From positions 360,001-392,000 of the forward strand of contig NC_007969.1 of assembly GCF_000013905.1 (NCBI RefSeq): DNA of 32,000 nucleotides, in the 5' to 3' direction. A program made the translations under genes and the position numbers. Every line of letters starts with the position of its first letter. Within the stretch, counting starts at the first letter, position 1. Under the pieces are notes generated by a model that was not told where the DNA came from, ran no database searches, and worked only from the letters and a program-made list of their open reading frames with translations. Of the stretch, positions 1 through 32,000 are shown one piece after another. The DNA is from Psychrobacter cryohalolentis K5. Its GTDB lineage: Bacteria; Pseudomonadota; Gammaproteobacteria; Pseudomonadales; Moraxellaceae.

Positions 1-56
1 TCAGTGTGACTATTTAATTATCTGTTTTTACGATTTATGAGGCACTGTCACCAGTC

Positions 57-1079
57 ATGAGTAAAGCCAATAGTCAGCCTTTATCTAATCTAAGCTATGC
101 CCCAACGATGACCTTTGCAATGGCGCAGCAGCGTGCAAAATTAATGAGTGTCATTCGTCAGTTTTTTGCTATGCGTCAAGTATTAGAAGTGCAGACGCCG
201 CTATTATCGCAAGCAGGCAATACCGATACCTTTTTGCAATCCGTAGCCGCACAGGTCACGTATCAAGACAAACCTTGTACTTATTATCTGCATACGTCAC
301 CTGAGTTTGCCATGAAGCGTTTGCTTGCCAGCTGGCAGGTGCCCATTTATCAAATCTGTCCGGTCTTTCGAGATAATGAGATCGGGGCGCGCCACAATAT
401 CGAATTCACCATGCTTGAATGGTATCAGCCAAATTATAGTCTGGATGGTCTGGCAGCAGAGCTTGGTGAATTATTAGAGATGGTCTATGGTCATCCGATA
501 ATCATGAGTCATTATCGCTACGTTGATGCTTTTATGGATTTTGTTGGTATTCACCCGCTGACCGCCAGTCTAGCAGCATTACAAGCCGTGGCAGAAGACA
601 AAGATCTGATAGGATTTGATTTTAATAGTGCAGAGAGCTGCGATAGCGAACAAGACCGTCGTCAAAGCTGGCTGGATTTACTATTTAGCCATGCTGTTGA
701 GCCAAATTTGGGTCACGATTTGCCGACATTGATTATTGAATATCCGCCTGCAACAGCTGCTTTAGCAAAAACCGCTATTGATAAAGAGGGGAATAAAGTC
801 GCCAAACGTTTTGAGCTGTATATCAAAGGAATCGAGATTGCCAACGCTTATGATGAGTTAGCAGACGGGCAGGCGTTAAGGGAACGGTTTGAACAGGACA
901 ACAAATTGAGAGGGCGTCATAACTTGCCACAAATGCCTATTGATGAGCACTTAATAGCAGCGTCTGATGATTTGATACCTTGTAGCGGGATTGCTGTCGG
1001 TTTAGATAGGCTGCTGATGGTATTGACAGATGCAACGAGCTTAGAAGAAGTTATCTCATTTCCTAGTGGTTCGGCTTAG
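57..1079 (+). CDS. epmA: EF-P lysine beta-lysyltransferase (PoxA/GenX, truncated class II LysRS paralogue)
   Basis: The 340-aa ORF carries class II aaRS-like motifs typical of GenX: YLHTSPEFAMKRLLA and FRDNEIGARHNIEFTMLEWY. It has no anticodon-binding domain. The size matches EpmA (about 325 aa). Confidence 0.9.
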   Translation: MSKANSQPLSNLSYAPTMTFAMAQQRAKLMSVIRQFFAMRQVLEVQTPLLSQAGNTDTFLQSVAAQVTYQDKPCTYYLHTSPEFAMKRLLASWQVPIYQICPVFRDNEIGARHNIEFTMLEWYQPNYSLDGLAAELGELLEMVYGHPIIMSHYRYVDAFMDFVGIHPLTASLAALQAVAEDKDLIGFDFNSAESCDSEQDRRQSWLDLLFSHAVEPNLGHDLPTLIIEYPPATAALAKTAIDKEGNKVAKRFELYIKGIEIANAYDELADGQALRERFEQDNKLRGRHNLPQMPIDEHLIAASDDLIPCSGIAVGLDRLLMVLTDATSLEEVISFPSGSA

Positions 1080-1131
1080 TCGCTCTTTGATAGATTCAAC
1101 ATAGTCGCCACTTATTTAACAAGACTATTAG

Positions 1132-1169
1132 AAAAAAGCGAGTAAGCCTTTTGACTTACTCGCTTTTTT
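1132..1169. terminator. Bidirectional rho-independent terminator between epmA and the convergent SDR gene
   Basis: A 9-bp stem GCGAGTAAG (1138-1146) / CTTACTCGC (1155-1163) is flanked by A6 (1132-1137) and T6 (1164-1169). Confidence 0.75.
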
Positions 1170-1209
1170 GTCTGTCCTTTTATTTAGAACTAACTAGTAC
1201 GGGGCGCCA

Positions 1210-1848
1210 TTATAATTTTGCAATAGCCTCAGCAATGTTTGTCTCACCATTATGCATACTAAATACGGTGTTAATGCTATTGTCTGCATTAAGTACAGCC
1301 GCTAGCGTAGTTGCGACATCTTCGATTGAGTTCTCACCAGAATTATCATCATTGATGGTAATTTTTCCAGTAGCGGCTCGCTCTTTTAACGCTCCTGCTT
1401 GTACGATGGTGTAATCCAGACTGCTATTATGGATTAACCACTGATCAGCATAATGCTTGCAGATATAGTATTCTTTTAAATTTTCAATAGCTAAACTGTC
1501 CCATTTACTGGTGTCTAATGAAAAGACAGTACTTAGCATGATATAGCGCTTAATGCCTTTGTCATCTGCGGCTTGCATGGTTTTGACCGCCCCATGTAAA
1601 TCTACTTCTAAGACGTCTTTGCCGCCAGAACCGGCGACGAAATATACGGCATCGATATCTTGCTCAATTTGCTGTTGAATTGCATCCTTGTTTGCAGTGA
1701 TATCCAAATCTAATTGGCTATAATTATCGTCATTAAACAATCTTTCTTCCTGACGGGTGGTACCGATCACTTGGTGGTTATCTGCTAATAGTTGCTTAAC
1801 CAAATCAGTACCCACTCGACCACTTGCGCCAATTACTAAAATTTTCAT
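1210..1848 (-). CDS. NAD(P)H-binding atypical SDR / NmrA-like oxidoreductase
   Basis: The N-terminal Rossmann motif MKILVIGASGRVG is present. I moved the start to the ATG at 1846-1848, which has AGGA 6 nt upstream. The longer ORF to 1935 would run through the yaiI terminator hairpin. Confidence 0.8.
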   Translation of the reverse strand: MKILVIGASGRVGTDLVKQLLADNHQVIGTTRQEERLFNDDNYSQLDLDITANKDAIQQQIEQDIDAVYFVAGSGGKDVLEVDLHGAVKTMQAADDKGIKRYIMLSTVFSLDTSKWDSLAIENLKEYYICKHYADQWLIHNSSLDYTIVQAGALKERAATGKITINDDNSGENSIEDVATTLAAVLNADNSINTVFSMHNGETNIAEAIAKL

Positions 1849-1920
1849 AATCATTCCTGTTGTTATCTGCTTTATCGTAATTTTAAAACGTATTGTCTTA
1901 AACGTTGAATATAGCGTAAC

Positions 1921-1958
1921 AAGAAAAATCGGCACGCTTCGTTATGAAGCGTGCCGAT
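1921..1958 (-). terminator. Rho-independent terminator of the purK-yaiI transcript
   Basis: A 13-bp perfect stem pairs 1928-1940 with 1946-1958 around a 5-nt loop. On the minus strand it is followed by a T-run (A-run 1924-1928 on the plus strand). Confidence 0.7.
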
Positions 1959-2054
1959 TGCATAGTGTTTGGTTATAGAGTGTATACGGTTTGCAAGGAA
2001 GCAAAGCGCGTATAGTGGTTTTGAAATAATAGAGAGAACGTTATTTATAAAAGA

Positions 2055-2504
2055 TTAGCGTACCAATTTGTTTAGCCCATCGGCAAAGGCTTTTTTATCA
2101 CGATCGCCATAAGGTTTTTGTCCGCTCATCTCTTGCAGCTCAAGCACGCCAGTACCACGCATGGTGTCCATAAAATCACGCATATTGAGCTTTTGCTTAA
2201 TATTGTTTTTGTCATAGACCACACCGCGTGTTGTCAGTACCATGCCACCTTTGTCCAAAATGTCATTGGCCAAAGGGATGTCACTGGTAATCGCCAAATC
2301 ACCCGGCTGAATCTGCTCAACGATATAATCATCGGCTTTATCAAAGCCAGAGGGCACGACAGTCATCACCAGTAGAGGCGATTTACGCAGTTTGATTGGC
2401 TGATTGGCGACAAATATCGCCATCGTTTGTGTACGCTCAGCGGTCTTAATAATCAAGTCTTTGGCAATCAAAGGCACTGAATCTGCATCTACCCAAATCT
2501 GCAT
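2055..2504 (-). CDS. yaiI: UPF0178 / DUF188 family protein YaiI
   Basis: It aligns full-length by eye to E. coli YaiI: MQIWVDAD..., ...GDLAITSDIPLA..., ...MRDFMDTMRGTG.... The ATG overlaps the purK stop by 1 nt (TAATG on the minus strand). Confidence 0.85.
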   Translation of the reverse strand: MQIWVDADSVPLIAKDLIIKTAERTQTMAIFVANQPIKLRKSPLLVMTVVPSGFDKADDYIVEQIQPGDLAITSDIPLANDILDKGGMVLTTRGVVYDKNNIKQKLNMRDFMDTMRGTGVLELQEMSGQKPYGDRDKKAFADGLNKLVR

Positions 2505-3859
2505 TATTTCTTAGCCTTCTCTGCTTTAGAGTTGGTTGACTCAAAATTTTGTTGCTCATTATCATCATTTGCTAAGCTTTCTCTATTTTCAGCGTCAGCC
2601 TTTACTTTAGCAGTAATTAGATCATCTTCCGCTGTTATCGGGTTATTGATAGACGTTACCTTTTTATCAAGACCAACTTTATTAGGCAGTACGGCGACCA
2701 GCTTTGCCAATGCAGGCTCTAAGTCAGCTACATCATTGGGCATCAAGGTAATATGGGCAATTTTACGGTCATCGCGCTCCGCTTTATGATAGCTGTGATA
2801 ATGCACGCCGTCGATATTGAGCACTTCGCTGATATCAGGATATTGCCCCAAGACATTAATCATAATTGCTGGATAGACATTGTCAGTATCGCCTAGTGGC
2901 AGATTGACTACGGCACGAATATGATTCTCAAATTGGCTGGTGACAGCACCTTCAATACTCCAATGACCAGAATTGTGCACGCGTGGCGCTATCTCGTTGG
3001 CAAGTAGAGTATCATTGCCGCGAGCGTCTTTGGTCACAAATAGCTCAAGCGCCATAACCCCAACATAGCCCAAATGATTCATGACGTTGGTAATAGCATC
3101 AGTTGCTTGTTTGAATAAATGACTGGTACCAATAGCTGGTGCTTGGGTTTTGGCCAAGATACCCTGATGATGATGGTTTTCGACCAAATCATAACAGCGT
3201 ACCTGACCGTTTTGACCTCGTGCGGCGATGATAGAAAGCTCCCGACTAAAGTGAATAAAACCTTCAGCAATCAATGGCGCTGGCGTTTGCGTCAGTGAGC
3301 CTGTACCCGTAACTGCATCCTTTAGCTCTTGCCAAGCGGCTTTGATATCACTGTCTTGTCTGATCACAAACTGACCTTTGCCATCATAACCGCCGCGACT
3401 GGTTTTAAGTACGATAGGTAATCCAAGCTTATGACAAGCTTGCTGTAATTCCGCCTCTGAACTAACAGACACGAAAGGTACGGTTGCGATATCAAGCGTA
3501 TTAAACATCTGCTTTTCTTTTAAGCGATCTTGCGCAATATCTAGGGCAATCGTTGGCGGAAACATGCCTTGTTTGCTGCCAGATTTTGATAGATTTGCTA
3601 GTTGCTGAACGGTAGCAGTTGGGGTATTTTCAAACTCCAAAGTGAAGACGTCAGCTGCTTCAATAAAAGCATCTAATTGCTCGCTGCTAAAAACGCGCCC
3701 ATATAGACTGGCCGGACAGTCAGCGCTGTCTTCCAAAAACACACAGTGATAGCCCAATGGCATAGCCGCTTGTGCCAGCATCATGCCAAGCTGACCACCG
3801 CCTAAAATACCAATGGTGCGGATAGTTTGAGTAACAGGGTAAGCGTTCGCTATGGTCAT
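2504..3859 (-). CDS. purK: 5-(carboxyamino)imidazole ribonucleotide synthase (N5-CAIR synthetase) with a charged C-terminal extension of about 55 aa
   Basis: It has the GILGGGQLGMMLA N-terminus and the ATP-grasp core (LKTSRGGYDGKGQ, ELFV...LLANEIAPRVHNSGHW). At 451 aa it is longer than the roughly 355-390 aa typical of PurK. Confidence 0.92.
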   Translation of the reverse strand: MTIANAYPVTQTIRTIGILGGGQLGMMLAQAAMPLGYHCVFLEDSADCPASLYGRVFSSEQLDAFIEAADVFTLEFENTPTATVQQLANLSKSGSKQGMFPPTIALDIAQDRLKEKQMFNTLDIATVPFVSVSSEAELQQACHKLGLPIVLKTSRGGYDGKGQFVIRQDSDIKAAWQELKDAVTGTGSLTQTPAPLIAEGFIHFSRELSIIAARGQNGQVRCYDLVENHHHQGILAKTQAPAIGTSHLFKQATDAITNVMNHLGYVGVMALELFVTKDARGNDTLLANEIAPRVHNSGHWSIEGAVTSQFENHIRAVVNLPLGDTDNVYPAIMINVLGQYPDISEVLNIDGVHYHSYHKAERDDRKIAHITLMPNDVADLEPALAKLVAVLPNKVGLDKKVTSINNPITAEDDLITAKVKADAENRESLANDDNEQQNFESTNSKAEKAKK

Positions 3860-3967
3860 GGCAGGCTCTTTGATTCAAATAAACAAGGGGTTAAATGCTT
3901 CAATATATAAAAATATAAATGCATATGGCTATAAAGGCTATAAAAGTCTAACGAGTTAAAATAGGAA

Positions 3968-3988
3968 AAGGTGCATTGTATGCACCTT
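3968..3988 (-). terminator. Possible weak terminator/attenuator hairpin in the purE-purK spacer
   Basis: A 9-bp stem AAGGTGCAT / ATGCACCTT encloses a 3-nt loop. On the minus strand only a short TTTTCC tract follows. Confidence 0.3.
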
Positions 3989-4100
3989 GTATTTAGTAAA
4001 ACTTATCTAAAAATAAATATCAAGTAAACCCGCTTATATTTAAAATTAACGATAAAAATGGTAAATATAATAATTATTTACCATTCACTTAAGCTAAATA

Positions 4101-4661
4101 CTAAGGATTGATAATACCGGGTGTTGGACTGGCAAGGATAGTATTGGTTTGGGTATTACGCAGATGGTCAAGTTTAGTAGCAATCGACTCATCATGCAAG
4201 GCAAGCACTTGAATAGCAAGCAGCGCAGCATTATAAGCGCCAGCGGATCCAATAGCTAATGTGCCAACTGCAACGCCTTTGGGCATCTGAACGATAGATA
4301 GTAAGCTGTCCCAACCACTCAGCATAGAGGATTTTACAGGGACACCAAAGACAGGTAGCGGCGTTTGACTGGCACACATACCGGGCAGATGAGCTGCTCC
4401 GCCAGCGCCAGCGATAATCACTTGCAAGCCGTTGCCTTTTGCGCTTTTAGCATAATCGAATAATCTGTCAGGCGTACGATGTGCTGAAACCACTTCACAT
4501 TCAAAGGCGATATCAAAGTCTGCAAGCAATTGTGCTGCTGCGCTCATGGTTGCCCAATCAGACTGCGAACCCATGATAATGCCAACTTTTGGTTGACCAA
4601 CAGGGGAGGTGATAGGTGCGTTCTGATCAGTAGCGTTAATCGTCGCTGAGATAATGCTCAT
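4101..4661 (-). CDS. purE: N5-carboxyaminoimidazole ribonucleotide mutase
   Basis: Class I PurE signatures are present: [28 protein letters not shown]. Confidence 0.95.
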
Positions 4662-4791
4662 GCTTTGATATCCTCAAAAAGACCATCATACAAAAATTTT
4701 GCTGTATTCGTAAAGCCAAGTTTGTGCTTTAATGCCAAATCACGCGTATAAAACATCATACATCTCAAAGATAGCCAAGTATGCGAGCCTC

Positions 4792-5736
4792 TTAATCATG
4801 ATGATATTGGATAAAACGACTGGTCTTCAACGGTAAAGGCTGCTCACTATCGAGCTGATAACAGGTCAGATAACCGCTATCGACGGCTGCCGAATAATCG
4901 GTACAGACAACTTGCGGACTAAGCGGTTCAGGCTCGCCCGTTAGCCAATAATGTCCGACAAAGACAGGTTTGTGAGTTTTCAGAGTGAAATCAATATTTT
5001 CAGCCAATACATCTTTAGGAATTTGTGCCAATGCCGATAAAGGTGCACGCGCTACTTCATAAAGACTGCGTGTATTCAACTTATCAAGCCACCAGCGTAC
5101 TCGTACGCGCGTGCGCTTGGCGCCTTCTTTATCGACCATCACTAAGCCTTTAGGCAGCGGCGTTTCAACGCCTTTTAATACGCGCTCTAATGCATCAAAT
5201 TCTACAGTACCTTCTCTAGAAGTGGCAATAAGCCCATGGGTTGTCAGGCAATTATTCTCTGTCAATAACGGCTGCAATATTTCCATACTATCGAAATCCC
5301 AACAAGCATGTACAAAGCAGGCATAGTCGGTTTCAAGCCACAAAGGAATCTCACACAAGCGTCGTAGCCAATATTGATGTGTCTCTGAACCAAAGGGTAC
5401 TTCTGCTAAAAACGCCTCATGCTGGCGGGTATGTATCTTATTATGTGAGCGCAGATATTGACTGCTATTATCAGGATCGAGGGTGGCAAAGGCGAGAGCA
5501 TTATATTCATGATTGCCCATCACCGCATCAGCGACATCGGCATCGAGCATAGCAAAAACGATTTCTAACGTCGCTACCTGCTGTGAGCCGCGATCAATCA
5601 AATCCCCAATAAATAGCGCACGATGACCAAATGGCGGTACAAAGTACTGACCATTATGCACATAACCCAGTTGCTGTAACAATCCAACCAGCTTGTCTGC
5701 ATAGCCGTGAATATCGCCGATAACATCTATAATCAT
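4792..5736 (-). CDS. Metallophosphoesterase (PPP-family Ser/Thr phosphatase / ApaH-like)
   Basis: The PPP metal-binding motifs occur in order: GDIHG, GDLIDRG, GNHE. Confidence 0.85.
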   Translation of the reverse strand: MIIDVIGDIHGYADKLVGLLQQLGYVHNGQYFVPPFGHRALFIGDLIDRGSQQVATLEIVFAMLDADVADAVMGNHEYNALAFATLDPDNSSQYLRSHNKIHTRQHEAFLAEVPFGSETHQYWLRRLCEIPLWLETDYACFVHACWDFDSMEILQPLLTENNCLTTHGLIATSREGTVEFDALERVLKGVETPLPKGLVMVDKEGAKRTRVRVRWWLDKLNTRSLYEVARAPLSALAQIPKDVLAENIDFTLKTHKPVFVGHYWLTGEPEPLSPQVVCTDYSAAVDSGYLTCYQLDSEQPLPLKTSRFIQYHHD

Positions 5737-5851
5737 AATAAAGTTTCAAATCTTAAATATAAAAGGGCGTAAAAAGTGGTTTTGTGAAAATAATACTCAC
5801 TGTTATTCGTTTTTTTCTTGGTTCGTTACTGTTATTTTCAGTCATGTATTT

Positions 5852-6544
5852 TTAAAACCCCGGCGACAACAGCGCATTTAGAAAATGCGGCAGGACTTGT
5901 GGCTCTAAAATGATGGTGGCTATCACCCCAAATGCGCCGCCCCACATATGGGCCATATGATTGATGTTTGAGCCGCCGCGTTTATCAGAATAGATACTGT
6001 AAGCGACATAGGCCACTGCAAATAAGATAGCGGGAATAGGAATGATCGCAAACAGATAGATTTTTTCCCAAGGAGCAAGCAATATAAACGCAAACAATAC
6101 AGCAGAGACACCGCCTGATGCGCCAAGGCTTAAATAGCTGGCACTTTGCTTGTGCTTAATATAACTTGGAATCATCGCAACAATAATAGCCAGTACATAG
6201 AAAAGCAGAAAGCCATAACCGAACAAAAACTTTTGGTATAAGCCCTCAATAGCACGACCAAAAAAGTATAAAGTGAACATATTAAAGAGCAAGTGCATGC
6301 TGTCAGCATGGATAAATCCATGAGTCACAAAGCGATCCCATTGACCATTGTTCACTGCTGGGGGATAAAAAATCAGTCGATTAAACACTGCTTTGTTTTG
6401 CCACGCCAATAGACTGACAATAACCGTAATAATAATGATAAGCGTCGTCTGGTTAAACAAAGGATAGTCCTTAGGTTGAGTCTGATAGATAGCAGTGATA
6501 AGTAAGGCAATACTTATAACATAGGTTGTGTTGGTTATTGTCAT
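5852..6544 (-). CDS. Rhomboid-family intramembrane serine protease
   Basis: The protein is multi-TM and carries HxxxN (HLLFNM), the catalytic GASGG serine motif and a downstream His (HMWGGAFG). Confidence 0.85.
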   Translation of the reverse strand: MTITNTTYVISIALLITAIYQTQPKDYPLFNQTTLIIIITVIVSLLAWQNKAVFNRLIFYPPAVNNGQWDRFVTHGFIHADSMHLLFNMFTLYFFGRAIEGLYQKFLFGYGFLLFYVLAIIVAMIPSYIKHKQSASYLSLGASGGVSAVLFAFILLAPWEKIYLFAIIPIPAILFAVAYVAYSIYSDKRGGSNINHMAHMWGGAFGVIATIILEPQVLPHFLNALLSPGF

Positions 6545-6780
6545 CCAAATATGAATAATAAACAGTTACGTATTCATCTTAATAATAGTAGCAGCGATTA
6601 TCATGCAAAAACCAATATGGGACAAAATTGTGCTTTAATGCTTGTTTATATTGAATAATATAACATCGTACGAGTGACAGTGAGTAATGCTTCGTATACT
6701 GACAGTAACGACTGATGCTATGACCAATCAAAATATATTGACTATATATGTAACATTAACGCTGACAGAGGCAGTAACTT

Positions 6781-8298
6781 ATGAGTATCATCGATCAACT
6801 AGAGCAAACGGTGACCCCAGCTATATTGGGTAACAATGGTAGCGTCTCCCATGTCAGCTTATTGGAACAATTTTATGCGATTTTGGCATCGCGTTTGGCA
6901 TTGCCACATATCTACTCACAGTTATTGCGTGACGATGCCATCGTTACCAATGGCAATGTCGCACAACCACCGTTATTTGAGCAACTTTGGCAAACCGCAA
7001 GCTTACGTCGGTTGATGATTCAAGAGCTGGCATCGACCCATCATATTGATGAGTTTACGACGATGCAGCTGCTGATAAATGCCGCGCCACTGGCCTATCA
7101 AGAGTTAAAAATACTGGCTAATGGACAATTTTTGCCAGCCTTTTTGCAAGGTGAACAAGCCTCATTGCGCCCTTATTTGCCGATATGGTCCGCACCTATC
7201 ATTGGCGCACCGCAGCATACTGATGATGAGCTGTTTCAGAGCCAGAGAGTATTGGCAGGGACTGTGATACCAGCTATTGCTTTAAATAACTACAAGCCCG
7301 CCGCTGTCGATATTATCGCTTCACCGAGTTTCACAGCAGAATCGCCGATACCAACTTTAGATGAGCGTCTCAGCACTGATTCGATTCATGTCAGTCCAGC
7401 AGAGCATCATTTGGCAGAAAATAGCAGCCTACGCCGAGAAAAAACACGTACCCGTAATCAACGCAATGATATGTTGCTATGGACATTTGTATTACTAGGG
7501 GCAGTGACCGCTATTGGACTTGTGTGGGCATTATTAGTCAAGCCAAATGACACGCCGCCAGTAGAAGCTGCGGTGACAACGCCAGTTGTCGTGTCGCCTG
7601 TGATTGAACCGCCAGTACAAGTGGTAACGCCAATTGAGCTCATAGTTGGGGTGGATAACAATGGCAGTCTTTATACTTGTAGTGGGTCAGTGGGCGATGT
7701 CGCGCTACAAAGCCTATTACAACAGGCGCTCAATACCAGCTTTGGTGAGCAGGCAGGGATGTGTCAGTTAACTGTCAAAGAAGGCGTTGCAAGCAGCGTT
7801 GCCAATATGCCAATAGAGATATTACCTAATGTGCTTACATTATTGAGAGCAGCGCCGTTTGCGCGCTTACAATTACAGAATGATCGCATCACGGTAGAGG
7901 CGCCAGATGCTATGCAGCTACAGCGCTTAATGACAGATATGCGTACATTGCTACCATCGATGATGATTGAGAGTACTGCGCCACTACCACTACCTAGCAA
8001 CCCTAATGATATGAATAATGGTATCGTGGAGCAACAAGGTATGGCGACTAATAATTTTAATAATCAATTTGAGAATGCGCCTGCCAATAACAATGCTAAC
8101 AACAGCGCTAATAATGTGGAATATCAAGCACCAGACGATGAGACCAACGATAGTGTGATGCCAGCGCCTGTCAGAAATAATAATACTAATAATTTTAATA
8201 GCGTGCCTTCAGGTTCAAATGGCTCTATCTCTTTATCTGAAGTTGATGACATGGCAAACAATGTTATTGTGGTTGAACCTGCTCAAGTCAGAAGATAA
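6781..8298 (+). CDS. Single-pass membrane protein of unknown function; paralogue of the downstream OmpA-type protein, with an Asn-rich C-terminal tail
   Basis: Its N-terminal domain, TM helix and middle domain align with ORF 8732-10333 (for example LLEQFYAILASRLA vs LLEQFYAIFAARLA, AAPLAYQELK vs AAPLAYHEIK). AGAGG lies about 10 nt upstream of the ATG. Confidence 0.75.
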   Translation: MSIIDQLEQTVTPAILGNNGSVSHVSLLEQFYAILASRLALPHIYSQLLRDDAIVTNGNVAQPPLFEQLWQTASLRRLMIQELASTHHIDEFTTMQLLINAAPLAYQELKILANGQFLPAFLQGEQASLRPYLPIWSAPIIGAPQHTDDELFQSQRVLAGTVIPAIALNNYKPAAVDIIASPSFTAESPIPTLDERLSTDSIHVSPAEHHLAENSSLRREKTRTRNQRNDMLLWTFVLLGAVTAIGLVWALLVKPNDTPPVEAAVTTPVVVSPVIEPPVQVVTPIELIVGVDNNGSLYTCSGSVGDVALQSLLQQALNTSFGEQAGMCQLTVKEGVASSVANMPIEILPNVLTLLRAAPFARLQLQNDRITVEAPDAMQLQRLMTDMRTLLPSMMIESTAPLPLPSNPNDMNNGIVEQQGMATNNFNNQFENAPANNNANNSANNVEYQAPDDETNDSVMPAPVRNNNTNNFNSVPSGSNGSISLSEVDDMANNVIVVEPAQVRR

Positions 8299-8322
8299 GT
8301 CACTAACATTTTTAAAGACTAT

Positions 8323-8355
8323 AAAAGTGTCTTATATTCTATAAGGCACTTTTTT
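8323..8355 (+). terminator. Rho-independent terminator after 6781-8298
   Basis: A 13-bp stem (one G-T pair) pairs 8323-8335 with 8341-8353 around the loop ATTCT. The T-run ends at 8355. Confidence 0.7.
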
Positions 8356-8524
8356 GTTTCTACTAATAAGCAGTTTTTTAGGCAATATTTGATTGGCACT
8401 GTTTTAATATTGCAATTTAATGTTGAGCTGAATATAGATTCGCAATTTTTACTTTATAGGCATCATAGTTACGAGTAACAACTGAAATATTACTTATTGT
8501 AGCATTTGCACAACAGCGCGTTGA

Positions 8525-8554
8525 TTGTGAACGCCTTCTTAATACTTTTATAAT
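8525..8554 (+). promoter_or_regulatory. Candidate sigma70 promoter for the OmpA-type gene
   Basis: TTGTGA (8525-8530) is followed by an 18-nt spacer and a perfect TATAAT (8549-8554). This is a motif match only. Confidence 0.3.
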
Positions 8555-8731
8555 GACGAAAGCTGAATCTGGTCATTGCCCACTTTATAGCGTGGCTAGG
8601 TGTTATTTCAGACGATTAAATTTTAGATTACTACTGTTATAGATTAGCACTGACATAACGCGCTTTTTTTTGAGCGCGTAAACGATATAAAACAAGTCAC
8701 ATAAAATAATGATGAATTGAGGAAGGATGCT

Positions 8732-10333
8732 ATGGATATTATCAGTCATTTGACACGGACAGTCAGTCCAGCGGTACTTGGAGACGATCACAATCCCGCC
8801 AAGAAAAATTTACTTGAACAGTTCTATGCTATTTTTGCGGCGCGTCTAGCAAACAATCAGACCCATGACCGTTTTGCCAATGAAACGATTGCTCGTGATG
8901 ATCAAGGTTTTTATGATCGTGTATGGACAGAAGACGCACATCGCGATCAAATCGCTCGCGAGCTTGCTGGTAAGCATAACGTCGATGTTACGGCTGCTCG
9001 TGGCTTAATTGCCATGGCAGCACCGCTTGCTTATCATGAAATCAAAAGTTTGGCGGGCACGACGCCAGTACCGCAATTTTTAAACGAAAATATTGACAGT
9101 TATCAGCGTCATATTCCCGTATGGGCAACGGCTGTATTGCCTGTTGGCGTGATTGCTGCTGCTCCTGTTTCTACTGGTACACATATATCAGATACTGTGA
9201 GCACCGCGCCGCTACAGCGCGAAGCAGAAAAAGATGGCAGCTTTATGAAGGCGCTGTTACCTATTATTGGATTGATTATTTTAGGGGCTTTAGCTTGGGC
9301 GCTATTAAGAGGCTGTCAAGATAAGCCTGAGCCGGTCGGCAAGCCTGTTGTGACAGAGCAACAAGCCGCGGATAGTGATGGGCAGGCAGTTGCAGGTGAT
9401 ATTACACCAGCATCCTTGCGTATTGCTACTGGTGAAGATAGTGAGCTATATGCATGTCGTATGGATGTGGGTAATGACACGCTACAGAGCAATGTCATGA
9501 CTGCGCTGACTGGCGTGTTTGGTGATGCCGCCAATAATTGCCGTGCAGATGTCGATGATAATTTCTCCATTGATATGCCAGCGACTGCGCAGCTTGCCAC
9601 TATTTTACCTATTTTTAAAAATGTCCCAAATGCCAGTATGTTGGTCAAAGGCGATACGATTACGGTCAATGCTGCTGATACTGCCGCTTTAACCAAATTG
9701 GTATCTGATTTACAAGCTGCTGCGCCAGCGATGACAGTTATTGCTGAAGGTCCACTGAATGAGCAAACTGAGATTGCTGATAGCTTAACAGCGTCTGAGG
9801 CGGCAATGGATAACTTGGGTCAGAACCCCGATCCTCGTGATGTCGCGCGCGCCTTAAGTCTACAAGTGGTCAATTTCGAAGTAGATAAAGCGGTGATTCC
9901 TGACGCCAATAAAGCGCTATTAGATCGCGCTGTGAAGCTAATGGAGCAAGTGCCCAATATGACACTGATGATTATTGGTCACACTGACAAAACAGCAGAT
10001 GCTGCTTATAATCTAAAGCTATCAGAAGAGCGTGCGCAGGCTATGAAGGCGTATTTGGTCGCGCAAGGTGTTGATCCCAGCAAGCTTATGACCAAAGGTA
10101 TGGGTGAGACCGATCCTATAGCGGACAATACGACAGACCAAGGTCGTTTCCGTAACCGCCGTATCGAGTTTGTGGTCTATGACGAAACGGCTACGGCCAA
10201 TGATGGCTTAGCGATTAATAGTGATGCGCTTGATCCAGACCTAAATCCATTAGACAGCGACAACGATGATTTAATGCCAGATGCTGATGATGCTAGCCGT
10301 GGTACAGCATTGGATCCAGCTGCAACCAATTAA
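8732..10333 (+). CDS. OmpA-family (OmpA_C / MotB-like peptidoglycan-binding) single-pass membrane protein
   Basis: The C-terminal OmpA_C signature is present: NFEVDKAVI...IIGHTDKTADAAYNLKLSEERAQAMKAYL...NRRIEFVV. I set the start at ATG 8732, with GAGGAAGGA 5-13 nt upstream. The track start at 8717 is a TTG inside that RBS. Confidence 0.85.
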   Translation: MDIISHLTRTVSPAVLGDDHNPAKKNLLEQFYAIFAARLANNQTHDRFANETIARDDQGFYDRVWTEDAHRDQIARELAGKHNVDVTAARGLIAMAAPLAYHEIKSLAGTTPVPQFLNENIDSYQRHIPVWATAVLPVGVIAAAPVSTGTHISDTVSTAPLQREAEKDGSFMKALLPIIGLIILGALAWALLRGCQDKPEPVGKPVVTEQQAADSDGQAVAGDITPASLRIATGEDSELYACRMDVGNDTLQSNVMTALTGVFGDAANNCRADVDDNFSIDMPATAQLATILPIFKNVPNASMLVKGDTITVNAADTAALTKLVSDLQAAAPAMTVIAEGPLNEQTEIADSLTASEAAMDNLGQNPDPRDVARALSLQVVNFEVDKAVIPDANKALLDRAVKLMEQVPNMTLMIIGHTDKTADAAYNLKLSEERAQAMKAYLVAQGVDPSKLMTKGMGETDPIADNTTDQGRFRNRRIEFVVYDETATANDGLAINSDALDPDLNPLDSDNDDLMPDADDASRGTALDPAATN

Positions 10334-10372
10334 GCGAAGCGTTAAGATACATTGAATTAAACTATAAATTAG

Positions 10373-10404
10373 AAAAACCGCATCTTAATCAAGGTGCGGT
10401 TTTT
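10373..10404. terminator. Bidirectional rho-independent terminator (OmpA-type gene / nagZ)
   Basis: An 11-bp stem AACCGCATCTT / AAGGTGCGGTT (one G-T pair) has the loop AATC and is flanked by A5 and T5. Confidence 0.75.
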
Positions 10405-10448
10405 GTTCTGTATATTCTTCTATATTAAATTAACTTGATTGCCACTTA

Positions 10449-11531
10449 TTAGATGTAACTTGTTGGGTCTCTTAGCTCAAGATTAGCGGATGCCTTAGAG
10501 TCTAATGCAGTAGGAAAGAACGTCTGCGAGATATTTTCTTTTGCTTGTTGCCAATAGTCAAACTGCTGACAAGTCGATTCAAGGTCGCCTTGCCAAGCGG
10601 GTATCTGTCCACACATGGTTTTGATGCGTTTTTGATTGGGATAGGGCAGCTCTTGCGCCGCTTTTGCTGCTTCATGAGCCGCGACGCGATCATTACAAAC
10701 CAAAGCAATATCGCAGCCAGCTTCGATCGCTGCTTTGACGCGCGCACTGACATCACCCGCAGCTTTTGCCCCTGCCATAGACAAGTCATCAGAAAACAAT
10801 ACCCCGTCAAAATTTAGCTGCTCACGAATAATGTCTTTGAGCCAAATCTTAGAAAAACCCGCTGGTTTATTATCTACTTGCGAAAAAATCACATGTGCTG
10901 GCATCAAAGCATCAAGCCAAGGCAACGTTTGCGCAAATGGCTGCATATCACTGTTCATAATCTCATCTAAGCTACGATCATCGATGGCTTCAGCAACATG
11001 CGAGTCGGGGGCTATTGCACCGTGACCAGGGAAATGCTTGCCCGTCGTTGCCATCCCAGCGGCTTTCATACCGCGCATAAATTGTGCTGCCAAAGCAGTG
11101 ATAGCTTGCGGCTCATGGTGGAAGCTGCGATCACCGATAACTTGGCTGATACCATCTCTATCGAGCACCGGTGCAAAGCTTAAATCAATGCCCGCTGCTA
11201 ATACTTCTGATGCCATCAAATAACCACAATCATATGCACAGTCTAGAGCGCGATTGGGGTCTTGGTTAAATAATTCACCAAGTCTTCCCATTGCTGGCAG
11301 TGGCGTAAAACCGTTACGCAATCTGGCAACGCGTCCGCCTTCTTGATCGACCCCAATCAGAATGTCAGCATTGTGACAACGTATATCGTCACACAGCGCG
11401 CGCACTTGGGCGGCATCGGTGACGTTTCTGGCGAATAATATGACCCCACCAACTTGTGCTTGTCTAATTAAGCTGACATCTTCAGCCGTCAGCGCGGTAC
11501 TATCGATATCAATCATTAAAACGCCATACAT
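10449..11531 (-). CDS. nagZ: Beta-N-acetylhexosaminidase (GH3, peptidoglycan recycling)
   Basis: NagZ motifs are present: DQEGGRVARL, GKHFPGHG, FSDDLSMAGA. The size of 360 aa fits. Confidence 0.92.
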   Translation of the reverse strand: MYGVLMIDIDSTALTAEDVSLIRQAQVGGVILFARNVTDAAQVRALCDDIRCHNADILIGVDQEGGRVARLRNGFTPLPAMGRLGELFNQDPNRALDCAYDCGYLMASEVLAAGIDLSFAPVLDRDGISQVIGDRSFHHEPQAITALAAQFMRGMKAAGMATTGKHFPGHGAIAPDSHVAEAIDDRSLDEIMNSDMQPFAQTLPWLDALMPAHVIFSQVDNKPAGFSKIWLKDIIREQLNFDGVLFSDDLSMAGAKAAGDVSARVKAAIEAGCDIALVCNDRVAAHEAAKAAQELPYPNQKRIKTMCGQIPAWQGDLESTCQQFDYWQQAKENISQTFFPTALDSKASANLELRDPTSYI

Positions 11532-12010
11532 TGCGTGATCCTTATGAGGTTATATATTGTTATATGCTACGGTAAACTAAAAAATCATGAGAAATGACAT
11601 CTATTATTCATCGCTATCAGGGGCTTATTATGACAGTAATTACGAGTCCAGCATAATGTATCACGGGAATCCATTGGAAGACATTTTAATACATTGACCG
11701 ATATTCGTTAAATGGATACGTTTGGTTTATGTAGTAGGAAACTTGGTATGAGCGCGCGCAGCGTGTAAGATTGTTTATACAGTTTGAGACAGAGCTATAT
11801 TCATGCCCATGCTAGTATTGATTGGTTTTTTAACGATAAACCCAACATAATCCTTATGCAGATATAAGCTTTTAGTGCTAGCGTAACGCATGGTTTAGTG
11901 TTAAATATAAGAGAGTAAAAATAGCTAGCTTTTATGGACAGCCATTTATAGATATTTTTTGATTTTGCTAAAAACAGAGCATACTTTTCACTTAAAATAA
12001 TTAGGTAGAT

Positions 12011-14224
12011 ATGATGAAAAAACAACCAGCACAGTGGTTACTCAGTGCAGCGTCAGTGGGCATCGCAGGTTTAATTCTTACCCAGAGCTACGGCACTGCA
12101 GTAGCTGATACCAATACCGAAGGTTTTAAACAGACGCCTGAGCAACAGGTTACCACGCGCCAAGTAGCGGCATTGCTGGATCGCAGTCATTATCTTAATC
12201 AGCCACTGGATACAGCGACTGGTAGCGAGATTTTGTCTATGTATATCGATAGTCTCGATCCAAACCATACGTTGTTTTTGCAATCTGATGTTGATGAGTT
12301 TAAGAAAAAGTATGCCGATGAATTTGGTGCGCGTTTAAAGCGTGGTGATTTGTCTACTGGGGTAGAAGTATTTGAGCGCTATCGTAAACGCTCAAATGAG
12401 TATTTTGCCATGGCAAAAAAGATGCTAAAAACGGATATCAATTTGACCAGCAAGGATAACATTGTCCTTGACCGTGAAAAACTCAATCATTTTAAAACCA
12501 AAAAAGAGCAGCGCGACTATTGGGCAAGTCAGTTAAAGTTTCAGTTGATGAGTATTACTTTGGGTAAGGAAGATGAAAAAGCAAAAGAAAAAGTCTTTTT
12601 AGACAACCCAGATATCACGCGTGGTCAAGATTTGGTCCGTAATGATGAGCGCACGCCAAGTGAGATTTTACTAAACCGATTGTCTCGTCAGCAAGAGCAG
12701 TTTACCCGTCTCAAAGATGATGAGATTATGGAAACCATCTTAAACACGGCGATGCTGACCTACGATCCTCACAGTAATTATTACGCGCCAATTCAAGCCA
12801 ATGAGCTGCAAATACAATCTAGCCTACAGTTAGAAGGGATTGGGGTATCTATCCGCCCTGACCGCAAAAACCCAGACTATACCCGTATTGTTACCTTAGT
12901 CGATGGCGGTCCGGCAGCAAAATCCGGTCAAATTAAGCCCAACGATTTAATTATTGGTATTGCCAAAGACGGCGAGACCATGACCGATGTGGTTGGTTGG
13001 TCAACGCGAGAAATCGTCAGTCTGATTCGTGGTAAGCGCGGTACATCGGTGACGATTAAAGTTCGTCAGCCTAATACCCCTGATGCCAGCGCCCGTAATG
13101 TAACCGTGGTTCGAGATATTATTGCACAAGAAGAATCAGGCGTCACTCAGCGTGTTGTTGAAGTTCAGCGTCCAAATATCGATAAAACTCCGAAACGTAT
13201 CGGTGTTCTTGAAATACCAAGCTTTTATTTGAACTACCGAGCCCGCCGTAATGGTGAGGATTATCGTAGTGTCAGTATCGATACCGAAAAAGCATTGAAA
13301 GAGTTAAATAAAAAGAATATCGATGGCTTGGTCGTTGATTTGCGCAATAATCCAGGTGGCTCACTAGATGAAGTTGCCAAGATGCTTGGCTTCTTTATTA
13401 AGAGTGGTCCGCTAGTACAGATTCGTGATAATCGTGGCAATATTCAAGTCTACCGTGATGATGACGGTGGTGAGCAGCTATATGATGGTAAGGTAGTCGT
13501 TTTGACCAATCTTGCATCTGCGTCAGCAAGTGAGATTTTTGCTGCCGCTATCCAAGACTATGGACGTGGCTTGATAGTCGGTAGTACTACAACAGGTAAA
13601 GGCTCAGCGCAAATCCAATTAGACAGCTTGGCGCTTGGTTCTGCGACATTAACGCAGCGTAAATTCTATCGTATCACCGGTGGTAGTACGCAGAATAAAG
13701 GCGTGGTCCCTGATATTGAATTGGTCAACATCTATGACGATGCAACCTTTGGCGAGCGCGCACAGAAAAAGGCGCTGCCTTGGGATACAATTAAGACTGC
13801 ACCGTATAAGCCTGAAGGTAACTTCACGTCGAATACCTTGGCGACGCTAAACCAACAGTCGAAAATCCGCCAACAAAAAAATCCGCAGTTCGTTTATTTA
13901 TCAACGCTCAATGATATCCGTAATATGGAAGATGAGAAAAAACCAGTTGCGCTCGATATCAATAAACGCCGTGCCAAAATGCAGCTAATAGAAAAACGCT
14001 CCCTAGAGGCTGAGAACAAGCGTCAGATTGCAACTGGTGAGCGTCCTTATGCCAACTGGAATACTTATCAAGCGGCAATGGATGCAAAGTTTGAAGAGCG
14101 CAGTCAGATGAAGGCTGCTGAACGTCCAGAGCTACTAGAAGATGAAGCTTTCATTAATGAAGCGGCTTATATTATGCTCAGTGCTGAGCCAACAAAGCTG
14201 AGCAGTCCTGAAGAAAAGCTATAA
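12011..14224 (+). CDS. prc: Carboxy-terminal processing (tail-specific) protease, S41 family
   Basis: The 737-aa protein has a signal peptide, a PDZ region, the S41 core (DLRNNPGGSL, ASASEIFA) and a long Prc-type C-terminal domain. Confidence 0.92.
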   Translation: MMKKQPAQWLLSAASVGIAGLILTQSYGTAVADTNTEGFKQTPEQQVTTRQVAALLDRSHYLNQPLDTATGSEILSMYIDSLDPNHTLFLQSDVDEFKKKYADEFGARLKRGDLSTGVEVFERYRKRSNEYFAMAKKMLKTDINLTSKDNIVLDREKLNHFKTKKEQRDYWASQLKFQLMSITLGKEDEKAKEKVFLDNPDITRGQDLVRNDERTPSEILLNRLSRQQEQFTRLKDDEIMETILNTAMLTYDPHSNYYAPIQANELQIQSSLQLEGIGVSIRPDRKNPDYTRIVTLVDGGPAAKSGQIKPNDLIIGIAKDGETMTDVVGWSTREIVSLIRGKRGTSVTIKVRQPNTPDASARNVTVVRDIIAQEESGVTQRVVEVQRPNIDKTPKRIGVLEIPSFYLNYRARRNGEDYRSVSIDTEKALKELNKKNIDGLVVDLRNNPGGSLDEVAKMLGFFIKSGPLVQIRDNRGNIQVYRDDDGGEQLYDGKVVVLTNLASASASEIFAAAIQDYGRGLIVGSTTTGKGSAQIQLDSLALGSATLTQRKFYRITGGSTQNKGVVPDIELVNIYDDATFGERAQKKALPWDTIKTAPYKPEGNFTSNTLATLNQQSKIRQQKNPQFVYLSTLNDIRNMEDEKKPVALDINKRRAKMQLIEKRSLEAENKRQIATGERPYANWNTYQAAMDAKFEERSQMKAAERPELLEDEAFINEAAYIMLSAEPTKLSSPEEKL

Positions 14225-14277
14225 AAATTATTGTAAACTATTATCTATTCAGCTGCCCAAACTCTACGAAAAATACA

Positions 14278-14295
14278 CGTAAGCATATGCTTACA
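14278..14295. promoter_or_regulatory. GacA/UvrY-type upstream activating palindrome
   Basis: CGTAAG-CATATG-CTTACA matches the TGTAAG-N6-CTTACA consensus at 11 of 12 specified positions. It contains the perfect 16-bp palindrome GTAAGCATATGCTTAC (14279-14294). Confidence 0.55.
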
Positions 14296-14351
14296 AGGAT
14301 TGACGTTTAGACCTCTTACTTAGTATGGGTCAATCTGCGATTATACATCTA

Positions 14352-14555
14352 CGGCACGATTGAACTGAAAGGTTCAGAGGTACTAGGGATTGGTATCTGG
14401 AAAGTCGCATAAGGGATAGGTAGTTTGCTGATTAGGGATGATAGGGCTGGATGCCCGACCGTTATAAAATACTTCGGGATTAAGTATTGAATGACAGTAA
14501 CATGGATGGTTGGTAATAAAAGCCGCATAATGCTAGTCATTATGCGGCTTTGTTA
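14352..14555 (+). ncRNA. Candidate Csr/Rsm-family (CsrB/RsmY/RsmZ-like) CsrA-sequestering small RNA; the 5' end is approximate
   Basis: There is no credible ORF here. Seven GGA motifs lie on the plus strand, four of them as (A/C)GGGAU. GGA sits in the loops of hairpins 14378-14398, 14444-14456 and 14468-14488. A -10-like GATTAT/TATACA lies at 14339-14347, and a 14-bp-stem terminator at 14519-14551 is followed by UUUGUU. Confidence 0.55.
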
Positions 14556-14628
14556 CGTCTGGGCTTCGTGATATTTTAAAGGTCTTAATTTCAAGTAAGT
14601 GCAAATAAAAACCTTTGAATTTGCTCAT

Positions 14629-14660
14629 AAAAAAGGGTCAATAGAAAAATCTACTGACCC
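14629..14660 (-). terminator. Rho-independent terminator of slyD
   Basis: The stem GGGTCAATAG / CTACTGACCC (one mismatch) is followed on the minus strand by T6 (A-run 14629-14634 on the plus strand). Confidence 0.7.
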
Positions 14661-14725
14661 CTTGCAACAAAGGATGGGCTTCATCACTCATTGCTTATGC
14701 ATCTAGCACAATAATCTATAAGAGA

Positions 14726-15211
14726 TTAGTGTTCAACGCCACCTGCGCCATGTACATGACCGTGGTTTAGTTCATCTTCAGTAGCAGCACGTACTTCTTG
14801 GATTTCAACATCAAAAGTCAAACGCTTGCCAGCTAGTGGATGGTTTGCATCAACAGTCACTTCTTTGTCACTGACGGCAGTCACAGTAACTAGCATCACT
14901 TGACCACCAGCTTCTGACTGAAACTGCATACCAGGCTGGATATCTTCAACGCCTTGGAAGTTGTCACGTGGTACATGTTGTACCGCTTGTTCTTGGTATT
15001 CGCCGTAACCATCAGCAGGCTCAACAACAGCATTAACTCTTTCGCCAGCAGATTTACCTTCTAGTTGTTGCTCTAGACCTGGGATGATATTACTGTGACC
15101 ATGCAAATAAGCAAGTGGTTGACCTTCTGGAGATTGGTCAAGGATATTACCTTCGTCGTCTTTTAGCGTGTAGTTGAACTTGACGGCAGTGTCTTTTGCG
15201 ATAGTAGTCAT
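14726..15211 (-). CDS. slyD: FKBP-type peptidyl-prolyl cis-trans isomerase / metallochaperone SlyD
   Basis: It is colinear with E. coli SlyD (LAYLHGHSNIIPGLEQQLEG..., VDANHPLAGKRLTFDVEI..., ELNHGHVHGAGG), with a short His-rich tail. Confidence 0.92.
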   Translation of the reverse strand: MTTIAKDTAVKFNYTLKDDEGNILDQSPEGQPLAYLHGHSNIIPGLEQQLEGKSAGERVNAVVEPADGYGEYQEQAVQHVPRDNFQGVEDIQPGMQFQSEAGGQVMLVTVTAVSDKEVTVDANHPLAGKRLTFDVEIQEVRAATEDELNHGHVHGAGGVEH

Positions 15212-15536
15212 AAATTATCCTAAATATGTTGATATTAAAAATTAAATACGGTTGCAATAAACCTAAAAAAGCCAATCAGCCAGCCAAATAGCCACGTCAT
15301 CAGTTAATTATCATCAGTTTATTAGGGTAACTTTAGCAGTTAGCCTCTTTAATTGCGATAACTCCCATCACTTTCAAGGTTAAAACAACAAAAAATGCCA
15401 ATTAATCGTGTAATTGAGCAGAATAATCCATGTTTTTAGCATATTAACCAAATACTGCGTTGCTGGTTTTAGGTTCGCCAGTTGCGTTTTTGAGCAATGA
15501 CTTCTACCATAGCAATAATTATAAGGATAAAAAAAT

Positions 15537-17483
15537 ATGACTTCACTCTCTCATGCTGCCGATAATCAGCCATCTAATATTAACTACCAATTCGACTTTG
15601 AGCGTTTTTTAGAGCATCTGGTTGATGTCACGCTTAGGTTTACAACAGATACAGACGCGCCAAGCTTATGGCTACCAGCATGGATACCGGGTAGTTATTT
15701 GATGCGTGAATTTGCTCGAAATATCACCGCTGTACATTACGAGATATTGGATAAAGAGTTATCGGATAACCAGATTGCGAATAATAAAAATCCTAAGTGT
15801 TATCGCGCGCAAAAAACTGATAAGCACACATGGCAATTGCCACATGCAAAAGCAGGGCAAACGATAAGTGTATATTACGAAGTATATTGTTATGATTTAT
15901 CGGTACGCACGGCTTATGTCGATCAGCAGCGCTTGTACGGCAATTTTACCTCACTGGCATTGGCAGTTGCTGGGCAAGAGCAATCACCAATCCAAGTTAG
16001 CTTGATGGTACCCGAAGCCTTTTTTATTGATAAAAATAAAGATCAAGTATTACTAGCGTGTGGACTTAAAGCCACACATTTACAAAGCGATCAGCAATAT
16101 TTATATGGTGTGCAAGCGGACAGCTATCACGAACTGATTGATTATCCGTTTGAGATTGCGATACAAGAGAAATTTGATTTTATCATTCAAGATAATCAGC
16201 ATCAGACGCTGAGCCATCAATTTTTCCTCGCAGGTAAGCATAATGCCAATATGGGACGATTGCAGCAAGACCTAACTCGGATCTGCCAGATGTATCTCAA
16301 TTGGTTGGGTGACGCGCCATTTAATGATTATACTTTTATGACTTATGCTAGTGGGCAAGATTATGGCGGCTTGGAGCACATCAATTCGACCAGTTTGATT
16401 ATCCCACGCCGTGATTTACCTCGTATCAATGAGCCAGCACTACCAAGTAGCGATTACCAACGATTTTTAGGCTTGTGTAGTCATGAGTATTTTCATGCGT
16501 GGTGGGTCAAGACAGTTCGTCCCGATGTGATGCTAGATGTGGATTTACGCTGCGAAGCTTTTACACCTTTGCTATGGGTATTTGAAGGCTTTACCTCCTA
16601 TATCGACGATTTTATGCTGCAAGCCTCAGGGGTTATTGATAAGGCAAGCTATCTAAAGTTATTGGCAGAACAAATTAATCGCTATCACCAAACGCCGGGT
16701 CGCGCACAGCAAAGTGTGGCAGAATCGAGCTTTGATGCGTGGATTAAGCTGTATCGCAACGATGAAAATACTGGCAATGCGGGTATCAGTTACTACAATA
16801 AAGGAGCTTTAGTGGCGTTATGTCTTGATTTAACGCTACTAGAAAAAAGCGCGGGACATTATCGTTTATTTGATGTGGTCAAAGCTTTTTATAAACAAGC
16901 GAAGCAAAATGACAATCAGCGCGTCGGGATTAGTAGTGCCGATATGGGGACTGTCATTGGGCAGTTTATGCCAGTAGCGGATTGGGAAGAGTTTGAGCGC
17001 TGCTATGTTAATGGTGTTAAAGAGTTGCCTCTGAAACCGTTGTTAGCCGCTAACGGTATTCAGTTACATAGTAATACCAAAGAGACCGCTGATAAACATG
17101 TACCGTGGGGTATGAGATGTACTGAAACGCCAATGGGACTCAAGGTCAGTAAGGTAGCGCGCGCGAGCGCCGCGGCAAAAGCTGGACTCTCAGCACATGA
17201 TGTTATTATCGCAATTGATGGTATCAAAGCAGATAACAAACAACTAGCGCTATTCAATGATGCATCACACGACATTGAATGCCATTTGTTTCGCCGTGAT
17301 GAGCTGATGACGGTTAAGGTTGTACCGAAAATCGATACAGATGAGTGTGATGGTTTAGATAAAGTCTTTCCACATAGTATTAGCTTGCGTTTAGCAAAGG
17401 CTAATACAGATGATGAAAATAAGATAAATGAATTAAAAACAGAAAGTGCTTGGTTAGATGTGATGAAGGGTGCCCAGTCATAG
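15537..17483 (+). CDS. M61-family (glycyl aminopeptidase-like) zinc metallopeptidase with C-terminal PDZ domain
   Basis: It has the HExxH motif HEYFHAWWVK, a downstream Glu (VFEGFTSY) and a PDZ-like segment (GLSAHDVIIAIDG). AAGGA lies 10 nt upstream of the ATG. Confidence 0.85.
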   Translation: MTSLSHAADNQPSNINYQFDFERFLEHLVDVTLRFTTDTDAPSLWLPAWIPGSYLMREFARNITAVHYEILDKELSDNQIANNKNPKCYRAQKTDKHTWQLPHAKAGQTISVYYEVYCYDLSVRTAYVDQQRLYGNFTSLALAVAGQEQSPIQVSLMVPEAFFIDKNKDQVLLACGLKATHLQSDQQYLYGVQADSYHELIDYPFEIAIQEKFDFIIQDNQHQTLSHQFFLAGKHNANMGRLQQDLTRICQMYLNWLGDAPFNDYTFMTYASGQDYGGLEHINSTSLIIPRRDLPRINEPALPSSDYQRFLGLCSHEYFHAWWVKTVRPDVMLDVDLRCEAFTPLLWVFEGFTSYIDDFMLQASGVIDKASYLKLLAEQINRYHQTPGRAQQSVAESSFDAWIKLYRNDENTGNAGISYYNKGALVALCLDLTLLEKSAGHYRLFDVVKAFYKQAKQNDNQRVGISSADMGTVIGQFMPVADWEEFERCYVNGVKELPLKPLLAANGIQLHSNTKETADKHVPWGMRCTETPMGLKVSKVARASAAAKAGLSAHDVIIAIDGIKADNKQLALFNDASHDIECHLFRRDELMTVKVVPKIDTDECDGLDKVFPHSISLRLAKANTDDENKINELKTESAWLDVMKGAQS

Positions 17484-17551
17484 TGATTTGGCTATCACAC
17501 GTAGTTGAGTGCTCTACAAAGATAGTGGCTACTATAAAATTAGCAGCTATT

Positions 17552-17591
17552 AAAAAGCCCATACTAAACAATGATGCTTAGTATGGGCTTT
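17552..17591. terminator. Bidirectional rho-independent terminator (M61 peptidase / DUF305 gene)
   Basis: A 14-bp perfect stem AAAGCCCATACTAA / TTAGTATGGGCTTT encloses a 10-nt loop. The A/T flanks are stronger for the minus strand. Confidence 0.75.
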
Positions 17592-17609
17592 ATGTTATAC
17601 GCTTAAAAT

Positions 17610-18362
17610 TTAAGCATTAGGTTTTGTGGTTTTTGCAATCCACTCTTGTAACCATATAATTTCAGGCTGCTGGGCATCAATGATGTCTTGTGCCAATTTA
17701 CGCATTTCTTTATCAGCACCATATTGGAGCTGTATCATTGCCATATCTACCGCGCCGCGATGATGAGGCAGCATACCACTTGCAAATGCCATGTCTGGCA
17801 CAGGGTTTGCGATGCCAGTCATCATGTTGTCATGCATGGCTTGCATGCCTACCGTATAAGCTTGTTGCATTGCTTGGGTATCGGGCTTCGGCTTGGGCGC
17901 ATCAGGGTGGCTAGCAAGCCATTTATTTATAATATCAATCTCAAGCTGCTGTGAGTCAATGATGTCTTTTGCCAGCTTACGCATCGTCTCATCAGTACCG
18001 TATTTAAGCTCAATCTTTGCCATATCTACTGCACCATGATGATGCCCAAGCATACTTTTTGCAAAGGCTGTATCAGGATCATTATAAGCCATACCTACCA
18101 TCATCTCATTATGCATATCAGTCATAGACTTCGTATAGTCTTTAAATATGTCCGTCATTGGCATCTCATCTGGCGTAGTATCAGCAGTCATCATATCGTG
18201 AGCATCCATATCTTCATGGTTGTCAACTTGCTCTGCTACGACCGGTGCATCGTCTTGCACTGCATTCACCTCAACATCATCTGATGCTGGCTGGCAAGCA
18301 CTTATTAATAGCGTAGCAGACACGCCAGTAGCAAACAAGGCAAAACGATGAAAAGCAGTCAT
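17610..18362 (-). CDS. Met/His-rich lipoprotein with two DUF305 (ferritin-like four-helix) repeats; CopM-like putative periplasmic copper-binding protein
   Basis: A signal peptide with lipobox LISAC is present. The module MLGHHHGAVDMAKIELKYG...AKDIIDSQQLEI is duplicated as MLPHHRGAVDMAMIQLQYG...AQDIIDAQQPEI. An M/H/D-rich linker follows the signal peptide. Confidence 0.85.
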   Translation of the reverse strand: MTAFHRFALFATGVSATLLISACQPASDDVEVNAVQDDAPVVAEQVDNHEDMDAHDMMTADTTPDEMPMTDIFKDYTKSMTDMHNEMMVGMAYNDPDTAFAKSMLGHHHGAVDMAKIELKYGTDETMRKLAKDIIDSQQLEIDIINKWLASHPDAPKPKPDTQAMQQAYTVGMQAMHDNMMTGIANPVPDMAFASGMLPHHRGAVDMAMIQLQYGADKEMRKLAQDIIDAQQPEIIWLQEWIAKTTKPNA

Positions 18363-18503
18363 GACATATCCTTACCATAAATTGAACAAGAAGCTTAGCA
18401 AAAAAGCATATGAATCATATAGAGCACATAGCTAAATGTTAACAGATAAATCTTACTCTTTCGAGACGCTATGTTTAAGATGTCGTAATATAGTGATCTT
18501 AAA

Positions 18504-18530
18504 TAAAAAAGCTATCTTAAGTACAGCTTT
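18504..18530 (-). terminator. Weak candidate terminator of rluE
   Basis: A 6-bp stem AAAGCT/AGCTTT has an 11-nt loop. On the minus strand TTTTTTATTT follows. Confidence 0.35.
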
Positions 18531-18548
18531 ACTCAGGTATTATTATAG

Positions 18549-19175
18549 CTAACCTATGACGCCAAGTTTTCGGCATTGCTCACTATTTAAATGAATGCGT
18601 ACAAACTCACCAACGCCCAACTCTCCAAGCTCAAATCCTGCCACTGACCAGCGTATCAAGCGTAAGCAAGGCAGCCCTACATGCGCAGTCATACGCCTCA
18701 CTTGGCGATTTTTGCCTTCATAAATAGTCAGCATCAACCATGACGTTGGGATATTTTTACGCTCACGAATAGGCGGCTCACGCTCCCATAATGTAATCGG
18801 CAAGTCGACTTCATCCACCAATACTGCAGAGGCAGGCAATGTCTTACCGTCTTTCAAGACCACGCCTGACGCCAGCGCCTTTAATTGGACAGAAGTGACC
18901 ATGCCTTCTACTTGCACCAAGTAAGTCTTACCTTGTTTTTGTTTGTTTTGCGCAAAACCCTTTGCAGATGGTGGCTGCGTGATGGCTTTATTAATGCGTC
19001 CATCACTGGTCAAAATCAGTAGCCCCTCTGAGGTAGCATCAAGTCGACCAGCGATACGGAGTGACTTGTCCGTAAAATATTCTGATAGAGTAGTATGGTC
19101 ATTATTGCTTTCATCACGGAATTGACTTTGTACTCCGTAAGGCTTATTAAACAAAATCAGGCTAGAGCTGGACAT
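18549..19175 (-). CDS. rluE: 23S rRNA pseudouridine synthase, RsuA/RluE family without S4 domain
   Basis: The motifs LILFNKPYGV and the catalytic GRLDATSEGLLILTSDG are present. I moved the start to Met42 of the track ORF (ATG 19173-19175), giving 208 aa. The upstream 41 codons are AT-rich with no homology signal. Confidence 0.8.
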   Translation of the reverse strand: MSSSSLILFNKPYGVQSQFRDESNNDHTTLSEYFTDKSLRIAGRLDATSEGLLILTSDGRINKAITQPPSAKGFAQNKQKQGKTYLVQVEGMVTSVQLKALASGVVLKDGKTLPASAVLVDEVDLPITLWEREPPIRERKNIPTSWLMLTIYEGKNRQVRRMTAHVGLPCLRLIRWSVAGFELGELGVGEFVRIHLNSEQCRKLGVIG

Positions 19176-19391
19176 AAAATAGCGTTTCCCAAAAATAAAA
19201 TGGCGGATAGCAGGACATATACTATAAGAATTAATATACGAGTAAAGCCTAAAGGTAGAGGCATGTTTTACCTTAAGTTTATCGTATTGTACAAACATTT
19301 ATAATGCTGTCATCACCATGATAAAACAGCTAGCATAACAGAATGCCAAGGACGCTTAAAACACATAATACATATCAAGGAGTATCACCTC

Positions 19392-20651
19392 ATGTCATAT
19401 AACAAGGTTATCGTACCAATAAACGGCGAAAAAATAACCGTAAATGCTGATTTATCCTTCAATATTCCAAATCATCCGATCATTCCCTTTATCGAAGGCG
19501 ATGGCATCGGCGTTGATATCACACCTGTCATGATTGAAGTGATTGATGCGGCAGTTGAAAAAGCTTATAAAGGCAAAAAGTCCATCGTTTGGATGGAGAC
19601 CTATTGCGGTGAAAAAGCCTCTAAAATTTATGACGGCGAATTTATGCCAGAAGAGACGCTTGATGTGTTGTGTGATTATGTCATCAGTATAAAAGGTCCG
19701 CTGACCACGCCAGTTGGCGGTGGTATGCGCTCGCTGAACGTGGCAATGCGACAAGAGCTTGATTTGTACGTTTGTCAGCGTCCTGTACGTTGGTTCGAAG
19801 GCGTTCCAAGTCCTGTCCAACATCCTGAGTTGACTGATATGATTATTTTCCGCGAAAACTCAGAAGATATCTATGCCGGTATCGAGTGGAAAGCAGGCAG
19901 TGAGGATGCCAAAAAAGTCATTAAGTTTTTAAAAGAAGAGATGGGCGTGACACAGATTCGCTTTTCAGAAGATTGTGGCATTGGTATCAAGCCAGTATCA
20001 AAAGAGGGCTCACAGCGTTTGATTTGTAAAGCGATTCAGCACGCCATCGACAATGACTTGCCCAATGTGACGCTTGTGCATAAAGGCAATATTATGAAGT
20101 TCACTGAAGGCGCTTTTAAAGAGTGGGGATATGAAGTTGCTACTGAGTGCTTTGGTGCTCAATTACTAGATGGTGGCCCTTGGATGACGATAACAAATCC
20201 TAAGACGGGTCATAAGATTGTGATTAAAGATGTGATTGCGGATGCGTTTTTGCAGCAAATCCTGATGCGTCCAGCTGACTACTCAGTGATTGCGACATTA
20301 AACCTAAACGGCGACTACATCTCTGACGCGTTAGCCGCGCAAGTCGGTGGTATCGGTATTGCTCCGGGTGCTAATAAAGGAGTTGCTATTGCCGTATATG
20401 AGGCAACCCATGGTACAGCTCCAAAGTACGCCGGACAAAACAAAGTCAATCCGGGTTCGCTTATTTTGTCAGCTGAGATGATGTTACGTGATATGGGCTG
20501 GACAAAGGCCGCTGACTTGGTCATCGAAGGTATCCAAGGTGCTATCAAAAATAAGACCGTGACCTACGATTTTGAACGCTTGATGCCGGATGCCACCTTA
20601 CTGAGTACCTCTGAGTTTGGTAAAGCAATCATCAAACATATGAATGCGTAA
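19392..20651 (+). CDS. icd: NADP-dependent isocitrate dehydrogenase, homodimeric type
   Basis: The 419-aa protein is colinear with E. coli Icd ([53 protein letters not shown]). A strong AAGGAG RBS is present. Confidence 0.95.
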
Positions 20652-20721
20652 GAAAATGATGTCTTTTACACAATGTCTTGTAAATAGTCTCTGACATAAA
20701 AATCACTCATTAATAAAAGAC

Positions 20722-20764
20722 AAAAAAACACCCCAAAATCTAAGATATTTGGGGTGTTTTTTTT
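20722..20764. terminator. Bidirectional rho-independent terminator between the two convergent IDH genes
   Basis: The stem CACCCCAAA / TTTGGGGTG is flanked by A7 and T8. Confidence 0.8.
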
Positions 20765-20809
20765 ACGCTAATGTCACTTCTATAAATTAACTTTTATAAG
20801 ATGGGTTAA

Positions 20810-23029
20810 TTATAATGAAGCAATGGCGTTATTGAACAAAGTGCTAGGACGCATTGCTTGCTCAGCCAATGCTTCATCCGCTAGGTAATAGCCTTTAAGA
20901 TCCATAGGCTTACCTTGAGCATCATTTAGCTCTTTGATAATAGCTGCTTCATTGCTCTCAAGATTCTGCGCAAGTGCGGTAAATTGTGCTTTTAGCTCGC
21001 CGTCTTGCTCTTGAGCGGCAAGCTCTTGTGCCCAATACATCGCAAGATAGAAGTGACTGCCACGATTGTCAAGCTCACCAGTTTTGCGTGATGGAGACTT
21101 GTCATTCAATAACAGCTTTTCAGTTGCTCTATCTAAGGTATCAGCCAATACCTGAGCTTTAGGGTTGTTGTCATTCTGTGCTAAATGCTCTAGCGACACA
21201 GTCAATGCCAAGAACTCACCCAAAGAATCCCAACGTAAGTGGTTTTCTTCAACCAATTGTTGTACATGCTTTGGTGCTGAACCGCCAGCGCCTGTTTCAA
21301 ACAAACCGCCGCCCTTCATTAATGGAACCACTGACAACATCTTAGCACTGGTGCCCAATTCTAAAATCGGGAATAAGTCAGTGAGATAATCACGTAAGAT
21401 ATTACCAGTAGCAGAAATCGTATCAAGACCACGAGCAACGCGCTCTAAGGTATAACGCATGGCACGAACTTGTGACATGGTTTCGATATGTAGACCAGTG
21501 GTATCATGATCTTTTAAATACATTTTTACCTTTTTGATCAGCTCGTTTTCGTGTGGACGATACGGGTCTAACCAAAAGATAACTGGTGTATTCGATTCGC
21601 GTGCACGGCGTACTGCAAGCTTGACCCAATCTTGGATAGGCTCATCTTTAACCTGACACATGCGCCAGATATCACCTTTTTCAACACGCTGCTCAAGCAA
21701 GATTTCATTTGTTTCTTCGTCAACAATACGAGCAATACCGTTATCGCTCGCTTCAAAAGTCTTGTCGTGTGAGCCATATTCTTCCGCTTTTTGAGCCATT
21801 AGACCGACGTTAGGTACTGTACCCATCGTTGTTGGATCAAAGTTGCCATGCCATTTGCAGAAATTGATCATTTCTTGATAAATGCGGGCAAAGGTAGATT
21901 CTGGCATGACAGCTTTACAGTCATATAGTTTACCATCAGCACCCCACATTTTTCCGCCGTTACGAATCATAGCTGGCATGGATGCATCAACGATGATGTC
22001 ACTTGGCGAATGGAAGTTGGTGATGCCTTTTGATGAATCAACCATCGCCAAACGTGGGCGGTGGACTTGGCAAGCATGTAGATCACGCTCAATCTCTTCA
22101 CGCAAACTGGCTGGCAACTCGGCAATTTTTTCATACAAACTTGCCATGCCGTTATTAACATTGACACCTAGCTCGTCAAATAATGCGCCATGCTTTTGGA
22201 AAGCATCTTTATAGTAGATTCTGACCGCATGACCGAAGACGATAGGGTGTGATACTTTCATCATGGTCGCTTTTACGTGCAACGAGAATAAGATACCAGC
22301 TTCACGGCAGTCTTCCATTTCACGCTCATAAAAATCAAGCAGTGATTTTTTGCTCATAAACATAAGATCGATGACTTCTTTATCAAGCAAAGCGATGCCT
22401 GTTTTGAATACATTTACAGTGCCATCGTCCGCTAAGCGTTCCATACGTACAGTACGCGCTTTATCTAAAGTGATAGATTGCTCGCCATCATAGAAGTCGC
22501 CGCTGTGCATATGTGATACATGCGTTTGTGACCATTGTTTCCATTCACCCATAGAATGCGGATGTTTGCGTGCGTAGTTTTTGACCGCTTTTGGTGCGCG
22601 GCGATCTGAGTTACCTTCACGAAGTACAGGGTTTACCGAGCTGCCTAGACTTTTGCCATAACGCAGACGAATCGATTTTTCTTCGTCAGTTTTTGGGTCA
22701 TCTGGAAAATCAGGAATAGCGTAGCCTTTACCTTGTAGCTCTTTAATAGCTGCTTTCAACTGTTGAACAGAAGCACTGATATTTGGCAGTTTAATGATGT
22801 TGGTGTTTGGATCTTGTGTCAGACGACCTAGCTCAGCTAAGTTATCAGGAACGCGTTGCTCTTCACTTAAAAACTCAGGGAATTCAGCCAATACACGCGC
22901 AGCAACTGAGATATCACTGGTGTCAACTTCAATGCCTGCTGTGTGAGTAAATGCTTTGACAATAGGCAAGAATGATACGGTTGCAAGCGCTGGGGCTTCG
23001 TCGGTTTTTGTATAAATAATTTTTGACAT
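20810..23029 (-). CDS. NADP-dependent isocitrate dehydrogenase, monomeric type (about 80 kDa)
   Basis: The 739-aa protein has the N-terminus [24 protein letters not shown] and [18 protein letters not shown], characteristic of the monomeric IDH family (Azotobacter, Corynebacterium, Colwellia type). Confidence 0.95.
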
Positions 23030-23699
23030 TGTAGTAGAGTATTCCTTTATGTTGTCATTAATAAGGGGAGTAAGGCTTGGATCTTATTTAATCGCTTTAT
23101 ATAGCCTTCATACCATAATGAGTGATGGCGCTAAATTAAGCACATCAAGTGTCACTTTTGCAATCATACAAAAATATATTTAAACAGTTTGACGCATTTA
23201 AATAGTTTTGAGACTGCTTGTTGACCTTATTTTGCAAAACTATCTTTTGGAAGCTGTTTTAACCTTTATGACAAACTTACCGCCAAAAGAGGGGTTGAAC
23301 GATTGGGTAACACTGCCTGACGATACATGAAAGTCGATATATTATAGTTCATCCACTATAAATCCGATATGATGTCAATCTCGTATGTTGAACTAAGTAT
23401 ACTATTTCGCTCATATCTCATCTATATGAATTATATTAAGCTAATAATACTCTTATTCTATCAGTCATCAAGATTGATATCATCTTTTCCATGTAATTTG
23501 CCTGTTTTTAATGGCAGTTTTTATTACGTATGGCATCAAAGTTTTGTTTCTATCACACTAGTACGGCATCATTTCTTAAATGGTATCAATAATCCTATAA
23601 CGGTTATATAAAATTCTTGCAAATTGTGACAGCAAAAAAATGCCAAGTTGATAGGCTATATGATCAAGAAAAGTCATCAAAATAAACAGTGTACTGATT

Positions 23700-25037
23700 A
23701 TGAATTTACAATATGCGTTACTGAACGATACCAGTTGGCAAAGCCTTGGCAATTGGCAAACGCCAGACACCCCTTTTATGTCATTTGCCTTTTGGCAAGC
23801 GCTTAGTGACACTGGCGCGATTGGCGAAGAGGCTGGCTGGTTACCTATTTATATATTGGTGCACCGTGTAGATGCCGATGATGATTTTGTAGTACAGCAA
23901 AATTTGTCTTCTGTAGAAGCTTCTATAAAGGTGAAGCAGCCGGTTGCCGTGATGCCCGTATTTATTAAAGGTCATCACCAAGGGGAATTTGTATTTGACC
24001 ATTCATGGGCGCAAGCTTATGCGCAGCATGGTCTCGACTATTATCCGCGTTTGGTAACTAGCGCCCCTTATACGCCTATTACTGGGCAGCGCTTATGGCT
24101 GGCAGCAGGTGAGACGCTCGATGCTGACATTATAAAGACCGTTATTGCAGGGGTGGATGATATTGCGCAGCAAGTAGATGCCTCTGGCTGGCATGGGCTA
24201 TTTGTCACGCCTGAGATGGCTGCTATCGCTAACGCATCGCTGCCGACTGATATTGATATAGAAATGGCGCTTAAAACCCAAGCAAATGGTGTAGCGGCAA
24301 AACCGATTGAGCTACCGATACTTGAGCGTCAAGGTTGCCAATTTTTATGGCAAAATAAAAATCTAACTCAAGATGAACAGCCATTTACAGATTTTGAAGC
24401 ATTTTTGACTACGCTCAAAGCCAAAAAACGTAAAACCATTCGGGCTGAGCGCAGAAAAGTTGCTGAGCAAGGTATTACGTGCCAGCGAAAATGCGGTGAT
24501 GACATTACCGAGTCCGACTGGAAGACTTTTTATCATTGTTATGTAATGACTTATGCGGTACGTGGGCAGCAGCCTTATTTGACCATGGATTTTTTTAAAG
24601 CATTAGCGCAACATATGGCTGAGCATTTAATGCTCGCACAAGCACTTGATGCCAACGGTGAGATTATCGCGAGCAGTCTGTTTTTATACGATAAGCCTGA
24701 CAATAAAACGGCAACTTTGTACGGTCGTTATTGGGGAGCGCTTGGTAAGTATGATAGCTTGCATTTTGAGCTGTGCTATTATCAAGGTATTGAGTTTGCC
24801 ATCGAGCAAGGCTTGCATTATTTCGACCCAGGAACGCAAGGCGAGCATAAGCTGATTCGTGGCTTTGTTCCAACAGCTACCCACTCACTGCACCGTATTT
24901 ATGATGCGCGTTTTGTGCCAGCGATTGCTGATTTTTGCCGCAAAGATCGGCTACATATGTCGCAATATCGAGAGCAAGCGTTTGAAGCTTTGCCGTTTAA
25001 TATTGATAATATGCCAATGTTTGATAACAATGAATAA
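23700..25037 (+). CDS. DUF482 / COG3146 GNAT-fold (FemAB-like) acyltransferase family protein
   Basis: The 445-aa protein shows the family pattern at its N-terminus (W..L......PFMSFAFWQALSDTGA...GW.P) and C-terminus (YYQGIEFAIEQGLHYFDPGTQGEHKLIRGF). Its function is unknown. Confidence 0.75.
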   Translation: MNLQYALLNDTSWQSLGNWQTPDTPFMSFAFWQALSDTGAIGEEAGWLPIYILVHRVDADDDFVVQQNLSSVEASIKVKQPVAVMPVFIKGHHQGEFVFDHSWAQAYAQHGLDYYPRLVTSAPYTPITGQRLWLAAGETLDADIIKTVIAGVDDIAQQVDASGWHGLFVTPEMAAIANASLPTDIDIEMALKTQANGVAAKPIELPILERQGCQFLWQNKNLTQDEQPFTDFEAFLTTLKAKKRKTIRAERRKVAEQGITCQRKCGDDITESDWKTFYHCYVMTYAVRGQQPYLTMDFFKALAQHMAEHLMLAQALDANGEIIASSLFLYDKPDNKTATLYGRYWGALGKYDSLHFELCYYQGIEFAIEQGLHYFDPGTQGEHKLIRGFVPTATHSLHRIYDARFVPAIADFCRKDRLHMSQYREQAFEALPFNIDNMPMFDNNE

Positions 25038-25089
25038 CCTTATCTTTTAACCATATTCTACTTAATAAAGTACACATTAGCCGTAAACT

Positions 25090-25596
25090 ATGATCTCTCA
25101 TCTTTCTTGCATAACCAATTCATTACCTCCAACTGAGCTATTACCTTGGCTAAATATCGAAGGCTCTCTTACTGCCTTGCTAGAGGTAAAAGCTGGGCGG
25201 CCATTACTCGTAGAACGCAGATTTGAGGGCTATCGGTTATTGTCTTTAGCACAAAAAAAACAATTGGGTATCAAAGGGGCAGCGCTTAGTCATCCACGGC
25301 TGGCATGGGTCCGTGAGGTATATCTATACGGTAATGACGAGCTACCATGGGTACAGGCGCAAAGCCTGTTTCCGTTATCAAGTCTAAAAGGCAGTGCCAG
25401 ACGTCTACAGCAATTAAAAAGCACACCCATAGGCTATGTATTGTTTAATCGCAGTCGTACCTTGCCCAATCAGCGCTCTATCAAACATACGGCAGATGGC
25501 TGGCAACGGCAGACGCTTTATGATTGGCATGGTCGTTCTTTACTTATTAGTGAGACCTTTTTGCCACGGTTCTGTGAAAAACAATTGGATATTTAA
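25090..25596 (+). CDS. ubiC: Chorismate-pyruvate lyase
   Basis: The 168-aa protein is colinear with E. coli UbiC: GSLT..LE, REV.L.G...PWV.A.S..P, LG..PIG..LF, LLISE.FLP. The RBS is weak. Confidence 0.75.
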   Translation: MISHLSCITNSLPPTELLPWLNIEGSLTALLEVKAGRPLLVERRFEGYRLLSLAQKKQLGIKGAALSHPRLAWVREVYLYGNDELPWVQAQSLFPLSSLKGSARRLQQLKSTPIGYVLFNRSRTLPNQRSIKHTADGWQRQTLYDWHGRSLLISETFLPRFCEKQLDI

Positions 25597-25994
25597 GTAC
25601 TTCATCAGAAAATTAAAACAACCAATTAATTAGCCAACTATTTTCCACTTTATTATTCAGATAAGTTTTTAGTGAATAAATTTTAATGAATTTACTGCTT
25701 CTATTTAGATGATATATTGATAAGTTACTGAAAAAAATAGATTTAAATATAGAGAATTTTGCCCTGTCGTCTACTCAAAATAAGCTGATATTTTTTTGCG
25801 CTCGCAACATAAAGTTTCATGTTACACTTAAACTTTAGCGAGAATATCGATGCAAAAGAGTATCGAATTTATCCTTAAAACTGCAAGCTAATGATAAGCT
25901 CATGCCTTTTGCTTGCCTAGTTCAAACTTCTTTTGCTACTCGCTTCTTTCAACGACCGTTATTACTAATAAACGTCACCACTTAGGACTTTACT

Positions 25995-27251
25995 ATGTTT
26001 AAAGATATCTCTATCAAAGATTTTGATCCAGTACTTGCTGAAGCTATGGCTGCTGAAAGCGTTCGTCAAGAGAACCATATTGAGCTTATCGCTTCAGAAA
26101 ACTACTGCTCACAAGCAGTGATGGAAGCGCAGGGTACTGATTTGACCAACAAATACGCTGAAGGCTATCCTGGTAAGCGCTATTACGGTGGTTGTGAGCA
26201 TGTTGACGTCGTTGAGCAACTAGCTATTGACCGTGCAAAAGAATTGTTTGGTGCAGAATATGTGAACGTACAGCCACACTCTGGTAGCCAAGCAAACTCT
26301 GCTGTCTTTTTAGCATTGCTTGAAGCCAATGATACTGTGCTTGGCATGAGTTTAGATGCTGGTGGTCACTTAACGCATGGCGCACATATCAACTTCTCAG
26401 GTCTAAACTACAATGCAGTACAGTATGGTTTGGTCGAAGGCACTGGTCTTATCGATTATGACCAAGTTGAGAGCTTGGCAAAAGAGCATAAGCCTAAAAT
26501 GATCATCGCTGGTTTTTCAGCGTATTCACAAGTAGTTGATTGGGCGCGTTTCCGTGAAATCGCTGACGAAGTAGGCGCTTACTTACTAGTCGATATGGCT
26601 CACGTTGCTGGTCTTATCGCTGGCGGCGTTTACCCAAGCCCAGTACCATTTGCTGATGTAGTGACCACGACTACGCACAAAACCTTACGTGGCCCACGTT
26701 CAGGTATGATTCTTGCTCGTGATGAAGTACTTGCTAAAAAGCTCAATTCTGCCGTATTCCCAGGTAACCAAGGTGGCCCGTTGATGCATGTCATCGCGGC
26801 AAAAGCAGTTTGCTTTAAAGAAGCATTAGAAGAGAACTTCAAAACCTATCAGCAGCAAGTGGTTAAAAACGCTCAAGCCATGGCGAAAGTCATTCAAGAT
26901 CGCGGCTACGAAATTATCTCTGGTGGCACTGAAAACCATCTGATGCTTATCAGCTTAGTTAAGCAAGAGATGACCGGTAAAGAAGCGGATAAATGGTTGG
27001 GTGACGCACACATTACGGTCAATAAAAACGCCGTACCAAACGATCCAAAATCTCCGTTTGTGACTTCTGGTATCCGTATTGGTACACCAGCGATTACCAC
27101 TCGCGGCTTCAACGAAGCACAAGCAGGTGATTTGGCAGGTTGGATTTGTGATGTTCTTGACAGCCGTGGCGATGAAGCAGTGACTGCTGAAGTACGTGGC
27201 AAAGTAGAAGCGATCTGTAAAGAGCTTCCTGTCTATGCTAAAAACCAGTAA
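25995..27251 (+). CDS. glyA: Serine hydroxymethyltransferase
   Basis: The 418-aa protein is near-canonical GlyA ([33 protein letters not shown] with the PLP lysine). Confidence 0.97.
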
Positions 27252-27283
27252 TTTCTAATTAATTGGTTTTATAAGTCAGAAAT

Positions 27284-27319
27284 AAAAAAACCGCTTAGCT
27301 TTTGCTAGGCGGTTTTTTT
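27284..27319. terminator. Bidirectional rho-independent terminator (glyA / gltS)
   Basis: The stem CCGCTTAGC / GCTAGGCGG has the loop TTTT and is flanked by A7 and T7. Confidence 0.8.
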
Positions 27320-27353
27320 GTGAGTATATGAATCAGCTTTTTATTTCATCAAA

Positions 27354-28628
27354 TCACATAAATGGCAATTTGGTGAATATCTGCAAGATCGTCGCGTTAA
27401 CGATATCAACGAAGAATGCACCAACCATAGGTACAATTAAAAATGCCTTATGTGATGGTAGGTAACGATCGGTGACCGCCTGCATATTGGCAATGGCTGT
27501 AGGAGTTGCACCCATACCGAAACCACAGTGTCCTGCTGACAAGACAGCTGCATCATAGTCTTTGCCCATGAGTTTGAAGGTCACAAAGTAAGCATAGCCA
27601 ATCATTAGAACAGTTTGTGACAATAAGATGATCAATACCGGACCTGCCAAATCTGTCAATTGCCACAGCTTTAATGACAATAATGCCATCGCTAAGAAAA
27701 GACTCAAAGAAGCGTTACCGATGACGTCAATCGCACGGTCAAACATATCAAAGTTAAATACCATGGTTAAGGTATTGCGCAAAATCACACCACCTGCTAA
27801 TGCCCATACGAAGGTCGGTAACTCAAACCATGTATCCTGTGCTACCAAAGTCATGAGATCAGCAAATGCCAATGCTGCGGCAAACAGTGCCAATGATTCA
27901 ATGGTAGACGATGCCGTAATCAGACGGATATTATCCGGTTTTTCAAACATCTCCTTATTGCTGTGAACTTCCTCTTCGCTGTGCTTGGTGCTATAGAGCG
28001 ACTGCTCACTTGCCAGTTTTTCAACATCACTTGGGTTTGGATTGTCTGCTGTAGGCTTGAGACCAAGCTTTTTAATCAAGCGACGGGCAACAGGACCACC
28101 GATAATACCACCTGCTACTAAACCATAAGTGGCAACTGCGATACCCAGCGTCGTCGCGCCAACCACACCATACTGCTCCTCCAAAGTAATGCCCCAAGCA
28201 CCAGCAGTACCATGTCCACCAGTCAAAGCGATTGAACCGGTCACCAAGCCAAGCAAAGGATCAAGCCCAAGTGCGCTTGCCATTGCAACACCAAGGATGT
28301 CTTGCAAAATGATAAAAACAGACACGATAATGGTGAAAATCAGCAAGGGTGAGCCACCTGCTTTTAACCGACCAAAATCAGCGCTAAGCCCGATAGAGGC
28401 AAAAAACATCAGCATGGTCGCTGTTTGCAGTCCTTGATGGAAATTAAAGCTATAGCCCCAAACAATATTAAGAATATAAACGACAATCGCTGCGACCAAA
28501 CCGCCTGCGACTGGTTCTGGAATATTGAAGTCTTCTAAAAACTTAATTCTTTTGACTAAGAAGCGTCCAAGCAAAAGTACTAATGTGGCTAATATCAGGG
28601 TGTAATAGCCGTTTAGGGTGATTTCCAT
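27354..28628 (-). CDS. gltS: Sodium/glutamate symporter
   Basis: The 424-aa polytopic protein resembles E. coli GltS at its N-terminus (FLEDFNIPEPVAGGL) and throughout. It has a longer hydrophilic central loop. Confidence 0.9.
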   Translation of the reverse strand: MEITLNGYYTLILATLVLLLGRFLVKRIKFLEDFNIPEPVAGGLVAAIVVYILNIVWGYSFNFHQGLQTATMLMFFASIGLSADFGRLKAGGSPLLIFTIIVSVFIILQDILGVAMASALGLDPLLGLVTGSIALTGGHGTAGAWGITLEEQYGVVGATTLGIAVATYGLVAGGIIGGPVARRLIKKLGLKPTADNPNPSDVEKLASEQSLYSTKHSEEEVHSNKEMFEKPDNIRLITASSTIESLALFAAALAFADLMTLVAQDTWFELPTFVWALAGGVILRNTLTMVFNFDMFDRAIDVIGNASLSLFLAMALLSLKLWQLTDLAGPVLIILLSQTVLMIGYAYFVTFKLMGKDYDAAVLSAGHCGFGMGATPTAIANMQAVTDRYLPSHKAFLIVPMVGAFFVDIVNATILQIFTKLPFM

Positions 28629-28716
28629 ATGTTAATCCTTTCTATAAATATAAATTAACCTGAATTCGGGATAAATCTGTTTTTATCTCGAATTTAGATT
28701 CTTCTCTTACTAGCGA

Positions 28717-29091
28717 CTAAGACAAATCATCAGACGCCACGACAATCCACAGCTGTGGTTTGCCAAATTCTTTAAAAGCATCTTCTATAATACTTTTGAA
28801 GACATTAAAATCTTCGGTGTTAATATTTTTAACCGCTGTTAAATCAAGTACCAAATGCTCTATATCACTGTCTGTTAAGCAGTCCCACGCTGCATCCCAG
28901 TTATGACCAAACCAACTTGGGAAATCGCAGGCTTTCGCTAAGCTACTTAAGAGTGTTTCTTTATCTAATCGCTCTTCTATAGGTATAGCGATTGCTTGTT
29001 CAGGAATAGTAGCAAACGTTCTGCTGCTTTTACCTTTAACAAGGTTTTGATCAATGCTGCTTTGATTTACATAGTAAATAGCTTGAGGCAT
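28717..29091 (-). CDS. Barstar-family ribonuclease inhibitor
   Basis: FPSWFGHNWDAAWDCLT aligns with the barstar inhibitory helix LPEYYGENLDALWDCLT, and both inhibitory Asp residues are conserved. There is no signal peptide. The start lies 1 nt after the RNase stop. Confidence 0.85.
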   Translation of the reverse strand: MPQAIYYVNQSSIDQNLVKGKSSRTFATIPEQAIAIPIEERLDKETLLSSLAKACDFPSWFGHNWDAAWDCLTDSDIEHLVLDLTAVKNINTEDFNVFKSIIEDAFKEFGKPQLWIVVASDDLS

Positions 29092-29092
29092 G

Positions 29093-29854
29093 TTATTTCA
29101 CCTCCAGTTTTTGAAAGCTGTCGTAATGATCAAGGGTTAAATAATAAATGGTTGGTGGGTGACCACCAGTGACAATACGCCGTGCGCCGCGATGCGAAAC
29201 GGCAGGTGTGGGTACAGTATATTCGCGATAGTAGCCTTGCGACTGCGCCGGTAACTTGCCTTCGCGATTATAGAAAGTGGTTCCGTCTTTGTTAGGATAA
29301 GGAAAGGGTCCACCTTGCTTGATAAGCACAAGCGTCTGATCTATTTGCGCATCACCAGTGATAGCCGCTGCATTTGAATTACTGGCAGATTCAATATGAT
29401 TTTGCGATAGAGTAATAGATGGCGCGCTATCGGCAAAAAAACTGGATTTCAAATCAGCAAAGAAATAGACCGCAACAGCGATAATGGCAATCAAACTGAA
29501 TAGGGTAGAGAAGCTGCTTTTCTTATTCTGGCTGCTACGATTATTTTTGCTAATGTGGTTTTGATTGTTTTTCTGACTAACATTATCTGAGCTGCGATGC
29601 ATTGAATTTGCCACTGAATTGGACGCTGGCGTCTCTAAAATACTCAATTCATCCGATGTGACTTCGGTGGCGCGCAATTGGTTTTTGTCATTGCGTTCAC
29701 TATTAAAATAGACACGTTGCCCTTTGCTGATAGGCTGCGCCATTCGCACGGATTTTATGTGAAAAAACACATCTTCACTCTGATTGTCGACATCGATAAA
29801 GCCATAGCCTTTATCAGAATTCCAATGCTTAATTTTGCCACTTTGCATGGGCAT
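29093..29854 (-). CDS. Fusion protein: N-terminal cold-shock domain, one TM helix, C-terminal guanyl-specific RNase (RNase Sa / barnase, N1/T1 superfamily)
   Basis: The CSD is GKIKHWNSDKGYGFIDV...DVFFHI and the TM helix is FSTLFSLIAIIAVAVYFFA. The RNase core GGPFPYPNKDGTTFYNREGKLPAQSQGYYREYTVPTP...RGARRIV...YYLTLDHYDSF is colinear with RNase Sa, including the catalytic Glu, Arg and His positions. The more likely start is the second ATG (29846-29848), which has GAGG 6 nt upstream. Confidence 0.85.
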   Translation of the reverse strand: MPMQSGKIKHWNSDKGYGFIDVDNQSEDVFFHIKSVRMAQPISKGQRVYFNSERNDKNQLRATEVTSDELSILETPASNSVANSMHRSSDNVSQKNNQNHISKNNRSSQNKKSSFSTLFSLIAIIAVAVYFFADLKSSFFADSAPSITLSQNHIESASNSNAAAITGDAQIDQTLVLIKQGGPFPYPNKDGTTFYNREGKLPAQSQGYYREYTVPTPAVSHRGARRIVTGGHPPTIYYLTLDHYDSFQKLEVK

Positions 29855-29927
29855 CCTCGTCCTATCGATAGATTTTTATCACGTAAAATAATGGCTTTAT
29901 GTCATACATAATATAGTTATTAATAAT

Positions 29928-29955
29928 AAAAAAACGCCAGCAATTAAGCTGACGT
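29928..29955 (-). terminator. Candidate rho-independent terminator of proA
   Basis: An 8-bp stem with one mismatch (ACGCCAGC / GCTGACGT) has the loop AATTAA. T7 follows on the minus strand. Confidence 0.55.
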
Positions 29956-30010
29956 TCTGTAACAATTATACTGCAGACGACATTATAAATTGTAGTGAAG
30001 ACGTAATAAA

Positions 30011-31312
30011 TTAGGCACGCGTTTCGCCATGACCATAAACAATCCACTTTTGTGAAGTTAAGCCTTCAAGTCCGACAGGTCCACGCGCATGAATCTTGTC
30101 AGTTGAGATACCAATTTCGGCACCAAGACCATATTCAAAACCATCGGCAAAACGGCTAGAGGCGTTAATCATCACGCTTGCTGAGTCGACTTCGCGGATA
30201 AATCGCTGTGACTTGGTATAGTTATCTGTAATGATAACATCGGTATGATGACTGCCATGGGTGTTGATATGCTCAATCGCCTCATCAATGCCGGATAATA
30301 TTTTAATCGCGAGGATAGGGGCGAGATATTCGGTATCCCAATCTTCAGCGGTGGCGGCTGATAAATGGCCTTTAAGGATAGTGTTATCGTTCAGAATAGC
30401 CTGCGCTTTATCATCAAGGCGTAGTTGCATCGCATTATCGGCTTCGACGATGGCTTCGGCAATTTTTGGTAACAGCTCATCAGCGATGGCTTCATCGACC
30501 AACAAGGTTTCCATGGTATTACAAGTACCATAGCGATGGGTTTTGGCATTGACACTCACGTTAATGGCAATCTCAGGATCAGCATCACTGTCGATAAAGG
30601 TATGACAGTTGCCATCTAAGTGCTTAATAACAGGCACGCGTGCATCGCGGCTGATACGTTCAATCAGCCCTTTACCGCCGCGTGGTACGATAACATCAAC
30701 ATACTCTGTCATAGTGATAAGCTCACCGACGGCAGCACGGTCAGTGGTCTCTAGTACTTGGACACTATACTCAGACATACCAACGTTTTTTAGTCCTTCT
30801 AAAATACATTTGGCAATCGCTTGATTGGACTCAAATGCTTCAGAGCCGCCACGTAAAATGATGGCATTACCTGACTTTAGTGCGAGCGAGGCTGCTTCCA
30901 AAGTGACATTGGGACGCGACTCATAAATCATACCGACCACACCAAGTGGCACGCGCATTTTGCCCAGATGAATACCCGACGGACGATACGTCATGTCTGT
31001 AACCTCACCAATAGGGTCAGGCAATGCCGCAACGTCTTTTAGACCTTGTAACATGCCATCAAAGCGGGCGTCATTTAACTCCAAGCGATCAAGCAGCGCA
31101 GCATCTAGGTCGTTCTTTTGTCCATTGTCCATATCAACTGTATTGGCGGCTAAAATATCTTGCTTAGCGTTCTTTAATACATCGTGAATCGCCATCAGTG
31201 CAGCATTTTTGTCACCCGTATTGGCAGCAGCCAGTGCTCTGGATGCAGCGCGCGCTTCTTTACCAACATTTTGCATATAAGCGGTTACGTCTGTGGTATT
31301 GGTTTGACTCAT
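30011..31312 (-). CDS. proA: Glutamate-5-semialdehyde dehydrogenase (gamma-glutamyl phosphate reductase)
   Basis: The 433-aa protein is ProA-like throughout ([28 protein letters not shown], catalytic Cys in [19 protein letters not shown]). Confidence 0.95.
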
Positions 31313-31667
31313 AAATATTCTTCCTTATAGTTATAAATAGAAAACAATCAGTGTTCTTTAGCGCTCTAATGGCACTCTGCTATTTAACATAGAGGAGATT
31401 AGTTCGATAGTAAAGCCGATTTTGTGAATAGAAGTCACTTGTCTTTATATGATAGTCATGATTGGGCATTAGATTGATGGTTACGTATTTTTAACAGAAA
31501 TAGTCCGCAATTACTAAGGTAGTCGCTATGAATCGTCCGTATAGTGAGCGCTAAGCAGTAAAAGATTCATTTTAGCTTTAACACGTTATTTTTAAACTCG
31601 CTCGGCTACATGATAGCTATTCATAGTGGAAATTAATGATAGTAAATAAAAATATTGGAGAATAAAC

Positions 31668-31994
31668 ATGACCATTGATCAACAACAAATTCAAAAATCT
31701 GGCGCGTACAAAAACTGGTTGGGCGTTGGATTGGTTGCAGCGGCATTGACGCTAAGTGCCTGTGGTAAGAAAGATGAGCCACCGGTAGAGACGGCGCCAG
31801 CAGTCGATGCGCAGACTGCGGTAGAAGATGAAGCAACGGGTATGGCTACTGCCGGCAGTGCTGACGATGTTGCGGTAGCATCTGCTGACAATGATATGGA
31901 TGTCAGTAGCACGGATGATGTGGCCGTAGCAACTGCGGATGATGCAGAGATGATGGACGGTACTGAAAGCGAAGAGCACGTCTCAAGCTACTAA
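31668..31994 (+). CDS. Small acidic lipoprotein of unknown function
   Basis: GGAG lies 8 nt upstream of the ATG. A signal peptide with lipobox LSAC is followed by a D/E/A/V-rich low-complexity region containing a repeated DDVAVA(S/T)AD motif. Confidence 0.65.
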   Translation: MTIDQQQIQKSGAYKNWLGVGLVAAALTLSACGKKDEPPVETAPAVDAQTAVEDEATGMATAGSADDVAVASADNDMDVSSTDDVAVATADDAEMMDGTESEEHVSSY

Positions 31995-32000
31995 TGTGGC

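Follow-up and report, generated by a model that had tools for sequence, protein, structure and literature searches.

A predicted Csr/Rsm-type decoy RNA gene, conserved across Psychrobacter, between prc and a slyD-like gene

The spacer between prc and a slyD-like gene in Psychrobacter cryohalolentis K5 most probably holds a stand-alone gene for a decoy small RNA (sRNA) of the Csr/Rsm type—that is, a CsrA sponge. The locus lies in a 32-kb stretch of DNA, all of which was analysed and which we call the window; it is intergenic and non-coding, as is typical of the class, and its neighbours, prc (Peptidase_S41/TSP, plus strand) and the FKBP-type slyD-like gene (minus strand), converge on it. In the model that we favour, the response regulator of the GacS/GacA (BarA/UvrY) system would bind a palindrome whose centre lies some 65 nt before the start and would thereby switch on a sigma-70 promoter with a weak -35 and an extended -10. 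The resulting plus-strand RNA of about 205 nt, ending at the terminator at 14519-14551, would display six conserved GGA motifs, of which five lie in hairpin loops and the sixth is single-stranded, adjoining the terminator; about three CsrA dimers may be bound in this way, titrating CsrA off the ribosome-binding sites of target mRNAs. Transcription and its exact start, binding by GacA and by CsrA, and the physiological role of the sRNA are inferred from the patterns described below. An earlier note on this DNA had proposed such a sponge, and every prediction that it made at the level of sequence holds: box, GGA loops, compensatory stems, and plus-strand polarity.

The locus is already known as a computer prediction—Kulkarni et al. 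list 'rsmX, prc/slyD, -> -> <-' for Psychrobacter arcticum 273-4 in Table 2 of their 2006 study (PMC1488887, Nucleic Acids Res 34:3361). That entry concerns another species, and we match it to the window by arrangement (same genus, flanking genes, and orientation) and by description: a strong rsmY-type upstream site, predicted loops that hold GGA, and a low density of AGGA/ARGGA. It stands in a second-tier, lower-confidence table because of that low AGGA/ARGGA density (PMC1488887). We found no literature on Csr sRNA experiments in Psychrobacter or Moraxellaceae. The present analysis turns a second-tier prediction into a defined gene with boundaries, promoter, structure, and six predicted binding sites; its features are collected in Table 1.

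Table 1. Predicted features of the sRNA locus, in window coordinates.
Feature	Position	Strand	Basis or remark
Predicted small RNA, ~205 nt	~14351-~14558	+	Conserved block, covariance model, promoter and terminator positions
GacA/UvrY-type upstream activating palindrome, CGTAAGCATATGCTTACA	14278-14295	.	11/12 specified positions of TGTAAG-N6-CTTACA
Promoter-proximal element ATTGACG	14299-14305	+	Conserved in orthologues
-35-like hexamer TTACTT within conserved CCTCTTAC	14316-14321	+	17 nt upstream of the -10
Extended -10, TGC + GATTAT (hexamer 14339-14344)	14336-14344	+	TCTGCGATTATA highly conserved in orthologues
5' hairpin UGAAC/GUUCA, without GGA	14361-14376	+	Helix 87-88% paired, 3/5 pairs compensatory
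GGA hairpin 1, GUACUA/UGGUAU, loop GGGAU (GGA 14387-14389)	14380-14396	+	Helix 98.7% paired
GGA hairpin 2, loop AGGGAUA (GGA 14414-14416)	14408-14422	+	GGA in 50/50 orthologues
GGA hairpin 3, AUUA/UGAU, loop GGGA (GGA 14436-14438)	14431-14442	+	GGA in 50/50 orthologues
GGA hairpin 4, GGGC/GCCC, loop UGGAU (GGA 14449-14451)	14444-14456	+	Helix 99% paired
GGA hairpin 5, stem GUUAU/AUGAC + AAUACUU/AAGUAUU, loop CGGGAUU (GGA 14477-14479)	14461-14495	+	Strongest covariation
Single-stranded GGA site ACAUGGAUGG (GGA 14504-14506)	14500-14509	+	Just upstream of the terminator
Intrinsic terminator, 14-bp stem 14519-14532/14538-14551, loop CUAGU, tail UUUGUUA	14519-14556	+	Conserved helix

Of the 79 Psychrobacter loci in which the spacer is present, 77 have a match to 14270/14279-14562 behind prc. 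This count joins 76 of 80 loci found by BLAST to one diverged copy (L078) found by covariance model R1; it leaves aside L015, whose sequence ends before the spacer. BLAST returned no homologue in L078, L079, or L080, and with R1 also applied the last two truly lack the sRNA gene, their 220-nt spacers carrying two terminators. Among the Psychrobacter loci the block aligned by BLAST spans the palindrome through the terminator, with its 3' limit at 14562, and the flanks are hardly matched. The earlier note had named BLASTN conservation as a check on its proposal: the box and the GGA loops are kept in the 77 loci while the flanks drift. Scores for R1 are 225.7 bits in the window and 77-254 bits in 49 orthologues. 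Taken with the covariation described below, this conservation excludes a chance origin, and the sequence pattern shows that the box and promoter elements, like the stems and GGA loops, are under purifying selection.

At the level of sequence we regard the boundaries and the plus-strand polarity of the gene as established. The predicted 5' end is A14351, with a possible range of 14351-14354, and the 3' end is expected within the U-tract past the terminator; (C/T)ACGGCA, which reads TACGGCA in the window, is kept around the predicted start at +55 to +61 past the box. The predicted sRNA has a minimum free energy (MFE) z-score of -3.4. Polarity can be read from the stems of the orthologues, where 270 G-U cells against 51 A-C cells indicate that the plus strand is the functional one.

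That the spacer might hold nothing functional, only terminators and chance GGA, or else encode a small protein on its minus strand (14349-14540, 63 aa), is scarcely credible. An ATG-started minus-strand frame of that length does exist, and the GGA density of the sRNA region is equalled at one minus-strand spot of the window, the only one, inside a coding gene. The conserved block, however, has indels of lengths not divisible by three, along with covariation that fits RNA helices, and its GGA motifs are invariant next to variable stems. The 63-aa frame was rejected as a candidate gene: counting from an ATG, the minus strand of the nearest relative has no ORF longer than 7 aa, and no orthologue has one longer than 43 aa. 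The earlier description of a spacer devoid of credible ORFs is thereby borne out, its sole ORF being unconserved.

The upstream palindrome CGTAAGCATATGCTTACA is the only match to TGTAAG-N6-CTTACA with at most one mismatch in the window. The claim of a near-consensus GacA box at 14278-14295 is upheld: its core GTAAGCATATGCTTAC (14279-14294) hardly varies among 73 distinct orthologous spacers, most of which carry the perfect box TGTAAGCATATGCTTACA, and the single mismatch in the window is a C at position 1. From the centre of the palindrome to the predicted sRNA start is about 64.5 nt, and the spacing of the box to the -10 is fixed. A conserved upstream activating sequence of the GacA/UvrY type, of the kind that marks the Csr/Rsm class, is present. 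A simple promoter/terminator scan had called the palindrome a minus-strand terminator; we rejected this reading, since slyD is already separated from the palindrome by a strong bidirectional terminator and the A-run is not kept among orthologues.

Downstream of the box the predicted promoter has a fixed geometry—TTACTT, 17 nt, GATTAT, then TACGGCA. The -10-like element that the earlier note placed at 14339-14347 is present; its best reading is GATTAT (14339-14344), preceded by a TG at 14336-14337. A simple promoter scan of the window did not list this promoter because the -35 is weak. The same module recurs elsewhere: the exact 18-bp box is found at many loci, including GGA-rich genes that do not lie downstream of prc, and in 77 of 105 metagenome cases one side of it carries at least six GGA and at most one TCC, a test that 2.8% of random windows pass. 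On this sequence evidence the exact box is linked to GGA-rich RNA genes. Among 57 unique box-linked promoters, 38 have (G/C)A(T/C)TAT exactly 43 nt past the box and 29 have TTAACA or TTACTA at box +21 to +26; in other sRNA families, most box-linked promoters have (A/T)TGACG 5-11 nt past the box.

These observations bear on a different origin for the RNA, namely that it represents mainly the 3' end of prc transcripts, made by read-through, stopped at 14519-14551, and processed, with the palindrome acting chiefly as an RNA hairpin that stabilises the prc 3' end or terminates weakly. We think this unlikely; its product could still sponge CsrA. In the window's clade no intrinsic terminator separates the prc stop (14224) from the sRNA, and a classic prc terminator sits right behind the stop in L079 and L080, which lack the sRNA, and in the lineage of the metagenome locus L099. 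The box flanks also covary in relatives into perfect extended palindromes with 12-18-nt arms (hairpins of -24 to -26 kcal/mol), which fits selection on a hairpin. Yet the extended arms are missing from the window and from divergent lineages, no U-tract follows the palindrome hairpin, and an exact 18-bp sequence shared by so many loci is not expected of a locus-specific terminator; moreover, the -35, -10, and start keep their spacing to the box in unrelated GGA-rich genes that are not behind prc. With no clear terminator of prc ahead of the RNA in this clade, read-through from prc could supply some of the sRNA, and the extended palindrome around the box possibly doubles as a prc 3' hairpin.

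Returning to the sponge gene itself, its putative CsrA-binding sites can be examined one by one. Plus-strand GGA trinucleotides start at 14387, 14399, 14414, 14436, 14449, 14477, and 14504, and the minus strand of the sRNA region has none. All seven that had been reported are thus there, and the enrichment is real: along the plus strand of the window the count per 170 nt averages 1.09 and peaks here at seven. Six of the sites are conserved, in 50, 50, 50, 41, 50, and 49 of 50 orthologues respectively; the seventh, at 14399, is not conserved among orthologues. The (A/C)GGGAU context reported for four of them was likewise found, as three AGGGAT and one CGGGAT. Five of the conserved motifs lie in loops of hairpins supported by covariation and the sixth is single-stranded, where the earlier note had placed three in loops; the three hairpins that it named are real, and the loop-exposed total is higher. 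The bases of the GGA motifs have a probability of being unpaired, P(unpaired), of 0.79 against 0.33 for other bases, GGA is the more exposed in 50 of 50 orthologues, and the sites stay invariant while the adjoining stems vary. Enrichment over background and exposure in loops or single strands are both what the Csr/Rsm class displays, as delimited by criteria i-v of Kulkarni et al. 2006; on a stricter count the AGGA/ARGGA density is low, and six or seven GGA in about 205 nt is low for the class.

Covariation across the orthologues supports the structure in two alignments. In the first (A1), pairing holds in 95.8% of cells and compensatory changes are seen at 27 of 47 pairs, where slid controls give 5-13 (shuffles, 0/500). 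The second (A2) has 96% paired cells and compensatory changes at 31 of 47 pairs, where its slid controls give 6-15. For hairpin 1, the pairing AGGUAC/GUAUCU at 14378-14398 given in the earlier note is correct in the window, but the form conserved among orthologues is the shorter one in Table 1; its UAGGGAUU is invariant, with GGA in 50 of 50 orthologues and P(unpaired) 0.99. Hairpin 2 has the stem CAUC/GGUG in relatives and a degenerate one in the window (2 of 4 pairs, GGA P(unpaired) only 0.39); its helix is 88-91% paired, with CG-to-UA exchanges. The helix of hairpin 3 is 97% paired, with AU-to-GC exchanges, and the closing pair of hairpin 4 changes from AU to GC in 10-11 sequences; GGA is kept in this loop in 41 of 50 orthologues, the remainder having AGA or similar. 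In hairpin 5, 10-11 of 12 pairs are compensatory, GGGAU is invariant, and P(unpaired) is 0.98. The single-stranded site (49 of 50 orthologues, P(unpaired) 0.86) reads ACAAGGAUGG in divergent lineages. In the most divergent lineages the 5' hairpin takes a different register.

A Rho-independent terminator, as is usual for the class, closes the RNA at its 3' end. Its helix is 99.7% paired, with 9-10 of 12 modelled pairs compensatory, and the perfect 14-bp stem at 14519-14551 had been described correctly, as had the hairpins at 14444-14456 and 14468-14488. A simple terminator scan of the window did not list it. With the A-tract upstream, the terminator could also stop minus-strand (slyD) read-through.

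The assignment to the Csr/Rsm class is less direct than the definition of the gene, and some findings speak against a sponge: most sites are (A/C)GGGAU and not the usual A(N)GGA, and in the window position 1 of the box is a C and the stem of hairpin 2 is degenerate. The Infernal search suggested in the earlier note, with the Rfam CsrB, CsrC, RsmX, RsmY, and RsmZ models, returned no Csr/Rsm family at E<=10 in 14200-14730, and Rfam 15 at the gathering score gave nothing in the whole window. Sub-threshold Rfam hits in the spacer (e.g. the trpB motif, 33 bits against a cutoff of 59) were set aside as chance, driven by the terminator hairpin. The sRNA thus does not belong to those Rfam Csr/Rsm families; it is an analogue or represents a new sequence family. 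As to the partners, tblastn with E. coli CsrA found no csrA in the 32-kb window, the 80 genome loci, or the 120 metagenome loci, as expected of such short stretches, and E. coli UvrY gave only a weak response-regulator match in the same set. The presence of CsrA and GacS/GacA has support from the literature: the search of Kulkarni et al. was confined to species that have a CsrA homologue, P. arcticum included (PMC1488887), and BarA/GacS orthologues are present in Moraxellaceae (PMC8639471).

One could then suppose that this structured RNA regulates in a different way, by base pairing or by sequestering some RNA-binding protein other than CsrA that recognises GGGAU loops. We hold this to be quite improbable. 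The lack of a match to any Rfam Csr/Rsm model would suit it, as would four sites of the form (A/C)GGGAU in place of the AGGA/ARGGA typical of CsrB, RsmY, and RsmZ; however, the invariant core is GGA in short hairpin loops, and the 3' half aligns with AGGA-type sRNAs that have the promoter and terminator in common. The single-stranded site, ACA(U/A)GGAUGG, is close to the CsrA SELEX consensus, which Dubey et al. in 2005 reportedly found to be RUACARGGAUGU. The promoter, too, has a GacA box, and the known direct targets of GacA boxes are mainly Csr/Rsm sRNA genes.

The setting of the RNA invites a wider hypothesis, possible rather than probable: in Psychrobacter and related bacteria the site downstream of prc may be an old, evolvable cassette locus for Csr-type sRNA genes, and the single GGGAU-type RNA of low GGA density a specialised sponge. 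The promoter module (GacA box, 43 nt, GATTAT, ACGGCA start) and the terminator module would be fixed, and the GGA body and the copy number would vary. Downstream of prc we count no copy in P. aestuarii, one of the GGGAU type in the window, and up to three AGGA-rich copies behind prc homologues of 67% identity. Were this so, the GGGAU-type RNA would have lower affinity, different kinetics, or a second partner, and would not be a redundant copy.

The Gac/Csr cascade is a master lifestyle switch in gammaproteobacteria, governing carbon storage, biofilm formation, and stress tolerance; we know of no experimental study of it in Psychrobacter, a cold-adapted genus that serves as a model for permafrost life and food spoilage. 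Covariance model R1 detects the sRNA across the genus. Rfam has no family for the window RNA or for several related box-linked RNA families in metagenomes; searched against it, 19 metagenome loci that hold GGA-rich, box-linked RNAs yielded one tRNA only. Genome annotation therefore misses these sRNA genes. The result is useful for annotation; conceptually it is not surprising.

Among known systems, RsmX, RsmY, and RsmZ of Pseudomonas are roughly 110-130 nt long. The window RNA is longer (~205 nt), with a lower GGA density and a GGGAU flavour, and has no detectable homology to them in sequence or structure (no Rfam match, E<=10). The window RNA and the Pseudomonas RNAs alike have the TGTAAG-N6-CTTACA site, several GGA motifs displayed in hairpin loops, and an unpaired GGA ahead of a Rho-independent terminator, and each is encoded by a stand-alone gene in an intergenic region. 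The distance of the site is rsmY-like, about -65 in the window against about -75 for the GacA site of P. aeruginosa rsmY (PMC4950607). CsrB/CsrC of Enterobacteriaceae and CsrB1-3 of Vibrio follow the same logic, being activated by BarA/UvrY and sequestering CsrA dimers on repeated GGA loops; in contrast to the window RNA, these RNAs have many more sites (16 to 'over 18' motifs in ~360 nt for E. coli CsrB; PMC1488887; PMC12716042) and a different variant of the upstream site, and the Rfam search gave no match. Kulkarni et al. assayed the CsrB RNAs of Vibrio fischeri by overexpressing them in E. coli and staining for glycogen.

The AGGA-rich genes of the metagenomes have the identical GacA box, followed by 43 nt, GATTAT, and then ACGGCA. 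Their RNAs are longer than the window RNA (~335 nt for the first gene of L099), have more AGGA-type sites, occur in one to three tandem copies, and have 5' halves that do not align with it. In L099 three such genes stand in tandem downstream of a prc homologue (67% identity). Their 3' half does align with the window RNA—GGA hairpins 4 and 5, the single-stranded GGA, and the terminator—and their terminator module (AAAAGCCGCATA...TATGCGGCTTTGTT) is nearly identical to that of the window.

The spacer between prc and the convergent slyD-like gene carries a conserved gene for a small plus-strand RNA (the sRNA), predicted to run for ~205 nt from 14351 to ~14558; its features are collected in the table below. 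A scan with the Prc protein, at one genome per species, yielded 80 Psychrobacter loci with Prc identities of 83% to 97%, P. glacincola being the closest. The earlier note had read a CsrA-sponge sRNA in this spacer and proposed a BLAST comparison with relatives, which found the expected conservation: a block from 14270/14279 to 14562—the palindrome through the end of the terminator tail—is matched directly 3' of prc in 76 of the 80 loci, and its flanks (45 nt 5' and 160 nt 3') are almost unmatched. This conservation defines a gene. A diverged copy in locus L078 was detected solely by a covariance model of the sRNA (77.5 bits), and the sequence of L015 stops before the spacer. The gene is absent in L079 (sp. 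bablab_jr014) and L080 (P. aestuarii), where the prc-slyD spacer (5200-5420 and 5200-5410, respectively) is ~220 nt long, with a pair of intrinsic terminators placed back to back.

Features of the prc-slyD spacer and its flanking genes, in window coordinates (the box is the GacA/UvrY-type palindrome)
Feature	Position	Strand	Description
prc	12011-14224	plus	Peptidase_S41, TSP_NTD and PDZ domains
Spacer	14225-14725		501 nt, between tail-specific protease gene and convergent FKBP-type slyD-like gene
Palindrome (box) CGTAAGCATATGCTTACA	14278-14295		across all 32 kb, the only site within 1 mismatch of TGTAAG-N6-CTTACA
TTACTT	14316-14321		counterpart of the +21 to +26 element
GATTAT	14339-14344		counterpart of the +44 to +49 element; preceded by TG at 14336-14337
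TACGGCA	14350-14356		counterpart of the +55 to +61 element
GGA site 1	14387	plus	loop GGGAU, stem GUACUA/UGGUAU
GGA site 2	14414	plus	loop AGGGAUA; relatives have the stem CAUC/GGUG, which is degenerate in the window
GGA site 3	14436	plus	loop GGGA, stem AUUA/UGAU
GGA site 4	14449	plus	loop UGGAU, stem GGGC/GCCC
GGA site 5	14477	plus	loop CGGGAUU, long stem with strong covariation
GGA site 6	14504	plus	single-stranded ACAUGGAUGG, 5' of terminator
Terminator	14519-14551		14-bp perfect stem
slyD-like gene	14726-15211	minus	FKBP-type

The palindrome, GGA triplets, hairpins and terminator listed in the earlier note were all recovered in place, and the three hairpins that it named are correct. Its statement that the spacer holds no credible ORF also stands: an overlapping minus-strand ORF of 63 aa lacks conservation, as ATG-started ORFs on this strand reach 7 aa in the nearest relative and no more than 43 aa in any orthologue. 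GGA occurs seven times on the plus strand (14387-14506) and never on the minus strand; 7 per 170 nt is the highest plus-strand value across the window (mean 1.09), and 14350-14560 folds better than its shuffles (z = -3.4). One other spot in the window reaches 7 GGA per 170 nt, on the minus strand at ~19680-19850; it lies within an isocitrate/isopropylmalate dehydrogenase ORF (19392-20651), has no GacA-type box, and presumably reflects the coding sequence itself.

Seven helices were drawn by hand, and this structure was tested on a MAFFT alignment of 48 distinct orthologues, in which 95.8% of cells are paired and both sides change in 27 of 47 pairs, against 5-13 with partners slid by 1-3 columns; 500 column shuffles never reached these values. 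The same picture came from 50 sequences aligned under guidance of the model, an alignment biased towards the structure used to fit it: 96% of cells are paired and 31 of 47 pairs compensatory, the slid controls giving 6-15. Helix pairing is 96% when read on the plus strand and 86% from the minus strand, and G-U cells in the stems outnumber A-C cells by 270 to 51, so the helices function on the plus strand. The covariance model also gave weak matches on both strands at 27197-27457 (17-19 bits), with no box nearby; a terminator hairpin that separates two convergent ORFs is the probable cause.

All seven GGA triplets counted in the earlier note are present, but only six are conserved (in 50, 50, 50, 41, 50 and 49 of 50 orthologues for sites 1-6), that at 14399 not being kept. 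When each orthologue was folded separately by partition function, GGA bases had an unpaired probability of 0.79 and other bases one of 0.33, with GGA the more exposed in 50 of 50. The loops therefore stay constant and the stems drift by compensation, a pattern characteristic of protein-binding motifs presented in loops. Chance GGA or a small protein gene is ruled out by the covariation, the GGA-site conservation and the non-conserved 63-aa ORF. Most sites read GGGAU and CsrA binding is a prediction, so the sRNA might have a partner or function other than CsrA; we regard this as very improbable, as its 3' half aligns with AGGA-type RNAs having the same promoter and terminator. In one orthologue (L058, 5321-5538), a 9-nt insertion duplicating part of the GGAUGAUAG segment raises the GGA count to 9, an example of motif gain through local duplication.

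Upstream of the sRNA, the box core GTAAGCATATGCTTAC is near-invariant (perfect TGTAAGCATATGCTTACA in most orthologues), and ATTGACG, CCTCTTAC and TCTGCGATTATA are further conserved elements of the promoter region; box, promoter, loops and stems are under selection. The box is also linked to GGA-rich RNA genes. A metagenome scan with the exact 18-mer returned 120 loci; among 105 occurrences with complete flanks, 77 have at least six GGA and at most one TCC in a 260-nt stretch on one side, never on both, a test passed by 2.8% of windows drawn at random from these contigs. Among the first 80 metagenome loci, 18 are sRNA orthologues by the covariance model and ~35 others, weak matches, are different GGA-rich RNA genes; 0 of 19 box-linked GGA-rich loci matched an Rfam family. 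That an identical palindrome precedes many GGA-rich RNA genes argues that a regulator acts there and that the palindrome is more than a local hairpin. Geometry is fixed over 57 unique box-linked promoters: TTAACA or TTACTA lies at +21 to +26 after the box in 29, (G/C)A(T/C)TAT at +44 to +49 in 38, and (C/T)ACGGCA at +55 to +61 in 33. We infer that transcription of the sRNA starts at A14351, with the box centre at about -64.5; GacA sites in P. aeruginosa lie at ~-75 for rsmY and -196 for rsmZ (PMC4950607).

In the core Psychrobacter clade, the bases around the 18-bp box (window 14270-14303; e.g. L003 5253-5282, L035 5241-5270, L062 5242-5279) extend into perfect palindromes with arms of 12-18 nt, whose RNA hairpins reach -24 to -26 kcal/mol; in the window and the most divergent lineages the arms are just 8-9 nt. 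The flanks differ between species (GCAT, GCGT, CCAT, CTAT, TGAT, ATCT and others) yet stay palindromic, and hence covary. The extended palindrome could double as a hairpin at the prc 3' end, or its covariation could come from template-switch palindrome correction, a cause that needs no selection. A prc terminator before the sRNA is missing in the window's clade and present in the sRNA-less lineages and that of metagenome contig L099; together with the covarying flanks, this makes an RNA-hairpin role and read-through from prc possible, the sRNA then being chiefly a prc 3'-end product. Read-through as the main route nevertheless seems unlikely to us—the conserved -35/-10/start module argues for the gene's own promoter.

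Genes for GGA-rich RNAs driven by the box, as many as three of them in tandem, also lie 3' of prc homologues of 67-70% identity and share promoter, ACGGCA start, 3' half and terminator with the sRNA. Given these shared modules after diverged prc genes, the prc-downstream site looks like an old locus that varies in motif flavour and in the number of copies it carries (0, 1 or 3). L099 carries a tandem triple of box-driven AGGA-rich sRNA genes (3034-5170, the first ~335 nt) 3' of a 67%-identity homologue; other metagenome triples occur in L111 (boxes 2405, 3567, 4201) and L172 (boxes 10, 1159, 1793), each gene having the promoter geometry of the window sRNA and a nearly identical terminator. The box is linked to at least one more sRNA family, which starts CACGGCAT(T/C)AGGGAATGTGACTCAAGGATTGAG and carries 8-10 GGA (L084, L086, L087, L108, L122, L127, L136, L143 and others), with no Rfam match among the loci tested.

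The sRNA is, we believe with good confidence, a classical Csr sponge, a reading drawn from sequence comparison. Phosphorylated GacA (UvrY) would bind the box and activate the promoter; the ~205-nt sRNA would then present six GGA sites, sufficient for about three CsrA dimers, and relieve CsrA-mediated control of target mRNAs. That Psychrobacter has csrA and gacS/gacA is taken from published work: the survey by Kulkarni et al. was confined to species with a CsrA homologue, P. arcticum included (PMC1488887), and BarA/GacS orthologues form a Moraxellaceae branch (PMC8639471). Neither csrA nor gacS/gacA lies within the window or the fetched loci, which are short stretches only.

The Infernal check proposed in the earlier note came back empty: the Rfam CsrB, CsrC, RsmX, RsmY and RsmZ models do not match the sRNA even at E<=10, and it is not a member of these families. 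A sub-threshold trpB ncRNA motif at 14511-14619 on the minus strand (33 bits; gathering score 59), driven by the bidirectional terminator hairpin, was taken as chance. Among the papers searched, none reported experiments on Csr RNAs in Psychrobacter or another member of the Moraxellaceae. The sRNA resembles Csr/Rsm sponge RNAs in architecture and predicted function, and fits every one of the five sequence criteria set by Kulkarni et al., although its AGGA/ARGGA density is low; conservation, covariation and box linkage lend comparative support to the Csr-sponge interpretation, and the underlying observation is confirmed. The locus is already published as a prediction: P. arcticum 'rsmX' is flanked by prc and slyD in the orientation -> -> <- (Kulkarni et al. 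2006, Table 2, PMC1488887) and is described there as having a strong upstream site of the rsmY type and a small number of AGGA/ARGGA motifs, with GGA lying in predicted loops; it thus shares flanking genes, orientation and description with the window sRNA; rsmY (Psyc_1521/1522) and rsmZ (inside Psyc_0155) were also predicted in that genome (PMC1488887). What is new is the comparative proof of boundaries, structure and six sites, with a covariance model; the fixed promoter geometry common to other unannotated families; and the box-driven genes after diverged prc homologues. The sRNA itself, which had already been predicted, appears to be an unremarkable representative of a well-known regulatory class; it is missing from Rfam, and its function is a prediction.

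Follow-up and report, generated by a model that had tools for sequence, protein, structure and literature searches.

Textbooks describe both secreted ribonuclease/barstar pairs and cold-shock proteins, the latter as RNA chaperones of the cytoplasm. A gene pair of Psychrobacter cryohalolentis K5 raises the question of how the two come to belong together. Its first gene joins a cold-shock domain (CSD) and a RNase in one polypeptide that is predicted to cross the membrane, its second gene encodes a barstar-family inhibitor, and the fusion is conserved through a cold-adapted genus and in other gammaproteobacteria. The generic label 'ribonuclease domain-containing protein' hides what would be a membrane protein in which two domains handle nucleic acids. 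We analyzed the pair within the window, by which we mean the whole stretch of 32,000 nt of DNA under study (Table 1). We consider it rather probable that the pair is a conserved chromosomal cassette for a membrane-anchored periplasmic RNase with a cytoplasmic CSD and for a cytoplasmic barstar.

Table 1. Features of the fusion/barstar locus, in window positions (TM, transmembrane; KD, Kyte-Doolittle; AF2, AlphaFold2)
Feature	Position	Strand	Basis and remarks
CSD-TM-RNase fusion ORF	29854..29093	minus	253 aa counted from first ATG (ORF list)
Cold-shock domain, residues 3-67	29654..29848	minus	Pfam PF00313, AF2, Foldseek; predicted cytoplasmic
Disordered Ser/Asn/Gln-rich linker, residues 68-112	29519..29653	minus	pLDDT <50; ends in basic patch NNRSSQNKK
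Single transmembrane helix/signal-anchor, residues 113-136	29447..29518	minus	KD maximum 2.33, AF2 helix
Second disordered linker, residues 137-167	29354..29446	minus	Low pLDDT; predicted periplasmic
Guanyl-specific RNase Sa/barnase-type domain, residues 168-253	29096..29353	minus	Pfam PF00545, PDB, Foldseek; predicted periplasmic
Shine-Dalgarno GGAGGT of barstar	29100..29105	minus	Within 3' end of RNase ORF; read from sequence
Barstar-family inhibitor gene	29091..28717	minus	124 aa; Pfam PF01337 (ORF list)
Inhibitory helix motif NWDAAWD	28882..28902	minus	Aligned to barstar NLDALWD; Asp35 and Asp39 equivalents
Intrinsic terminator of proA	29931..29958	minus	5' of the pair; terminator scan
AT-rich hairpin, barstar stop to gltS start	28660..28697		Terminator-like match, 16 pairs, 4 G-C

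The neighbours of the pair are gltS and proA, both of which exceed their NCBIfam cut-offs, and the order proA-fusion-barstar-gltS is core-genome synteny in four other Psychrobacter genomes. No mobile elements were found at the Psychrobacter locus, and its core-genome position is fixed, in agreement with the site between gltS and proA, free of mobile-element context, given for the pair in the original prediction; the setting is a housekeeping one. Translation of the fusion probably starts at the second ATG (29848), giving 251 aa, because a GAGG lies 6 nt 5' of this codon and the nearest homologues are 251 aa long with the N-terminus MQSGK. Met85 was considered as an internal start of a CSD-less precursor and was ruled out, as it is unconserved. 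Read from the sequence, 1 nt separates the fusion stop from the barstar start; in the loci L161 and L164 stop and start overlap by 4 nt, compared with 1 nt apart in the window. Given this gap and a Shine-Dalgarno sequence that lies within the RNase ORF, the two genes appear to be translationally coupled and co-expressed.

The hairpin of the proA terminator is kept in all aligned Psychrobacter loci. Only ~75 nt lie between this terminator and the fusion start codon, and therefore there is no long cspA-type leader; the gap 5' of the fusion in orthologous loci is only ~25-80 nt. An Rfam scan of positions 28400-30200 found no family at threshold and no cspA thermoregulator, the best match being Hrs13 (24.5 bits versus 52), which overlaps the proA terminator. 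A promoter scan of the minus strand 5' of the fusion, covering the 75-nt gap, gave no sigma-70-like site. The fusion may be expressed by read-through from proA or from an unrecognised promoter, and the hairpin on the gltS side of the pair may be a weak terminator.

A Pfam search recovered the CSD, RNase and barstar domains that had been proposed for the pair, all three above their curated cut-offs. The CSD match covers residues 5-66 (E = 2.8e-13, 50 bits versus a cut-off of 27). In the AF2 model this domain is a five-strand (OB) barrel with pLDDT >90, its Foldseek matches are Bc-Csp and CspA, and with no leader 5' of it the folded CSD is the N-terminus of the protein. The RNP1 motif, KGYGFI, is preserved; in RNP2 (DVFFHI) Ile takes the place of Phe30. 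Compared with canonical cold-shock proteins, the Trp8 equivalent is His, the Trp having moved by one position, and the Phe38 loop is shorter. Because Trp8, Phe30 and the Phe38 loop deviate in this way, nucleic-acid binding by the CSD is an assumption. The best NCBIfam score against the named Csp equivalogs (CspA/CspD/CspE) was ~40 bits versus cut-offs of 115-152; the domain is a CSD, yet it is no orthologue of any named Csp. It also matched, weakly in both cases, the NCBIfam model of the retron Se72 effector (E = 4e-8, 33 bits versus a cut-off of 82) and PADLOC CSD_V (E = 2.6e-10).

The RNase match covers residues 168-250 (E = 1.3e-19, 71 bits versus a cut-off of 24), and the closest solved structure is RNase Sa3 (1mgr; E = 2.7e-22, 54% identity). 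The AF2 model shows the alpha+beta RNase Sa fold with pLDDT ~95 for this domain, and Foldseek comparison with 1mgr, 1pyl and 1rge gave TM-scores (target) of 0.78-0.85 and rmsd values of 0.9-1.4 Å. The catalytic Glu/Arg/Arg/His are in place, as had been claimed: none of E211, R222, R226 and H243 varies among 15 divergent family members (36-75% identity), and N196 and E198 of the guanine-recognition NRE loop are likewise invariant in them. The catalytic and guanine-loop residues align with those of RNase Sa3, Sa2 and Sa. We infer that the domain is catalytically competent and guanyl-specific.

In the barstar protein the family domain spans residues 36-109 (E = 1.6e-14, 54 bits versus a cut-off of 23.4), and PDB barstar chains match it, including 1ay7_B, the barstar bound to RNase Sa. 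The description of this gene as lying 1 nt past the stop, with both inhibitory Asp residues and no signal peptide, held up: its NWDAAWDCLT aligns to barstar NLDALWDCLT, and no hydrophobic segment occurs (KD maximum 0.54). An N-terminal extension of about 35 aa had also been reported. It is present, but its length is ~30 aa, and such an extension is ordinary for proteobacterial cassettes and for its clade: the inhibitory motif stands at residue 64, the median of the 25 cassette partners with a scorable motif. In the solved complex 1ay7 barstar inhibits RNase Sa, and the co-encoded barstar most likely inhibits the fusion RNase, as a cytoplasmic safety inhibitor. Psychrobacter, Thiopseudomonas and Geopseudomonas retain an adjacent barstar. 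L005 and L163, which belong to one lineage, that of Pseudomonas sp. F1_0610 and its relatives, lack it and yet have intact catalytic residues; therefore barstar is not obligatory, or it is encoded elsewhere in those genomes.

The region between the CSD and the RNase bears out the predicted Ser/Asn-rich linker with a basic patch and a single transmembrane segment. The linker is disordered in the AF2 model, and the protein has one hydrophobic helix in total, with its KD maximum reached over 19 residues and an AF2 helix at residues 115-136. The 15 residues on the N-terminal side of the helix include 4 Lys/Arg (net +4), compared with 1 Lys/Arg (net -1) on the C-terminal side. The same count in 21 members of the family and of the wider CSD class, over 15 residues on each side of the TM segment, gave 80 Lys and Arg N-terminally versus 16 C-terminally. 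The charge bias is that expected under the positive-inside rule for the orientation given in the original prediction, and the fusion is most likely a bitopic N-in/C-out inner-membrane protein with its CSD in the cytoplasm and its RNase in the periplasm. Column identity, taken over the nearest 120 homologues (metagenome clusters for the most part, with those that are named being Psychrobacter), is 88% for the CSD, 84% for the TM segment and 92% for the RNase, compared with 58% for the first linker and 55% for the second. By these values every module is under selection.

Beyond the Psychrobacter genomes, the fusion is present in Pseudomonas, Geopseudomonas, Thiopseudomonas and Cardiobacteriaceae, and many metagenome clusters contain it. 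The CSD and the Ribonuclease domain stand together in >120 clusters of 76-98% identity; where a source name is given, it is Psychrobacter. The two genes of the pair are more divergent than their neighbours, at 64-69% and 62-65% identity versus 87-98%. No conserved neighbours besides barstar were found, and contexts vary between genera. The suggestion that the architecture was undescribed stands in part. We found no paper on this fusion in the literature, including under Psychrobacter, P. arcticus and barstar, and no functional study. The architecture itself is already in public databases under generic names, e.g. 'guanyl-specific ribonuclease Sa/cold shock CspA family protein', occurs in several gammaproteobacterial genera and uses a module that is generic. 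It might have proved to be both common and functionally characterised; it is common, and no characterisation was found.

Homologues that lack the CSD point to the origin of this arrangement. Across 80 species-level loci, RNase lengths are mostly 115-170 aa, and in most of these loci a barstar gene comes directly after the RNase gene. Alignments of CSD-less homologues start at query residues ~107-123, which is the hydrophobic segment of the fusion. The hydrophobic run starts at a median of residue 9 in CSD-less proteins (81 proteins; the remaining 15 of the set of 96 have no such run), compared with residue 93 in 19 fused proteins, and its length is 17 residues in the former versus 18 in the latter. 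The fusion helix is homologous to the N-terminal leader of the CSD-less RNases, and the fusion cassette is a variant of a widespread secreted RNase and barstar cassette. In a neighbour-joining (NJ) tree of RNase domains, 21 of 30 CSD-linked tips fall in one near-pure clade, which also holds 5 CSD-less members of small length that may be partial; the other 9 tips are scattered. We do not claim a single origin, because a tree of only 90 columns is too weak for this.

The N-terminal half of the fusion has relatives of its own. When the 67-aa CSD alone was compared with a 5.8-billion-protein database by a word index, that index limited the result to 3 matches, and a pattern scan of metagenomes was used instead. 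Among 45 CSD ORFs of the W-N...KG[FY]GFI subtype sampled in this way there were 30 CSD-DUF1294, 2 CSD-TM-Excalibur and 3 CSD-TM-RNase proteins, and 3 of the 45 were judged by sequence inspection to be tail-anchored CSD-TM proteins. The module of CSD, basic linker and TM segment therefore also precedes DUF1294, Excalibur or nothing. The fusion has the layout of this class, namely an N-terminal W-N...KG[FY]GFI CSD, a basic linker and a TM segment, and its CSD-TM module is generic. A precedent for a working cytoplasmic CSD in this class is VV12532 ('CspA-vvu') of Vibrio vulnificus, with the layout CSD-central region-Excalibur: in E. coli it is functional both as a cold-shock protein, by complementation of delta-cspABGE, and as an antiterminator (PMC2761259). 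In the literature CSD-DUF1294 proteins appear only as uncharacterised 'CSP with DUF1294' (PMC7404187).

In our preferred reading, the first gene would encode, in order, the CSD, a disordered basic linker, an N-in/C-out signal-anchor, a disordered periplasmic tether of ~30 aa and the periplasmic RNase. A generic CSD and basic-linker module would have been placed ahead of the original signal sequence, turning it into an internal anchor. Barstar would block the active site wherever an RNase domain folds ahead of translocation or in its absence. Nutrient scavenging is the likely role of the RNase, which would break down RNA in the periplasm or outside the cell. By analogy with its class relatives, the CSD is most likely a membrane-tethered binder of single-stranded RNA or DNA at the cytoplasmic face. 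Some points speak against this reading: the CSD departs from canonical cold-shock proteins, two members have no adjacent barstar, the upstream gap gave no recognisable promoter, and the data give no reason for having an RNA-binding domain and a RNase on opposite sides of the membrane.

Several other explanations were weighed, among them the regulated toxin/immunity pair and the proteolytic release that the original prediction had named beside a tethered scavenging nuclease; all three of those roles retain some probability. A frameshift or misassembly that fused a csp gene with the gene of a secreted RNase found no support, and we regard its chances as practically nil: the same uninterrupted ORF is present in >120 independent 90%-identity clusters, in finished and draft genomes of several genera, including other Psychrobacter, and in many metagenomes. 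It is unlikely, though a serious alternative, that the helix has kept its function as a signal sequence and that signal peptidase or a different protease cuts it, so that the RNase is set free in the periplasm or the medium, as barnase and RNase Sa are. A CSD-linker-helix remnant would then be degraded or stay as a separate membrane-tethered cold-shock protein. Such release would fit the CSD-less homologues, in which the equivalent segment is an ordinary N-terminal leader, the disordered periplasmic linker, which would be open to proteases, and the tail-anchored CSD-TM proteins that exist as stand-alone genes. Small-residue -3/-1 sites do exist past the helix in the window protein, e.g. ADS↓AP at 143. 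However, this candidate lies ~10 residues past the hydrophobic core, and by a crude rule-based scan the family shows no positionally conserved -3/-1 motif; some of its members lack such a motif anywhere in a plausible range. We think it improbable that the CSD-linker-anchor couples the state of cytoplasmic RNA to the extracytoplasmic enzyme or controls its activity or release. In one version, the nascent CSD would bind its own or neighbouring mRNA and pin translation to the membrane, and the lethal RNase would always be exported co-translationally; some lineages could therefore manage without an adjacent barstar. In another, RNA- or cold-dependent clustering or proteolysis on the CSD side would set how active the periplasmic RNase is or whether it is released. 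Were either version true, the membrane-tethered CSD class (DUF1294, Excalibur, RNase) would be an undescribed link between RNA binding and envelope functions.

The presence of an inhibitor gene also brings toxin systems to mind. Delivery of the RNase to competitors, e.g. by vesicles or after release, with barstar as self-immunity, would agree with the coupled toxin-then-immunity gene order and with the divergence of the pair relative to its neighbours, and Zhang et al. (2012) count 'simple barnase-barstar gene pairs' as an incipient toxin-immunity arrangement (PMC3482391). We judge it quite improbable here, since Pfam finds only CSD and Ribonuclease and no marker domain for secretion or trafficking, the RNase domain shows no polymorphism and the divergence falls mostly in the linkers, the core-genome site in Psychrobacter is fixed and free of mobile elements, and there is no evident route for a free guanyl-specific RNase into the cytoplasm of a Gram-negative target. 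The flanks hold a single barstar and no orphan cassettes, unlike a polymorphic toxin system. It is highly improbable that the RNase instead cuts the cell's own RNA, on loss of barstar or on phage or cold RNA sensed by the CSD, as an intracellular toxin-antitoxin or anti-phage system resembling the CSD-containing retron effectors. The toxin and inhibitor layout and the weak Se72 and CSD_V matches suggested it, but these matches reflect CSD similarity only, PADLOC gave no match for the barstar or the RNase domain and recognised no known system, and no reverse transcriptase or ncRNA lies near the pair. The helix and charge bias moreover place the RNase outside the cytoplasm, and in 81 of the 96 CSD-less homologues the equivalent hydrophobic segment is N-terminal, as in exported proteins.

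We believe that the anchored cassette, as the reading we prefer, is of wider interest. The fusion is one branch of a larger, essentially unstudied class of membrane-tethered CSD proteins, most of which are CSD-DUF1294. It is the most experimentally tractable entry to this class, because its C-terminal enzyme is well understood and its inhibitor is known; the RNase branch lends itself to direct assays of topology, processing and activity and of what the CSD contributes.

Among named systems, retron Se72-type effectors and PADLOC CSD_V resemble the fusion in CSD sequence only; the Se72-type CSD effectors have neither a TM segment nor a RNase, and no retron RT or msr-msd was found near the fusion. 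The CSD-DUF1294 proteins (PF00313 + PF06961) share with it the N-terminal CSD subtype, a linker and membrane segments, but DUF1294 is multi-pass, compared with a single anchor and a soluble enzyme in the fusion. The CSD-TM-Excalibur proteins are built, as the fusion is predicted to be, from an N-terminal CSD, a basic linker, a single hydrophobic helix and a C-terminal domain outside the cytoplasm; the assignment to the same subtype is based on L108 and L124, which were retrieved with W-N...KG[FY]GFI, and not on VV12532. Unlike the fusion they end in a small Ca-binding Excalibur domain, with no enzyme and no inhibitor gene.

On the RNase side, simple proteobacterial RNase and barstar cassettes, which are uncharacterised and correspond to the gene pairs of Zhang et al. 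(2012), share with the fusion cassette the genes, their order and coupling, homology through the leader and the barstar extension, and differ from it in having an N-terminal leader and no CSD. The fusion RNase shows 46-55% identity with RNase Sa, Sa2 and Sa3, and the same fold at ~1 Å rmsd. RNase Sa has a disulfide, whereas the fusion is without the Cys pair. RNase Sa, Sa2 and Sa3 of Streptomyces aureofaciens and barnase of Bacillus amyloliquefaciens are made with a cleavable N-terminal signal peptide and end up as free, soluble proteins of ~96-110 aa. The fusion has in common with them the catalytic Glu/Arg/Arg/His, the guanine-binding NRE loop and a barstar-type inhibitor, here encoded directly after it; it differs in its Gram-negative host and in the ~110 residues of CSD and linker that stand ahead of the hydrophobic segment.

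The gene for the fusion of a cold-shock domain (CSD), a single hydrophobic helix (TM) and an RNase lies on the same strand as the barstar gene that follows it, with 1 nt between stop and start codons (TAA-C-ATG), exactly as the original prediction placed them. A GGAGGT Shine-Dalgarno sequence is read within the 3′ end of the fusion ORF, ahead of the barstar. Based on Shine-Dalgarno spacing and the N-termini of homologues, the fusion probably starts at the second ATG (29848), giving 251 aa. The pair is flanked by gltS and proA, as previously assigned, with glyA on the far side of gltS.

Features of the fusion-barstar locus and of related loci (fusion residues count from the first ATG; column identity is for the 120 closest homologues)
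Feature	Location	Pfam E	Column identity
Fusion ORF, 253 aa	29854..29093 (-)		
CSD	fusion residues 5-66	2.8e-13	0.88
TM helix, sole hydrophobic segment	fusion residues 113-136		0.84
Microbial ribonuclease domain	fusion residues 168-250	1.3e-19	0.92
Two linkers			0.55-0.58
Barstar ORF, 124 aa	29091..28717 (-)	1.6e-14	
gltS-glyA gap, ~100 nt	27252-27353		
Hrs13 sRNA match	29927-30005 (-)		
108-aa ORF	31668-31994 (+)		
Fusion gene, Pseudomonas sp. F1_0610	L005 5974-6639		
Fusion gene, same lineage	L163 5001-5669		
Split barstar, Psychrobacter sp. JCM 18901	L002 6722-7220		
502-aa membrane protein gene	L001 8714-10222		
IS605-family OrfB/TnpB and stand-alone CSD gene, Geopseudomonas aromaticivorans	L161 7809-9801		

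Using Pfam curated cut-offs, the expected CSD, ribonuclease and barstar domains were each recovered above threshold. For the RNase part the nearest solved structures were RNase Sa3, Sa2 and Sa (E 2.7e-22 to ~1e-18); those nearest to the N-terminus belong to the CspB/CspA family. A Kyte-Doolittle scan gave a maximum of 2.33 in the TM helix and found no hydrophobic segment in the barstar. An AlphaFold2 model of the fusion, built from a 15-sequence family alignment, contains two confident domains (each pLDDT >90), with two disordered linkers and a long helix (115-136) between them. In Foldseek the C-terminal domain matched RNase Sa, Sa2 and Sa3 at ~1 Å and the N-terminal domain superposed on bacterial cold-shock proteins. 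The catalytic Glu/Arg/Arg/His set proposed from the sequence (E211, R222, R226, H243) was borne out, being invariant, with the NRE guanine loop and the CSD aromatic core, in all 15 members (36-75% identity to the window protein).

More than 120 close relatives, including proteins of P. arcticus, P. glacincola, P. luti and P. maritimus, match the full-length fusion at 76-98% identity and carry both Pfam domains. The order proA-fusion-barstar-gltS is retained in four further Psychrobacter genomes. A library of 50%-identity representatives contained ~15 distinct clusters with this layout, from Cardiobacteriaceae, Pseudomonas, Geopseudomonas and Thiopseudomonas, and a search with a profile built from the non-Psychrobacter members added dozens of 90% clusters with both domains. 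A join created by frameshift or misassembly, raised earlier as a possible refutation, is ruled out by the recurrence of the fusion in many independent clusters, genomes and genera. Column identity is far higher in the CSD, TM helix and RNase than in the linkers, and all three modules are therefore under purifying selection. The architecture was not recognised at first as a described one; public databases already list it, with generic names such as 'possible guanine-specific ribonuclease with a cold-shock DNA-binding domain', and a search of open-access papers found none on it.

Several loci differ from the window. At two loci of one lineage (L005, L163) the fusion gene lies directly 3′ of a TonB-dependent receptor gene and its catalytic residues are intact, yet no barstar gene adjoins it. 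In L002 two overlapping ORFs, of 81 and 91 aa, take the place of a single barstar gene, the result either of a frameshift mutation or of a draft-genome sequencing error. Four loci from other Psychrobacter genomes (L001-L004) have an extra gene between gltS and glyA, missing from the window, for a 502-aa multi-pass membrane protein that by eye resembles an amino-acid/sodium carrier. The only mobile-element neighbour among all loci seen is an IS605-family OrfB/TnpB with Y1 transposase in L161; it lies 2-4 kb downstream of the pair, as does a separate 69-aa stand-alone CSD gene. The product of the window's 108-aa ORF begins like a lipoprotein (LTLSAC), ends in a repetitive, acidic tail rich in Ala and Asp, and has no NCBIfam match; homologues (62-70% identity) lie upstream of proA in other Psychrobacter genomes.

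We also compared the fusion with RNases that lack a CSD. Scanning a single genome for each species yielded 80 loci in Beta- and Gammaproteobacteria, Actinobacteria and Cyanobacteria. Most encode an RNase of ~115-170 aa that starts with a hydrophobic leader, and have a barstar gene immediately after it. The tblastn alignments with CSD-less genes start at query residues ~107-123, and homology therefore takes in the hydrophobic segment. Among gene-called representatives, the median start of the hydrophobic run is residue 9 in CSD-less proteins (81 of 96 examined; the other 15 have none) and residue 93 in CSD-fused ones (n = 19), and the run is of similar length in each, 17 and 18 residues. Most simply, these data can be read as the insertion of a CSD and linker ahead of an ordinary secreted RNase's signal sequence, consistent with the 'simple barnase-barstar gene pairs' of Zhang et al. 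2012 (PMC3482391). In a neighbour-joining tree of the RNase domain, 21 of 30 CSD-linked tips fall in one near-pure clade, too weak a result to prove a single origin. The barstar is N-terminally extended as claimed, by ~30 rather than ~35 aa; it is nevertheless ordinary, not unusually long, since its inhibitory motif lies at residue 64, the median for cassette partners, which are mostly 130-150 aa. Tandem RNase domains also occur: two of RNase Sa type follow the CSD and TM in the family member P0123 (385 aa, ENA metagenome), whose cluster includes a 484-aa member (P0271), and many CSD-less relatives have two or three (P0124, P0130, P0135, P0139-P0141).

Within 15 residues of the helix, RNase, Excalibur and tail-anchored members together have 80 Lys/Arg on the N-terminal side versus 16 on the C-terminal side. 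This strong positive-inside signal agrees with the original prediction and points to a cytoplasmic CSD. We infer topology, RNase activity and barstar inhibition alike in the mechanism that we favour as the probable one. The CSD would fold in the cytoplasm, and the helix would leave the ribosome ahead of RNase synthesis and insert N-in/C-out. The translocated RNase would then act in the periplasm on a ~30-residue flexible tether, cutting RNA to guanosine 3′-phosphate ends, probably for scavenging. The coupled barstar would remain cytoplasmic and neutralise whatever RNase folds there, a role with precedents in barnase/barstar and RNase Sa/barstar (1ay7).

Cleavage after the helix, releasing the RNase, is unlikely though worth considering: a crude scan finds possible -3/-1 sites, none of which keeps its position across the family. 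We consider it improbable that the protein is an interbacterial toxin with barstar as immunity protein, because Pfam finds no trafficking domain, the RNase domain is conserved and the locus is fixed in the core genome. An intracellular toxin-antitoxin or defence module is very improbable; it clashes with the predicted topology, and the CSD is the sole PADLOC match. As for expression of the fusion, cold regulation via a cspA-type 5′ UTR is unlikely, since only ~25-80 nt separate the conserved proA terminator from the fusion start codon, leaving no long cspA-like leader, and Rfam and promoter scans found neither an Rfam element nor a clear promoter upstream. A sub-threshold Hrs13 match (24.5 bits, where the gathering score is 52) overlaps the hairpin of the proA terminator and most likely reflects terminator shape only.

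Metagenome contigs were scanned for W[NH]xx[KR]G[YF]GFI, the CSD motif of this family, and the 45 ORFs that reached 100 aa or more were analysed with Pfam. CSD-DUF1294 proteins, which appear in the literature only as uncharacterised (PMC7404187), made up 30; two were CSD-TM-Excalibur, three CSD-TM-RNase and, by sequence inspection, three tail-anchored CSD-TM proteins (~100-115 aa), the remainder being eukaryote-like Gly-rich multi-CSD proteins and others. The CSD-anchor module is generic, not RNase-specific. Metagenome loci L136, L144 and L151 encode proteins of 101-114 aa with a CSD and then a C-terminal hydrophobic helix alone; such tail-anchored cold-shock proteins seem undescribed.

The joining of two RNA-handling domains, predicted to lie on opposite sides of a membrane, is a real, conserved and odd pairing that is experimentally tractable; on present evidence it reveals no new principle. 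The fusion is two known kinds at once, an RNase/barstar cassette and a membrane-tethered CSD protein. Vibrio vulnificus VV12532 (CSD-central region-Excalibur) rescues the cold sensitivity of E. coli ΔcspABGE and antiterminates transcription (PMC2761259), which shows that CSDs of this class are able to act on cytoplasmic RNA; it has an Excalibur domain where the fusion has an RNase.
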